Shown here: in pieces, positions 1-64,000 of the stretch
Layout of the letters: each line of letters starts with the position of its first letter
How positions within the stretch are numbered: position 1 is the first letter of the stretch
Origin: Sumerlaeia bacterium
GTDB lineage: Bacteria > Sumerlaeota > Sumerlaeia > SLMS01 > JAHLLQ01
Length of the DNA stretch: 64,000 nucleotides
Direction: 5' to 3'
Assembly (NCBI GenBank): GCA_040219255.1
Contig: JAVJSW010000060.1
Location: 64,001 to 128,000, forward strand
Notes under the pieces: generated by a model
What the model was told of the DNA's origin: nothing
What the model saw: only the letters and a program-made list of their open reading frames with translations
The model's database searches: none
Made by a program: the position numbers and the translations under genes

Positions 1-190
1 GGAGCATAGTCAGGACGGCTCGCCGGTAAAGTGGAAATGGTTGCAGGCAACGGAAGTGTCCGCTGGCGGACAAGGCCCGGCGCCTTCGGGCTTGAAATCC
101 CGCGGGCCAGGCCTTACCCCAACGGGCCGGCCGGGCGGGAGGCTTCTTGCGCCCCCGCCGGCAATCCGCTCCGAAGAGCCCCCACGCCCC

Positions 191-823
191 ATGTCCGCAC
201 CCCTCGCCACGAACGATCTTTGGTACGAAACATTCCCCGAATTGGTCGCCCGATGGTTCAACGCCAAGAGTTCGGCCGAGCGGCTGAGGCTGGTGAACAG
301 CGCCCGCATTTCCATCGCGGCGGAGGAGCGATCCCGCACCCTGATGGAGCACGCGCGTGTCAAGCCGCTGCCGAAGCTGACCACGGCCCGCCAATGGGAT
401 GTGCGATGGGAGCCGAAGGCGGCCTGGGAGCACGTGCGCAAGGGCATCCGGCGCTTCAACTGGGACTGCAAACGCACGAGAACCAGCGTGGTGCGTCAGG
501 AAATGATGATCGCGGCGCAGGAACTCGATACGGGAACGGGGGGGGCGCCCTTGGTGCTGGTGGAGGACCGGGTGCTGGAGACCCTGGCGGCGAAGGCGAA
601 AGCGGGCGGGCTTCTGTTGAAAGCGTCGCCGGCGGACCTGGCGCCGCTGGTGCTGGCGCGCGAGTTATTCTGGCTCGCGGCGGAGGCCAAGCCCATGGCC
701 GGCGCGGGCGAGTACCTCGATGAACTCGCCTGCCACGATTTCGTGGAACGGCTGCTCGGTCTGCCGTTCAGCCCCATGGTGTTCGATTTTCTGCCCGATC
801 CGCCCCGCCCGCCCCGCGCATGA
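191..823 (+). CDS. hypothetical protein
   Basis: ORF with host-like codon usage; ATG at 191 chosen (ORF track extends to 41); stop overlaps the sua5 start (ATGA); no family recognised. Confidence 0.65.
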   Translation: MSAPLATNDLWYETFPELVARWFNAKSSAERLRLVNSARISIAAEERSRTLMEHARVKPLPKLTTARQWDVRWEPKAAWEHVRKGIRRFNWDCKRTRTSVVRQEMMIAAQELDTGTGGAPLVLVEDRVLETLAAKAKAGGLLLKASPADLAPLVLARELFWLAAEAKPMAGAGEYLDELACHDFVERLLGLPFSPMVFDFLPDPPRPPRA

Positions 824-1761
824 CCCGGCTGCTCGACGCGGACGCTGGCGGAATCGCCGAGGCCGCCGCCCTGCTGCGTGCCGGAGAGGCGGTCGCCATC
901 CCCACGGAAACGGTCTATGGGCTTGCCGCGGACGCCACCAATGCGGCCGCGGTGGAACGGATTTACGAGGCCAAAGGCCGCCCCGCCAACAATCCCCTGA
1001 TCGTCCACGTGCCGGGCGCGGAGGCGGCCGCGAGATGGGCGGGCGCTTGGTCCGAGGACGCCGCCCGCCTCGCCGGGCGGTTCTGGCCGGGACCGCTGAC
1101 GCTCGTGGTTCCGGCGGGCGAGGGGCTGGCCTCGAACGCCTTGGCCGGAGGGGCGACGGTGGGTTTGCGGGCCCCGGATCATCCGGTGGCGCTGGAGTTG
1201 CTGCGTGCCTGCGGATTGCCCTTGGCGGCACCGAGCGCCAACCGCAGCGGGTCGCTGTCGCCGACGCTGGCCCGGCACGTCGTCGAGGGCCTGGGGGGCC
1301 GTATCGCGGCGGTGCTCGATGGCGGACCGTGCCGGGTCGGGATCGAATCGACGGTTCTGGACCTGGCGAGCCCCCAGGCCCCGCGCGTCCTGCGCCCGGG
1401 GGACATATCGGCGGAGGCTATCGCCCAAGTCCTCGGGCGCGCCGTGGGGCGGCTGGCGGCGGAGGCTCCCGCGTCCGGGCCGCTGCTGTCGCCGGGTTTG
1501 CTCACACGCCACTACGCCCCCGCGGTTCCGCTGCGGATCGTGGCGGGGGAATTGCTGGGCGGGGCGCCGGGGGACGCGGCGGTGTTGCGGCTGGGGCGCG
1601 ACCTGCCGGAGGACCCGCAGGCCTTCGCCAGCGAACTCTATCGCCGGCTCTGGCTGGCACAGGCGGCCGGCGGGCGCGAGATCTGGCTGGAGAAACCGCC
1701 GGAGACGCCGGAATGGAACGCCGTCTGGGATCGGCTGCGGAGGGCCGTGGCGCGGGATTGA
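820..1761 (+). CDS. tsaC: L-threonylcarbamoyladenylate synthase (Sua5/TsaC)
   Basis: PTETVYGL, KGRPANNPLIVH, FWPGPLT, APSANRSG, GIESTVLD and C-terminal SUA5 motif SPGLLTRHYAP. Confidence 0.95.
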   Translation: MTRLLDADAGGIAEAAALLRAGEAVAIPTETVYGLAADATNAAAVERIYEAKGRPANNPLIVHVPGAEAAARWAGAWSEDAARLAGRFWPGPLTLVVPAGEGLASNALAGGATVGLRAPDHPVALELLRACGLPLAAPSANRSGSLSPTLARHVVEGLGGRIAAVLDGGPCRVGIESTVLDLASPQAPRVLRPGDISAEAIAQVLGRAVGRLAAEAPASGPLLSPGLLTRHYAPAVPLRIVAGELLGGAPGDAAVLRLGRDLPEDPQAFASELYRRLWLAQAAGGREIWLEKPPETPEWNAVWDRLRRAVARD

Positions 1762-1976
1762 GGGAAGACTTGGGCTGGCCGGCCCGCTGGCGGGGGAGGG
1801 CGGGCAGGTCGACTCGCTCCAGGAAAAGGCGTTCATCGGTCAGGGCTCCGGTGAGGATGCGCGGAGTCTAGGCGAAGAGAGGGCGAAAAGTCAATGGGTT
1901 TTCGTGAAAATTTCGCCCTTTGAGGCCAATCGTTGGACCATGGAGGTTCAGAGAGCGCTCCGGAGGACCGAGCTTT

Positions 1977-3014
1977 CTAGTGCTGGCGCACGAGAATTTC
2001 GTCCACCAGTTTGCGCATGATTTGGGCGGCGCGGTTGCTGGGGGGGAAGTCTTCGAGGGCGGCGATGGCTTGGGTGGAGAAATCGGCGGCCACTTCGAGG
2101 GAGGTGTCGATGGCCTTGTATTTGTGGACATAGCCCTGGACAGTGGCGAAATCGCGGCCATTGCCCAGCACGGCGCGCAGGGCTTCGCGGTCCGGGGCGT
2201 CGGCCACGGCGAGGGTTTGAAGGAGCGGAAGGGTCTGCTTGCCTTCCTTGAGGTCGGCTCCGACGCGTTTGCCCCAGTTGTCGGTCTGGGCTTCGTAATC
2301 CAGGGTGTCGTCGGTGATTTGATAGGCCATGCCGAAGGAGAGGCCGTATTGGGCGGCGCGTTCGACGTCTTCGTATTCGGCGCCGGCGATCATGGCGCCG
2401 AGGCCGGAGGCGGCGCTGAAGAGAATGGCGGTTTTGCGCTCGATGATGGTCATGTAATCGTCGACGGTGAGCCAATCGCCGCGGCGCTCGATCTGGAGCA
2501 TTTCGCCCTCGGTCATTTTTTGCGTCGTCTGGGCCAGGAGGCGGAGCGTGGCGGGGTTGAGCGTCGAGAGGGCGAGGTCGAAACTGGTGGCGTAGAGGAA
2601 ATCGGCCATGAGGATGGCGACGTCGTCGCCCCACTTGGCGTTGACGGTTTCGCGGCCTCGGCGCAGGGGGGCTTTGTCGATGACGTCGTCGTGCAAGAGG
2701 GTGGCGACGTGGAAGAGTTCGATGGCGGCGGCGAGGGCGATGTGGCCGTCTTCGCGGTCGGCGTCGTAGCCGTGGGCGCGGGCGGCGAGGCAGACGAGGG
2801 CGGGGCGGAGCATTTTGCCGCGGCCTTGGCGGACGTAGGCGGCGACATCGCGCATCAGGTCGCCCTGCACGTCATAAGCCCGGTCGATGGCGCCGCGGAC
2901 GCGCTCCAAATCCGCACCGATGTAGTCGTACAAATAATCCACGAGGTGAAGGCTCTCCGTCTGCTCCGTTCCGGCGATTGTGCTTTTTTTCACAAGCCCG
3001 CCGGTCTCGAGCAC
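1977..3014 (-). CDS. trans-polyprenyl diphosphate synthase (IspB/HepT family)
   Basis: GKMLRP, LLHDDVID..RRG first aspartate-rich motif, YQITDDTLD second motif, DLKEGKQTLP; start uncertain. Confidence 0.92.
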   Translation of the reverse strand: MLETGGLVKKSTIAGTEQTESLHLVDYLYDYIGADLERVRGAIDRAYDVQGDLMRDVAAYVRQGRGKMLRPALVCLAARAHGYDADREDGHIALAAAIELFHVATLLHDDVIDKAPLRRGRETVNAKWGDDVAILMADFLYATSFDLALSTLNPATLRLLAQTTQKMTEGEMLQIERRGDWLTVDDYMTIIERKTAILFSAASGLGAMIAGAEYEDVERAAQYGLSFGMAYQITDDTLDYEAQTDNWGKRVGADLKEGKQTLPLLQTLAVADAPDREALRAVLGNGRDFATVQGYVHKYKAIDTSLEVAADFSTQAIAALEDFPPSNRAAQIMRKLVDEILVRQH

Positions 3015-3135
3015 CGGAGCCGAATCCGGGCCAATCCCGAGCGAGCGCTTCCGCGCCGCCAGTCTCGGACAATTCAGAGCGAAAACCGGGCGCGGTCAAG
3101 CGCATCATTTCCGCCACCGCCACTCCTTGCGATCC

Positions 3136-3441
3136 TTCACCACAGAGGACGCAGAGGACAGAGGTTTCACAGAGGTCAGTTGGAAGGGGTGGTTGGAATA
3201 GAGGCTTTCTCCAGGCAAGTCCATGAAAATAAGTGATCTGTCAGTCTGGTGATGATCTCTCGTTCTTGTGAATGAACAAGAAGGTGCGGTGATCTTGGCG
3301 ACTTGACGCCTTGCTGATCTCTATTCTGAACGAACGAGTTGTCATTTCGCAGCCAGCGAGCCCGGGATCGGGACTTGCCGATGGGTGCCGTTGACTTGAA
3401 ACCCAGTGATTCTCTCAGCGTTCCGTGCGCCTCGGCGGTGA
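3136..3441. repeat. intergenic element with inverted 9-bp-periodic arms (copy 1)
   Basis: Left arm TTCACCACAGAGGACGCAGAGGACAGAGGTTTCACAGAG (3136-3175); right arm is the reverse complement of TCACCGCCGAGGCGCACGGAACGCTGAG (3412-3441); AT-richer interior. Confidence 0.7.
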
Positions 3442-3474
3442 TTTCTTGAACCCTCAGGCGCCTCTCTCCGGTTC

Positions 3475-3519
3475 AAAAAGAAAAGGGACCCCGCCGCACC
3501 CAGCGAGGCCCCTTTCTTC
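3475..3519 (-). terminator. probable intrinsic terminator of the DUF3370-like gene
   Basis: Minus strand GAAAGGGGCCTCGC...GCGGGGTCCCTTTTCTTTTT, an imperfect hairpin plus U tract shortly after the stop at 3556. Confidence 0.55.
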
Positions 3520-3555
3520 CGGATGGCGCCAGCGGCGGACGGAGCCCTGCTCCGC

Positions 3556-4963
3556 CTACTGTGCCGTCACCCGTAAGAAGTATGGCAGCGACGCCGTGCC
3601 CAGCACCATGGTGCGCAGGCTGACAGTTTTCGATTCGCCGGGTTCGAGCGTCAGGGGCCCGGCGGCCTCCAGCATCGATTCGTCGTAGTCCGGCTCGACG
3701 GAGCCTTCCGCCGACTTGCCGGCCCAGCCGATGATCGTGGGCAGCTTCTCCAGTTCGGTGAGCGGCATCGCTTCGTCCGCCACCGCCATCTGCCAGACGA
3801 GGCCAACGCGGGCGTCTTCCTTGCCGTAACGAAGGTCGACGGTCTTTGGCTCGGCTCCGCCGTTCATCAGCGTCATCGTGACGTAGTATTCCATGTGATA
3901 GTTGCCGATGGAATCGGGCCGCACATAGGGCGGATGGAGCAGCAGGGGCAGGGTCTGCTGGGCCTGGCGGCAGCCGGCCGACTGGATTTCCGGCAGCGTC
4001 ATGGGGAACGTGACGCGGCCGCCGTCCTTTTCCGGCAGCGCGGCCACATCGATCACGACCGGGTCGCTCTGCCAGAGGACGTTGCGGGCCGTGCCGACGA
4101 CGCGCCGCAGGTGGCAGTCGGGCGGCGGAATGAGCAGGTCCATGTAGGTCTCGCCCGAGTCCGCGCCGGTCCCCATCAAAGCCGCCACGGCGTCATCGTA
4201 ACGCGCCGGGTCGGTGCTGCCGGGCAGGGAGAGCACGGTCACTTCAAGCTTTGGCCGCCGGTGCACGCCCTGCGGGGCCGACACATCGGCGCGGACGATA
4301 CCGGTGACAAAGGTGGCGGCGGTATTGTTGTCGTCCTGCAGTTTGCTGTTCAGCTTTTTGGTCATGCCGATGACCGCGCCCTGGCCGGGCTCCAGGGTCA
4401 GTGATCCGACCGGCGTGTCCCAGTCTTCTTCGAAGACGGCGCGGCCCAGTTGGCTTTCCACGCTGGTTGGCGTTCCCGCGTTCCCGCCGTGGAACATGGC
4501 CTGGCGGGGTTCGATGCGGGCGGCGATATCCCCGATGTTCTCGACATAGACGACGATGCGGCGGGTTTCGTCCGGCGAGAGTTGCTTGGCCAGATGGTAG
4601 AGGAACACCTCGAAGGAGTCGTCGATCCCGCGAAAGCCCTTGTTGACCTGGGTTCGCATTTCCTCGGGCACCGGCTCGCCCTTGTCCGTCTTGAACGGGG
4701 GCAGGACCGTCTTGGTCGAGTAGAGGACACCGTTGGTGTAGTAGATTTCGGGCAGGTCCGAGTCGATGCGGTAGTAGGTGCGGGGGCTGTTGACATGGCG
4801 GCCGGGCAGCAAATGACCCACGCAGCGCTCGCAGTCTTCCTCGCTCGCGAGGGGTTGGAGCGGGGTCGGTTCCGCCGTGGAAAGGGGGGCAAAGGTGAAG
4901 AGGTTCAGGAAGGCGCAAAGGCCAATCCAAGCGGCGGACCGGGCAATGGGTCGGGGGGGCATA
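3556..4963 (-). CDS. exported protein, DUF3370-like
   Basis: Signal peptide (AAWIGLCAFLNLFTFAPLSTA); DSDLPEIYYTNGVLYST, FEVFLYH and GNYHMEYYVTMTLMN resemble DUF3370 motifs as I recall them; start at MPPRP chosen. Confidence 0.6.
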
Positions 4964-5151
4964 GTATCGTCTCCTCCGGCAATATGAGTCGCTTTCTGGA
5001 CTCTAAGAGTCATAACGTAGGAGAGCGGATTGGCCATGACAAGAGTTTTCGGCAAGTAGTTGCGCCGGAAAGTCGAATCGGTGCAGGAAACTGTGTAAAG
5101 AGTGACAGGCCCGGATATGGGAGGTCGCATTTCTCTCGAGGTTCGGGCGCA

Positions 5152-5188
5152 GAAAAAAGGGCCGGGAGAGCATACGCCCCCGGCCCTT
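5152..5188 (-). terminator. intrinsic terminator
   Basis: 10-bp stem AAGGGCCGGG/CCCGGCCCTT followed by a T run on the minus strand, downstream of the stop at 5228. Confidence 0.75.
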
Positions 5189-5227
5189 CGACTGATTCTT
5201 CGCTGCCTGTTTGGCCGAACGGGCCTC

Positions 5228-5698
5228 TTAGCCCGCCGCCGCTCCCGCCATGGCGGGCTCGGCTTTCCTGGCCTTCTTCTTGGAGCCGCAGGACCCGCAG
5301 CCGCCGCAGCTCTTGATCTTTTCGGTCAGCACGGCGATCTTGAGTTGGCCGATGAATTCGGTGCCTTCGGTGTCGCAGGTGATGGATTGGGCGACGCATT
5401 CGCTGCCGATGCTGCCGCATTCCCGGCCGGTCAGCACGGCGAGACCCGCGCGCACGGCGAAAAAGTGTTTCAAGTACAGGAATTCGAGCGTTTCATCCTC
5501 GTTCGGATACGCTTCCAGGAATGCCTCCACATCGTCGTTGAGAAGGTCGTCTGCCCGCCGTCCGCGAATCCAGGAGAGGATCAGTGAGCGCTCGCCCACG
5601 GCTTTGCCGCAGGAGCGCTTGATGAGGGAATAATCGAGGACGTTGTCGTCCAGGTCGAGCACGAGACGCACGGTCTCTGTGATGTCATTGCAAGGCAT
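5228..5698 (-). CDS. Cys-rich hypothetical protein, possible Fe-S/metal binding
   Basis: MPCND start, RSCG, ECGSIGSEC, TCD and C-terminal CGGCGSC; host-like codons; own terminator. Confidence 0.75.
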   Translation of the reverse strand: MPCNDITETVRLVLDLDDNVLDYSLIKRSCGKAVGERSLILSWIRGRRADDLLNDDVEAFLEAYPNEDETLEFLYLKHFFAVRAGLAVLTGRECGSIGSECVAQSITCDTEGTEFIGQLKIAVLTEKIKSCGGCGSCGSKKKARKAEPAMAGAAAG

Positions 5699-5844
5699 AA
5701 AGGAGGAAAAGAATCCTTCTGAGAATGATGTCGCATCCCGCGCACCCCCCGGTTTCCGGGACTGCCGAGACGCACCGAAGAGGAGCACAAGGCGCGCCAA
5801 CTGGCAAACGATTTCGCACGGCGTAACGGAAAGCTGTTGGATTC

Positions 5845-6147
5845 TTCACCACAGCGGGCACAGAGGACAGAGTTTGCACAGAGGTTGCCAGAATAGCGGT
5901 TGAGGGGGATAGCAAGAAAAGCAGTAAGTCCAGTGGGGAGAATAATCGGTCGCTGCTTCTGGATTTTTCAACTTCCTGTTCGTCAGAAAAGGAGTCTCGA
6001 TCTTCGAGGATGTGTCTCGAACTTTTGGGAATATCAAGAAAAACCAGGCTCCCGCGTTCCGTACGCGAAGAATTCGACAAACGCCAGAATCCCTGTGCAA
6101 CCTCAAGAACTCCAAACTTCTCAGCGCTCTCCGCGTCTCTGCGGTGA
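5845..6147. repeat. intergenic element with inverted arms (copy 2)
   Basis: Left TTCACCACAGCGGGCACAGAGGACAGAGTTTGCACAGAG; right arm is the reverse complement of TCACCGCAGAGACGCGGAGAGCGCTGAG. Confidence 0.72.
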
Positions 6148-7320
6148 TCACTTAGAGGAACCCCGGGCCGCCAGCGCCGCCTCGTACACGGCGATCATTT
6201 CCCGGGCGAGGCGTTCGGGGGCGTAGGTTTCGGCGACGGCGGCGCGGGCGGTTTCGGCCAGGCGGCGTCGCTGCGCCGCGTCGCACACCAGGCGCCCGAT
6301 GGCCTCCGCCAGGGCGGCGGGGTCCTCGGGCGGCACCAGGAGGCCCGTCTCGCCGTCGGCCACCATCTGGGGCAGGGCGCCCACGTGGGTTGCGATGACC
6401 GGGACGCCGCTGGCGAAGTACTCGACCGCGATGCGGCTGAAGCCTTCGCTGCCCCGGCTGGCGATGACGCCGATGTCCAGGCTCGCGATCAACTCCGCCG
6501 GATCGGCCAGGGTCCCCCGGTACGCCACGCGATCGGCCACCCCGGCAGCCACCACGGTACGTTCGTGCAGGGCCTCCAGCTTCGGGTTTTTCAGGCTCAC
6601 TTTCCGCCCCGCCACCAGCGCCCGCGCCTGCGGCTCGTCCTGCAGCACCCGCGCCATCGCCTCCAGGAACACGTCGTGGCCTTTGACGCGTTGCCACCGG
6701 CCCAGACAGCCCACCAGCACCGCGTCTTCGGCCCCGGCGCCGAGCCTGGCCCGCAGGCGTTCGCTGCGTCGGCCGGGGCGATAGGCGCTCGTGTCCACCG
6801 CGCCCAGAATCACGCGGCGGCGTTCGGCGGGCAGGTGGGCGCCGAGGGTCCCCAGGCCACGAAAAGCCACGTCGCTGATCGCCGTCACGGCGTCGGTGCC
6901 ATAGCGAAAGAGCCAGCGATTCGCGGCCCCCTGCTTCATCGGCAGCACCACGTGGCGTGTGCGCACGATGGCCGCGCGGGGATGGGCCACGGGCCGCAGG
7001 AACGCCGCCAGCCAATGCTCCTTGCCCCGCCCGGCGTGCACGATGTCCGGCGCCAGATCACGCATCAACCGCCGCGCCGCCGCGTACTGGGCCAAGGCGT
7101 TCGGATCGCCCGGGCGGCGGTACTTTTTGCTCAGCCGCCACGGAATATCGTGGATCGTATAGGGCGCGCCTTCGCGGTCCAGATCGCCGCCGATGCCTCC
7201 GCGCGCCGGCACCGCCATATGCACCTCGACCCCCGCCCCGGCGAGAGCCCGGGCGAGAAGCTCCGTCCCCGCCGCCTCGCCGATCCACCGGTGGGCTGTG
7301 TTGAAGAGGAGGACTTTCAT
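6148..7320 (-). CDS. glycosyltransferase family 4 (GT-B fold)
   Basis: GRWQRVKGHDVFL, SRGSEGFSRIAVEYFASGVPVIATHVG (E-x7-E), GETGLLVPPEDPAALA. Confidence 0.92.
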   Translation of the reverse strand: MKVLLFNTAHRWIGEAAGTELLARALAGAGVEVHMAVPARGGIGGDLDREGAPYTIHDIPWRLSKKYRRPGDPNALAQYAAARRLMRDLAPDIVHAGRGKEHWLAAFLRPVAHPRAAIVRTRHVVLPMKQGAANRWLFRYGTDAVTAISDVAFRGLGTLGAHLPAERRRVILGAVDTSAYRPGRRSERLRARLGAGAEDAVLVGCLGRWQRVKGHDVFLEAMARVLQDEPQARALVAGRKVSLKNPKLEALHERTVVAAGVADRVAYRGTLADPAELIASLDIGVIASRGSEGFSRIAVEYFASGVPVIATHVGALPQMVADGETGLLVPPEDPAALAEAIGRLVCDAAQRRRLAETARAAVAETYAPERLAREMIAVYEAALAARGSSK

Positions 7321-8381
7321 GGGGACTCCGCTCCCTGCACCATGGCCCGGACAATGTCGGCGGCGTCGCGGATTGTGTCGTCGTTTTGTTCGATGTAAGG
7401 TTCGATTTCCGATGTGGGAATACAGCCGCAGGTCACCACGTCGGCAATGGATTTGCGGATCAGGCCGAGGCTGGGCTCGTCGGGGAAGTTGGGTTTTGAA
7501 AGTTCGTTCGGTCCGGGGCCGGGGGGCTCGGTGCCGTCGTAGTTGGGGGTGACGAAGCCGTAATACTTGTAGTAATAGAAGTTTTCAGCGTCAATGTTCA
7601 GCGTTTCGGTTGTGTATCCATCCATCTTGAAATGGACTCGCATAGGGCCAATGGGGGCATCGAAACCGAACCGTGCGTGAGAAGGATCGTAAGGCGGCTG
7701 ATCGTTGCGAAGGTGATCACCCCAATTGAGAAAAAAATCAGGGAATGGACCATCTGTTGTCGCTGATGGAAACACATGCGTATCCATGCCCCTGTCGGCC
7801 AGTCGATTCCCATTCAAGTACTCGACAGTGATCGTAACCGATCGTTCAGATAGATTTGGAATCCAGGTAATCCCGCTTTGCAACGAAGGTGTTGTGCGGT
7901 TAGATGTGACACTCATAAGAAAATCAATTCTCACAAAGTCATCTGTGGTTTCGGATAGGCTATCGGAAACATCCTCCCCAAACGGCCTCAGCGACACCTC
8001 GCTTGCTTTCACAGGAACGAACCATGTAACCGTTGTTCCATTCACAAAGCTCTCTGCTCCCAGGTATCCTGTCACACATGTACCTACTCCTGGAATTTCA
8101 GGAGCTACTGTCTTGAATGAAAGGGGTGTTCCGGCCGCAATTGGCAACGTTTCTGCAAAACCGACGTCCGGTTGGAAATAAGGCAGGCCTCCTCCATGTA
8201 CGAAAACATATGTCGCATCTTCCGAGCTTGGTTTCAGGCGGGTGTTAAATCCTGTTCGACCTTCGAGATCATAGAATTCGGCTAGTATAAAAGTTGTTCG
8301 GTTAAACGAATCGCCACTGACCGGGAAGGGAAATCCGCCCAACATTGTAGCCAATACGAGTAAACAAGGAATGGTTCGCAT
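7317..8381 (-). CDS. secreted protein with dockerin/EF-hand-like C-terminus
   Basis: Signal peptide; GGAGG RBS; C-terminal EQNDDTIRDAADIVRAM; the N-terminal three quarters are visibly lower in GC. Confidence 0.7.
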   Translation of the reverse strand: MRTIPCLLVLATMLGGFPFPVSGDSFNRTTFILAEFYDLEGRTGFNTRLKPSSEDATYVFVHGGGLPYFQPDVGFAETLPIAAGTPLSFKTVAPEIPGVGTCVTGYLGAESFVNGTTVTWFVPVKASEVSLRPFGEDVSDSLSETTDDFVRIDFLMSVTSNRTTPSLQSGITWIPNLSERSVTITVEYLNGNRLADRGMDTHVFPSATTDGPFPDFFLNWGDHLRNDQPPYDPSHARFGFDAPIGPMRVHFKMDGYTTETLNIDAENFYYYKYYGFVTPNYDGTEPPGPGPNELSKPNFPDEPSLGLIRKSIADVVTCGCIPTSEIEPYIEQNDDTIRDAADIVRAMVQGAESP

Positions 8382-8382
8382 T

Positions 8383-8604
8383 TTATCCTCCCACTGCCAG
8401 GGCAGACATCGCGTGGTTGCCGGAAACCGGATCGATCACCAGAAACTCAAGCGTCGAGCCGGACGAGACGCCATTGGTCGCGGCCGCCAGACCCGCCGTC
8501 GGCACATTGAAATTGGTCGTTCCCGAACCCTGGTACCCCAAGTTTCCGACCCGCTTCCAAGCGGTGCATTGGTCGGACGAGTTCTTCTGCCATCGCTCTG
8601 CCAT
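8383..8604 (-). CDS. 73-aa hypothetical ORF, possibly a remnant of a larger extracellular protein
   Basis: ATG overlaps the thiO stop (TGATG); its last codons and stop (GGA GGA TAA) form the RBS of the next gene; Gly/Ser/Thr-rich. Confidence 0.45.
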   Translation of the reverse strand: MAERWQKNSSDQCTAWKRVGNLGYQGSGTTNFNVPTAGLAAATNGVSSGSTLEFLVIDPVSGNHAMSALAVGG

Positions 8605-9725
8605 CACGACCTGCCTCCCACCCCCACAAACCGCTCCGCCGCGAACTCCTCCCACGCCGCTTCGCCATCGTACAGCCCCGCCAGCACCTCGCCTGTCAGG
8701 GGGGTCAGGAGGATGCCGTTGCGGAAGTGGCCGGTGGCGACGAGGACGTTGCTCCAGCGGGCGATGGGGCCGAGGAGGGGGGCGGCGTCGGGGGTGCGGG
8801 GGCGGAACCCGGCCCAGGCCTCGGCCAGCGGACAGTCCGCCAGCGCGGGCACGAGGCGGGCGGCGTCGGCGTGGAAATCGGCCATGACTCGGGGGGCGAC
8901 CGTGGTGTCGAAGCCGGCGCCGGGTTCTTCGGTGGCGCCCAGGACGACGCCCTGGCCGGGACGGGGGGCGAGGTAGAGGGCCTTGAGATGGATGATGTGG
9001 CGCAGGAGGCCGTCCGGCGCGGCGATGCGGCCGACCTGGCCCTTGACGGGCCCGACGGGAAAGCGGACGTCGAGGAGCCGCGCGACGGCTTCGCCCCAGG
9101 CTCCGGTGGCGGCGAGGAGCCGTTCGCAACCCACCTCGCCCCCGCCGGCCAGCCGCAGCCCGGCGACGCGGGCGCCGTCGGCGATGACCTCGGTGGCGCG
9201 ATCTTCGAGGAAAACAAACCCCCGGCGGCGCCCCGCTTCGCGCAGGGCATCGTGGAGCTGGCGCGGGTTCAGGACGCCCTCGGGCAGCCAGAGGGCGCGC
9301 TCGATCGCGGGGGCGAGAGCGGGTTCGGCGGCGCGCAGGGCGGGGCCTTCGAGGATTCGGTGCGCAAGCCCGCGCTCGGCGATGTCGCGGCATTTGGCGT
9401 CAAAGCGCGCGTCCTCGCCCAGGAAGGCGGGGACCAGGGTGCCATTCCAGAGACACTCGACGGCGACGCCCGATTCCTTAGTCAGGCGGTCGAGCCAGCC
9501 GCCGCGATAGCGGGCGAGGCTTTCCGTGCAGAAGCGGGCCAGGGGCGAGTCTTCGGCGAATTCGGCAAAGGGCGCGAGCATCCCGGCGGCGGCGCGGGAC
9601 GCGGGCAGGGCGCCGGTGTCGGCGTCCAGAATGGCGACGCGCAGCCCCGGATGGCGGTCGTGGATGGCGCGGGCACAGGCCAGGCCAATGACTCCGCCGC
9701 CCAAAACCAACAGATCGCAATGCAA
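8604..9725 (-). CDS. thiO: glycine oxidase (ThiO/DAO family)
   Basis: LVLGGGVIG FAD-binding motif, ASRAAAGML, PVKGQ, WAGFRPRTPD..PLLG, ATGHFRNGILLTP. Confidence 0.9.
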   Translation of the reverse strand: MHCDLLVLGGGVIGLACARAIHDRHPGLRVAILDADTGALPASRAAAGMLAPFAEFAEDSPLARFCTESLARYRGGWLDRLTKESGVAVECLWNGTLVPAFLGEDARFDAKCRDIAERGLAHRILEGPALRAAEPALAPAIERALWLPEGVLNPRQLHDALREAGRRRGFVFLEDRATEVIADGARVAGLRLAGGGEVGCERLLAATGAWGEAVARLLDVRFPVGPVKGQVGRIAAPDGLLRHIIHLKALYLAPRPGQGVVLGATEEPGAGFDTTVAPRVMADFHADAARLVPALADCPLAEAWAGFRPRTPDAAPLLGPIARWSNVLVATGHFRNGILLTPLTGEVLAGLYDGEAAWEEFAAERFVGVGGRS

Positions 9726-9760
9726 GGGGGTCGCCGCCTTTCCGGGTCCTTCTTATTTTT

Positions 9761-9911
9761 TTACCACAGAGGGCACAGAGGACAGAGGTTTCACAGAGAG
9801 AAAAAGTTTGGGTTATCCTCAGTCATCCGGACAGGGAAGCGGGGCCTGCGGCGGATTGACGTAACATCTCTCGCCTCAAACATCTCCGTGCCTCCGTGTC
9901 TCCGTGGTGAA
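9761..9911. repeat. intergenic element with inverted arms (copy 3)
   Basis: Left TTACCACAGAGGGCACAGAGGACAGAGGTTTCACAGAG; right arm is the reverse complement of TTCACCACGGAGACACGGAGGCACGGAG. Confidence 0.75.
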
Positions 9912-9958
9912 TTCGTGTCGAAGGATCAAGCTCCGGGCGGAGGCGCGGGGCGGGGTCT

Positions 9959-10459
9959 TCAGTCGGACTTGGCCACGTCTTCGGCGCTGTCTTCGTCGTC
10001 TGGCAGGGGGGTGGACTGCTCGCGCCGGGACGCCTTGGCGCGTTCGGTGATGATTTCGATGGCGTGCTCGGCTTCGGCGTCGCGGGGATCGTAATCCAGG
10101 GCCAGGATAATGGCGCCGTTATCGGGCGTCGCACGGATGATGCGGCAGTAGATTTTCGCGGCGCGGCCTTCGCTGCGCACCGCCAGGCGGGCGAAGCGCA
10201 CGGTGGTGGCCAGGAGTTTCTGGATGTCCTTGGGGATGTTGGGGCACTTGACCATCGCGCCGCCCTCGGACACGTTGAAGACGGTCACCATGTAAGGGAA
10301 CGGGCGAAACGTTTCTTCCGGCAGGAGGATGTAAAGTTCCGCGTTGAAGCGGCAGCCTATGCGGGGCGATTGTCGGCGATCTTCCTCGGGCGTCACGAGA
10401 CCGTCCTGTCGTCGGGGGAAATCCGGAGGGCGAGCATTCCTCGCGTTTCCGGAATCCAA
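9959..10459 (-). CDS. PilZ domain protein (c-di-GMP receptor)
   Basis: RRQSPR (RxxxR) and NVSEGG ((D/N)xSxxG) motifs; start uncertain. Confidence 0.8.
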   Translation of the reverse strand: MDSGNARNARPPDFPRRQDGLVTPEEDRRQSPRIGCRFNAELYILLPEETFRPFPYMVTVFNVSEGGAMVKCPNIPKDIQKLLATTVRFARLAVRSEGRAAKIYCRIIRATPDNGAIILALDYDPRDAEAEHAIEIITERAKASRREQSTPLPDDEDSAEDVAKSD

Positions 10460-10553
10460 GCTATAAAGCTTTGACCTTCCTAGGATAAAGGGAAATTCTT
10501 CCCCTGCCCCGTCTCATTTCTCACGAGCCTCGCCCGGCCCCCCTCCCCGCCCC

Positions 10554-11294
10554 ATGACTACCCGTAAACGCCGCACGCGCGCCCTACGCTTCTGGCTGCT
10601 CCAGCACCTCGTCGTCCCGCTCTCGCTGGGAATCATCAAGCTGTGGATGCGCACCTGGCGCATCGAGGTCGAGGGCCGCGAAGCCCTCGAACAATTCGGC
10701 GATGGCTCCCATCCCCGGGTCATGGCCGCCTTTCATGGCACCTCCGCTTGCGTGCTGGGTCACTTGCTCCAGGTCGATCCCAAGGGCCGGCGCTACAATG
10801 GCGCCACCATGGTCAGCACCAGCCGCGATGGCGACCTGATGGCATCCGTCGCCCACTCTTTCAACTCCGTGGCGGTCCGGGGTAGCACGAAGAAGCGGGC
10901 CGCGGCCGGTCTGCTGGCCCTGATCCACGAAGTTCAGCGCGGCCGCATCGGCATGATGGCCGTCGATGGCCCCCGCGGGCCCCGTGGCAAAGCCCAGCCC
11001 GGCGTCCTCACCCTCGCCAAAGCCACCGGCGCCCGCGTCTTCATCCTCGTCCACCGGGGCGAGAACTCCATCCGCTTCAAAAAGGCCTGGGACAAATACG
11101 ACTTGCCGAAGCCGTTTTCCCGCGTGCGGGCCAAATGTCTCCTATGGCAGGATTTTGGAGCGCTTGGACCGGACCAGCCAGCCCCGTCCCTTGCGGACCT
11201 GCAACGCGCGATGATAGCCACCTACCAGGACCTCGGGGAAGACGTCTCCGACATGCCGCCCCTGGAGGAACCGCCCCCGTGCCCTGGCTCATGA
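10554..11294 (+). CDS. DUF374 / lysophospholipid acyltransferase family (LpxJ-like)
   Basis: VSTSRDGD, VRGST, AVDGPRGP, WDKYDLPKPFSR. Confidence 0.85.
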   Translation: MTTRKRRTRALRFWLLQHLVVPLSLGIIKLWMRTWRIEVEGREALEQFGDGSHPRVMAAFHGTSACVLGHLLQVDPKGRRYNGATMVSTSRDGDLMASVAHSFNSVAVRGSTKKRAAAGLLALIHEVQRGRIGMMAVDGPRGPRGKAQPGVLTLAKATGARVFILVHRGENSIRFKKAWDKYDLPKPFSRVRAKCLLWQDFGALGPDQPAPSLADLQRAMIATYQDLGEDVSDMPPLEEPPPCPGS

Positions 11295-11590
11295 CCGTTC
11301 TTGAAAGCAGTCCCATCGCCGCCCTCGACCGCGTGCTGCTGATCGGAGGCAAGAACTTCGCCCCCGAATACGCCGCCCCTTCCGCCAACGACCTCGAAGA
11401 ACTTTGGGGCCGGCCCGTGACGCTGCGCACGCCTTACGGCACGGCCTTCGAAACCGCCATCGTCGACGCCGAGCGCACCATTTCTTTCCTCGACATCCCC
11501 AGCCTGACCATCACGGTTCCCCTGTCCGTGCCGGGCGAATATGTCCAGCCCGGCACGGAAGTTTTCCTGACAGAGGACCCGGCTGCCTGA
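11291..11590 (+). CDS. hypothetical protein (99 aa)
   Basis: ATGA-coupled to the upstream gene, ends 1 bp before rsmD; host-like codons. Confidence 0.7.
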   Translation: MTVLESSPIAALDRVLLIGGKNFAPEYAAPSANDLEELWGRPVTLRTPYGTAFETAIVDAERTISFLDIPSLTITVPLSVPGEYVQPGTEVFLTEDPAA

Positions 11591-11591
11591 C

Positions 11592-12152
11592 ATGCTGAGA
11601 ATCATCGCGGGCGAACGGCGCGGCACCAAGCTCCAGACGCTCGAAGGCTCCGCCACCCGGCCCCTGCGCGACCGCGTTCGCGAATCCCTCTTCAACATCC
11701 TCCAGGGCGACGTGCCCGGCGCCAACGTGATGGACCTCTTCGCGGGGTCCGGGGCCGTCGGCCTCGAAGCCCTCAGCCGCGGCGCGCGCCACGCCGCCTT
11801 TGTGGAAGGCGGCGCCGACGCCCGCCGTGTCGTCTCCGCCAACATCGCCAAGATGCGCTACGATGGCCAGAGCCAGGTCGTGGGCGGGATGCTGCCGGGG
11901 GCGCTCTCGGGCGTGAAGGCCGAGGCGGGCGGCTTCGGTCTGATTTTCCTGATGCCGCCCTACCACAGCGGCGCCGGCCAGCAAACCCTCGCCGCCCTCC
12001 CGGCCAGCGGCCTCCTGGCCCCCGACCCCCTGGCCGTCCTCGAGTTGCACAAAGACGAAGCGCTCGACCTCCCGGATTCATGGGAAATCGAGCGCGACAA
12101 GGCCTATGGGATTACGCGGCTGCTGTTCTTGAGGCGCGCGGTGGCTGGCTGA
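11592..12152 (+). CDS. rsmD: 16S rRNA m2G966 methyltransferase
   Basis: LRIIAG, TRP..DRVRESLFNIL, DLFAGSGAVGLEALSRGA, MPPY (DPPY variant), YG near the C-terminus. Confidence 0.92.
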   Translation: MLRIIAGERRGTKLQTLEGSATRPLRDRVRESLFNILQGDVPGANVMDLFAGSGAVGLEALSRGARHAAFVEGGADARRVVSANIAKMRYDGQSQVVGGMLPGALSGVKAEAGGFGLIFLMPPYHSGAGQQTLAALPASGLLAPDPLAVLELHKDEALDLPDSWEIERDKAYGITRLLFLRRAVAG

Positions 12153-12158
12153 AGCTCC

Positions 12159-12821
12159 CTACGGACCGAAACGCACGATGTCGCCGTCGCTGATGGTGCC
12201 GTTGGTGGGGTCGTACTGATGGATCGAGCCCATCGAGGCCATCGGCATCGTCATGATTTCGTAGATGGGCAGCGACCCGCGGCGGTCCACCTCGCGGGCC
12301 ATGGTGCCGAAACGCTGGTCCGGGCCGGTGGAGAGCATGGCCCAGGCGGGCGTGATGGCCTTGCCGGTGTCGGCCATGGCCAGGCTCTCGACGCGGGCGC
12401 GGTAAGTCTGGCGGTTGACTTCGTCCGGGACGTTGGTGGCGTTGAAGTACACGAACGAATGCTTATGATCGGACATCACGACGGGCTTGAAGGTATCGAG
12501 CGGCACGTCGGTCATGTAGGCCACGGGGGTCGTCAGCGTGTAGGGGACGAAGGGCATCTGGCCCATGGGCATGGTCATGATGTTGCCTCGTCCGGCGGCG
12601 TCGAAAACGTTGGGCGGATAGGCGTTGGAATCGACGGCGTAGGCTTCGAGGCCGGTGGCGATGGAGCGCATGTCGGCGGTGACGCGGCTGACCTTGGCGC
12701 GGGTCTGGGCTTCCAGGAAGTTGGGAACCGCGATGGCCGCCAGCACCGCGATAATGGCGACGACGATGAGAAGTTCGATGAGGGTGAACGCGCGGGGGCG
12801 CCGGTGTGTTTGAGCGAACAT
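12159..12821 (-). CDS. prepilin-type N-methylation domain protein with Met-rich motifs
   Basis: RAFTLIELLIVVAIIAVLAAIAVPNFLEAQTRAKVSR class III signal; C-terminal YDPTNGTISDGDI; two IMTMPM motifs and HKH. Confidence 0.9.
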   Translation of the reverse strand: MFAQTHRRPRAFTLIELLIVVAIIAVLAAIAVPNFLEAQTRAKVSRVTADMRSIATGLEAYAVDSNAYPPNVFDAAGRGNIMTMPMGQMPFVPYTLTTPVAYMTDVPLDTFKPVVMSDHKHSFVYFNATNVPDEVNRQTYRARVESLAMADTGKAITPAWAMLSTGPDQRFGTMAREVDRRGSLPIYEIMTMPMASMGSIHQYDPTNGTISDGDIVRFGP

Positions 12822-12923
12822 GAGGGGTAGGTGTTGCCTCCGTAGGCAGGTCGTGGGGGCGCGCGGCCACTGGGGAGCGGCGCGGCGGGGATGGGAGTGG
12901 TGGGTTGTGGGTAAGGCGTGGCG

Positions 12924-12952
12924 GGTCACGGGCGGGACGCCCGTGCTACCTT
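12924..12952. repeat. REP-like palindrome GGTCACGGGCGGGACGCCCGTGCTACCTT
   Basis: 8-bp stem CACGGGCG/CGCCCGTG; identical 29-mer at 48617-48645; variant near 18222. Confidence 0.8.
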
Positions 12953-13425
12953 TAAGCGGCCTGCGGAGGTGGGGGGATGGGGGCGAAGGCTCTGTCGAGG
13001 ATTTGAGAAGAGCGGAAGGAAATAGTGGCCTCGGCGACAAAAGGTTCCGCGAGGTGAAGCCCTTGCCTTGGCGCGAGGAAGCGGAAGCCGAGGGAGCCGG
13101 GGACGGGGGCTTCGGAGCGGGGCGGGGCGCCCTCGCCGCAGGGCATAGCGAGGATGGGCGTGCCGTCGGCGGGCGGGGGCGTTTGGCGCGCCGGGCTGCA
13201 GCAGCAGTGCGGCTGGCCGAATTCGTCGAGGCTGCAATACCCGTTCACCGACCGGCAGCAGGCGCAGCAGACGTTGCTCTCGGGGGTGGGGGGCTCCTCT
13301 CGCGATTCGGCGGCGGCAGTGGGAGGCGCGAAGGCGGGGGAAACGACGATGGCGGCGAACTCGGCCAGTCCGTTGAGGGCGAAGATCGCCAGGAATAGGA
13401 TGGAGTAGAGGCGCTGTTTCATCAT
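12952..13425 (-). CDS. exported Cys-rich protein with Pro-rich C-terminus (DUF2946/CruR/CutF-like leader)
   Basis: N-terminal signal/TM segment; CCACC..C..HCCC..PC; ends RAFAPIPPPPQAA. Confidence 0.7.
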   Translation of the reverse strand: MMKQRLYSILFLAIFALNGLAEFAAIVVSPAFAPPTAAAESREEPPTPESNVCCACCRSVNGYCSLDEFGQPHCCCSPARQTPPPADGTPILAMPCGEGAPPRSEAPVPGSLGFRFLAPRQGLHLAEPFVAEATISFRSSQILDRAFAPIPPPPQAA

Positions 13426-13467
13426 TGCTCGCGCGCGAGGGGTTCCCCAAGGTGGCGCCAGCCGTCA

Positions 13468-14385
13468 ATGGAAAGGCGCGACACGTTGGGGAGCATCTCA
13501 GACGAGCACAATCTGGACCGGACGGTGCTGCGCGTGGGTACGCGCGGGTCGGCGCTGGCCCGCGCCCAGACGGCGCTGGTGGTGGAGGCGCTGAAGGCGG
13601 CGCGGCCGGAATTGCTGATCGAGGAAACGATCATCCGCACCGAGGGCGACCGGCGCCAGGACGTGGCGCTGCGGGAATTCGGCGGCAAGGGCGCCTTCAC
13701 CAAGGAGCTGGAGGTGGCGCTGGCGGAGGGACGGATCGACTGCGCGGTGCATAGTCTGAAGGACTTGCCGACGGCGATGCCCGATGGCCTGGCACTGGGC
13801 GCGGTGATGGCCCGGGGAAACCCGATGGATGTGCTGGTGGCGCGCGAGGAAATCGACCTCGCCACGTTCGAGGGCCTCGCCGGGACGTCGAGCCTGCGGC
13901 GGACGGCGCAGCTCCAATGGAAGCACCCGCACCTGCGCACCGCCGACATCCGGGGCAACGTGCCGACGCGGCTGGAGAAGCTGATGCGGGGGGAATTCGA
14001 CGCGCTGGTGCTGGCGGCGGCGGGGATCGAGCGGCTGGGCCTGGCGGTGCCGTGGATGCGGCCATTCGCGCTGGAGGACATGTATCCGGCGCCGGGCCAG
14101 GGCGCCATCGCGGTGCAGGTCCGCGCCGGCGAGGAGGAAGCCTTTTCCGCCATCCACGACCCGGTGACGGCGGCCTGCGTGGCGGCGGAGCGCGCGTTTC
14201 TGGCGGCGCTCGGTGGCGGATGCCACGCGCCGGTGGGGGCCCTGGGAGAGCACCTCGGCGGCGGCATGTTGGGGATCAAGGGGCGGTTGATGCGCGATGG
14301 CGAATGCCTCGAAGCGCGGTCGGTGGGCGGGATAAATCGCGCCGAAATGATCGGCGAAATGGCGGCGGAGATGTTGGAACGATGA
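13468..14385 (+). CDS. hemC: hydroxymethylbilane synthase
   Basis: LRVGTRGSALARAQT, GGKGAFTKELE, AVHSLKDLP, GTSSLRR, IRGNVPTRL, PAPGQGAI, LGGGC; true start may be slightly downstream. Confidence 0.95.
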   Translation: MERRDTLGSISDEHNLDRTVLRVGTRGSALARAQTALVVEALKAARPELLIEETIIRTEGDRRQDVALREFGGKGAFTKELEVALAEGRIDCAVHSLKDLPTAMPDGLALGAVMARGNPMDVLVAREEIDLATFEGLAGTSSLRRTAQLQWKHPHLRTADIRGNVPTRLEKLMRGEFDALVLAAAGIERLGLAVPWMRPFALEDMYPAPGQGAIAVQVRAGEEEAFSAIHDPVTAACVAAERAFLAALGGGCHAPVGALGEHLGGGMLGIKGRLMRDGECLEARSVGGINRAEMIGEMAAEMLER

Positions 14386-15134
14386 AACATGCGGCGATTG
14401 TGACAGGCGACGAGTCGCCGGAGGACGGGCCCCTGGGCCGGGCGCTGCGGGCGCGCGGGTTCGAGGCGGTGGTGTGCCCGTTGGTGCGGGCTTTTCCGCC
14501 GCACGACGACGGGCCGCTGCGCGAGGCGGTGGCGCGTGTGGGGGAATTCGATTGGGTGGCCTTCACGAGTGCGCGCGCCGTGGCTGCCGTAGCGGAATTG
14601 TGCGGGGGATCGCTCGCCGGTTTGGGCGCGCGGGTGGCCTGCGTGGGCAACGCCACAGCGCGGGCGGTGGAGGAGCGCGGCGGCACGGTGGTAGTCCTTC
14701 CCGTCGACGTGGGAGGCGCCGGTTTGGCCCGCGCGATGGCGGGGGCGGCGGATTTGCGGGGGCGGCGCGTGTTGTACCCTCGAGCGGAGAGCGCCCGGCC
14801 GGACCTGGCGGAGGGACTGCGCGGCGCCGGGGCCGAAGTGGTGGACCCGGTGGCCTATCGCATGGAGCCCGTGCGCGATCACGGCGAATTGGCGCAGGCG
14901 CTGGAGGCTTGGCCGGACGCGGCGGTGCTCTTGTGCAGCGCCTCGGCGGCGGAGGCGCTGGCCGGCTCGGACGTGGTGGCGCGGATGGCGGGGCGAGTGA
15001 TCGGTTCCATGGGCCCAACGACCTCGCGCGCGGCGCGGGCGGTTGGTCTGGAGGTTAGTTTCGAGCCGGAGGAGCGGTCGTTTGCGGGACTGGTGGAGGC
15101 GTTGGAGGAGGTGGCCACGGATGGCCACGGTTAG
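14382..15134 (+). CDS. hemD: uroporphyrinogen-III synthase
   Basis: FDWVAFTSARAV, ACVGNATA, VLYPRAE, VAYR, SMGPTTS; ATGA-coupled to hemC. Confidence 0.88.
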   Translation: MKHAAIVTGDESPEDGPLGRALRARGFEAVVCPLVRAFPPHDDGPLREAVARVGEFDWVAFTSARAVAAVAELCGGSLAGLGARVACVGNATARAVEERGGTVVVLPVDVGGAGLARAMAGAADLRGRRVLYPRAESARPDLAEGLRGAGAEVVDPVAYRMEPVRDHGELAQALEAWPDAAVLLCSASAAEALAGSDVVARMAGRVIGSMGPTTSRAARAVGLEVSFEPEERSFAGLVEALEEVATDGHG

Positions 15135-15464
15135 GGGGGGCGGATTTTTCGGAGATAGGTTTGGATGCGAGGGAGGAAGGGGCCTTGAGAATATGAATTT
15201 TTAGATTGGGCAAAATTGTCGGAATGCGGTGTCTTCTTACTCGGTGAGGAAATGCGGGGGAACCGGGTTCAATCATTCGAGTCCTAATCCGGCACCGACA
15301 GAGCAGTATTCAGAATGGGCATCAAGCGACTCTCCGCTGTAAGAGGGGATGTGCCATTTCCCATCTTCCCACAAATCGATTGAAGCCCCAACCCCAGCGC
15401 TCCTTCCCCGAAAATCAGCCTTCGCCCTCCCATCCGAATCCCAATCCGTGCCCATCCGTGGCTA
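15114..15464. repeat. intergenic element with inverted CCACGGATG-type arms
   Basis: GCCACGGATGGCCACGG (15114-15130, overlapping the hemD 3' end) and ATCCGTGCCCATCCGTGGC (15444-15462); AT-richer interior. Confidence 0.6.
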
Positions 15465-15489
15465 AACCCGACCCCAGGACCCACGCCTC

Positions 15490-16479
15490 ATGACCCCACC
15501 CACGCCCCCTTTTCCCCAGCGCCGCATGCGGCGCCTTCGCCGCACGGAAGCCCTCCGCGCCATGCTGCGCGAAACGCGGCTCAGTGCGAGCCAGTTCGTC
15601 TATCCGATGTTCGCCCGGCCCGGCGGCGGGGTGCGCAATCCGATCTCGTCCATGCCCGGATGCTTTCAGCTCTCCGTGGACGAACTGGTCAAGGACGCCC
15701 GCGTGGCCTTCGACGCGGGGGTGCCGGCGGTGATTCTCTTTGGCATTCCCGAGTCCAAAGACGCCGCCGGATCCGCCGGTTGCTCGGCGGATGGGATCGT
15801 CCCCCGGGCGATCCAGGCGCTCAAGGACGCGCTTCCGGACCTGATGGTGTGGGCCGATGTGTGCCTGTGCGAATACACCGACCACGGCCATTGCGGGCTG
15901 CTGACGGACGCGGGCGAGGTGGATAACGACGCGACGCTGGAGGTCCTGACCCGCGCGGCGCTGGCCTATGCCGAGGCGGGCGCCGACGTCATCGCCCCCA
16001 GCGACATGATGGACGGGCGCGTCGCCGCCATCCGTGCCGGGCTCGATGGCGCCGGGTTCACCCACACCCCAATCGTCAGCTACGCCGCCAAGTACGCGTC
16101 GGCCTTCTACGGCCCCTTCCGCGAGGCCGCCGAGAGCGCCCCCCAATTCGGCGACCGCCGCGCCTATCAGATGGACCCCGCCAACAGCGACGAAGCCCTG
16201 CGCGAGGTCGAACTCGACATCGCCGAAGGCGCCGACATCGTCATGGTCAAACCGGCCCTCGCCTATCTCGACGTCATCCGGCGCGTGAAGGACACGTTCA
16301 ACATCCCCGTCGCCGCCTACAACGTCAGCGGCGAATACGCCATGCTGCACGCGGCGGCCGAGCGGGGCTGGATCGATTACGAGCGCGCCATGATGGAAAG
16401 CCTGACCGCCATCCGCCGCGCCGGAGCCGACATCATCCTGACGTACCACGCGGTCGAGGCGGCGCGGTTGCTGCGGTAG
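15490..16479 (+). CDS. hemB: porphobilinogen synthase
   Basis: [20 protein letters not shown] Zn site, [30 protein letters not shown]. Confidence 0.97.
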
Positions 16480-16942
16480 GAGGGAAGGGGCTGGGTTGAC
16501 CTCGCGAGGCAAGGCAGAACGTTGGGGATTCCAAGGCTTCCCTCCGCCCTTTCCGCGTGAACGCGGGACGACGAGCACCCCCAATCCGCGCCCCTTCACC
16601 TCACTTCGCACCTCCAAACCCCTCCCATTCCCCGACTTACCCGCCCGTAAGCTCCTTTTGTCCGTTTAGTGCGGTAAGTGTATTTTGTCTTTCTTGTCCC
16701 CGAAGCTCCACATGAGGGGACAAACGGCGGGGGCTGTGAGACCCTCCTTCCTGTTCGATCTCGAATCCCAGGAGGCGCCTCGCCATGACCCACTTTTCCA
16801 CTTCTCCCCACGCCCCTTCCCACCACGAAACCCAGCGATTCCACGTTCGTGGCGCCGCGCGGTTCGAACCGGGGGCTCAACCGCTCGGAGTCCCGCCCTC
16901 AGGCGGAAAACGCCCAAGGAAGCCGCCTTCCCTGGCGCTCGC

Positions 16943-17308
16943 CTACTCGTCGCGGTGCACCGTCCCCGGCGAAAAGGCCGGCAGGCAGACGGCGATGTAC
17001 TCGGCGCCCTCCTCCGTCGGCGTCGAGTACCGCACCCATTCCCCCGCGCGGGTGTGGATCGCCTGGCCGGCGGCCACGTCGATGGGCGAACCGTTCTCGA
17101 CCTCTACGCGCAGCAGCCCCTTCAGAACCACCGTGTATTCGTCGAATTCCGGGCGCTGGCCCGGTTCTTCCCAGCCCCCTGGCGATCGCATGTGGGCGAC
17201 GCTGAGGGCCGTGTCGCCGCTGTTCACGGCGCCGAAGTATTCGTCGATCAGCTTGGGCTTGGTGCCGGCGGCTTCGATGCGGGTGGGCGAGGGGATGAGC
17301 TGGGGCAT
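16943..17308 (-). CDS. cupin domain protein (EutQ-like)
   Basis: KPKLIDEYFG, SVAHMRSPGGWEEPGQRPEFDEYTVVLKG, YIAVCLPAFSP. Confidence 0.85.
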   Translation of the reverse strand: MPQLIPSPTRIEAAGTKPKLIDEYFGAVNSGDTALSVAHMRSPGGWEEPGQRPEFDEYTVVLKGLLRVEVENGSPIDVAAGQAIHTRAGEWVRYSTPTEEGAEYIAVCLPAFSPGTVHRDE

Positions 17309-17387
17309 GGGTCGCGGATCTCCAGGAGGGATCAGAGGAATTTGGAACCTCGGATGGACGCGGATGGACGCGGAGTCAAGGGGGGGA

Positions 17388-18035
17388 TCAAAGCCCAACG
17401 ACGCTGCCGCCCACGGAAACCGGGAACTCCACACCTTCGTATTCAAAGACCACTTCGCCGGGCAGGATGTCTTTGACGACGATCGAGGGGTAGGCGTCCA
17501 CAACGTCCCCCTTGGCCTGGATGTCGTTCGCGATCAGGACGAAGGAATTTTCCGGTTCGGCCACGTCGTAGACGACACCGATGGTGTTGTTCCGAACCCA
17601 TTCGGGCAGTTCGATGACGCCCTCGCCGGGACCCGGGATGATGACGCCCTTGTGCTGGCTCAGGTGGGTCGTGATCCGCGCCAGGAGGTCCTGCGCCTCG
17701 GCCCGTTCGGCGTCGGTCAGTTCCACCGACGGGTCGGCGAGGAGAACTTCCAGAAGGTTCCGCGCCGCGGTCCAGTCGGCCCGCTGGCGGCTGTCCATCA
17801 GGGTGCGGACCTGGGCGAGGAGATCACTGGCGGTGACGGCCTCGCCATCGGTGGTGCGCAGCAGTTTCCACTCCGGGATCATCGGGTCGGCGCCGTCGGC
17901 GATGTAGATGAATTCGGCGCCCATGCCGAGATCGGAGATGAGGATTTCGAGGGTGGCGCCGGCCGGATCGGCGGCGCGGGCGGTGCCGGCGGCCAGCAGC
18001 GCGGCGGCTCCGAGGGCGAAAAAGGTCTTCATCAT
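17388..18035 (-). CDS. secreted hypothetical protein
   Basis: Signal peptide MMKTFFALGAAALLAAGTARA; host-like codons. Confidence 0.7.
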   Translation of the reverse strand: MMKTFFALGAAALLAAGTARAADPAGATLEILISDLGMGAEFIYIADGADPMIPEWKLLRTTDGEAVTASDLLAQVRTLMDSRQRADWTAARNLLEVLLADPSVELTDAERAEAQDLLARITTHLSQHKGVIIPGPGEGVIELPEWVRNNTIGVVYDVAEPENSFVLIANDIQAKGDVVDAYPSIVVKDILPGEVVFEYEGVEFPVSVGGSVVGL

Positions 18036-18293
18036 GGCGCAGGGGCTCCTGAAGTCGGGTGGATTCCAGCACTCGAATACGGAAAACCCCTGCAAAACGC
18101 AAGGACAGCTTTGGAGAAACGGCCTCGATCCCTTCCCCGCGGAGAGACACCCAGTTCAGTAGGCCCACGGGCTGGAGAGGGCTCGCGCACTATTCCTTTG
18201 ATAAGCCTGAAGTTAGAAGGTGTCACGGGCGCCCCGCCCGTACTGGGCGGCGCTTTTTCTCGAACAGGTGGGCCACAGACTGGAGAGTCTGTG

Positions 18294-19676
18294 CTACACC
18301 TTCAGGAACCACTTCTTCTTGTAGAACACCGTCAGCACCACGAGCCACAGGGCCAGGTTCACCACGGAATAGGAGAACGAAGCGAGCTTGTCGGGGCCGA
18401 TCCAGGAGTCGAAGAGGTTGTTGTAGATCCAGGTCTTGAGAGCGACGCCTTCGCCGACTTTGATGACGATCAGCAGGCGCCCGACAATGCCCGAGCCAAA
18501 GAACAGCAGAATGGCGTTCATGCCGAAAATGACGAAGGGCACACTCCACTTCCGCCATTTCATCACGTCGTTGAGCCAGTAGCACAGCGCCAGGAACAGC
18601 AGCGCCCAGCCGCCCATCAGGAGCACGTAGCTGCTGGTCCAGATCTTCTTGTTGATCGGGAAAACAAGGTCCCACGCCAGGCCCAGCACCAGCAGGACCG
18701 CGCCCGCGATGGCCATCCCGGCGGCGCGGCGCATGGGGGACTCGCCCTCCTTGCGCAGCCACTGGCCCGTCAGGACGCCCAGCAGCACCGTCGCCACCGA
18801 GGGGATGGTGGACAAGAGGCCTTCCGGGTCGGGGCGATGGCTGTAGAGATGATCGCCGAGGAGCTTCACATCGATCCAGTCGTGCAGCAGACCCGGGAAC
18901 GGCGCGTCGGCGGGGGCGTCGGGTTTGACGCCTTCGGCAAAGTCGTAGCCGTCGGGCGCATCGATGAGCAGGCAAATGAGATAGTAGAGCACCATCAGTC
19001 CCACGGCCCAGGCCGTCCGGCCCTTCCAGCCCCGGCAAAAGACCATGACGATCGTGCCGAGAATGTAGGCGAGGGCGATGCGGGCGAGGACGCCGGGCAC
19101 GCGGATCGTCCAGGCGCTGACGCCTTCGATGGCGTTGAGGTCGTTGGTCAGGGGGAAGAGGGCTTTCCAGCTCAGCGCCACGGTGTCGCCCTGGAAATGG
19201 GCGAAATCCAGGATGAACCAGAGGAAGGCGGCGCCGAGCGTCGCCAACCCGCCGACCAGCCACGGTTTGCCGTTTTCCTTCGACTCGCCCGTCTCGGCGA
19301 TCTTGAGCCCGGCGATCAGCAGCAGCCACGGCATCAGGAGCCGCAGGTTGGGAAAGCCGGTCATGATCATTCCGAGGGCGAACAGGACAGCGGCGCGTTC
19401 GCCGGCCTTGCGCAGGATCGGGCCGCGCGGCGCCCCGGCGTTCAGCCGGCGGTCCAGGCTGAACACCATCGCCACGCCCACGATGAACAGGAAGAACGGA
19501 AAAATGAAATCCGTCGGCGTCCATCCGTCCCACTGGGCATGCGTCAGGGGCTTGTACATCGCGCCCCAGGTACCCGGGTTGTTCACGATGATCATGGCGG
19601 CGATGGTGATGCCGCGGAAATTGTCCAGAGAAACGAGCCGCTCGGGTTTCGTGGCGGTCTGCTCGAGGTCGCGCAT
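18294..19676 (-). CDS. heparan-alpha-glucosaminide N-acetyltransferase-like membrane protein (NagX/DUF1624/DUF5009)
   Basis: RLVSLDNFRG, LTHAQWDG..TDFIFPFFLFIVG, DPEGLLST, PINKKIWTSSY. Confidence 0.88.
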   Translation of the reverse strand: MRDLEQTATKPERLVSLDNFRGITIAAMIIVNNPGTWGAMYKPLTHAQWDGWTPTDFIFPFFLFIVGVAMVFSLDRRLNAGAPRGPILRKAGERAAVLFALGMIMTGFPNLRLLMPWLLLIAGLKIAETGESKENGKPWLVGGLATLGAAFLWFILDFAHFQGDTVALSWKALFPLTNDLNAIEGVSAWTIRVPGVLARIALAYILGTIVMVFCRGWKGRTAWAVGLMVLYYLICLLIDAPDGYDFAEGVKPDAPADAPFPGLLHDWIDVKLLGDHLYSHRPDPEGLLSTIPSVATVLLGVLTGQWLRKEGESPMRRAAGMAIAGAVLLVLGLAWDLVFPINKKIWTSSYVLLMGGWALLFLALCYWLNDVMKWRKWSVPFVIFGMNAILLFFGSGIVGRLLIVIKVGEGVALKTWIYNNLFDSWIGPDKLASFSYSVVNLALWLVVLTVFYKKKWFLKV

Positions 19677-19771
19677 GGGCGCTGGCCCTCCATAAACTTC
19701 AGGATGAAAGCCGTTGTGTCATCGGGCGTGAAGCGGGCACAAGCGGGGATTGCAAAAAGTTGCGTGCCTCC

Positions 19772-21247
19772 CTACTTTCTTCGCAGCAGCCGCAGGCCAA
19801 GGCCCGCCGTCTCGCGGTCCAGAAGCCAGAGCGCGCCGAAATACCCGGCCGCCGCCACGGGGCTGAGGGCCAGGGCGAGCCAGCCTTCCCCCGCCAGCCA
19901 GCGCGTCGCCCACCAGGCTCCGCCCACCGCCATCCACAGCGGCACGTACCGCAGCCACGCGGCATGGAAGCGCGCCTGGCCCTCGCCCAGAAGCCAGCCC
20001 ATCAGGGCGCCATGCACCATCCAGAGCGCGGCGGAAACGACCGCGAAGGCGGCGATGGCGCCCTCCACGCCCCAGCGCGCGCCAAGGACGATGGCACCGG
20101 CGCGGAGCACCACGGCGGCGATGTTCCAGAACAGGCCGACCTCGGGCCGGTCGCGCAGGACGTCGAGGCTGGAAATCGGCGAAAACACCCCCACGAACAG
20201 CAGATACATCGCCAGCCACGGCACCAGCGGCGCCGCCGCCTCGGCCCATTCCGGCCCGAGCACGGCGCGGACGATGGTGGCGGAGAAGAGCGCGAGCCAA
20301 ATCAGGAACGGCGCGATGAAGGCGGCGGAGCCCCGCAGCGCCTGGTAGACCCGGGCGCGCAGGTCGTCTTCGGAAAGGCCGGACAGGCTCGGGAAGACCA
20401 CTCGCCCCAGCGCCCCCACCAGCAGCAGCAACGGCAGCGTGATCAGGAAGTTGCTGGACGAAAAGGCCGCCACGGCAGCGGGGCCGATCAGGCCGCCAAG
20501 GAGCAGGGCCGGAGCCTGGGCGCTGGCGATGTTGAGACCCTGATCCGCCGCCAGCACGCCGCAGAATCGCCGATGGCGCCTTAACAGCGCCCGGAACCGC
20601 CGGGCCGTCTGGCGCGGGCGCGCCAGCACCGCGCCCCATGATTTCCACCGTCCGCGCCAGAGAAACCAGGCTTCGATGGCCTCCGCCGCCGCGAACGCCA
20701 CGTACAGCGCCCAGGTCTCGGGCAGCACCGCCAGCAGCCCCAAGCCTCCGAACCAGAGCGTCAGGGTCTGGAGGAACTCGCCGAAGCCGATGCGGCGGAA
20801 GGCGAGTTCGGCGGCCAGGACGGGCTTGATGGCGGTTTTCAAGGCCTGAATCGCCAGCACCAGCGGCACGAACCAGAGCAGCGTGGCGCGCTCGCCCGCC
20901 AAGCCCATGATCTCCGCGAGCAGCGGATGCGCCAGCAACACCACAGCCCCACAAGCCACCGCCATCGCCACCAGCGCCCCCACGAGGCCCTGGGCATAGG
21001 CGCGGCGCCGGCTCGCTTCGCGCACGACCAATTGATCGAACCCCAGTGGCAACACCGCCAGCCCCACTAAGTGCAACGACGCCAGCGCTCGGTACGCGCC
21101 GAAGCCGTCCTCGGAGACCAGCCGTGCCACCGCCGCCAGCCCCGCCAGGCCCAGAAGGCGGGTGACGAAACTGGTGGCCAGGATCCAGCGCACGGCGCTG
21201 AAGGCCGAGGGCCGGCGGGCGATTTCGGCGGGAGCGGGGGTGGTCAC
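19772..21247 (-). CDS. oligosaccharide flippase (Wzx/PST family)
   Basis: Many TM segments; ARLVSEDGFG, RVVFPSLS, VLGPEWAEA. Confidence 0.85.
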   Translation of the reverse strand: MTTPAPAEIARRPSAFSAVRWILATSFVTRLLGLAGLAAVARLVSEDGFGAYRALASLHLVGLAVLPLGFDQLVVREASRRRAYAQGLVGALVAMAVACGAVVLLAHPLLAEIMGLAGERATLLWFVPLVLAIQALKTAIKPVLAAELAFRRIGFGEFLQTLTLWFGGLGLLAVLPETWALYVAFAAAEAIEAWFLWRGRWKSWGAVLARPRQTARRFRALLRRHRRFCGVLAADQGLNIASAQAPALLLGGLIGPAAVAAFSSSNFLITLPLLLLVGALGRVVFPSLSGLSEDDLRARVYQALRGSAAFIAPFLIWLALFSATIVRAVLGPEWAEAAAPLVPWLAMYLLFVGVFSPISSLDVLRDRPEVGLFWNIAAVVLRAGAIVLGARWGVEGAIAAFAVVSAALWMVHGALMGWLLGEGQARFHAAWLRYVPLWMAVGGAWWATRWLAGEGWLALALSPVAAAGYFGALWLLDRETAGLGLRLLRRK

Positions 21248-21467
21248 GGGGCGGTTTCGATTCCTCGGTTCGCCGATGGGGCCTGGCCGCTTCGCGAGAG
21301 CAAAACCTTCGGCATGTCGGCACTGGCATGTGGAAAACTGTAAGGCATAAGAAATCAGCTTTCCAGGCGCGCATTGGGGGCGGCGGGAATCTTGCCACCG
21401 AAGGCAGGAAAGGGCAGCGGCGGCCTCGGCGCGAGTCCTTTGTGATTTCCAGGAGCCGCGCCCCCCT

Positions 21468-22577
21468 TTGTCCGCGCCTTACAGGCCTTCCCATCCCGAG
21501 CCGATTCCCGGCGATCCGGTGCGCTCCGCCCGCCGGGCGGGGCTGCGCTATGTCAGCGACACCGAACCGGGCATCACCCGCCGCCGCGCGGGCAAGGGCT
21601 GGAGCTACCGCGATCCCTCCGGCGCGCGGATCGACGACCCGGCGGTGCGCGAGCGATGCAACCGGCTGGCCATCCCGCCGGCCTACCGCGATGTCTGGAT
21701 CTGTCCGGACCCGCGCGGCCATCTCCAGGCCACCGGCCGCGACGCCCGCGGGCGCAAACAGTACCGCTATCACGCACTCTGGCAGCGGATCCGCAATGCG
21801 CACAAATTCGATACGCTCATCGCCTTCGGGCATGCGCTGCCGGGGTTGCGGGCGCGGCTCGACGAGGACCTGCGGCGGCACCGGCTCTCGCGCGAGCGCG
21901 TCGTCGCCGCCGTGGTTCGATTGCTCGACCGGACCTTGATCCGCGTGGGCAACGATGAATACGCCCGCGAGAACGAGTCCTATGGCCTGACCACCATGAC
22001 CCAGGAGCACGTCGATGCGCGAGGGGGTTCGCTCACCTTCCATTTCCGCGGCAAGAGCGGCCGCCAGCACGAACTGTGCGTCACCGATCCCCGGGCGGCG
22101 CGGGTCGTGCGTCAGTGCGAGGAGTTGCCCGGCCAGCGCCTGTTCCAGTATCTGGACGGCGACGGCGGCCGCCACGCGGTTTCCAGCGAAGATGTGAACG
22201 ATTATCTGGAGACGGCGATGGGGCAGGAGTTTTCGGCGAAGGATTTCCGCACCTGGGGCGGCACCGTGGCTGCGGCGATGGCGCTGCGTGAGGCGGGGCC
22301 GCCGGATTCGGAGAAATCCGCGGACAAGGCCATCGTCTCCGCCATCAAGGAAGCGGCCGCCGTGCTGGGCAACACGGCTGCCACCTGCCGCAAGTACTAC
22401 GTCCACCCGGGCGTCCTCCAATCCTACCGCGAGGGCGGCCTCGCCAAAGCCTTCGACCGATGCCTGGGACAAGATCGCGAAGGCCTCCGCCCCGAGGAAG
22501 CGGCGGTCCTGTGCGTGCTGGAGCGGGAACGCGCCGAGAGCCTCGAACCTTTGACAGGAGAACGACATCCGCGATGA
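21468..22577 (+). CDS. DNA topoisomerase IB (bacterial/poxvirus type)
   Basis: GLRYVSD, IPPAY.DVWIC, GRKQYRYH, IRVGN, FRGKSG, AKDFRTW, LGNT..CRKYY (catalytic Tyr). Confidence 0.93.
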   Translation: MSAPYRPSHPEPIPGDPVRSARRAGLRYVSDTEPGITRRRAGKGWSYRDPSGARIDDPAVRERCNRLAIPPAYRDVWICPDPRGHLQATGRDARGRKQYRYHALWQRIRNAHKFDTLIAFGHALPGLRARLDEDLRRHRLSRERVVAAVVRLLDRTLIRVGNDEYARENESYGLTTMTQEHVDARGGSLTFHFRGKSGRQHELCVTDPRAARVVRQCEELPGQRLFQYLDGDGGRHAVSSEDVNDYLETAMGQEFSAKDFRTWGGTVAAAMALREAGPPDSEKSADKAIVSAIKEAAAVLGNTAATCRKYYVHPGVLQSYREGGLAKAFDRCLGQDREGLRPEEAAVLCVLERERAESLEPLTGERHPR

Positions 22578-23500
22578 AAACGAAGCTGAAACGCGCCTAC
22601 GAATTCCTGCGCGACACGATCCAGAAGTGGAATTTCGACAAGGGACCCCGCTGGGCCGCGGCGGTGGCCTTCTACACCGCGTTTTCGCTGGGGCCGCTGC
22701 TCTTGATCGGAATCTGGGTGGCGACAATGATCTTCGGCGACGACGCGCGCGGCGAGATCACCAACCAGTTGCAGTCTCTGATGGGCGAGCAGGGGGCATC
22801 GGCGGTGAGCGAACTCCTCAAGGCCACCGCGGAGCGGGAAGGCTCGGGCATCATCGCCGCGACGATCGGCGTGGGGCTCCTTCTCTTCACCGCGTCGCGG
22901 GTTTTTCTGGGGTTGCAGGACGCGTTGAACTGGATTTTCCGCGTCGACGGCGATCCGGACATCGGCTGGAAGGTTGTCGCCAAGAAACGCGGCCTAGCCT
23001 TTGGAATGGTCCTCGGGGTGATTTTCTGCCTGTTGGTGTCGCTGATCGCCAGCGCGATTCTTAACCACGCGATGGAGGGTGCCAGCGCTTGGCTGGCGCT
23101 GCCCGATTGGGTGGCCCAGTTCACCGACCTCGGCGTGTCGCTCTTGTTCGTGACGCTGCTGTTCGCGTTGCTGTTCAAGTTCGTGCCCGATGTCCGCCTT
23201 TCGTGGCGCCAGGTGGCGGGCGGGGCTTTCCTGACGGCGCTGCTGTTCGTTGCGGGGAAATTCGCGATTGGCTATTACCTGGGCCAAAGGGCCGACGATT
23301 CGGCCTACGGCGCGGCGGGAGCCTTCGTCATCCTGCTGCTGTGGATTTATTACTCGGCGCAAATTTTCCTCTTCGGCGCCGAGGTCGTCTGCTGTGCCGC
23401 CAAGGCCCGGGGTCATTTCCCCGAACCCGAGTCCATGGCGGCCCGCGTCGAACGCCGCGTCGTGCGGCCGGGAACGGCGGAATCGGAATCGCCCGCGTGA
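22574..23500 (+). CDS. YihY/BrkB family membrane protein
   Basis: AAAVAFYTAFSLGP, LQDALN, LFKFVP, YGAAGAFVILLLWIYYSAQIFLFGAE. Confidence 0.92.
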   Translation: MKTKLKRAYEFLRDTIQKWNFDKGPRWAAAVAFYTAFSLGPLLLIGIWVATMIFGDDARGEITNQLQSLMGEQGASAVSELLKATAEREGSGIIAATIGVGLLLFTASRVFLGLQDALNWIFRVDGDPDIGWKVVAKKRGLAFGMVLGVIFCLLVSLIASAILNHAMEGASAWLALPDWVAQFTDLGVSLLFVTLLFALLFKFVPDVRLSWRQVAGGAFLTALLFVAGKFAIGYYLGQRADDSAYGAAGAFVILLLWIYYSAQIFLFGAEVVCCAAKARGHFPEPESMAARVERRVVRPGTAESESPA

Positions 23501-23603
23501 GAGTCGGGTTGCCCGGCGCCGACTGAGGGAACTACTTCGTTGCAAGCGACGGGTTGAGCCCTTCTTCCCCCGTCACCGATTCCCCCGCCACCAAGGCCAC
23601 GGC

Positions 23604-23882
23604 ATGACCGTCCGCTTCATCATCTGCGACCAGTGTTTCCGCCAGGGCAACTTCACGGAATTCGTTTCGTGTCCAGTGTGCCGCAAATCGCTGTGTCAGC
23701 GCTGTGCCGTCGGCGAACCGCTGAAGGCGGGCCATTGCGGGCGGCGGGTGGCGTGCCACGGCGTGGCCGCCCATCCAGCGGCGGAGGGCGCCGAGCCCGC
23801 GCCCGCCGCGCCGCCCCGGCCCGAGCCGTTGCTCCCGGCGTTGTGGCGTAGATTGCGGAGAAAACCAGGACGCAGGTCCTGA
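23604..23882 (+). CDS. small zinc-finger-like protein
   Basis: CDQC, CPVC, CQRC, HC..CH within 92 aa. Confidence 0.55.
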   Translation: MTVRFIICDQCFRQGNFTEFVSCPVCRKSLCQRCAVGEPLKAGHCGRRVACHGVAAHPAAEGAEPAPAAPPRPEPLLPALWRRLRRKPGRRS

Positions 23883-23897
23883 GAAGTTTCAGGCGGC

Positions 23898-26318
23898 TTA
23901 CTTGCCGACGCGGGGCGTGATCGTGCCGCTGCCGCGGCGCCGCACCACTTCTAGCACATCGCCGACTTCGCGGGCATCCATCAGGCGCGCGCGGTTCTCC
24001 TTGTCGACCATCAGGCGAGCGATTTCCGCGATGGTAGCCAAGTGACCTTCCGGGTCGCCGGGGTTGCTCAGCAGCAGGAACACGATATGCACCGGCTGGC
24101 CGTCGGGGGCGTTGAAGTCCATGCCCGCGGGGATTTGCGCCACGGCACAGACGCGGCCGCCGAGGCTGGGGCTGTAGGCGTGGGGCACGGCGACGCCGTG
24201 GCCGAGGGCGGTGGGGAAGCTCTGTTCGCGTTCGATGAGTTGCTTGACGGTTTCCTGCCGGTCGACGCGGGGCTCGAGGGCCACAACGCGGCTGACGATG
24301 AGTTCGAAGAGTTCGGACAGGTCCTTGGGCGCGCCGTCGCCTTCGAGGCGCAGCACCAGTTCGGCTCGCAGGCTGCGGCGCAGGTAATCGGCTTCGCGGC
24401 GCAGATACAGCGCCGGCCCGATCTTGCGGATTTCTTCCACGTCCTTGCCCGAGGGCATGTCTTCGGTGCGGGCTCTCTCGACCTTGGCGGGGGGCTCGGC
24501 GAGCAGTGTCGCGTGATCCAGAGTCAAGAACTTGCCCTGGATGGCCATGAGCGGGATGGTCATGTCGCCGGGATGTTCGAGCGGTTTCTCGGTCTGCACG
24601 AAGGTGGCCTCGCCGCGCATGATCTCCGTGCTGACCAGCGAGGGTTTGGGCAGCGCCGTCCAGATCGGCCGGCCCGGGGCGTCCGGATCCTCCGCCCCAT
24701 CCTTGTCGCCGCCCTTGGGGCCGGACCAGCGGAAGAGCTTCTGGCGGCCAAAGACTTCCTCCCATCGCGAGCACAAGAGCACGTTTAGGTCTTCGTTGTC
24801 CGTGGCGGCCAGGAGGTTGCCGATGCCGGTCACCTCGAGGCGCTCCTCGATCGCGTTGCGGTCGCGCGCATCCGCCAGCACCGCCGTCAGCCCGTCGCCC
24901 TGGGCCTCCTTGACGGCCTTGGGGTTTGAGTCGACGACGATGACGGGCAGTTTGGCGACGTCCTGGATAAAGCGGGCGGCCCGGCGGCCCAGGGGATGGG
25001 CGCCGACCACCAGCCAGCCCGTCGGCGCCGGGCGCCGCAGGCCTAGCAAACCTGCCAACGGCCCGGCGGTGAAGCCTTGCAAGATCACGGTGGCGATGAT
25101 GACGGAGTAAGTGAACGTTTCCAGGAAGCTCGGGTTCTCGAAGTTCGCGCCGCTGCGCGTCAGTTGCAGCGAAATGAACGAGGCCAGCGACGCCGCCACG
25201 ATCCCTCGCGGCGCGACCCAGGACAAAAAGGTGACCTCCTGTCTGGTCATGCCCAGCCCCGCCGACGACAGGATGATGTTCAGCGGCCGCACGACAAACA
25301 TCACCAGCAGCACGAGCAGCACACCCTTGATGCCGAAGCTGGCGAATTGGTCGAGCTGCAACCGCGCCGCCAGCAGCATGAACAAGAGCCCGATCATCAG
25401 GTCTGTGATCTCGGCCTTGAAGGCTCGGATGCGCTTGAGTTCGACGGGCTGCATGACGCCCAGGACGAACCCCGCCACCGTCACGGCCAGCAGACCCGCT
25501 TCCTCGAAAATGGCTTCCGCCAGGCCGAACAGCAGGACCGCCCCGCCGAGGGCGAAGACGTTGGTCATGTCCTCCGGCACCCATTGCTTTTTGATGGAAA
25601 GGCCAATCAGCCATCCGCCCAAAGCCCCGAGTATCAAGCCGTCGGCGATACGAAGAAGGAATATGCCGCCGGCCTGGAGGAACGAAATCCCCATCTCGCC
25701 GCCGCCGCTGAGAGTGACGATCAGGTCGTAGCACAGCAGAGCGACGAAAACGCCGAGGGGATCGATGAGGACGCCCTCCCAGTGGAGGATATTGTGCAGG
25801 TTCGTGTTGATCTTGATGCGTTTGAGAAGGGGCGCGATGACCGTCGGGCCTGTCACGATGACAAGGCTGGCGGCCTGGAAGCAGAAAACCCAGGAGTAAT
25901 CGAAGAAGAGCCGGATGGCGATGGCGGTGAAGAGGAAGGTGACCGCCACGCCGATGGTCAGCAGCCGGCGGATCATCTGGGGCGCGGTGCGGTAACCGGA
26001 AAGGTCGAGGGTGAGGCCGCCTTCGAAGAGAATCAGGCCGACCGCGAGCGAAACGATGACCCGCAGGCCATCGCCCAGGGAGGCGGGCTGAATGATGTTG
26101 AGCAGATTGGGGCCGAGCAGAATGCCGCCCAGCAGCAGCAGCACGATGGCGGGGACTTTGAGTTTCTGCGCCGCCCAGATCAGCAGCACACCGCCGCCGA
26201 TGGCGGCCACCATAGTCACCAGAATCGGCGAGGGTCCATGATGGCCGGCGTGCTCGGCGACATGGAGGGCTACCTGGGCTGTGGTCGTGGTCAGGGTATC
26301 GCTCGCCAAAGGTCGCAA
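23898..26318 (-). CDS. CPA1 cation/H+ antiporter fused to TrkA-N (RCK) and PTS EIIA domains
   Basis: ILFEGGL, VTGPTVI, WEGVLIDP, APRGIVAAS; VVGAHPLG..VVDSN; REQSFPTALGHGVAVPH (EIIA phospho-His). Confidence 0.9.
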   Translation of the reverse strand: MRPLASDTLTTTTAQVALHVAEHAGHHGPSPILVTMVAAIGGGVLLIWAAQKLKVPAIVLLLLGGILLGPNLLNIIQPASLGDGLRVIVSLAVGLILFEGGLTLDLSGYRTAPQMIRRLLTIGVAVTFLFTAIAIRLFFDYSWVFCFQAASLVIVTGPTVIAPLLKRIKINTNLHNILHWEGVLIDPLGVFVALLCYDLIVTLSGGGEMGISFLQAGGIFLLRIADGLILGALGGWLIGLSIKKQWVPEDMTNVFALGGAVLLFGLAEAIFEEAGLLAVTVAGFVLGVMQPVELKRIRAFKAEITDLMIGLLFMLLAARLQLDQFASFGIKGVLLVLLVMFVVRPLNIILSSAGLGMTRQEVTFLSWVAPRGIVAASLASFISLQLTRSGANFENPSFLETFTYSVIIATVILQGFTAGPLAGLLGLRRPAPTGWLVVGAHPLGRRAARFIQDVAKLPVIVVDSNPKAVKEAQGDGLTAVLADARDRNAIEERLEVTGIGNLLAATDNEDLNVLLCSRWEEVFGRQKLFRWSGPKGGDKDGAEDPDAPGRPIWTALPKPSLVSTEIMRGEATFVQTEKPLEHPGDMTIPLMAIQGKFLTLDHATLLAEPPAKVERARTEDMPSGKDVEEIRKIGPALYLRREADYLRRSLRAELVLRLEGDGAPKDLSELFELIVSRVVALEPRVDRQETVKQLIEREQSFPTALGHGVAVPHAYSPSLGGRVCAVAQIPAGMDFNAPDGQPVHIVFLLLSNPGDPEGHLATIAEIARLMVDKENRARLMDAREVGDVLEVVRRRGSGTITPRVGK

Positions 26319-26481
26319 TCCTCACGTTCGTCAAGGAAGTTGGCGGCCGGGGCCGCTCTGTGCTTGATGCTCTTGGTCCGGGGGAGCAAGGAAGGATATC
26401 AGCAGGCCGCTCGCGAGCGGCCGCATTCCGCTCAGCGATATGTGTTCCGTGGCCGCCGCACCTTCCCCCTCGAACCAGACG

Positions 26482-27195
26482 ATGTCCGACCCGCTCCGTC
26501 AACCGCCGCCTTTGGGTCATAACGAAGAGAAGCCCCTCCCTCCCCTCGTCGTACTGATCCCTCCGCTGCTGGTGCCTTCGGCCATCATGTGGCCGCTGGG
26601 GTGGCGGTTGAAGCGCGCTGGCCGGCGGACGGTGCTGTTCCGCTACCGGTCCTGGGCCCGGGATATTCCAGAAAACGGCCGGCGCCTCGCGATTTTTCTG
26701 CAAGGCCTCGAAGAAGACGAGATCGACGCGGTGGCGTTTTCCCTGGGGGCGATTCTGCTGCGCTGGGCCACCAATCACCACGACATCCCACGGCTGCGGC
26801 GCGTGGTGATGATCGGGCCGCCGAACCGCGGAGCCCACATGGCGGATTGGCTGTCGCGCCGGCTGGGCCCGCTTTACAGTCTGATCTGGGGGCGGGCGGC
26901 GCTTCAATTGCGGCGCGGCGGGCGGGGGCTCGCGGAGCGTGCGGGACAACTGGACCCCGGCACGGACCTGGGGGTGATCGCCGGCGGCACGGGCAAGGGG
27001 CGCGGCTACAATCCGCTGATTCCCGGCGACAACGATATGACAGTGGCAGTGGCGGAGACCATTCTGCCCGGGATGCTGGACTTCACGGTTCTTCGGCGGC
27101 CCCACAACATGCTGCCGATTTCAGCCCGGACGGCGGATCTGGCGATCCGATTCCTGGAGTCGGGCAAATTCAAGACCCGCCAGAAGACGCCCTGA
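26482..27195 (+). CDS. alpha/beta-hydrolase (lipase/esterase-like)
   Basis: VAFSLG nucleophile elbow, RVVMIGPPNRG, GVIAG, NDMTV, PHN. Confidence 0.8.
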   Translation: MSDPLRQPPPLGHNEEKPLPPLVVLIPPLLVPSAIMWPLGWRLKRAGRRTVLFRYRSWARDIPENGRRLAIFLQGLEEDEIDAVAFSLGAILLRWATNHHDIPRLRRVVMIGPPNRGAHMADWLSRRLGPLYSLIWGRAALQLRRGGRGLAERAGQLDPGTDLGVIAGGTGKGRGYNPLIPGDNDMTVAVAETILPGMLDFTVLRRPHNMLPISARTADLAIRFLESGKFKTRQKTP

Positions 27196-27509
27196 GAAGC
27201 CGCCGAGAGCGATTTTCACCCCTTCGCTTTTTATCGGAATTGCGTGAAATCCGCGTTTCCGCCTTGACCGGAGCGGAGGGACGGCCTAGCAAACTCCGCG
27301 CTTTGTGCCCATTGGGCCTTCAAAGTGGCGGGTCTTGTGCCCGCGCGCGGTAGGCTCTCGACCGCTTTCCCCGGGTCCGGGTTTCATCCGGCGGCTGGCG
27401 GGAATGGTAGATAGGAGAGGCGCCGCTTTCGTCAAGGGACCGGCTCTCCCGCCGCGCTCTTGAACCGCACCCGAACTTTCCAAGTACTGGATGATAAAGG
27501 ACAACTCTC

Positions 27510-29633
27510 ATGCCTCGCAAACACCCCCTCGGTCGAGTCCGAAACATCGGCATCATGGCCCACATCGATGCCGGCAAGACGACCACGACCGAGCGCATTC
27601 TATTCTACACCGGTAAGTCCCACAAGATCGGTGAGGTGCACGAAGGCGCCGCCGAAATGGACTGGATGGAGCAGGAGCGCGAACGAGGCATCACCATTAC
27701 CTCGGCGGCGACCCGCTGCTATTGGCGATACAACAACGACTCGAACAACCCGGAGCACGAGATCAACATCATCGACACGCCGGGCCACGTGGACTTCACC
27801 GTGGAAGTGGAACGCAGCGTGCGCGTCCTCGACGGCGCTATCGCCGTCTTCTGCGCCGTCGGCGGCGTCGAGCCCCAGTCCGAAACGGTCTGGCGCCAGG
27901 CCGACAAGTACGGCGTGCCCCGCATGGCCTTCGTCAACAAGATGGACCGCATCGGCGCCGACTTCTTCAACGTCGTCGAGATGATGCGCGAACGTCTGGG
28001 CTGCCACGCGGTTCCGCTGCAGGTTCCGATCGGCGCGGAAGACAAGTTCCGCGGCTTCATCGACCTGGTCGATATGAAGGCCCGCATCTGGCCGCAAGAC
28101 GATCAGGAGCAGGGCGCCAAGTTCGAGGAAATCTCCATCCCCGAAGACCTGCAGGACATTGCCACGGAGTACCGCGAGAAACTCCTCGAGTCCCTCTCGG
28201 ACTACGACGATCTGTTCGCTGAGAAGTACCTCGATGGGGAGGACTTCTCCAATGAGGAGCTGCGCAAGGCGGTCCGCAGCGCGACCCTTCGCGCCAAAAT
28301 CACCCCCGTTTTCCTGGGCTCCGCCTTCAAGAACAAGGGCGTTCAGGCCCTCCTCAATGGCGTGATCGACTACCTGCCGTCACCCACGGAAGTCGAATCC
28401 ATCAGGGGCATTCATCCGGAGACGGAAGAAGAGATGTCGCGCAAGCCCAACGACGAAGAGCCCTTCAGCGCTCTGGCCTTCAAGGTCATGCGCGATCCTC
28501 GCGGCGTCGACAAGCTGACTTACATCCGCATCTACTCCGGCGTGCTCAAGGCCGGTTCCTACGTGTACAACACGAGCCAGGACCGCACCGAGCGCGTCGG
28601 CCGGATTTACGTGATGCACGCCGTCACGAAGGACCCCACCGATGAAGCCCGCACCGGCGACATCGTGGCCCTGGTCGGCATGAAAAACGTCCGCACCGGC
28701 GACACGCTGTGCGACCCGGACAACATCATCGAGCTGGAGAAGATGACCTTCCCCGAGCCGGTGATCTCCATCGCCGTCGAGCCGAAGACCAAGAACGACA
28801 TGGACAAGATGTCCACGTCGCTGACCAAGCTGATGGAAGAAGACCCCACCTTCCGCGTTCAGACGGACGAGGAAACGGGCCAGACCATTCTCCACGGCAT
28901 GGGCGAGCTGCACCTGGAAATTCTGGTGGATCGTCTCAAGCGCGAGTACAAAGTCGAAGCCAACGTGGGTCAGCCCCAGGTGGCCTACCGCGAGACGGTC
29001 ACCCGCGAAAGCTCGGTCCGTTACCAGCACAAGAAGCAGTCGGGCGGCCGCGGCCAATTCGCCGAAGTGCATATTCGCGTCGAGCCCAACGACCCCGGCC
29101 ACGGCTTCTCCTTCAAGAGCGAAGTCGTCGGCGGCGTCGTTCCCAAGGAATACATCCCCGCGGTCGAGCAGGGCATCATCAGCGCCCTCGGCACGGGCCC
29201 GGTGGCCGGCTATCCGGTGGTGGACGTGAAGGCCGCCCTCTACGACGGATCGTACCACGATGTGGACTCGTCGGAAATGGCGTTCAAGATCGCCGCCATC
29301 CAGGCGTTCAAAGACGCCGCCCGCCGCGCCAACCCGATCCTGCTGGAGCCCATGATGGCCGTGGAAATCACGACCCCGGCCGATCACCAGGGCGACATCA
29401 TCGGCAACCTGAACCAGAAGCGCGCGAAGATCGAGCAGATCGAGCCGCGCCCCGGCGGCGCCAGCGGCGTCAAGTGCCTCGTGCCGCTTTCGGAAATGTT
29501 CGGCTACGCCACCGAAATCCGCAACCTCTCCTCTGGCCGCGCCGCATTCTCCATGCAGTTCAGCCACTACGAGCCCGTTCCGAAGTTCGTGGAAGAGCGC
29601 ATCGTCGGCGAGCGCGCCGCCGCCGCGAAGTAA
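27510..29633 (+). CDS. fusA: elongation factor G
   Basis: [38 protein letters not shown]. Confidence 0.97.
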
Positions 29634-29689
29634 CCCCCTCCCCCCCCCACACGCTGCCCCACACGGGGCGGCCCCGCGGGTAACATGTG

Positions 29690-29720
29690 AAGCCCGGGCC
29701 CAACGGCCCGGGCTTTTTTT
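29690..29720 (+). terminator. intrinsic terminator after fusA
   Basis: AAGCCCGGGCC-CAAC-GGCCCGGGCTT followed by a T run. Confidence 0.85.
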
Positions 29721-29791
29721 CTTCCACGCCTTGGCACGGATTTGACTTATTCACTCTTCAAGAAATTGCCGGGCGAGGTTTGATTCCCCCC

Positions 29792-30382
29792 ATGGACAAC
29801 CGCACTGAAGATCCCCAAACTCAAGAAAAGCAGACGCGCAAACGTCCTGTCGGCACCGTCCGCTTTGTCGCCTCCGTGGTCATTCTGGGCGTTGTCGTGG
29901 GAATCTGGATGCTCTTCATCCAGGGCCGCCTGCGAGCGGAAGAGGTTTTGGGGCCGAGTATGGAACCGACCCTCGCGACGGGCGACCGCTTGATCGTGAG
30001 CGACTACATGGACGAGTCCCCCGGTCGCGGCGACATCGTCAGCCTTGTCTCTCCCGGAGACGGTGGCGGTCTCGTGAAACGTGTCGTCGCGGTTCCGGGA
30101 GACTTCGTCATCGTTGCCGACGAATACGTGTTTCTGAACCGGATACCCTCAGCGAAGGAACTTCAGGCGCTCGGGGCCTGGCCCGCAAAATATCGTCTGT
30201 CCCGTTTCGATCTCGAGGAGGGCGAATTTTTCGTGGTGGGCGACAATGCGAGCAATAGCTACGACTCGCGCTTTTTCGGCCCGGTGGGCGAAGACAAGAT
30301 CACCGGCAAGGTTCTGCTGCGATACTCTCCGCTCGATCGGGCGGGTAAGCTGGATCACCTGGTGGCCCGGGGGGTGCGCTGA
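29792..30382 (+). CDS. lepB: signal peptidase I
   Basis: TM segment then SMEPTL (Ser), LVKRVV (Lys), GDNASNSYDSRFFG. Confidence 0.9.
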   Translation: MDNRTEDPQTQEKQTRKRPVGTVRFVASVVILGVVVGIWMLFIQGRLRAEEVLGPSMEPTLATGDRLIVSDYMDESPGRGDIVSLVSPGDGGGLVKRVVAVPGDFVIVADEYVFLNRIPSAKELQALGAWPAKYRLSRFDLEEGEFFVVGDNASNSYDSRFFGPVGEDKITGKVLLRYSPLDRAGKLDHLVARGVR

Positions 30383-30394
30383 GAAGCGGTTGGG

Positions 30395-30652
30395 TCAGGA
30401 AGCACCCCGGATCGTCTGGGCGGCTTCGATGGCTTTGGCTTTCACGTGGCCATCCGGGTCTTTCGCCGCGATGTCTTCCAGTGTCTCCAGAGCTTCCCGC
30501 GCGTCGCCTTTCAGTTCGGCGAGCATTTCGATGGCATTGATTCGCTCTTCCGGATTCGGCGCGTTGCGCGCGTCGACGATCAGCGCCTGATACTTTTCGG
30601 TGTCGCGCGGTTCACTGGTCTGATTGGCTTTAAAGGGTTGCTGGCTGGTCAT
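30395..30652 (-). CDS. small HEAT-repeat protein
   Basis: ERINAIEMLAEL..DPDGHVKAKAIEA helical repeats. Confidence 0.6.
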   Translation of the reverse strand: MTSQQPFKANQTSEPRDTEKYQALIVDARNAPNPEERINAIEMLAELKGDAREALETLEDIAAKDPDGHVKAKAIEAAQTIRGAS

Positions 30653-30714
30653 GGAAGTAGACTTTCTCTGGGGGGATTTCTATCCCCCTGAAGAAGAGCC
30701 AGATCCGGACCGGC

Positions 30715-31695
30715 TTATTCGAAACCCGGCGGCGTGGACTTCGGGTTCAGCAGCGTCGGCGGCTCCTCGCCCCGGAAGTGGGCGATGATATTGCGCGCGC
30801 ACAGTTCGCTCATCACCTCGCGCGTCTCCACGTCGCCGCTGCCCGCGTGGGGCAGCATCACCACGTTGTCCAGACCCATCAGGTCCGGGTGGATTTCCGG
30901 CTCCTTCTCGAACACGTCGAGTCCAGCCGCCGCGATCTTGCGCGAGCGCAGCGCCATGGCCAGCGCTTCCTCATCGACCACCGGCCCGCGGGCTGTGTTC
31001 ACCAGCACCGCCGACGGCTTCATCAGTTCCAACCGCCGGGCGTCGATCAGGTGCCGCGTTTCCGGCGTCAGGGGGCAACTGATGGAAATGAAATCGCTCT
31101 CGCGCAGCAGATCGTCCAGGTCCCGCCACTGCGCGCCGACCTCCGCTTCGAATTCCGGCTTCACATAGCGCGCGTTGTAAAGCACCGGCATCTGAAACCC
31201 GAGGGCGCGCCGGCCGATGGCCTGGCCGATGCGCCCGGCGCCCACGATGCCCAGGGTCTTGCCGCTCACCTTGGTACCCAGCAACTGCATCGGCCCCCAG
31301 CCGTCCCACTGGCCGCTGCGCACATAGCGGTCGCCCTCGACCACCCGCCGCGCCGCCGCCAGCAGCAGCGCCCACGCCAGATCGGCCGTCGCGTCGGTCA
31401 GCACATCCGGAGTGTTGCAAACCGACACACCCCGAGCCGTGGCGGCCTGGACGTCGATGTTGTCGAAACCGACGGCGAACTGGGTGACGATCTGGAGTTG
31501 GGGGTTTTCCGCCAGGACATCCGCCGTGATCTTGTCGCTGAGCATCGTGATGACAGCGTCGGCGCCGGAGAGGCCCGCGCGCAGGGTTTCCGCCGGCAGC
31601 GGTGCGTCGGTGGCGCTGAGGCGGACCGTGTGGCCGGCCTCGCGCAGCAATTGGAGTCCCGATTCAGGGATGGGCCGGGTGATGAAAACGTTCAT
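30715..31695 (-). CDS. D-2-hydroxyacid dehydrogenase (glyoxylate reductase GyaR/GhrB)
   Basis: AVGFDNID, NTPDVLT, GIVGAGRIG, VNTARG, GLDVFEKEP, LPHAGS. Confidence 0.92.
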   Translation of the reverse strand: MNVFITRPIPESGLQLLREAGHTVRLSATDAPLPAETLRAGLSGADAVITMLSDKITADVLAENPQLQIVTQFAVGFDNIDVQAATARGVSVCNTPDVLTDATADLAWALLLAAARRVVEGDRYVRSGQWDGWGPMQLLGTKVSGKTLGIVGAGRIGQAIGRRALGFQMPVLYNARYVKPEFEAEVGAQWRDLDDLLRESDFISISCPLTPETRHLIDARRLELMKPSAVLVNTARGPVVDEEALAMALRSRKIAAAGLDVFEKEPEIHPDLMGLDNVVMLPHAGSGDVETREVMSELCARNIIAHFRGEEPPTLLNPKSTPPGFE

Positions 31696-31699
31696 GATT

Positions 31700-32968
31700 T
31701 CAATTCTTCGCGAGCATTGCGCCACGCGCCGCGCGAAATTGCGGGTCGTGCGCCTCATAGTACCGCAGGGTGCCTTCGTAGATGTATCGGGCAACCCGCT
31801 TTTGCCGCTCCGCACTGGAGATCCAGCGAAGCTCGTCCGGGTTCGTGATGAAGCAGACCTCGATCAGGACGGAAGGCATATCGTAGTTTTCCAGAACTTT
31901 GAAGCGGGCGTCCTTGATCCCGCGATAGTCTTTGCGGAAGAAGGTGTCTTGCAGGAAGGCCTGCTCGAGCCCGCGGGCCACGCGCTGGCTCTCCGTGGAC
32001 TGGGTTTCGAGGGCGTCGCGCAGCATCCCGTTGAGCAGCGGCAGCGCGTCGCGGCGGATGCCGGGGCCTTCGTCCACCTCGTTCTCCAGGTTCACGAGGT
32101 ACTTCCAGGGCTTCTTGTCCGAGGAATCGTAGGACCAGGTGTAGAATTCGAGTCCCCTGGCGCGGCGGCGGTCGGCGGCGTTGCCGGCGACGGCGTTCAG
32201 GTGGATCGAAAGAAACAAATCGCCGCGATTCTGCTCGGCGATGCGGGTTCGCTCGCGCAGGCCGATGTATTCGTCTTTCGTGCGCGTCAGAACCGGTTTG
32301 AAGAGCGGGTCGGCGGCCAGCAGACGATGAAGTTCGAATCCGATGGGAAGCGTGATTTCCGCTTCGCTCCAGGTCCGGCCGTTCAATTCGCCCAGTCCGC
32401 CGCGATGGCGGCCCCCGTGGCCCGGATCGATGATGATGGTCCGCGGACGATAGCGGCCACCGATCTCGCGGACGAGCGGGGGTGGGACTTCCGAGGCGGG
32501 CGCCGGCTCCGGGGCCGCCGTTGGAGTCGCAGTCGGCGCGGCTGTGGCCGACGGGGTCTCGGCGGGGGGCGTGGCGCCCTCTGGATAGAGGTCGATGACC
32601 ACGCGCCAGGGACTCTGGAGCCGCTGCGTTTCCACCCGCACCGTGCCCCGCGTCCGCAGGTGCACGTTGCAGGCGTTCAGTCGTTCGCTGTGCTCGATGC
32701 TGGTGTCCTGGATTTGCTCGATGACGCCGGACAGATGGGCTGAGGAAGGCGCCGAGGTGACGCCGGCGAGCATGATCGTCACCAGGTTGGCCTGGCGGCT
32801 CATGTTGCCCACGCTGTATTGCGGTTCGGCGTCCATCTCGATGACACAGCGGGTGAAGCCAGGGTGCTCGGCGAGGCGCACTTCACTGACCCGGGCCGCC
32901 CCCGCCAGACCCGGCAACAGGCCCACCAGAAAAAACAAAACCAGCAAATTCAAGGGTTTCCAGCGCAT
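31700..32968 (-). CDS. N-acetylmuramoyl-L-alanine amidase with AMIN domain
   Basis: Signal peptide, AMIN (PWRVVIDL), IIIDPGHGG, FLSIHLNA, SVLIEVCFITN. Confidence 0.9.
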   Translation of the reverse strand: MRWKPLNLLVLFFLVGLLPGLAGAARVSEVRLAEHPGFTRCVIEMDAEPQYSVGNMSRQANLVTIMLAGVTSAPSSAHLSGVIEQIQDTSIEHSERLNACNVHLRTRGTVRVETQRLQSPWRVVIDLYPEGATPPAETPSATAAPTATPTAAPEPAPASEVPPPLVREIGGRYRPRTIIIDPGHGGRHRGGLGELNGRTWSEAEITLPIGFELHRLLAADPLFKPVLTRTKDEYIGLRERTRIAEQNRGDLFLSIHLNAVAGNAADRRRARGLEFYTWSYDSSDKKPWKYLVNLENEVDEGPGIRRDALPLLNGMLRDALETQSTESQRVARGLEQAFLQDTFFRKDYRGIKDARFKVLENYDMPSVLIEVCFITNPDELRWISSAERQKRVARYIYEGTLRYYEAHDPQFRAARGAMLAKN

Positions 32969-33106
32969 CGGTGACAACAGCCCTCTCCTCCTGCGCATCG
33001 CGCAAAATCGCCAACTCCCTCACCGCAACCAGCCTTCTGGCAAGACCGTCAAGCTGGAAAGGGTTTGAGGGGATGGAGAACCTGAAGGGAGAGGAGGGCG
33101 AATTCC

Positions 33107-33143
33107 TTGACAATGAGTCATTTGAGTTTTTGTATAGTCTCAA
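33107..33143 (+). promoter_or_regulatory. promoter/operator of the Xre-RES operon
   Basis: TTGACA (33107) and TATAGT (33133; spacer 20 bp, non-canonical) overlapped by palindromes AATGAGTCATT and TTGAG-N12-CTCAA. Confidence 0.5.
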
Positions 33144-33168
33144 TTCGTTGCCGTAAGAGGTCAGTCCC

Positions 33169-33666
33169 ATGCCAACTCGCACTTCATCAAAACCGCGGAA
33201 AGCTGGCCGGGCAGGGGCCCGTGGACGTGGCAAGGCAAGTGCAGGCACTGGGAAAGTGGCAGGGATTTTGTCCCGTGGCGCCGCAGAACACAAACCCTCC
33301 GCCACGGAACTGATCGATTCGCTTCGAAAAGGGTTGGCGTATGAAGAGCTGGAGGCCTTGCAAGAAGGCCTTGAGGTGCCCTTGAACCGGGTTGCGGAAT
33401 TGCTGGACATGTCGAAGGCGACTCTTCAGAGACGCCGCAACGCTGGTGTTTTGACGGTGGCCGAATCGGACCGTGTCGTGCGGTACGCGCGGCTGCTGGC
33501 CCGGGCGGTCGAGGTCATGGAGTCGGAGGAAGCCGCCCGCGCCTGGCTCGGCGCGCCCCAGTTCGGTCTTGGCGGTGAGGAACCCCTGGAATACGCCCGC
33601 ACGGAAGTTGGCGCCCGCGAGGTCGAGGACCTGCTCGGCCGCATCGACGCCGGGGTGTACGCGTGA
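33169..33666 (+). CDS. Xre/MbcA/ParS family antitoxin
   Basis: HTH (VAELLDMSKATLQRR), ESDRVVR, AARAWL..LGGEEPL..TEVGAREVEDLLGRIDAGVY. Confidence 0.92.
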   Translation: MPTRTSSKPRKAGRAGARGRGKASAGTGKVAGILSRGAAEHKPSATELIDSLRKGLAYEELEALQEGLEVPLNRVAELLDMSKATLQRRRNAGVLTVAESDRVVRYARLLARAVEVMESEEAARAWLGAPQFGLGGEEPLEYARTEVGAREVEDLLGRIDAGVYA

Positions 33667-34133
33667 CCCGCGTCGCCTGGCGCATCGTGAAAGAGAAGTA
33701 CGCCGCTGCCGCATTCGACGGCGAGGGCGCCATGAGGTATGGCGGACGCTGGAATTCCAGGGGTTCACGGGTGATTTACACGAGTGGTTCGCTGGCGCTG
33801 GCGGCGCTCGAAACCCTGGTCCACCTGAACCCGCCGGTCGCGTTCCGTTACGTCCGATTCCGGGTGGAATTTCCAGACAAACTGCTGACGGAAATCGCCA
33901 CCGGCGATTTACCCGCCGATTGGCGAATCGAACCGCCCGGCCCAGCGACGCAAACTCTCGGCGACCACTGGATCCGCGATGGCCGCTCGGCGGTGCTCGC
34001 GGTGCCGAGCACCATCGTGCCGGAGGAAGTGAACTACCTCCTCAATCCCGCGCACGGCGACTTCGGACGGATTGCGATCGGAGAGGCTCAGACCTTCGCG
34101 TTCGACCCGCGGCTCACGCGGGCGAAGACCTGA
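33663..34133 (+). CDS. RES domain toxin (NAD+ phosphorylase/ART-like)
   Basis: GEGAMRYGGRWN, YTSGSLALAALE, VPSTIVP..NYLLNP.H; GTGA overlap with the antitoxin. Confidence 0.93.
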   Translation: MTRVAWRIVKEKYAAAAFDGEGAMRYGGRWNSRGSRVIYTSGSLALAALETLVHLNPPVAFRYVRFRVEFPDKLLTEIATGDLPADWRIEPPGPATQTLGDHWIRDGRSAVLAVPSTIVPEEVNYLLNPAHGDFGRIAIGEAQTFAFDPRLTRAKT

Positions 34134-34215
34134 GCTTCAAACCGGCAAACTTTCCTCGCCAAAGGCCTCCCAGTCTCCTTATAAGCGACGACGCGAACGG
34201 AGACTTAGCCCCCCC

Positions 34216-34782
34216 ATGACCCAACCCGCCCACCGCCGCTGGACCCTCCTGATGCCCGCAGCCATGCTCCTGGCGAGCGCGTTTGTGGGATGGGCGGTTT
34301 ATTTCCAGGGGGATTACTCGTTGTTTCTGCGGGGCGGGCCCGTGGGCGATGGGCCGAGGGTCTTGCCGTTCGCGACGCCGGGGCCGGATTTGTCTCCGGT
34401 CGAGGTCGTGGCGATTCAACTGCGGTCGCTGCAGCGGGTCGATTATCCCGGCGAGGACGATGGCATCCGGGTCGCGCGGCGCTTTGCTTCGCCGTCGAAC
34501 CGGGCGGCGCTGGGGCCGGAGCGCAATTTCATCCGCATGCTGAAATCGCCGGATTACGCGCATTTGCTGGGAGCGAGCGAGTACAACATCGTCTCCCAAT
34601 CCGGCAGTGAAGACGAGCGCACCCTGGTCGTGACGGTGCTCGACCAGGACGGCATCGGCGTGACATACCTGTGGGCGGTGTCGCGCCAGGCAGGGGGCGA
34701 GTGCGATGGGTGCTGGATGACGGAGATGGTGATGAAAACGGCCGAGTTGCCGCAGGCCATCGGGCCGCGTATCGAGGCTTGA
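34216..34782 (+). CDS. membrane-anchored DUF4864-like protein
   Basis: N-terminal TM; SPVEVVAIQL, FASPSNR, GCWMTEMV. Confidence 0.7.
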   Translation: MTQPAHRRWTLLMPAAMLLASAFVGWAVYFQGDYSLFLRGGPVGDGPRVLPFATPGPDLSPVEVVAIQLRSLQRVDYPGEDDGIRVARRFASPSNRAALGPERNFIRMLKSPDYAHLLGASEYNIVSQSGSEDERTLVVTVLDQDGIGVTYLWAVSRQAGGECDGCWMTEMVMKTAELPQAIGPRIEA

Positions 34783-34857
34783 CGCGCGCCCGCCGCCGGG
34801 GCGGTCTGTCGGGCCAGACCTGAATCCGTCGCCCCAGGGAGGCCCGCCCCCACCGCC

Positions 34858-36390
34858 ATGATCACCATCGTCGATTTCGGGAGCCAATACACCCAGCTCA
34901 TCGCCCGCCGCGTGCGTGGCCTCGGCGTTTACAGCCGCATCGTTTCCTGTCGCGACGACGTCGCCGAATGGTTCGCCAACGACCCCCACGGCATCATCCT
35001 GTCCGGCGGCCCGGCCTCGCTCTACGAGGAAGACGCCCCCCGGCTCGACGACAGCTTTATCTCGCGGCTGAGCGTTCCCGTCCTCGGCGTGTGCTATGGG
35101 CATCAGGCCCTGATGATGGCCATGGGCGGCCATGTCGAGCAAGGCGGCAGCGGCGAATACGGCCGCGCCGACGTGGACCTGATCGACGAAACGGACCCGC
35201 TTCTGCACGGCGTGCCTCACCACCACAACGTCTGGATGAGCCACCGCGACCACGTGGCGGCCCTGCCGGAAGGCTTCACCCGCCTCGCTTCCTCGAAAGC
35301 CACCCCCAACTGCATCGTCGGCAACACCGAGCGCCGCGTCTGGGGCCTGCAATTCCACCCGGAAGTCCACCACACCGAGCACGGCGGGCGGTATCTGGAA
35401 AACTTCGTCTTCGACATTTGCCGTTCGCCCCGCGACTGGTCGCTGACCGATTGGGTCGAGCAGACCTGCGAGGAAATCCGCGCCCAGGCGGCGGGGCGTC
35501 CCGTGCTGGCCGCCGTCAGCGGCGGCGTCGATTCCACCGTCATGGCCGTACTGCTGGACAAGGCTCTCGGCGATCAGGCCCGCATCGTCTTCGTCGATAA
35601 CGGCCTGCTGCGCGCGGGCGAGGTCGAGGAAGTGCAGCACATCCTCGGCACCGAACTGGGCCTGAACCTGAAGGTCGCCAGCGTGGCGGAGCGCTTCCTG
35701 AGCCAGCTCTCCGGCGTCACCGACCCGGAAGAGAAACGCGCCCGCATCGGCCGCGAGTTCATCGAAGTGTTTTTTGGCAAGGAATTCGGCGATGAGGATC
35801 TCCTGGCGCAGGGCACGCTCTATCCCGACGTCATCGAGTCCGTGTCCGTGCGGGGCCCCAGCGACAAGATCAAGACCCACCACAACCGCGTGCCCGAGGT
35901 GATGGAGCTGATCGAGCAGGGGCGCGTCATCGAACCGCTGAAGGAGCTGTTCAAGGACGAAGTGCGCGAGGTCGGCCGGCTGCTCAACATCCCGCGCCCG
36001 GTGCTCGAGCGCTACCCCTTCCCTGGGCCGGGCCTGGCCATCCGCATCCTGGGCGAGGTGACCTGGGAACGGCTGGCGCTGCTGCGCGCCGCCGACCTGA
36101 TCGTGCGCGAGGAAATCGCCAAGAGCCCCGAGCAGCACGCCGTCTGGCAGATGTTCGCCGTGCTGCTTCCCGTGCGGGCCGTGGGCGTCATGGGCGACCG
36201 CCGCACCTACGCCAACGTGGCCTGTATTCGCGCCGTCTCCAGCACCGACGGCATGACCGCCGACTGGTCGCGCCTGAGTTACGAACTCCTCGACGTGATG
36301 AGCCGCCGCATCGTCAACGAAGTCGTCGGCATCAACCGCGTCGTGTACGACATCACCAGCAAACCGCCCGGAACCATCGAGTGGGAGTAG
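34858..36390 (+). CDS. guaA: GMP synthase (glutamine-hydrolysing)
   Basis: DFGSQYT, GVCYG, QFHPEV, SGGVDS, QGTLYPDVIES, KPPGTIEWE. Confidence 0.97.
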   Translation: MITIVDFGSQYTQLIARRVRGLGVYSRIVSCRDDVAEWFANDPHGIILSGGPASLYEEDAPRLDDSFISRLSVPVLGVCYGHQALMMAMGGHVEQGGSGEYGRADVDLIDETDPLLHGVPHHHNVWMSHRDHVAALPEGFTRLASSKATPNCIVGNTERRVWGLQFHPEVHHTEHGGRYLENFVFDICRSPRDWSLTDWVEQTCEEIRAQAAGRPVLAAVSGGVDSTVMAVLLDKALGDQARIVFVDNGLLRAGEVEEVQHILGTELGLNLKVASVAERFLSQLSGVTDPEEKRARIGREFIEVFFGKEFGDEDLLAQGTLYPDVIESVSVRGPSDKIKTHHNRVPEVMELIEQGRVIEPLKELFKDEVREVGRLLNIPRPVLERYPFPGPGLAIRILGEVTWERLALLRAADLIVREEIAKSPEQHAVWQMFAVLLPVRAVGVMGDRRTYANVACIRAVSSTDGMTADWSRLSYELLDVMSRRIVNEVVGINRVVYDITSKPPGTIEWE

Positions 36391-36723
36391 GCGGCCGGGG
36401 AAGGCGCGCAGGGCGCGGAGGATGACGTGCGCGGGGCGAATTCCTTCTTCAAAGTCATGGGATCGGATTCCTTCCAAGGCAGGGCGGCGACTCCTGAGGG
36501 GGGCTGCCGCGATGCTCAAAGACTGTTACCGATGTCCTGAACCAGAAGTGTCACCTATGTCTTGAACCTGTACCGGGCCTGTACCGCCTTTTTTCTTTGC
36601 CCTTGGCTACTATGGAGTTCGGCGGACGAGGGTCGGTTTTTGGAGTTCGCTGGCGGGCGTGGGAGTTGGCGGGTGCGAAGCGCACTGTGGTACGCAGAGG
36701 CTCGCAATCGCTCTTGTTTGTTC

Positions 36724-38475
36724 TTACCCTTCGTCTTCCTCGTCCGATGCCCGGTCCATGTGATCCGGAGCCGACATGGCCAGCATCCGCAGCCCGTTCG
36801 CCATGGTGGTCCGCACGGCGTCGGAAAGCGCGAGGCGCGCGGCGGAGACTTCCGGCTGATCCGGCACGGCGGTGCGCAGGCTAGCATCCTTGTTGCCGGC
36901 GGTGTAGTATCGGTTATAGACGTCGGCCAGTTCGAGAAGATAGGTCGCGATGTGGTGCGGTTCGCGGCTGCGGGCGGTGCGGCTGACGATGTCGGGGAAC
37001 CGCGACAGCGCCATCAGCACGTCCTGCTCGAACACCGTGCGCAGATGCGCCGCCGCGGGAGCGTCCGGAGCCGAGGCGGTGAGGCCTTCGCCGGCGGCGC
37101 GTTCGGCCAGCGTGCAGATGCGGGCGTGCCCGTACTGGACCTTGAAGACCGGGTTGCGCGAAGAGTTCTCGCGCGCCAGATCGAGGTCGAATTCCACCGT
37201 CGAGTTCGCGCTGCGCTCGAGCAGGAACCAGCGCGCCGCGTCGGCGCCCACTTCCTCCACCAGGTCCATCGCCGTGACGATGTTGCCGAGTCGTTTGCCG
37301 ATTTTGGCCGGGGCTTTCTCGCCCGTCTCCGGGTCCGTCCGCATCAGGTGCACCAGCGACAGGAACGTTACTTCCAGCTTCGACGCATCGAAGCCGAGTA
37401 GCTTCACCCCGGCTTTGAGGCGGGGCGGGTAGCCCTTGTGGTCCTCGCCAAAGACGTTCACGTACACATCGTATCCGCGGCGGAATTTATCGCGATGGTA
37501 TGCCAGATCCGGCACTAGGTACGTCAACGTACCGTCGCCCTTCACCAGGACGCGGTCCTTGTCGTCGTTTTCCGCCTCGACGGTCTTAAGCCACAGGGCG
37601 CCGTCCTTCTCGTAAGTCGCGCCTTTGGCTTTCAACTCGGCCAGGGTTTCCTCCACGGCTCCGCTGTCGTAGAGGGCGCGCTCGGACTGGAAGTGATCGA
37701 AGTGGACGTCGAGCACGCCGAGGTGCTCCTTGATGAGCGCCAGGCAGCGGTTCTTGATCCAGTCGGCGCGAGCGTCGTCGTCCAGCTTGTCCAGGACGTC
37801 CGAGCCCATCTCGGCGACGCATTCGCGGGCGAAGTCGGCCATGTACTCGCCGGGATAGAGCTTCTGCTCCATCGCCTTCTCCACATCGAATGGCTCGATG
37901 CCGAGGGCCTCGCGCAGCCGCGCGTCGAAGGTCTTGCGCAGCGTTTCGATCTGGTTCCCGCCGTCGTTGATGTAGTACTCGCGGTGGACCTTATAACCCC
38001 CGGCGGCCATCGTGCGGGCCATCGCTTCGCCCAGCACGGCGTGGCGCAGGTGGCCGATGTGCATCGGGCCCGTCGGGTTGGCCGAGACGTACTCCAGCAG
38101 GACCTTCTGGCCGTTGCCATCGTTGGTGGTGCCAAAGCACTCGGCCTGCGTGCGGACCTGGCTGAGGATTGCGTCGAAGGCGGCGTCGGACAGCCGCACG
38201 TTGACAAAGCCCGGCTTGGCGGCTTCGGCGTGTTCCACGAAGGGATGAGCGGCGAGTTCCTGGGCCAGTTCCTCCGCGATTTTCAGTGGTGGCTGGCGCA
38301 GCTTCTTCGTCAGTTGCAGGGCCGCGTTCGTCGCCAGATGGCCGTGCTCGGCGCTGCGGGGCGGGGTGAAGGCGATACTGTCAACGGTGGGAGCTTCCGC
38401 TCCGGCGGCCTCGCATCGTCGCGCGACGAGTCCCGCCAGGTGATCGGTGAGCTGGTGGATCGCGGTAGCGCCCAT
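36724..38475 (-). CDS. argS: arginine--tRNA ligase
   Basis: PGFVN, SANPTGPMHIGHLR (HIGH), NDGGNQ, QYGHARIC, DALR-type C-terminus. Confidence 0.95.
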   Translation of the reverse strand: MGATAIHQLTDHLAGLVARRCEAAGAEAPTVDSIAFTPPRSAEHGHLATNAALQLTKKLRQPPLKIAEELAQELAAHPFVEHAEAAKPGFVNVRLSDAAFDAILSQVRTQAECFGTTNDGNGQKVLLEYVSANPTGPMHIGHLRHAVLGEAMARTMAAGGYKVHREYYINDGGNQIETLRKTFDARLREALGIEPFDVEKAMEQKLYPGEYMADFARECVAEMGSDVLDKLDDDARADWIKNRCLALIKEHLGVLDVHFDHFQSERALYDSGAVEETLAELKAKGATYEKDGALWLKTVEAENDDKDRVLVKGDGTLTYLVPDLAYHRDKFRRGYDVYVNVFGEDHKGYPPRLKAGVKLLGFDASKLEVTFLSLVHLMRTDPETGEKAPAKIGKRLGNIVTAMDLVEEVGADAARWFLLERSANSTVEFDLDLARENSSRNPVFKVQYGHARICTLAERAAGEGLTASAPDAPAAAHLRTVFEQDVLMALSRFPDIVSRTARSREPHHIATYLLELADVYNRYYTAGNKDASLRTAVPDQPEVSAARLALSDAVRTTMANGLRMLAMSAPDHMDRASDEEDEG

Positions 38476-38616
38476 GATGCGTGGTCGTCCTTCGAAATTC
38501 AGAATCGCTTTCCCAACGCGGTCTGCCGGAAAGCGGGGGACTGTGGCCATGGCTGGCCGGATGCGTCAAGCGCGGGGGATATCACCGGGGCATTTTCGTG
38601 TGCGGTGGGGGAGACC

Positions 38617-39720
38617 CTACACCTGCCGGGCGCCGCGTCTCTTCAGCTCTTTCACCACCCCTTTGACGTCCTGCACGTGGTCTTTGTGCGTGACCAGGAC
38701 GCTGTCGCCGCTGACGACGACGACGAGGTCTTTGACGCCCACGAGCGCGACCGCTCGTTCGGATGCCCCCGGTTCGTTGTAAACGATGCAGTTGCTGGAA
38801 TCGACGAGTACCGGATCGCCGATACAGACGTTGCCCCGCTCGTCGCATTCCCGGCATCGCGAGAGCGCATCCCAGGTGCCGATGTCGTCCCAGCTAAAGG
38901 TGGCGGGAATCATTCGCACGTCGCGGGCGCGCTCCATGAGGGAGTAATCGATGGAGATGCTCTCGAGCGACTCGAACTGCGCCACGGCCCGGGCGTGATC
39001 GCCGGAATGCAGCGTTTCCGCGATACGATGGATATTGGCCGCCATGTCCGGCTGGGCCACCTGGAATTCCTCCAGGAACTTCGTCAGGCTCCAAAAGAAC
39101 ATGCCGCTGTTCCAGTAGAAATTCCCGGCTCTCAGGTACTCCTCGGCGCGTTCGCGATTGGGTTTCTCGTGATAGGCGGCTACGCGGATGGGGCCATTGG
39201 CGCGGCCGTTGGCGGGTTCCCTGGTTTGGGCTTCGATGTATCCGTAGCCGGTTTCCGGGCGGTCGGGGGGAATGCCGATGGTGACCAGGGCGTTCTCCCG
39301 CTCGGCGCAATCCATGGCTCGCTCCACCGATTGGCGAAAGCCGTCCGGATTGCCGATCAGTTGGTCCGCCGTCAGAACCGCCATGGTGATCGGCTGGTCT
39401 TCGCCATAGCGCGCCATCAACTGCGCCGTGACCCAGATCATGGCGCCGGTGGTGTCGCGGCGGGCCGGCTCGGCCAGGATGTTCTCGGTGGCGATCCGGC
39501 GGTCTCCCCGGGCGATGACTTCGCGGAGCCGTTCGCTGGTGGAAATGAAGACGTTCTTCGCGTCGAAGAGAGGCAGCGCGCGGCTCACCGCTTCCTCGAG
39601 CATCGTCTGATCCGGGCACGACAGTTTCAGAAGCTGCTTGGGCCGGCTGTTGCGAGAGAGGGGCCAGAAGCGTTCACCGCTGCCTCCTGCCATAATGACG
39701 GCGACTCGGATCGGGTTCAT
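38617..39720 (-). CDS. manC: mannose-1-phosphate guanylyltransferase
   Basis: MAGGSGERFWPLSR..PKQLL, PETGYGYI, EKP, WNSGMF, SIDYSLME, WDDIGTW. Confidence 0.93.
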   Translation of the reverse strand: MNPIRVAVIMAGGSGERFWPLSRNSRPKQLLKLSCPDQTMLEEAVSRALPLFDAKNVFISTSERLREVIARGDRRIATENILAEPARRDTTGAMIWVTAQLMARYGEDQPITMAVLTADQLIGNPDGFRQSVERAMDCAERENALVTIGIPPDRPETGYGYIEAQTREPANGRANGPIRVAAYHEKPNRERAEEYLRAGNFYWNSGMFFWSLTKFLEEFQVAQPDMAANIHRIAETLHSGDHARAVAQFESLESISIDYSLMERARDVRMIPATFSWDDIGTWDALSRCRECDERGNVCIGDPVLVDSSNCIVYNEPGASERAVALVGVKDLVVVVSGDSVLVTHKDHVQDVKGVVKELKRRGARQV

Positions 39721-39921
39721 GGGGCCTTGACCTTTGCGAAGTATGCCCATCAGACTAGCGCCCCTTGCACAGGCCGCAAGAGAAGTGCAGGGCCCGGGAC
39801 GCCCCGGCGCGAAAACGCTTTTCTTCGCACCATTCGGGCCGAGTCTTCCCGGCTCTCTCCACCAGCCTGAACCGAACATCCAAGCCGCGTGCTTTCCTCC
39901 TTCTCAAAACCCATCGCCAAA

Positions 39922-40070
39922 CGGGGCGAGTACCGGGTCGATCTCCGGCAAATCCAGCCACAGGACGGGTGCTATGTCCTGCGTATTCAGTTCCCGGCGC
40001 CAGCCCTCCCACAGACAGCGCGGACGAGCGGTTGCTGGGCATCGCTATTGCCTCGTTCGCCTTCGAGTAG
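39922..40070 (+). pseudogene. frameshifted C-terminal fragment of a beta-sandwich domain (..D.R.LG.A.. motif)
   Basis: GEYRVDLRQIQPQDGCYVLRIQFP continues as GASPPTDSADERLLGIAIASFAFE* if one C is restored at TTCCCGGC (~39991-39998); no start or upstream body. Confidence 0.5.
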
Positions 40071-40182
40071 TCAGAGGGCGGCGCGGGCTTGACGTTTCTG
40101 GCTGCCTGACACCAAATGGGTCCAGCCACTGGCCGGGGCTTGCCTCCCGGCCCGCCGACCCCGCCAAGGGAGCCCCCCGCCC

Positions 40183-40611
40183 ATGAGCCCCGCCACCGCC
40201 ACCAAGGAAGAAGTCACCCGCCGCCTCGACGATTGGGCGCAACGTCTGCGGGCGCTCTACGCCCAGGTCGATGAGTGGCGCCGCGAACTCTTGCCCGACT
40301 CCCGGCTGCGCATCCACGACGAACCCCACAGCGAACCTTTCCTGCGCGCCCAGGGCATCAAGAGCTATCCCATCCCGCATTGCACCATCGAAGCCCCCGG
40401 CCGTAAAATCGAAATCGACCCCCGCGACCTCTGGGTCATCGGAGCCCAAAGCCGGCTCGTCCTGATGGTGGACCGGCCAGAGAACAACTACATGATCGTG
40501 GATTTGGCCCGGGAGGAGGGGATGGAGAGCGAGTGGCAGTACCTCGATGTGAGTGCGAAGGACTTTCATCGACCGTTCAATAGAGACAACTTCCGCAAGC
40601 TGCTCAAGTAG
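40183..40611 (+). CDS. hypothetical protein (142 aa)
   Basis: AAGGGAG RBS-like sequence upstream; DDW..R...LY....W and P..LW.IG motifs; no function recognised. Confidence 0.8.
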   Translation: MSPATATKEEVTRRLDDWAQRLRALYAQVDEWRRELLPDSRLRIHDEPHSEPFLRAQGIKSYPIPHCTIEAPGRKIEIDPRDLWVIGAQSRLVLMVDRPENNYMIVDLAREEGMESEWQYLDVSAKDFHRPFNRDNFRKLLK

Positions 40612-40621
40612 GGCGAGCAGA

Positions 40622-41083
40622 TTGAAAGACTTCTCCCGCATCACCCAGTCCTATACCATTGTTCGCCATGCCATGGAAGAAGAACGCGGCAGACTCCGGT
40701 CGGCGCGGGCGATCACCGCCCACGAGCGGTTGATGGATTTGAATGACCAAGCCTACTTCATCCTTCTCTTCGCGCAATTCGAAGACCGGGTCACGGAACT
40801 CTGTCTCAATCTCGTTCGGAAAAAGAAAGGCGCGAAAAGCTGGAAAACCAGGCGTCTGTGGGATCAATTTCCTACGGATCGGATCGAAAGCTTTCGAAGT
40901 GCCCTGCCCTTCCTACGCCGAGTCTCGCTCCTGATCGACAAAGGAACGCCGCACTACGCCGTAATCAAGAGTCTCTACGAAGACCGCAACCGGATCGCCC
41001 ACGGCGACACGACACTTGCGCGGCTCTATATTCCCAGCGTCGTCCTCCAAATCCAACGCCTCACCAAGGACCTCACCCCTTAG
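40622..41083 (+). CDS. HEPN domain protein (putative RNase)
   Basis: N-terminal helix with FE (FAQFEDRV) and R-x4-H motif RNRIAHG; TTG start assumed. Confidence 0.72.
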   Translation: MKDFSRITQSYTIVRHAMEEERGRLRSARAITAHERLMDLNDQAYFILLFAQFEDRVTELCLNLVRKKKGAKSWKTRRLWDQFPTDRIESFRSALPFLRRVSLLIDKGTPHYAVIKSLYEDRNRIAHGDTTLARLYIPSVVLQIQRLTKDLTP

Positions 41084-44060
41084 CCCGGGGCTTCGCCGCT
41101 TTCTTCGCGGCGGTTTTCTTGTCCGCCGGTTTCTTCGCGTCAGCCGTCTTCTTCGCCGCCGGCTTCAGCAACTCTTTCAGGAACCGCCCCGTTTCGCTTC
41201 GCTTGCAGGCCGCCACCGCCTCCGGCGGGCCCTCCGCCACGATTTCGCCGCCGCCTTCGCCGCCCTCCGGACCCAGGTCCAGCAGCCAATCGCAGCACTT
41301 CAGCACGTCCAGGTTGTGCTCGATCACCACCACCGTCGAGCCCGCGTCCACCAGCTTGTTCATCACCTCGACCAGCTTGCGCACGTCCTCGAAGTGCAGT
41401 CCCGTCGTGGGTTCGTCCAGAATGTAGAGCGTCTTGCCGGTGTTGCGTTTCGCCAACTCGCGCGAGAGCTTGATGCGTTGCGCCTCGCCGCCCGAAAGCG
41501 TCGTCGCCTGCTGCCCCAGCGTGATGTAGCCGAGGCCCACGTCCTGAATTGTCCGGAGTTTCGTCGCGATCGACGGCACCGGCGCGAAGAATTCCACGCC
41601 TTCGTCGATGGTCATTTCCAGCACGTCGGCGATGGTCTTGCCGCGATAGAGAATGTCGAGCGTTTCGCGGTTGTAGCGCTTGCCGCCGCAGACCTCGCAT
41701 TCGACGTACACGTCCGGCAGGAACCCCATCTCGATGCGTTTCAGGCCCGCGCCGCCGCATTCTTCGCAGCGCCCGCCCTTGGCGTTGAAGCTGAAGCGCC
41801 CCTTCGCATAGCCGCGCATGCGGGCCTCCGGCGTCTGCGCGAACAGATCGCGGACGGCGTCGAAGACCTTCGTGTAGGTCGCCGGGTTGCTGCGGGGTGT
41901 GCGGCCGATGGGGGCCTGATCCACGTTGATGACTTTGTCCAGGTGCTCCAGCCCCTCGATGGCGGCATGATCACCAATGCCTCGGCGGCTGCGATAGACG
42001 TGGTTCATCAACGCCGGAAAGAGCGTTTCGATCACCAAGCTCGATTTGCCCGAACCGCTGACCCCCGACACGCCGACCAGCACGCCCAAGGGAAAATCGG
42101 CGTCCACGCCCTTGAGATTGTGCAGCTTGGCCCCGCGAATTGTCAGGCTCCGCTTTGGGTCGATAGGGCGGCGCTCCTCGGGCACCGGGATGGATCGCTT
42201 GCCGCTCAGGTAATCGCCGGTCAGCGAGCCCGCCGCTTTCTCCAGGTCCGCCGGCGTCCCCACCGCCACCAGCTCGCCGCCGTGGGCCCCGGCCCCCGGA
42301 CCCAGATCGACCACGAAGTCGGCGGCGCGGATGGTCGCTTCGTCGTGCTCGACCACGACCACCGTGTTGCCCATCTCGCGCAGGCCCTCCAGCGTCGCGA
42401 TCAGGCGCTCGTTGTCGCGTTGGTGCAGACCAATGCTCGGTTCGTCCAGAATGTAGAGCACCCCCTTGAGGCGGCTGCCGATCTGCGTTGCCAGGCGGAT
42501 GCGCTGCGCCTCGCCGCCTGACAACGTCCCCGCATGGCGGTTCAGCGTCAGGTAGCTGAGCCCCACATTGAGCAAGAACCCCAACCGGTCGCGCACTTCC
42601 TTCAGCGGTTGCTGGGCGATGTATTCCTGCCGCTCGGTCAGTTTCAGGTCCCGGAACAGCACCGCCGCGTCGCTCACCGGCAGATTGCAGCAGTCCCCGA
42701 TGTGGCGGCCGTTGATGCGCACGGCGAGGCTCTCGGGTTTGAGCCGATGGCCGTGGCACTGGGGACAGGTCACATTGCGCAGATACTCTTCCAGGTCCTC
42801 GCGGTTTTCCTCGTCGTCTTCCTTGAGAATTTGATCGCGGATGCGCGTGATCAGCCCCCGGTACGGCACCGAGTGGTTCAGTGTACCGCTGCGCCGCGTG
42901 GGCATTTTGACCGTCACTTTCTCCTCGCCGAGGCCGCTCAGCAGCGTGTCGCGGACCTTATTCGGCAGGTCCTGCCACGGCGTTTCCAGGCTGAATTTCA
43001 GCTTCTTCTCCAACGCCCGCAGCATCTGGTATGTCCAGTTGTACATGGGATCCTTAGGGCGGTCTCTCTCGTCGAAGAACAGCTTGCGCCACGGTTCGAC
43101 GGCGCCCTCGGGGATGGAGAGTTCGGGCCGGGGCACGAGGGCGTCCATGTCCACCTCGGGCACGACGCCCAGGCCATGGCACTGCTCGCACCAGCCATAG
43201 GGCGAGTTGAAGGAAAACATCCTCGGCGCCAGTTCCACGATCTGGGGGCCGTGTTCCAGACAGGCCAGCGCCTGGCTGAACATGCGCTCGCCTTCCCAGG
43301 CCACGCCCTTCGGATAGGCGCCTTCGCCGTCCGGCACCGTTTCCAGAATCACCAGCCCGTCGGCCTTATCCAGCGCCTTCTCGATCCCCTCCAGGATTCG
43401 GGCGGGCAGCGCGTCGTCGCCCCGGCGCACAATGACACGGTCGACCATGATCGAGATGTCGTGCTTCATCGACCGCTTCAGGCGCATCGTGGGATCCAGC
43501 TCCACCACCTCGCCGTCCACCTTGGCGCGCACAAAGCCTTCCTTCAGCGCCTGCTGGAACAACGCCTGGTACTCGCCCTTCCGGCCGCGCACGATGGGGG
43601 CGAGGATGTGAAGCCGCGTCTTTTCCGGCAGCGCCAGGATCGTATCGGTCATGTCCTCGGCGCTTTGCTTGTCCAGCGGCCGGTCGCAAACCGGACAATG
43701 GGGTTGGCCGATGGTGGCGTAACACAGCCGCAGGTAATCGTAGATTTCCGTCACCGTCCCCACCGTCGAGCGCGGGTTGCGGGCCACGGTCTTTTGCTCG
43801 ATGGAAATGGCCGGAGAAAGCCCCTCGATGTGCTCGACGTGGGGCTTGGGCATCTGGTCCAGGAACTGGCGGGCGTAGCTCGACAGCGACTCGATGTAGC
43901 GGCGCTGGCCCTCGGCGTAGATCGTGTCGAACGCCAACGACGACTTGCCGCTGCCGCTCAGCCCCGTCACCACCGTCAGGCTGTTGCGGGGGATGCTGAC
44001 GTCAAAGCCTTTGAGGTTGTGCTCGGCGGCGCCGTAGATGCGCAGGTGAGAGGGGGGCAT
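41073..44060 (-). CDS. uvrA: excinuclease ABC subunit A
   Basis: Two Walker A motifs ([18 protein letters not shown]), LSGGEAQR twice, zinc fingers. Confidence 0.98.
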
Positions 44061-44437
44061 GGGGTGATCGGATCCGGGGGCGAAATCTCAGCGAAAGTGA
44101 AGAGCAAAATCCCCGCCAACCGCCGAGCGGTCAAGCCGAAGAAAAAACCGCGCCGGGGAGATGGATTCTAACGCGGAGCAGCAAAAAGCGGGGATGGGGC
44201 GGCGAGAGTTGGCGTGTGTGAATGCGACGAAAAGGGCCAAGGCGGTCTGCCGCCGCGGGCGTGCTGGCGGCGTGAAACGACTGCACCACCTCGCCGTGTC
44301 ATCCCCTTCTCAGTCCATGGATGTGTGGATTTCGCTATCGCGAGCGATCCTTTTGGCGGCGGGAAGCGTATTTCTTGCCGAGCCGATTTGTGCGGGCGAG
44401 AAGTTCGAAAAAACGCCGACAGGAAGGGCTCGGGAGT

Positions 44438-44977
44438 TCAGGAAAGACCCGTGCCGCCGGAACTGAGCTTGGGTTTGGCCTTGAGATTTGCCGAAGTCTG
44501 GGTCGCAGGCTTTGGTCCAAAGACCGGCTTCTCGTTGGGCGACTCATAGATCGGATATCGTTCCAGGCGGATCCGGAATTCGAGTCGCTGCAGCGGGGTC
44601 CAGTCTTCGGCTTCAGCGGCGGTCGGATAGAGGTCCTGAATGAGGGGGACGATTTCTTGGAGTTGGCGCTGTTTCAATGCTCTGTCCCTTTGATGCTTAC
44701 TTAAAAGGTAAGAAACACCAATAGTACAAGCCACCCATATCCCCCCGTAGTATAAGACAAAGTACATCGTAGAACTTGTACTGATCACTCGACTCAAGAC
44801 CGAATAGACGAAAAGCCCAACGAAGATCAGGGCAACCAGAAGAATTCCACACCGAAAAACAAATCGCGTACGCAACTCATTGATGGAATCATGGATCGAG
44901 TCCGCTAAGTCCAAGAGATGTCGCAGTTGCATGTAGAGGCTTTCAGTATTGGGCGAAATATCATTGGCATTCATCAT
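44438..44977 (-). CDS. two-transmembrane-helix protein
   Basis: Helical N-terminus, two TM segments (GILLVALIFVGLFVYSVL; MYFVLYYGGIWVACTIGVSYLL), soluble C-terminus; low GC; ATGA-coupled to the GTPase gene. Confidence 0.75.
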   Translation of the reverse strand: MMNANDISPNTESLYMQLRHLLDLADSIHDSINELRTRFVFRCGILLVALIFVGLFVYSVLSRVISTSSTMYFVLYYGGIWVACTIGVSYLLSKHQRDRALKQRQLQEIVPLIQDLYPTAAEAEDWTPLQRLEFRIRLERYPIYESPNEKPVFGPKPATQTSANLKAKPKLSSGGTGLS

Positions 44978-45831
44978 GATTTTGCAACCTCTCCGATAAA
45001 CTTGACAAGTGTTATAAGCGAGCTATGCTGGTCATATCCGTGATCGGACTCGACAACTTCGCCTCTCCATTCGAAGGACTCATGCAGTGAGCAAACGATG
45101 CCGACGTCTATCGACAGGTTCTGCGTCCCAACTTTCCTCAGCAGGTCACCAGCCGCCACAGCAAAAGGGGAACTTCCATCGGGATGATAGGTCTCCAGCG
45201 CCTCCCGGGCGCTGCCGGAATAGAGATCGGCTTTTGTCGCAAGAATCAGCAGCCATTTGGGCTTTCGCTTCCGGCGATTGCTCATAGCAATCCTCTCACA
45301 GAGCGCCCGGAAATCGGCTACCTCCTTTTCCAAGTTGTCCCTCCGAAGAGCTTCGATGGTATCGATGCCCCGTCTGAAAAGAGCATCTTGTCCGACCAAG
45401 TCCCACGGTTTCTGAAACCCATTAGGAACAACATGAATCACCCCCTCGACCGGGTCCTTGCCATCTAGGTACTGATCGAGCGCCCGCGAGCGGCTTTCCG
45501 AGTCTTGGCCCGGAATGATAATTAGGCGTGACTTGCTCTTCTGCGCCTTATCCCGAAATGACTTCTTATCGACAATCAAGGACTTGGATGGCTTTTCGTA
45601 CCCGGCTTCCGAAGCCAAGCCCGTCAACGCATCCACCATCACAGACTTTCCCGCGCCGGAAATCCCGGTCACGGCGATCGGTGGACCAACGAAGAGTTTC
45701 GTCGCCCATCGCTGGACCGACTCCCGATTCTTAATCGCTTCTTTCGTCAGTTCAAACCACACGATTGGCTTACGTCCTCCGACAACCCCCATTTTCCTCA
45801 CGCGTCCCAGACTGGCAAGCGAAAGCGCCAT
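44974..45831 (-). CDS. TRAFAC-class GTPase-like protein
   Basis: G1 GISGAGKS, G3-like IIPGQ, G4 ATKAD, G5-like CSL; start uncertain. Confidence 0.75.
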   Translation of the reverse strand: MALSLASLGRVRKMGVVGGRKPIVWFELTKEAIKNRESVQRWATKLFVGPPIAVTGISGAGKSVMVDALTGLASEAGYEKPSKSLIVDKKSFRDKAQKSKSRLIIIPGQDSESRSRALDQYLDGKDPVEGVIHVVPNGFQKPWDLVGQDALFRRGIDTIEALRRDNLEKEVADFRALCERIAMSNRRKRKPKWLLILATKADLYSGSAREALETYHPDGSSPFAVAAGDLLRKVGTQNLSIDVGIVCSLHESFEWRGEVVESDHGYDQHSSLITLVKFIGEVAKS

Positions 45832-45880
45832 CCCGCGCCAGTCACCCCCTTTGCGTTAGTATCAAACACGAGGAATCAGG

Positions 45881-47389
45881 TCAGGCGTCCTGTACCTTGC
45901 CGTCCGCCCCCCGGCCGAACGCCCACCGGAACGCCTTCTCGACCATCGGCGTCAGCTTCGTTCTCCGGTACTCGTCGCCCAGTTTCCGCACCATTTCGGC
46001 CAGCGTCGGGTAGGGCAGGACCAGCCCCGCCATGGCATCCAGGCCGAGGCCGTTTTTCTTGGCTAAGGCAAACGGTGCCAGCAGTTCGCCCGCGCCGGGA
46101 GCGACGATGGTGACGCCGAGGATTTCGCCCGAACCCCGGCGCGTCAGGACCTTCGCGAAGCCCTCGGTGGCGCCTTCCGTGACAGCCCGGTCCAGATGGG
46201 CCAATTCAACCCGGTAGGTGTCGTAATCGAGCCCCCGGCTCTGGGCCATCTGCTCCGTCAGGGCGAGCGTCGCGACCTCTGGATCGGTGTAGGTACACCA
46301 GGGCACGTTGTCGTGGTCGGCGCTGGCCAGCAGCAAATTGCCGAGGCCGGTGGGGAAACTGCGTTTCAGGATGTTTTCCACCACGACGCGGGCCTGATGA
46401 TCGGCCATGTGGGTAAAGCGGAACGGCCCCGCCGCGTCGCCCGCCGCGAAGATATGGGGCACGGTGGTTTGCAGATGGGAATTGAGTTTCAAATGCCCCC
46501 CTTCATCCGTCTCGACCCCCGCCTTCTCCAGAACCAGCGGAGAGAAATCGCTTCGCCGCCCCGCCGCCACCAGAACCGTGTCCACGTCGTATTGCTTTTC
46601 ATGCCCGTCCTCGTCGTAAATCAGCGTGATGGCCTCGCCGCGCCGTTCCGCCCGCCGCACTTCGCAGCCGGTCTTGAGCGTGACCCCTTCGCGCTCGAGA
46701 ACCCGCTCGAGCAAGGCGGACGTTTCCTCATCCTCTTTCGAGAGCAGACGCGGCCCGTGCTCGAAAATCGTGACGACGGCCTTGAGGCGCGCGAAGGCCT
46801 GGCCCAGTTCGCAGCCGATGGGGCCGCCGCCCAAAACCGCCAGCCGGCGCGGGTGTTCCTGCATATCGTCGAAGATGGTTTCGTTGGTGAAGTAACCCGC
46901 CTCGGCGAGGCCCTCGATTGGCGGCGCGGCCGGTGCCGAACCGGCGGAGATGACGATGTGCTCGGCCTTCAGGGTTTCCAGCAACTCGCCGTCCAGGCCA
47001 ACAACCTCCACCTCGTGCGGCGATGTGAAGCGAGCGGCGCCCCGGAAGACGTCGACTCCCAGCGACTCGAATCGTTCCTGGCTGTCGTTGGGTGCGATAC
47101 GGGCGCGGCGGGCGCGCATGCTGTCCATCACCTCGTGAAAGTTCCAGTCGGGCTCGTGGTCCCGCAGGCCAACCCGGTGGGCGTCGCGCTGGGCCTGCAT
47201 CAGGCGGGCCGAGGCGATGAGGGATTTGCTGGGAACGCAGCCGGTATTCAGGCAGTCGCCGCCCATGGGGCCTTTCTCGATCAGCGCGACGCGCCCGCCG
47301 AGACCGGCCGTTCCCGCCGCGGTCACCAGACCGGCGGATCCGGCTCCGATCACCACCACATTGTAGGTTCCTTGACCTTTGCTCGTCAT
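45881..47389 (-). CDS. pyridine nucleotide-disulfide oxidoreductase (Lpd/MerA-like family)
   Basis: VIGAGSAG, GGDCLNTGCVPSK, VLGGGPIGCE, AAGD, YPTLAE; lacks the MerA C-terminal CC pair. Confidence 0.9.
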   Translation of the reverse strand: MTSKGQGTYNVVVIGAGSAGLVTAAGTAGLGGRVALIEKGPMGGDCLNTGCVPSKSLIASARLMQAQRDAHRVGLRDHEPDWNFHEVMDSMRARRARIAPNDSQERFESLGVDVFRGAARFTSPHEVEVVGLDGELLETLKAEHIVISAGSAPAAPPIEGLAEAGYFTNETIFDDMQEHPRRLAVLGGGPIGCELGQAFARLKAVVTIFEHGPRLLSKEDEETSALLERVLEREGVTLKTGCEVRRAERRGEAITLIYDEDGHEKQYDVDTVLVAAGRRSDFSPLVLEKAGVETDEGGHLKLNSHLQTTVPHIFAAGDAAGPFRFTHMADHQARVVVENILKRSFPTGLGNLLLASADHDNVPWCTYTDPEVATLALTEQMAQSRGLDYDTYRVELAHLDRAVTEGATEGFAKVLTRRGSGEILGVTIVAPGAGELLAPFALAKKNGLGLDAMAGLVLPYPTLAEMVRKLGDEYRRTKLTPMVEKAFRWAFGRGADGKVQDA

Positions 47390-47620
47390 GGACGCGATTC
47401 TCCTGGGAAAAATGGGATCGGGGGCCGTGGGGGACGACCCAAAGAGGTAGCGAATTCCGCGGCAAAACGCTCGGAAAATCCACGTCCTAATGCTCCAAAA
47501 GCGAAAACCGGTTGCTTCGCATGGCTTTTCGGCCCATGACTGGCTTGGCATTCTCATGAGTCCCCGGTAGCGGGACGCCATGTGCCATAGACGTTTTTTT
47601 GACCTGGGAGCCATAGAACG

Positions 47621-47968
47621 ATGGAAGTCGAACGCATGAACCGAGACGAGTGCGACATTCTGCGCCTCAAGGGCCGCCTCGATCTGGCCGGAGCGGAAGC
47701 CATCGAGGGCTTCTTCAAGGAGTACCGCATGGAGCCCATGCAGGGGCGCCGCGTGATCGTCAACTTCGCCGAGGTTCCCTACATCAGCTCGAGCGGCCTG
47801 CGGGTCCTCGTCTCCGCCCTCAACGACGTCAAGGAACAGGGCGGCGAAATGGTTCTGTGCGAAATGAACGTGGGGGTCGAGGAAGTGTTCGAGTTCTCAG
47901 GCTTGAACGACGTCTTCAAGATCTACCGGGAAGAGGACGACGCCCTCCAGGCGGTCAGCGCCCCTTGA
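47621..47968 (+). CDS. anti-sigma factor antagonist (STAS, RsbV/SpoIIAA)
   Basis: LKGRLD, VPYISSSGLRVL (phospho-Ser), VFEFSGL. Confidence 0.9.
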   Translation: MEVERMNRDECDILRLKGRLDLAGAEAIEGFFKEYRMEPMQGRRVIVNFAEVPYISSSGLRVLVSALNDVKEQGGEMVLCEMNVGVEEVFEFSGLNDVFKIYREEDDALQAVSAP

Positions 47969-48032
47969 GCGGCGAGCGCGACCTTCCCGGCTCTTCACCC
48001 CCACCTCAGCACTCCCAGGAGACGACCCCGAG

Positions 48033-48506
48033 ATGACGAATTTGATGCCGAACTCGCAAGCCGATCTCTGTCTCTCCCTGCGCGCCGACCCCAAGTTGGT
48101 CGTCATCGCCTGCAAAGCGGTGCGCAATCTGGCGGAAATCCATGGCATGAACGAACGCGATTGCTATCGGCTGGAACTCGCCACAGACGAGGTCTGCTCC
48201 AACGCCATCACCCACGCCTGCGAACGCGACGAACATCGCAACTACCGTCTGGAAGCCGCCTACGATGAAGTGGACGACTCCATCGTCGTTTGGGTTTACG
48301 ACCGGGGTGAAGGCTTCGACATCGAGCGCGTCAAGGAAGTCAAGGAACTGCCCAAACCCCCCAACTGCCCCGTCGGCGGCCTGGGGCTCCATCTCGTCCG
48401 CAAAGTCACCGACGACATCGATTACCTCTGTGGCAAGAACGGCGAGAACTGCCTGATCTTCCGCAAACGCGTCATCCCCGAGCCGAAATTGGCGGCGGAA
48501 GCGTAG
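48033..48506 (+). CDS. anti-sigma factor Ser/Thr kinase (RsbW/SpoIIAB)
   Basis: LATDEVCSNAITHA, DRGEGFD, GGLGLHLVRK..D. Confidence 0.88.
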   Translation: MTNLMPNSQADLCLSLRADPKLVVIACKAVRNLAEIHGMNERDCYRLELATDEVCSNAITHACERDEHRNYRLEAAYDEVDDSIVVWVYDRGEGFDIERVKEVKELPKPPNCPVGGLGLHLVRKVTDDIDYLCGKNGENCLIFRKRVIPEPKLAAEA

Positions 48507-48616
48507 GTGGGGCCCACAGGCAAGAGTGCCCGTGCTGCATCGGGTGGTTCCCGATTCGCCGGGTCTCGGCGGATGGCGCGGAGAAAAGGGTTTTGTCTTC
48601 GCCGGAAAGCGGCGCC

Positions 48617-48645
48617 GGTCACGGGCGGGACGCCCGTGCTACCTT
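48617..48645. repeat. REP-like palindrome, identical to 12924-12952
   Basis: Exact 29-bp match; contains the radC stop codon. Confidence 0.8.
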
Positions 48646-50129
48646 AAGACCCCCTCGTCCGCGAAGCTGAAAAAACGCCCGTTCGTTCCGATAATCACGT
48701 GGTCCAGGACCTTGACGCCCATCAGGTCGCCCACTTCCACAAGGCGCTTGGTCACCGTGTGATCGTCGCGGCTGGGGGCGGGGTCGCCGCTGGGGTGGTT
48801 GTGCACGAAGATGACCGCGTAGGCGGCGTCGCGGATGGCTTCGGTAAAGGCCTCGCGCGGGTGGACGAGGCTCTGGTTCAGCGTCCCCCGCGTCACCAGC
48901 ACGGTGCGCAGAACCTCGTTCTTCGTGTTCAGCAGAACCGCGTGGAATTCCTCCTGGCGCGCGCCGACGAAGCGGGGCCCCAGCAGATCCGCCACCATGC
49001 GCGCCCCCCGCACCGAACCCGGTTGCTCCTTGCCGGGGGCCTCCTTGAACCGCCGGGCAAGTTCGAAGGCGGCTTTCAAGGTTACGGCCTTGACGCGCCC
49101 CATGCCCGGCAGGCGCGTCAGCTCCGCCACCGACATCGCCGCCAGCCGGTCCAGCGTCCCCGCCTTGGCCAGAAGCCGCCGCGCCAGTTGCAGCGCGTTC
49201 TCCTGGCCCGAGCCGGTCCGCAGCAGAATCGCCACCAGTTCATCTTCGCCGAGGCGGTCTGCCCCTTCGCGCTCCAGCTTCTCGCGGGGCCGGTCCGCTT
49301 CCCGCATCGAAGCGGCCAGGGTTTGGCTCCCCGGTTGGCTGCGGGCGCCGCTGGCTCCGTTGAGGCGATAGTAAAGGCATTGAGCCGTCACGGGGCACTT
49401 GCCGCAGACCGGTTGCGCCAGGCACCGCGCCGCGTCGCGCGTGTCCTTGCCGTTCCCGCCCGTGAAGGTCCCGAGCACCACGTTGATTTCGCCCAGGGGA
49501 GCCTGGGCGTCGCGGGCCAGCTTCTCCATCGCCGCCAGCGCCGCCGCCCGGGCCTGGCGGGTGCCGCTGGCGCTGTCGATCCATCCCATCCGCATCAGGA
49601 ATCGTTGCCGCCCGGCGTCCGGCACTGCCACCGGATAGCCCACCGCCGCCAGCCACCGGTGCGCCCGCAGGCCATCGAGCGCCGGGGCCTGCCGCGCGAC
49701 AAGAGCCACGGCGGCCTGGGGTCCGGAGATGTTGCCGAGGAGGTCTTGGAGGCTGCCGCTTTCGAGCCACCGGAGCGTCTTGAGGAGTTGCTGGCGCTGG
49801 CGGTCGCGCAGGATCACGGGGCCTTCATCGGCTCCCGATTCCCGCACCAGGCCCGGGTCCAGCTCGGCCAGTAGCTCCATCAGCACGCCCCGAGTCCGGC
49901 GCCGCAGCGCCGCGTTTTCCAGCGGCTGATCCAGTGCCACCATCACCGCCAGCAACTCCGCCAGCCGCGCCGGCACCTCGCGCCAGGCCTCGCGCCGCGC
50001 GTCTTGAACGTGGGTCGTCAACAGCGGGGCCGCCTCGACCGTCGCGGCCTTGAGCGTTTCCCACAAATCGAGGCGCGAGTATGGATCCCCCACGTCGGTT
50101 ATGCGACTCCATTGGCAATTGGATTCCAA
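48639..50129 (-). CDS. radC: RadC (JAB/MPN) protein with N-terminal HhH-GPD/endonuclease III-like extension
   Basis: RPREKL, ELVAILLRTG, HhH LPGMGRVKA, VHPRE, HNHPSGD..PS.DD, LDHVIIG; N-terminal VPD..R.L.R.G and C-x5-C-x2-C-x5-C; start uncertain. Confidence 0.9.
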   Translation of the reverse strand: MESNCQWSRITDVGDPYSRLDLWETLKAATVEAAPLLTTHVQDARREAWREVPARLAELLAVMVALDQPLENAALRRRTRGVLMELLAELDPGLVRESGADEGPVILRDRQRQQLLKTLRWLESGSLQDLLGNISGPQAAVALVARQAPALDGLRAHRWLAAVGYPVAVPDAGRQRFLMRMGWIDSASGTRQARAAALAAMEKLARDAQAPLGEINVVLGTFTGGNGKDTRDAARCLAQPVCGKCPVTAQCLYYRLNGASGARSQPGSQTLAASMREADRPREKLEREGADRLGEDELVAILLRTGSGQENALQLARRLLAKAGTLDRLAAMSVAELTRLPGMGRVKAVTLKAAFELARRFKEAPGKEQPGSVRGARMVADLLGPRFVGARQEEFHAVLLNTKNEVLRTVLVTRGTLNQSLVHPREAFTEAIRDAAYAVIFVHNHPSGDPAPSRDDHTVTKRLVEVGDLMGVKVLDHVIIGTNGRFFSFADEGVLR

Positions 50130-50370
50130 AGGCCCATCGGAACAGGCCGAAGACGACCTCCCGTTTACGAAAGACGAACGTCAGGGGGAAGGAAAAATCA
50201 TGGAAAAATCGCGGGTTTCCCGCTTCCTCATCACACCGGACATTGTGCCCTTGAAGCCCTTTTCCCCAAGGGCCGCGAAACCTGCCGCCCTTCCCGGCAT
50301 TGGGTGAAATCCCAGGGCCCAGGGGGTCAGGCCCGATTCCGGAAAGGAATTCGCGCCGGACGGCTTCGCC

Positions 50371-51660
50371 TCAAGAATCGCGAAAGGCTTGCGCCAATTC
50401 ACCCATCGTCCCGGCATAGGCTCCTGACTCCAGGGCATGATCCAGGCATCGCCAGGGCAGCTCGCGCCACTCCGGCGGCCAGAACCAGCCGTTGAAATTG
50501 TGCGGGTGCCACAGGAGCGACATGACGCCCCCAGCGCGGCGGACTTCGCCCATCAGCGCCACGAGGCGGTCGAAGGCTTCCTCGGCGCTCAGGCCACGAT
50601 GGGAGCGCAGCGTCACGTCCATGGCGATCAGCGGCAGGCAAACCATCACCTTGCCCGTTTCCGGGCCGCGCACCGCGATCGGCTGGCAGGTCCCGCGGCG
50701 AAAGCCTTCGCGCGTGGCGAAACCGAGCGACCCCTCCACCGCGAAACCCTGATCCGCCAGAGCTTCCAGGTGCTCGCGGCTCGTCACCCGGAGGTAATGC
50801 CCGCGGTGGGCGGTGGGCGCCGGGCCGAGCATGCGCTCGAAGGCAAGGCGCTGGTGCGCGAGATGGCTGCGGGGCGCGTCGGGTGTGGCGTAGCTGCCAT
50901 GTAGGCCCACCTCGTGCCCTTGGCGCTGGGCCCGGCGGAGGAAACGGCTCAGCTCCGTGGCCCGCGCCAGGTCGTAGTTGTCCAGTTTGTGGAGCTTCCG
51001 CGTTTGTGTCAGGAACGTGGCGCGGACGCCGCGCCGCGCCAATTCTTCGAAAATCGTCTCGAACGGCAGGTCCGGGTCTGGGCCACCGAGTAGACGCGCG
51101 GACCATTGCCAGAGGTGCTTCGGCAACTGGCGTGCGCGGCCGGTCAGGGCGATGCGGCGGAGGTTTCGAAGCCGGTCGAGCCCATGGCGGACGCCAGCGC
51201 TGTCCACGTCGAAGGAGAGGGAGAAGGCCCAGGCCTTGCCGTTCCAGCGGTTCCCCACAGGCTCCCCGGACCTGTGCGAGTCCCGGATTTTCACCGCCGC
51301 TGCTTGCCGGATGCGGTCGCACACGGCGAGATCCAGCAGCCCCGCGCGGCCAATCAGGCACTCCGCCGGGTCGAACCGGCCATGGGCGTCGCGGGCGGGG
51401 GAGAGGTCCTCGTCCCAGCCGTGCAGAAGCCCGTACACCACCCCCGCGAGATCGAAGCGGGCCTTCTCGCCATCGAAAAATTCGCGGGCGAGAATGGCGG
51501 GATCGGCGCCGGCCTTGATAAGCGCGAGCACGCGCCGCGTCTCGTCGGCCCAGGCTTGCCGGTTGCCTGCGATTTGGCGGTCGGAGGGAAGGTCGTGAAG
51601 GAAGGGCTTTCCGCCTGAAGGCGGGACTGCGAACGGGGCGGGAAAGTCCAGGAGGTCCAT
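50371..51660 (-). CDS. polysaccharide deacetylase family protein
   Basis: DAHGRF, LSFDVD, HEVGLHGSY, RGHYLR, GFRRGTC.P, LLWH. Confidence 0.85.
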   Translation of the reverse strand: MDLLDFPAPFAVPPSGGKPFLHDLPSDRQIAGNRQAWADETRRVLALIKAGADPAILAREFFDGEKARFDLAGVVYGLLHGWDEDLSPARDAHGRFDPAECLIGRAGLLDLAVCDRIRQAAAVKIRDSHRSGEPVGNRWNGKAWAFSLSFDVDSAGVRHGLDRLRNLRRIALTGRARQLPKHLWQWSARLLGGPDPDLPFETIFEELARRGVRATFLTQTRKLHKLDNYDLARATELSRFLRRAQRQGHEVGLHGSYATPDAPRSHLAHQRLAFERMLGPAPTAHRGHYLRVTSREHLEALADQGFAVEGSLGFATREGFRRGTCQPIAVRGPETGKVMVCLPLIAMDVTLRSHRGLSAEEAFDRLVALMGEVRRAGGVMSLLWHPHNFNGWFWPPEWRELPWRCLDHALESGAYAGTMGELAQAFRDS

Positions 51661-51673
51661 GGCGCGGGGCGGC

Positions 51674-52444
51674 TCAATCGTCCTCGGACCGCGTGGCGTA
51701 GCCCTGGGCCGTGTGGAGCGGCGCGCGGCGGGCCCGTTCCCGTTCGGCGGCCTGGACGGAAGCCAGCAGTAGGCTTTGGTAGTCGCCGACGTCGGTCCAC
51801 CAGCCGGGCAGGACGGCATGGCGCAATTGCCCCTCCTCGGCATAGAGGTTGTTCACGGCGGTCAGATCGCTGGATTCGCTCAGGCAGTGGCGGGCCTGCG
51901 TCAGCTTGGACCAGAAGGTGGCGTCGTAGAAGTAGGCGCCGGCCACAGCGTACTGGCTGAGGGGGCGGCTGGGTTTTTCTTCGATGCGGACAATGTGGCC
52001 GTTCTCGATTTTCGCGACGCCAAAGCGGGTCAGGTCGGGCGATTGCTCGAGCAGCACCAGGGCGCCGCCGCCCGCCTCGTCGAATTGCGCCCGCGCCGCC
52101 GCCAGGCTGCTTTCGAACAGATTGTCCGCCAGCAGCACGACGCACGGTTCACTCTCGGCGTGCGGCCGGGCGGCGTCGAGGGCCAGTTGGCCGCCTTCCC
52201 GCACCACGATCTGAATCGGAACGGGCGATTCGAAGGCCGCCGCGGCCGTTTCGAAATCCTGGTGAAACGCCGGATCCACGACGAGAAGGATTTCCGTCGC
52301 GCCCGCCTCGGCCACGGCCGCCAGCGCCCAGAACACCATGGGCCGGTCGAACACCGGCAGCAAATAGCGGCTCGTGATGGTGCTCAGGGGGGCGAAGGCG
52401 CACTTCGCCGCCCGCGACTGGGTGGCGAGGACGATGCCCTTCAT
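51674..52444 (-). CDS. sugar-phosphate nucleotidyltransferase (RmlA-like), degenerate
   Basis: LLPVFDRPM, LADN, RFGVA, IEEKP, WWTDVG; the GGxGTR motif is replaced. Confidence 0.8.
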   Translation of the reverse strand: MKGIVLATQSRAAKCAFAPLSTITSRYLLPVFDRPMVFWALAAVAEAGATEILLVVDPAFHQDFETAAAAFESPVPIQIVVREGGQLALDAARPHAESEPCVVLLADNLFESSLAAARAQFDEAGGGALVLLEQSPDLTRFGVAKIENGHIVRIEEKPSRPLSQYAVAGAYFYDATFWSKLTQARHCLSESSDLTAVNNLYAEEGQLRHAVLPGWWTDVGDYQSLLLASVQAAERERARRAPLHTAQGYATRSEDD

Positions 52445-53439
52445 TGCGGTGCCTTGCGGATGCTTTGGCCGTCGCTGGCCTCGCCGTCGAACCCGATGCG
52501 CTCGCGGACGAAGTAGAGTGGCCGGGCCTTCACTTCTTCAAAAATGCGGCCCACGTACTCGCCCAGGATGCCGGTGCAGATCAACTGCACCCCGCCAAAG
52601 AACAGAATCAGCATAATCGTCGAGGACCAGCCGGGAACAGTGCTGCCATCCATCCAGTTCACCAGGACCTTGATCCCATAGAGAAAGCCCAGTGCCGCCG
52701 CGCCAAAACCCGCCAGGATGGCGAACTGGAGCGGAACGGTGCTGAAGGATGTCATGCCGTCGACGGCGAAGCGCAGCATCTTGCGCAGCGGGTACTTCGT
52801 TTCGCCGGCGAAGCGGGCGGGGCGCTTGTAGGGCACGCCGGTCTGGCGGAAACCCACCCAGGTGAACAGCCCGCGAAGGAAGCGGTTGCGTTCGCGGATG
52901 GAAAGTACGCTGTCCAGAGCCCGCCGGTTGATGAGGCGGAAATCGCCCGTATCGAGCGGGATGTTGATCGCCGTGCAGAAGCGCAGGAGACGATAGAACA
53001 AGGCGGCGGTGGCGCGCTTGAATGCCGACTCGCCCGCGCGTTCGGTGCGCACCGCATAGACCACGTCGAAGCCTTCGTTCATCTTGGCGATCATGCGGGG
53101 CAATAGTTCCGGCGGGTCCTGCAGGTCCGCGTCCATCATCGCCACCATCTCGCCGCGGGCGTGGTCCAGCCCGGCGGTCAGGGCCGTCTGATGGCCGAAG
53201 TTGCGCGACAGGCTGATGGCGCGAAGGTGCGGATCACGCGCCACCAGCTCCTTGATGATCTCCAGCGTGCGGTCGGCGCTGCCGTCGTTGACGAAGACGA
53301 GTTCGTAACTCAGGCCGAGTTTCGAGAAGACCTTGGTGAGGCGCGCGTGGAGTTGGGGGAGCGATTGCTCCTCGTTGTAGATGGGGACAACGGCGGAGAT
53401 CTGGGGCGGCGGCGAGTTGAGCGGGTCCACGGGGGTCAT
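52441..53439 (-). CDS. GT2 polyprenol-phosphate glycosyltransferase (GtrB-like)
   Basis: VPIYNEE, NDGSAD, LSRNFGHQ, DADLQDPP, TGDFRL, two C-terminal TMs, GEYVGRI. Confidence 0.92.
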   Translation of the reverse strand: MTPVDPLNSPPPQISAVVPIYNEEQSLPQLHARLTKVFSKLGLSYELVFVNDGSADRTLEIIKELVARDPHLRAISLSRNFGHQTALTAGLDHARGEMVAMMDADLQDPPELLPRMIAKMNEGFDVVYAVRTERAGESAFKRATAALFYRLLRFCTAINIPLDTGDFRLINRRALDSVLSIRERNRFLRGLFTWVGFRQTGVPYKRPARFAGETKYPLRKMLRFAVDGMTSFSTVPLQFAILAGFGAAALGFLYGIKVLVNWMDGSTVPGWSSTIMLILFFGGVQLICTGILGEYVGRIFEEVKARPLYFVRERIGFDGEASDGQSIRKAPQ

Positions 53440-53777
53440 TCTGGGGCGGTGAGTTTCTTGAGCAAAGCGGCCATTTCGCGGCCTGCCTGGAGGTCCCCCG
53501 TCCGCTCCGCCGTCGCAACGCCTTTTTCATAGATGGCGCGGGCGCTGGCGGGGTCCTGGGCCTTGCGGTAGGCATCGCCCAGGAAGCGGTACGCGGCGGT
53601 GTATTCGGGGTCGAGTTCGACGCAGCGGGCGAGGGCCTCGGCGGCCTGGACGAAGCGCCCGCCCCGCAACCGTTCCTGGCCCAGGAGGAAGTGAGTCAAT
53701 GCGTCGTCAGGCTCCATTTCCGCCAGCGCTTCCAGCTTGGCGATGCGATCGGCGGTTTCTTCGGGGGTGTATTCCAT
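53436..53777 (-). CDS. TPR repeat protein
   Basis: DDALTHFLLG, LDPEYTAAYRFLG, A...GDLQA.REM. Confidence 0.8.
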   Translation of the reverse strand: MEYTPEETADRIAKLEALAEMEPDDALTHFLLGQERLRGGRFVQAAEALARCVELDPEYTAAYRFLGDAYRKAQDPASARAIYEKGVATAERTGDLQAGREMAALLKKLTAPE

Positions 53778-53978
53778 CGCGCGGTCGCGTCCTCGGGAAG
53801 GCGGGAATTGCAGGCGCGAGGGTGCGCGGGCGAGGCGGGCGAGGTCAAGGAAACCCCGCCCTTTTTCATGGCCCGAAATCTGCTCTCCCGGGCAAATTGC
53901 GTTTGTACCGCACCATCGTTCCGGATTGAATGCTCGCGGAACAATGGACATCAAGGATGAGGACGATTGGAACGAGCT

Positions 53979-54614
53979 ATGACCGCAGCGGAAGTGTTTG
54001 ACAATTCGGGTACGGGCCCCATCGATCAGTTCGATTCGCCGGGCTTGAAAGGCATCGGCATCGAAGACATCGTCCGCCAGATGCTCGATCATCTCGGCGA
54101 AGATCCCGATCGCGAGGGCCTTGTCAAAACGCCCGCCCGCGTCGACCGCTCGATGGCCTTCCTCACCGCCGGCTATCGTATGCGAATCGACGATGTGGTC
54201 GGCGACGCCATTTTCCACGAACAGATCGACGACATGGTGATCGTCAAAGACATCGAGTTCTACTCGATGTGCGAGCACCATATGCTGCCCTTCTTCGGCC
54301 AGGTGCATGTCGCCTACATCCCCAACGGCAAGGTGATCGGCCTGTCCAAGCTGCCCCGCATCGTGGAAATGTTCTCGCGCCGCCTCCAACTCCAGGAACG
54401 CATGACCCGCCAGATCGCCAAGTGCATCGAGGAAGTGCTCGAACCCAAAGCGGTCTGCGTGATCAGCGAAGCCCGCCACCTCTGCATGATGATGCGCGGC
54501 ATTCAGAAACAGCAGTCCTCCACCATTTCCTCCGCCATGCTGGGCGAATTCCGCACCAAACCCAAGATGCGCATCGAACTGATGGGCATGCTGGAGAACA
54601 GCTTCCGGCGGTAG
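53979..54614 (+). CDS. folE: GTP cyclohydrolase I
   Basis: [44 protein letters not shown]. Confidence 0.96.
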
Positions 54615-54635
54615 GGCGGCTGGGGTCTTTGGGAT

Positions 54636-54870
54636 TTCACCGCAGAGACGCGGAGGACGCAGAGAGGGTTCGGTTCATTTATTTTGAGTGGTGCTTTAGT
54701 GGGGGGATTGTTGAAGTTCCGGTGTCATTTGCGAGGTTTTGATCGAATCGGATCTCGGCATCGGTCCCAGAGATTTTTTATTTAGCCGAACTTAACGATT
54801 CTTGCGAGCGAACCGCCCTCGCCTGTAACCCCCTCAGTGAAACCACTGTCCTCTGAGACACTCTGTGGTT
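54636..54870. repeat. intergenic element with inverted arms (copy 4, opposite orientation)
   Basis: Left TTCACCGCAGAGACGCGGAGGACGCAGAG; right arm is the reverse complement of AACCACAGAGTGTCTCAGAGGACAGTGGTTTCACTGAG. Confidence 0.72.
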
Positions 54871-54996
54871 AACAACCCCCCCAGCGGCGCTTCGCGAGAT
54901 TGACGCTTGCGCGGCGCGGCGGACGTGGCCAACTGGGGCGATGTCGTGGCCTGGCAGGCGATGCCGGGCCGATTCTTCCGCTTCCCCAGAGAGATC

Positions 54997-56880
54997 ATGT
55001 CCGTCCGCCCCTCCCGAGCCCGCCAGCCCCAGACCGCTTCCTCCTCCCTAATAGCCGATTCAAACGATGGGAAAGGGTCCGGCGAGAAGCCCCGGCCGCG
55101 TTGGCGGACGAGGCTTGGCATGCTGCTGCCTCCCATCGGCGAACTGCGCGAACGCAAGGCGGCCTTTCTCTGGGCGCTCCTATCGGTGGTTCTGCTCCGG
55201 CTTTGCTGGGCGCCGGTCGAGTGGGGCGTGCTGGCGCTGGTGGCGCTGGTTCCGTTCCTGTGGGGCCTGCGAGGCATGTCGCCCCGGGCGGCCTTCTGGT
55301 ACGGCTGGGTATTCGGAGGCATCCACTTCTACACGATTCTGACGTGGCTCAATTCCGTGGCTCGGTTCGGCATTCTGGCGCCGGGCGGGTTTCCCCTGAT
55401 CTATGTGGGCGTGGTGCTGATGGCCTTCATTATGGGGCTGTACGTGGCGGTGTCGTCGGCGGGGATGGTCTGGTTCGGGCGCCGGCTCAATCCGTGGGGG
55501 GCGTTGGGGATGTCGGCGCTGCTGTGGGCGGGTCTGGAATGGCTCCGGTCCGCCGGCAGCCTCGGTTTCCCCTGGGGCTTGCTGGGCTATTCCGTGTACA
55601 CGGTGGAGCCATTGGCGGCGCTGGCGAGTCTGGGCGGTGTACCGCTGATTTCCTCGTTCCTGCTCCTCATCAACATCGAAGTCATGGAGGCCGTCGCAGC
55701 CACGCGGCGGCGCCAGTGGAGCCTGGATGTGGCCCTGCGGGTCGCCGCCGCGGCGGGGCTCTTGGTGGCCGCGCTGGCCTGGGGCTTTGGCGAGCCCCCC
55801 CAGCCCGCCAGCACGATGCGCGTCGCGGTGGTGCAGCCCAACATCCCGCAGGACGAAAAATTCGCCTCCTACTCGCCGGAGGAAGGCGTGGAGCGCCAAA
55901 TGGCCCTGCAGGAAGAGGTGACGCTGACCATTCTGGACATGCTGCGGGACCTCGAGCCCGGCGCCTACGATCTCGTCGTTCTGCCAGAGAGCGCCTTTCC
56001 CCAGCCCTGGTTCGATATCGAAATCCGCGAGTCCGCCCTCCAGCGCGAACTCCGCGCCATCGCCACCGAACTCGACGCCACGCTTCTCGTGGGGTCGGCG
56101 GACAACGTCTTCTACGACGTGGACAATCAGGAAGTGGAGGACTACCGCCAGGCTGTTCAGACGGGCCAGGAGTTGGCCCATGGCTACTACAACGCGGCGT
56201 ACTTCATCCGCCCCGGCGACTCCGAATTCCAGGGGTCGGCGGAATACCGCAAGATCCACCTGGTGCCCTTCGGCGAAACGATCCCCTTCGCCGATTCGTT
56301 CGACGCTCTCAGCAATCTGCTGCCCATCGGGGGCTTCCAGGCCGGGGCGCCGCGCCAGGCGGCGGTGTACATCGACGCGCGCGGAGGGGCCGGCGAGAGC
56401 GGGGAAGCGGAGGCTCTGCCGGAGCCGCCGAAGGTGCCGGTTCACGTCGCGCCGACGATCTGTTTCGAGGACTTTTTCCCGTACCTGCACTATCGGATGT
56501 CCAGGCGCGGAGCCGAGGTCTTCGTCAACATCACGAACGACGCGTGGTACGATCCGACGCTGGGGAGCCGGCTGCACTTCGCCCACGCCCGGATGCGGAG
56601 CGTGGAGGTGGCGCGGCCCATGATTCGCTGTGCCAACACGGGCGTTACCGCCATTGTGGGTGCGGACGGCGAAGTGCTTTCGGAATTGCCGCTTCGCGAG
56701 CGCGGCGTGCTCTCGGCGGAGGTGCCGCTGATGGGGCCCGAAGTGCAAACAGTTGCAACGCGATTCGGTTCCAACTGGGGGATTCTCGGATTCCTGCTCG
56801 GATTGGGCGGATGGATCGGACTGGCGCTGGCCGGGAAAAGTCGGAGTAAAAGGCTTGATCCTGGCCCCGGGACGCTCTAA
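54997..56880 (+). CDS. lnt: apolipoprotein N-acyltransferase
   Basis: EWLR..GFPW..LGY, VQPNIPQ, LPESA (Glu), KIHLVPFGE (Lys), ICFE (Cys), TNDAWY, RCANTG. Confidence 0.93.
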
Positions 56881-56929
56881 GGCGGTTGGCTATGACAGGA
56901 TTACTTTTCTAACCAAAGGGGCATATGCC

Positions 56930-58891
56930 ATGACCGAAGCAGTGGTTTTCGACGATCTTCTCCACGAGAATCGAGAATTTCCTCCCTCCGACGAATTCCG
57001 GAAGAACGCCATCGTCAGTGATAAGTCCTTGTACGAGAAGGGCAAAGCGGACTTTGAAGGATATTGGGAAAGCGAAGCCCATGAGCTGGAATGGTTCGAG
57101 CCCTGGAATAAGGTCCTCAATTGGAACCCGCCCCACTGTGAATGGTTCACCGGCGGCAAAATCAACATCACCCACAACTGCATCGACCGCCACCTCAAGG
57201 GCCCGCGCCGCAACAAGGCCGCCCTCATCTGGGAAGGCGAGGATTTCGAAGTCAAAACCCTGACGTATCTGCAACTGCACCGCGAGGTCTGCAAGTTCGG
57301 AAACGCCATGAAAAATCATGGCGTCAGGAAAGGCGATCGTGTCGCTATCTACATGCCGATGATTCCGGAAGCCGCCATCGCCATGCTCGCCTGCGCCCGC
57401 ATCGGCGCCATCCACAGCGTGGTCTTCGGCGGGTTCTCCGCCGAATCCCTGTGCGACCGCATCCAGGACGCCCAGTGCAAGATGCTCATCACCGCCGATG
57501 GCGGTTGGCGCCGCGGCGGCATCGTCCAACTCAAATCCATGGCCGACAAGGCGCTGGACAAATGCCCCAGCATCGAAACCGTCGTCGTCGTCAAACGCCC
57601 CCATGGCGACCCCTTCCCCTGTCACATCCAGGAAGGCCGCGACGTCTGGTACCATCGCATCATGCAGGACGCCACCGCCGACTGCCCCGCCGAGCCGATG
57701 GACGCGGAAGATCCCCTCTTCATCCTCTACACCTCCGGCACCACCGGCAAACCCAAGGGCATCGTCCACACCTGCGGCGGCTACAGTGTCGGCACCTACT
57801 CGACGACCAAGTACGTCTTCGACCTGAAGGAAGATGACATTTACTGGTGCACGGCCGACGTGGGCTGGATCACCGGCCACAGCTACATCGTCTACGGCCC
57901 GCTGCAGTGCGGCGCCACCTGCCTGCTCTACGAAGGCGCCCCGAACTGGCCCGAAAACGACCGCTTCTGGGACATCTGCGAACGCCACGGCGTGACGGTG
58001 TTTTACACGGCGCCGACGGCGATTCGCGCCTTCATGAAATGGGGCCACCAACTGACCGAGAAATACGACCTCGGCGCCCTGCGCCTGCTCGGCTCCGTCG
58101 GCGAGCCCATCAATCCGGAAGCCTGGATGTGGTACCACAAGTGGATCGGCCGCGAGAAATGCCCCATCGTGGATACATGGTGGCAGACGGAAACGGGCAG
58201 CATCATGATTTCCACACTGCCCGGCGCCGACATCGCCCGGCCCGGCTCGGCGGGCTTCGCCATGCCCGGCATTCACGCGAAAATCCTCGCCGAGAGCGGC
58301 AAGGAAGTGGAAGCCGGCAGCGGCCTGCTGGCCATCACCAAACCCTGGCCGTCGATGCTCCGCACCATCTGGGGTGATGACGAGCGGTACGTGAACACCT
58401 ACTTCAGCAAGTGGGACAATTCGAACTACTTCCCCGGCGACGGCGCCAAGGTCGACGCCAAGGGCTACTTCACGGTCCTGGGCCGCGTCGACGACGTGCT
58501 CAACGTGTCCGGCCACCGCATCGGAACCGCGGAAATCGAGAGCGCCCTGGTGGAGCACGAAGCGACCGCCGAAGCCGCCGTCGTCGGCCGCAAGGACGAC
58601 CTGAAGGGCCAAGCCATCGTGGCCTTCGTGACCCTCAAGCAGCGCTTCCAACAGAGCGACGAATTGCGCAAGGAACTGCGCGAATTCGTGAAGGAAAAAA
58701 TCGGCGCCATCGCCCGGCCCGACGACCTCATCTTCAGCGCCGACCTGCCCAAAACGCGCTCGGGTAAGATCATGCGCCGTCTGCTCCGCGACATCGCCGA
58801 AGGCCGCGCCCTGGGCGACACCACCACCCTGGCCGATCCCTCCATCGTCCAGCAGCTCCGCGAAAGCTACGAAGAAAAATACGGCGACTGA
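56930..58891 (+). CDS. acs: acetyl-CoA synthetase
   Basis: [49 protein letters not shown]. Confidence 0.97.
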
Positions 58892-58929
58892 GACACCCTT
58901 CCACCCAAACCGAACGACAGGAGTGCCTC

Positions 58930-59448
58930 GTGGCCTCGTCTTCCACTCAAGAGCATCGGCGAAGCGCCGAAAAGTTGGCCGCGATTCGCGTTGCCGTGCT
59001 GACCATCAGCGACACCCGCACCCCGGAGACGGACAAGAGCGGTGCGCTGATCCAGGAGCTTTTGAGGGACGAAGGTCACGAGGTCGTTTATTACGAAGTA
59101 CTGAGGGATGAACCCTTAGATATCAAAGAACGGGTTTTTTTCCTCTGCCAGCGGCCCGATGTGCAGGCCGTCTTGCTGAACGGGGGCACGGGAATTTCGC
59201 CGCGGGACGGGACATTTGAAGCGCTGGAAAGCATCTTGCTGAAATCCCTGCGAGGTTTTGGTGAGTTGTTCCGGATGCTGTCTTGGGCGGAAGTTGGATC
59301 GGCGGCGATGTTGTCGAGAGCCACCGCTGGCATCTGCGGAACTGCGATCGTTTTCTCCATGCCCGGCTCCACGAACGCCGTCGGTCTGGCCATGCGTTCA
59401 CTGATTCTGCCGGAGTTGCGGCATCTGGTCTTCGAACTCACCAAGTAA
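58930..59448 (+). CDS. moaB: molybdenum cofactor biosynthesis protein MoaB/Mog
   Basis: LTISDTR..DKSG, NGGTGISPRD, GFGELFR, AMLSRA, MPGS. Confidence 0.92.
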   Translation: MASSSTQEHRRSAEKLAAIRVAVLTISDTRTPETDKSGALIQELLRDEGHEVVYYEVLRDEPLDIKERVFFLCQRPDVQAVLLNGGTGISPRDGTFEALESILLKSLRGFGELFRMLSWAEVGSAAMLSRATAGICGTAIVFSMPGSTNAVGLAMRSLILPELRHLVFELTK

Positions 59449-59513
59449 CTCGAATGGCGCGCCCCCGCTCCGGGGCCACGCGCTCGCGAAAAATTCGAAG
59501 GCGGCTTGGTGAA

Positions 59514-60314
59514 ATGGCTACGCTCCTCAAATCCGGCGGGGTTTTTCTGCATATCCCGAAAACCGGCGGATCCTGGGTCCAGGAAGTTCTCAAGGAACTC
59601 GGCCTGGTGCGGTACAACATCGGTCGTGAGCATGAAGATATGCCATCGATCATGCACTTCCCCCTCGCCAACCCTTACGAGTACCGCCGCAAGTTGATCA
59701 GCCGCGGCCTTGGCTGGCACGGCGACGTGGTCAAGGGCTTCAAGTTCTGTTTCACCAGGAACCCCCTCACCTGGTACGAATCCTACTGGAAGTGGCGCGC
59801 CGGTCAGTGGCCCGAGGGTCCCGACTACTACACCGATTTTCCCGTGGGAACGATCGCCGAGACGGGCGACGACAATTTCAACACGTTCGTCCGCAACGTG
59901 ATCGAAAGGTTTCCCGGCTACGTCACGGCCCTCTATGGGCGCTATGCCGTCCCGGGCCTGATCGACTTCATCGGCAAGCAGGAGACGCTGACCGACGACC
60001 TCATCGCGGTCCTCACTCATCTCAACGAGAACTTCGACGAGGACCGAATCCGCAATTGGCCGAGGGTCAACGCGTCGCAATCCAAGTTCGGCAAACCGGT
60101 CTGGAATCCTTCCGTCCGGGACTTGGCCTGCAAGGCGGAATACGCGGGAATCCTGCGCTACGGATATGAGGTCGATCATCTCGTGCCCACGGCCGTCATG
60201 GCCGAGGTCTTCGAACCCGTCGCCAGCCCCCGCCACGCCAAACTGCCCCAGAGCCGCGTGATCCGCAAACCGCTCCTGGGTGGAAATGGATATCAGGTTC
60301 CCGTCGGTTCCTGA
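59514..60314 (+). CDS. sulfotransferase family 2-like protein, copy A
   Basis: FLHIPKTGGS (5'-PSB), FTRNP..WYES (3'-PB), DFIGKQETL. Confidence 0.8.
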   Translation: MATLLKSGGVFLHIPKTGGSWVQEVLKELGLVRYNIGREHEDMPSIMHFPLANPYEYRRKLISRGLGWHGDVVKGFKFCFTRNPLTWYESYWKWRAGQWPEGPDYYTDFPVGTIAETGDDNFNTFVRNVIERFPGYVTALYGRYAVPGLIDFIGKQETLTDDLIAVLTHLNENFDEDRIRNWPRVNASQSKFGKPVWNPSVRDLACKAEYAGILRYGYEVDHLVPTAVMAEVFEPVASPRHAKLPQSRVIRKPLLGGNGYQVPVGS

Positions 60315-60423
60315 AGCCGTCACTCTGCAGAGGATCGCCGCCTGCGGCACCTTCCGGAACCGAACGATGGTATTAAAGTTGAGACGTTGCATGCCTGCGA
60401 CGCGGGATCGATCCCGGCGACCG

Positions 60424-60696
60424 TGCTGAACGATGGAATGGGGACTTCCCGCCCCGTCCCGCCGTGCGAGGTATTGGAAAGCATCTTGCGATAGCGGGGA
60501 CAGGGTTTCGGTGAGTTCTGTCGAAGACTGTCCTGGGCTGGCATGGGTACCGCGGAAATGCTCTCAGCGGCAGCCGCCGGTGCTTGAGCGGAGGGCCTTC
60601 GGTTCGACGCTTGACTCTACCTTTGCAGCCGGTTCGGTGCTCCGTTCGCCGATCTTGCACGAGAGCGCGACACCTCGATTTCGAACTCACCGAGGA
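60424..60696 (+). pseudogene. decayed duplicate of the moaB 3' half
   Basis: Colinear blocks shared with 59174-59448: TGCTGAACG, TGGAAAGCATCTTGC, GGTGAGTT, CTGTC.TGGGC, TTCGAACTCACC; contains stops and indels. Confidence 0.75.
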
Positions 60697-60756
60697 GCCC
60701 AATGGTTCGGGGCGATTTCGACTCCGCGCAAATTCCCTCAAAGGCGCCTTGGTGCT

Positions 60757-61542
60757 ATGGCATTCCTTCTCAAATCCGGTGGAGTCTTTCTTCACATCCC
60801 CAAGACCGGCGGGATGTGGGTCCAGAAAGTCCTGAAAGAACTTGGACTTGTGCGATACGCCTTCGGTCGCGAGCACGAAGACATGCCAGGAATCGTCAAC
60901 TTCCCCTCGGCCAATCCCTTCGAACACCGTCGCAAAATGGTGCGCCGGGGGATCGCCTGGCACGCCGACGTGCTCAATGGGTACAAATTTTGTTTCGTTC
61001 GCCACCCGCTGACTTGGTACGAGTCGTACTGGAAATGGCGCTCGGGCCAGTGGCACAAGGCCTCCAACTATTACACCGACTTTCCCGTCGGCATGATTCG
61101 CGACACCGGTCACGACGACTTCAATCAATTCGTCCGCGTTGTGAACGAGAAATACCCCGGCTACGTCACAGCCCTCTACGGCCGCTATGCGGTTCCGGGC
61201 CGCATCGATTTCATCGGCAAACAGGAATCGCTAACGGACGATCTGATCACCGTTCTCAACCATCTCAACGAAAACTTCGACGAGGACCGAATCCGGAACT
61301 GGCCGCGCGTCAACGCTTCGAAGTCCAAAGCGGGGAAGCCGGTCTGGGAATCGGAAGTCCGGGAATTGGCCAGCAAGACCGAGTACGCCGGAATCCTGCG
61401 ATACGGCTACGCGGTCGATGACTTGGTGCCCAACGCCACCATGGACGAGGTTCACGAACCGGCGGCGCCAAGCGGCGACCGCGTCGAAGCGCATGAGGAA
61501 GAGGCGTGCCGGCAACCCGCCTTCACGGCCAACGGTCACTGA
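60757..61542 (+). CDS. sulfotransferase family 2-like protein, copy B
   Basis: FLHIPKTGGM, FVRHP..WYES; about three quarters identical to copy A by manual count. Confidence 0.8.
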   Translation: MAFLLKSGGVFLHIPKTGGMWVQKVLKELGLVRYAFGREHEDMPGIVNFPSANPFEHRRKMVRRGIAWHADVLNGYKFCFVRHPLTWYESYWKWRSGQWHKASNYYTDFPVGMIRDTGHDDFNQFVRVVNEKYPGYVTALYGRYAVPGRIDFIGKQESLTDDLITVLNHLNENFDEDRIRNWPRVNASKSKAGKPVWESEVRELASKTEYAGILRYGYAVDDLVPNATMDEVHEPAAPSGDRVEAHEEEACRQPAFTANGH

Positions 61543-61548
61543 TCGGGG

Positions 61549-63300
61549 TTACTGAACCCGCGTCAGTTCCTGAAGCGCCGTCGCGAGGCGGACTTTGTTG
61601 GTGTCGTCGCTGTAGAAGGTGCCCCGGGGCGTGATGTACACCTCCGTGCCGGCGGCGTCTTCCGCGACATGCAGGAACGCGATTCGATCACCGTTTTCAT
61701 CGAAGAAATCGAACCGGATGTTGGGGGTCAACTCCTCGCCCGATTGAAGTTGGCTGGTCCATTCCAGGTCCTCCGCCGCGCCGATGAAGGCCGCCACCCG
61801 CGCGTCCGGCAGCGACGCGACCAGTTGGCCCTGGGCCGCAAGCTTCCAGACGCCGCCTTCCCGCGCCACGGAGATTTCGCGGTCGGCGTTGGCGATTTCG
61901 ATGTGGGCGACACGGCCGCCGAATCCCGGGTTGATGCGCCGGTCCTGCAAGTCCGCGCGGAAGCGGTACAGGCGGCTGGGATCGGTGAAATCCAGGGCCA
62001 GAATCGCCCCATCCTGAATACGCTGGGCGTAGGCGATGCCTTCCGCCGGGTCCGAGCGCCCCAGCAGCAGGCCCTGATCCGGCAGGTTGTCGCGGGTTTC
62101 GATCCGCAGTTCCAGGCTCGGCCGGGTCAAGCCGTAGCGGGCTTTCTCCTCCGCCGTCGTGGCGTTCGCCGCCACCACCCGCCGCGCGCGCACCGTGGCC
62201 AAGGCGTTGAGAAACTCGGCCAGCTTGACGTTTCGCACAGGCACGTCTTCCATGCCTTCGAAGGACCAGTTGCCTTCCTCATCCTGCAGCAGCGCCATCT
62301 CGGCGGTGCCGGACTGGGTCGTGACGCGGCGCACATCGGCGATGTCGGACCAGAGAAATCCCTTGGACGTCCAGTCGGCGGCGGGGCGAAGGAAATCCCC
62401 GAGAGCCGCCGCGCGAACAATGGCGAGGCCCGGCTGGTCCGTGGAGCGCACCGTCAGCTCGGCTTCCCCACCGATCTTCTTGCCGATGGTGACTTCCTGC
62501 TGGGCGTCTCCGTCGTGAACGCTGATTTGGGCCAGGGGCGATTCGAAGCCCAGTTCCGCCGCCGTGCTCGTCGGCGCGTCGTCGATGCGCAGGGCCCGGG
62601 TGCTGGCGAGGGCTTGAAGCGCCGCTTCGGCCAGGTCCTGGTCGGCGGGGACGGCGGAGCCTTCGATCAGCCAGCGGCCGCCATCCTCCGCGCGCGACAG
62701 GCGCACCGTTTCGCCGCCGCTTTGCACCGCGACTTCGTTCACTTCCCAAGGATCGAAGCTGGCGATGCCCTTGTAGCGCAGGATCGCCAGGTCCTTCTCC
62801 GCCTGATTGCGGATCCAGTCGTTGACCGTGAAGATGCCGTCCTCGCTGGCAAGCTTGGCGTAATAGCGCCCGATCTGCGGCGTCGCATCGCCCAGCAGCA
62901 CGGTCACTTCGCGAGGTTCGCCGGCGCTTGTGCCTTCGATCGTGATGGTGGGCAGGGGTTCGGCGAGGCCGTACTCGGCGAGGTCGCTAACCTCGAAGGG
63001 CGAGAGCTTTTTGGCGCCGCGGATGTTGTCGATCAGGGCGCGAACCTGGGCCGTCTCGGCGCGCTGCTCGCGTGGTTCGGTCAGCCACCAGTTGTCCTCG
63101 CCCCGCTTCTCCAGGACGTAGGTGCCGGAAGTGTTGGTCAACTCGACGCGGGTGGCGGTCGACTCGTCGAAATCCATCAGACGCACGGCCAGGGCCGCGT
63201 CCTGGGCGGCGCGGCGCGTCACGGTGCGGTCGGCCAGAAAAAGTCCAAACAGCAGCGCCGCGACGAGTGCGGCGATGACGGGGCGGCGGGCGGTCATCAT
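61549..63300 (-). CDS. DUF4340 domain protein
   Basis: N-terminal anchor; repeated W....P..A, (Y/L)GL..P and G..YA units; lies downstream of a GldG-like gene. Confidence 0.8.
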   Translation of the reverse strand: MMTARRPVIAALVAALLFGLFLADRTVTRRAAQDAALAVRLMDFDESTATRVELTNTSGTYVLEKRGEDNWWLTEPREQRAETAQVRALIDNIRGAKKLSPFEVSDLAEYGLAEPLPTITIEGTSAGEPREVTVLLGDATPQIGRYYAKLASEDGIFTVNDWIRNQAEKDLAILRYKGIASFDPWEVNEVAVQSGGETVRLSRAEDGGRWLIEGSAVPADQDLAEAALQALASTRALRIDDAPTSTAAELGFESPLAQISVHDGDAQQEVTIGKKIGGEAELTVRSTDQPGLAIVRAAALGDFLRPAADWTSKGFLWSDIADVRRVTTQSGTAEMALLQDEEGNWSFEGMEDVPVRNVKLAEFLNALATVRARRVVAANATTAEEKARYGLTRPSLELRIETRDNLPDQGLLLGRSDPAEGIAYAQRIQDGAILALDFTDPSRLYRFRADLQDRRINPGFGGRVAHIEIANADREISVAREGGVWKLAAQGQLVASLPDARVAAFIGAAEDLEWTSQLQSGEELTPNIRFDFFDENGDRIAFLHVAEDAAGTEVYITPRGTFYSDDTNKVRLATALQELTRVQ

Positions 63301-64000
63301 TTCAGCCGCCTCCGGGCCACGGAGTACGCGACGCCTCCGCCCAGGAGTCCCAAACCGATCACCAGCAGCGTGCCGCACATCAGGTAAAACCGCGTCTGGG
63401 TCAGCAACAGGCCGCTCGGCGGGACAAGCTTCGGCGGGATGGCGAGCTGATCGTCGCGCTGCACCAGCCAGTTCACGGTCTGATAGGTGAGCGTCGCCCC
63501 GGCGGAGAATTCCTGCGCGTTGTTCGCCACGAAATCCGCGTCGCCAAAGAGCGCCACGCGGGCGCGGTCGCTCCGCAGACCATCGGGCGTCGGGTAGCTG
63601 GAGAGCGCGGCCAAGGCCTGGACGCCGATCTTCTCGTCGTCCAGGGGCTTGATCTTGCGCTGGATGCGGCGCAACTCCTGCGCGTCCTGGGCCCAGACCT
63701 GATCGTTGCTGACGAGCAGAACGGTTTTGTTGGCGTCGGTGCGCGTGTCTTCCGTGGCGCGGATGGGGCGGGCGCTGTTCATCAGGATCGGAATGCGGCC
63801 CATGGCGCGGGCGATGGGATGGTCGCCGGTCAGGTAGGCGGACGTCAGCAACTCCGACGCCGGGGCGTAGGGATCGATGATGACCTGATTGGGGCTTTCG
63901 AGCCCGGCGTAGCGAATCAGCGCGTCCAGGTTCGGCAACTGACGGTCGGCGATATAGGCCGGTTCAAGCGCCACCAGCAGCGCGCCGCCTTCGTCCAGGT
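63297..64000 (-). CDS. GldG-family ABC transporter auxiliary protein (3' part)
   Basis: GGALLVALEP, HPI, RVALFGDADF, VNWL..I.PK, C-terminal TM followed by RRR; truncated by the window edge. Confidence 0.8.
   Translation of the reverse strand, partial: LDEGGALLVALEPAYIADRQLPNLDALIRYAGLESPNQVIIDPYAPASELLTSAYLTGDHPIARAMGRIPILMNSARPIRATEDTRTDANKTVLLVSNDQVWAQDAQELRRIQRKIKPLDDEKIGVQALAALSSYPTPDGLRSDRARVALFGDADFVANNAQEFSAGATLTYQTVNWLVQRDDQLAIPPKLVPPSGLLLTQTRFYLMCGTLLVIGLGLLGGGVAYSVARRRLK

Follow-up and report, generated by a model that had tools for sequence, protein, structure and literature searches.

A Cys-rich leader ending in prolines and a Met/His-rich pilin form a conserved module of CutF-like anatomy

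Introduction

Genomes of the phylum considered here hold dozens of orphan GspG-like pilins of no known role, 48 of them in the present genome. One is encoded in the stretch of 64,000 nucleotides that we analysed (the window), directly behind a small cysteine-rich reading frame that ends in prolines, and this arrangement raises the question of whether the small frame is a leader that sets translation of the pilin and, if so, which signal it reads. The sequence-only reading of the locus had proposed the logic of two copper-responsive leaders, CutF of Rhodobacter capsulatus (cutFOG) and CruR of Bordetella pertussis (Bp2923, DUF2946/PF11162), applied to a metal-binding pilin or pseudopilin. According to PMC12992588, arrest peptides commonly precede protein-localisation genes, and the arrest of CruR has been demonstrated; a legend in the CutF report (Fig. 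7B) names a pilin signal class among those scored (PMC9973294). In the literature covered, with subscription papers outside its scope, we found no description of the leader family, of the pilin subfamily or of their pairing, and the term pilin is absent from those supplements of PMC9426467 and PMC12992588 that were searched. Here we describe the module, its distribution and its predicted RNA switch, and weigh the signals to which it may respond.

Results

The two genes form a minus-strand unit between the divergent hemC (13468, plus strand) and a convergent rsmD-like gene. The leader ORF (12952..13425, 157 aa), of an unnamed Cys-rich, PPP-ending family, is followed by a C-rich spacer of 130 nt (12822..12951; 68 C, 28 G) and by a GspG-like pilin/pseudopilin of a Met/His-conserved subfamily (12159..12821, 220 aa); GC3 is 0.82 in the leader and 0.89 in the pilin, above chance. 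A minus-strand promoter scan gave no sigma-70-like site, which leaves an internal promoter possible, and a terminator-like hairpin on the minus strand (12060..12095), located after the pilin and within the end of the rsmD-like gene, is a consensus match only, one having been found where 0.7 were expected. Another, strong hairpin, directly behind the leader stop (12918..12950, no strand assigned), was considered as a control element and rejected, being a dispersed REP-like palindromic repeat with dozens of copies in this genome (about 65 BLAST pieces; 38 matches at no more than 4 mismatches) and not specific to the switch. An Rfam match to mir-598 (26 bits against 69) was attributed to chance. 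On the divergent side, 42 nt from the leader start, hemC with a probable hemD and a probable hemB (window 13468-16479) serves ordinary haem synthesis.

The export signal-like helix, Cys cluster and terminal RAFAPIPPPP that had been read from the leader were all borne out. Its hydrophobic stretch covers residues 7-28 (13342..13407, minus strand; 19-residue hydropathy peak 2.24) and is predicted, from hydropathy and from the structural model, to be an export signal or signal anchor; the model (pTM 0.44) places a helix at residues 2-28 and nothing structured beyond it, as expected of a sensor chain. Nine cysteines lie at positions 53, 54, 56, 57, 64, 74, 75, 76 and 96, and within this cluster C53-C96 (13138..13269, minus strand) C54, C57, C64, C74, C76 and C96 are at least 90% conserved in an alignment of 64 relatives, as is PPP. 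The proline run is near-terminal, RAFAPIPPPP being followed by QAA and the stop, and the codons of Pro151-Pro154 (12964..12975, minus strand), the predicted stall site, contain an anti-Shine-Dalgarno (anti-SD) CCTCC at 12969-12965. When the whole genome was screened for ORFs combining a Pro-run tail, a Cys pair and a hydrophobic stretch, 11 were returned, among which the leader was the richest in Cys.

A single-sequence search with the leader recovered only itself, and Pfam and NCBIfam searches gave no family for it; the relatives were found via synteny and profiles. A profile search (12-row profile) of the 1.84-billion library yielded 87 representatives, including one repeat protein (P0099) that was counted and left out of the alignment. 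Members have about ten Cys each and an N-terminal hydrophobic helix, most relatives measure 130-235 aa, and PPP lies within 12 residues of the C-terminus in 74 of the 87. In 61 of 61 relatives the last conserved Cys is 51-58 residues from PPP, while the N-terminal part ranges from 48 to 120, and such a fixed distance beside a variable N-terminus, as in CruR, would be the signature of a chain read on the ribosome. CxxC (here C54-x-x-C57) occurs in 55 of 61 relatives; R-x-P-P near the C-terminus occurs in two of the 61, PPP being invariant or nearly so. The DUF2946 (PF11162) profile, a search with which the sequence-only reading had suggested, matched none of 64 family members at E values up to 1; it had no match in this genome either, and a control search gave matches in two of 14 genomes. 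Excluded before counting were a profile match with internal stops (G015), a second match in G002 where no leader-like ORF lies, a match at a contig end (G023:C181) that may be the 5' portion lacking from the G023 leader, and a match in G001 without the PPP end. This last one is a small Cys-rich exported ORF that precedes an operon of CusB/HlyD-like and ABC components (L123:6233-8285).

The class III signal, the two IMTMPM motifs and the HKH that had been noticed in the pilin are likewise present, with a predicted cleavage site between A11 and F12, E16 in place, and HKH at residues 119-121. The N-terminal methylation motif scores above the cut-offs of PF07963 (34.6 against 21.2 bits) and TIGR02532 (32.3 against 16.3 bits); at E values up to 1 the only Pfam matches are N_methyl and a weak T2SSG, with none to DUF1559. 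In the predicted structure (pLDDT 88) both Met motifs are placed on beta-hairpins. The best structural matches are EpsG (Z 5.9, rmsd 2.6, 94 residues aligned) and PulG (Z 5.5, rmsd 3.4, 112 aligned), both GspG structures of the EpsG/PulG type (PDB 4lw9, 5wda), which rank first and second among 48,161 chains with modest scores; Foldseek returned no match at E 0.001. The protein is thus predicted to fold most like a major pseudopilin of type II secretion systems (T2SS), but its score of 48.8 bits with the GspG equivalog TIGR01710 is below the cut-off of 88.85. Compared with GspG, PulG and EpsG, with which it shares the class III signal, it has a longer head with Met-rich hairpins and a stand-alone gene, located outside any T2SS operon and with different neighbours in every genome. 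The protein is a GspG-like orphan, and it may possibly be periplasmic and not the subunit of a surface pilus.

The Met motifs proved both conserved and specific to the subfamily. M82, M84, M116, H119 and H121 are present in all 24 aligned members, and M89, M174 and M190 in 23 of them; these residues fall in a first Met cluster on a predicted beta-hairpin (M82/M84/M86/M89, 12555..12578), in the invariant M116-x-x-H119-x-H121 (12459..12476) and in a second cluster of M174, M190, M192, M194 and M197 (12231..12302), all on the minus strand. The mature pilin has 14 Met among 209 residues (6.7%) and four MxM motifs, whereas each of the remaining 47 ORFs of this genome with a pilin cleavage motif has at most one, and one of them, an unrelated pilin of 141 aa, reaches 6.4% Met. 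The median Met content is 8.5% for the heads of the subfamily and 2.5% for a set of 20 other pilins; heads are Cys-free in 20 of the 24 members, the present one included. Met and His without Cys are the usual ligand set for periplasmic Cu(I)/Ag(I), as in CusF, SilE and CueO, and the conserved Met/His residues of the pilin are predicted to bind Cu(I).

Close orthologues of the pilin are labelled Candidatus Sumerlaeota, and the Met/His pilin was detected in 10 of 75 genomes of this phylum and in two of 35 genomes of a second one, labelled Candidatus Omnitrophota. The leader precedes it, intact as far as assembled, in nine of these 12 genomes, so that the proposed leader-pilin synteny is conserved; G000, G002, G006, G016, G020 and G050 have a complete Cys-rich, PPP-ending ORF directly upstream, the G023 leader has lost its 5' end at a contig edge, and the pair recurs in both genomes of the second phylum and on one metagenome contig. 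Among the other three, the leader of G046 is frameshifted within the Cys cluster (L091:1215-1850), through assembly error or decay, with its anti-SD pairing intact; in G005 the leader runs off one contig and the pilin opens another, the two ends do not overlap and the link is inferred; and in G021 no leader was found upstream of the Met pilin, which is divergent from msrP (L042:8158-9514). As a control, a PPP-ending ORF lies just upstream of one of the 48 pilin-motif ORFs of the present genome, namely this one. The flanking genes are different each time, and the leader-pilin pair therefore travels as a unit. No known copper gene was adjacent in the Met-pilin neighbourhoods scanned, and no TonB-dependent receptor stood next to the leader in the leader neighbourhoods listed.

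The leader family is wider than this pairing, occurring in 18 of 75 genomes of the first phylum (12-row profile) and six of 35 of the second (61-row profile), and 22 of the 23 leader loci whose downstream DNA is visible or inferred have a pilin no more than two genes away. The gene that follows the leader in these 24 genomes is the Met pilin in 11 (inferred in G005), a secreted LamG-like protein in eight, with a His-rich pilin next in seven, a Met-rich FG-GAP/ASPIC protein in three, each time with a pilin behind it, and a plain pilin in one; one locus is cut by a contig end. Modules of leader, LamG protein and His-rich pilin, exemplified by L060:8153-9647, L122:2335-3840 and relatives, were found in G018, G022, G053, G058, G070, G071, G072 and G083, with a contig-cut one in G003; the LamG cargo itself was detected in eight of 75 genomes. 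It has four invariant His and a His at its predicted mature N-terminus, which we take to be a likeness to the His brace of the CopC/YcnI import proteins; by sequence, no solved structural relative was found. The FG-GAP modules, in three genomes of the second phylum (L119:2678-4998, L120:2537-4958, L121:5833-8360), encode secreted, Met-rich FG-GAP/ASPIC-UnbV proteins. The comparative case for a metal signal rests chiefly on a single leader family heading three unrelated cargos, each of them rich in Met or His. A short C-terminal tail that runs from Ser/Val to a final Trp is common to the LamG and FG-GAP cargos and may be a sorting signal for dedicated pilins. In G031 the leader stands between two similar pilins, neither of them Met-rich (L044:6932-8722), and in G070 a related pilin lies just upstream of the leader.

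Folding of the RNA predicts how a stalled ribosome could act on the pilin. Codons Pro153-Gln155 pair over 10 bp with the region of the pilin SD (GGAGG, 12841-12837) in both the minimum free energy and the centroid structure (z -2.37), the 3' arm of the helix (12837..12847, minus strand) holding this SD at 14-15 nt from the ATG. The rare codon CCT stands first or second in the final Pro triple, and thereby creates CCTCC, at 14 of 17 loci and at five of six held-out loci; the combined 19 of 23 compares with 94 of the 319 Pro triples of this genome and with an expectation, on local codon use, of about 4 in 16. When the leader end was blocked, the energy needed to open the SD fell by a mean of 1.99 kcal/mol, by more than 1 kcal/mol at 10 of the 17 loci and by 3.1 kcal/mol here, against 0.19 in 43 control gene pairs, all drawn from one genome, with kin loci not being independent. 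The held-out gains were -0.06, 2.05, 0.66, 3.33, -0.82 and 3.70, and with seven of the 17 loci and three of these six under 1 kcal/mol, ten of 23 gain little. At the present locus blocking leaves in place a local hairpin that costs 5.9 kcal/mol, and the SD-ATG spacing of 14 nt is equalled or exceeded in four of 43 controls. Cognate duplexes were more stable than permuted ones (-11.6 against -10.25 kcal/mol), a secondary measure given that the start of G006 was mis-set.

The spacer between the leader and the downstream gene, 130 nt here, varies from 40 to 208 nt in 23 loci. Its C/G ratio of 2.43 is reached by 7% of controls and exceeds 2 in only three of 17 loci, and a Rho site therefore seems not to be common to them. 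Since the Pro codons hold the anti-SD, a stall likely switches pilin translation on, as in CutF, and the data point to control of the ribosome-binding site, of the CutF type, rather than to Rho termination of the CruR type. The RNA evidence gives the stall as the ON state, not whether metal causes or relieves it.

The genomic context was examined for copper and for oxidants. The present genome encodes a prepilin peptidase, a Cu-ATPase and two heme-copper oxidases, and it has eight secretin matches. Among 50 COX1-positive genomes 18 have the leader and among 25 COX1-negative ones none, a kin-structured distribution in which whole families are without both; the link of the leader to heme-copper oxidases is a lifestyle association. 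MsrP exceeds its cut-off in six of 10 Met-pilin genomes against four of 65 others (p 0.002 against four of 40 COX1-positive ones), kin again not being independent, and no msrP match was found in the present genome (92% complete). Multicopper oxidase is not enriched, being found in one of 10 Met-pilin genomes.

Discussion

The leader-pilin module is real and conserved, and it is CutF-like by anatomy and by predicted RNA logic; what is new is the cargo, a probable metal-binding pseudopilin, together with the sister modules. The presence of a leader of predictable mechanism before one pilin subfamily suggests a specific function for that pilin, namely metal handling by its head. In addition, nascent-chain metal sensing would extend to an unnamed family of leaders that Pfam does not cover, with a compact switch whose anti-SD is formed by the stall codons themselves.

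The comparison with CutF (PMC9973294, bioRxiv 10.1101/2025.02.05.636593) shows a small first gene with an export signal, predicted in the present case, a Cys motif and a C-terminal PPP in both cases, and RNA pairing, here predicted, that shields the downstream SD and would be opened by a stalled ribosome. Features by which CutF-like leaders are recognised recur, namely PP in the last 15 residues and a co-oriented gene within 1000 nt; RNA shielding of the downstream SD is predicted, with little or none of it at 10 of the 23 loci. The leader differs in its length, 157 aa against the limit of less than 150 given in PMC9973294, in having no DUF2946 match, in having about ten Cys where CutF has one CxxxC and two more, in placing the anti-SD mostly within its Pro codons and not in an intergenic stem-loop, and in its cargo, a class III-signal pilin instead of a Tat multicopper oxidase. 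With CruR (PMC9426467) it shares the position as an upstream ORF, CxxC, a long spacer, a poorly structured product and a fixed spacing from Cys to the stall site, but it has PPP instead of RAPP, a stall motif 51-58 residues beyond the last Cys (and, in the present leader, about 95 beyond CxxC) instead of 45, a C-rich spacer that is not conserved and a cargo that is not a TonB-dependent transporter. The original appeal to CutF/CruR logic is sustained in the anatomy and in the predicted RNA switch, but DUF2946 membership is not, and the RAFAP of the leader does not amount to a conserved RAPP.

We consider it probable that a stalling leader sets translation of the pilin, the core that several readings of the signal share. 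For the signal itself, our tentative preference, held with somewhat less than even confidence and by analogy with CutF, is that copper would induce, prolonging the stall and turning the pilin on. The observed basis is the conserved two-gene order with its Cys, PPP and Met/His residues. The N-terminal helix would take the nascent chain into SecYEG, and the fixed 51-58 residues would span the ribosome tunnel and the translocon, so that the Cys cluster would have just emerged into the periplasm as PPP enters the peptidyl-transferase centre; the leader would likely sense periplasmic copper or a similar soft metal before its release from the ribosome. Metal binding would block disulfide folding and the associated pulling force, as inferred from CutF, and prolong the pause; the paused ribosome is predicted by folding to cover the CCUCC of the Pro codons and free GGAGG, and pilin translation would rise. 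The pilin, cleaved by the prepilin peptidase, may stay in the inner membrane or join a periplasmic endopilus, and may hold or hand on Cu(I)/Ag(I) through its Met/His sites. Such sites recall the extracytoplasmic, Met-rich, Cys-free surfaces of SilE, CusF, the Met-rich domain of CueO (PMC5008109, PMC11494321, PMC9302797) and MrpX (PMC4436054), but no relation in sequence or fold to these proteins was found, and here the sites are on the head of a membrane-anchored, potentially polymerising pilin.

The anti-SD geometry is also compatible with the opposite, CruR-like sign, as the stall is ON under both: copper scarcity would stall the ribosome, copper would release it, and a starvation pilin would scavenge copper for heme-copper oxidases, with Rho perhaps acting in the spacer. 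The confinement of the leader to COX1-positive genomes suits this alternative, as does the LamG cargo, which begins with His after its predicted signal peptide, presumably like the import proteins CopC and YcnI. Its other support, the C-rich spacer of the present locus, is shared by three of 17 loci only, RAPP is absent while PPP and the export helix match CutF, and no TonB-dependent receptor adjoins the leader in the neighbourhoods listed; we regard the alternative as unlikely, if still worth weighing.

Slightly less credible, in our judgement, is a switch in which oxidation of the periplasm (HOCl, ROS or the disulfide state) is sensed through the Cys cluster and the Met-rich pilin is a sacrificial scavenger recycled by MsrP. 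The precedent is MrpX, a periplasmic Met-rich HOCl scavenger that is recycled by MsrP (PMC4436054), and both the enrichment of MsrP and the leaderless pilin of G021, divergent from msrP, agree with it. However, CusF, a copper chaperone, is a further repair substrate of MsrP during copper stress (PMC9302797), and because of this repair the co-occurrence of MsrP fits copper too; it fits either an oxidant scavenger or a Met-based copper protein that needs repair. The present genome moreover gave no msrP match, the Met positions and the invariant HxH in a folded head suit ligands better than bulk scavenging, and the LamG cargo is His-rich and Met-poor.

It is improbable that the leader acts as a stable partner protein of the pilin, metallothionein-like and anchored in the membrane, with ordinary translational coupling of the two genes and no regulated stall. 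About ten Cys are more than CruR or CutF needs, a pilin is nearby in 22 of 23 loci and a terminating ribosome would melt the helix too; yet the terminal prolines are the most invariant part and their distance from the last Cys is fixed, the chain is predicted to be largely unstructured, three unrelated cargos are all headed by it and its Pro codons are biased towards the anti-SD. A SecM-type monitor of export or pilus-assembly capacity, without metal input, would suit cargos that are pilins and secreted proteins, but it is very improbable, leaving six conserved Cys, the Met/His-rich cargos and the presence of such a leader at one of 48 pilins unexplained.

We further speculate, as a proposal that we rate as doubtful, that these phyla employ swappable, ligand-specific pseudopilins, with a metal-sensing nascent chain that would decide which pilin is made. 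Under copper stress, or when copper is needed, a Met/His pilin would form a Cu(I)-lined filament, periplasmic or on the surface, that captures or shuttles the metal, and the sister modules would each use a dedicated pilin for the export of His- or Met-rich metal-binding proteins with a common C-terminal tail. If so, metal handling in these bacteria would be based on pilins and controlled at translation.

Two further pilins of these genomes stand in suggestive surroundings. In G070, some 2 kb away from the leader module, nikR directly precedes a further pilin (L064:11135-12351), possibly a nickel-regulated one. In G005, a second pilin heads an operon of a secreted protein, an MFS transporter and a haem oxygenase (L035:751-7403), near a periplasmic binding protein, and may belong to an iron/haem module.
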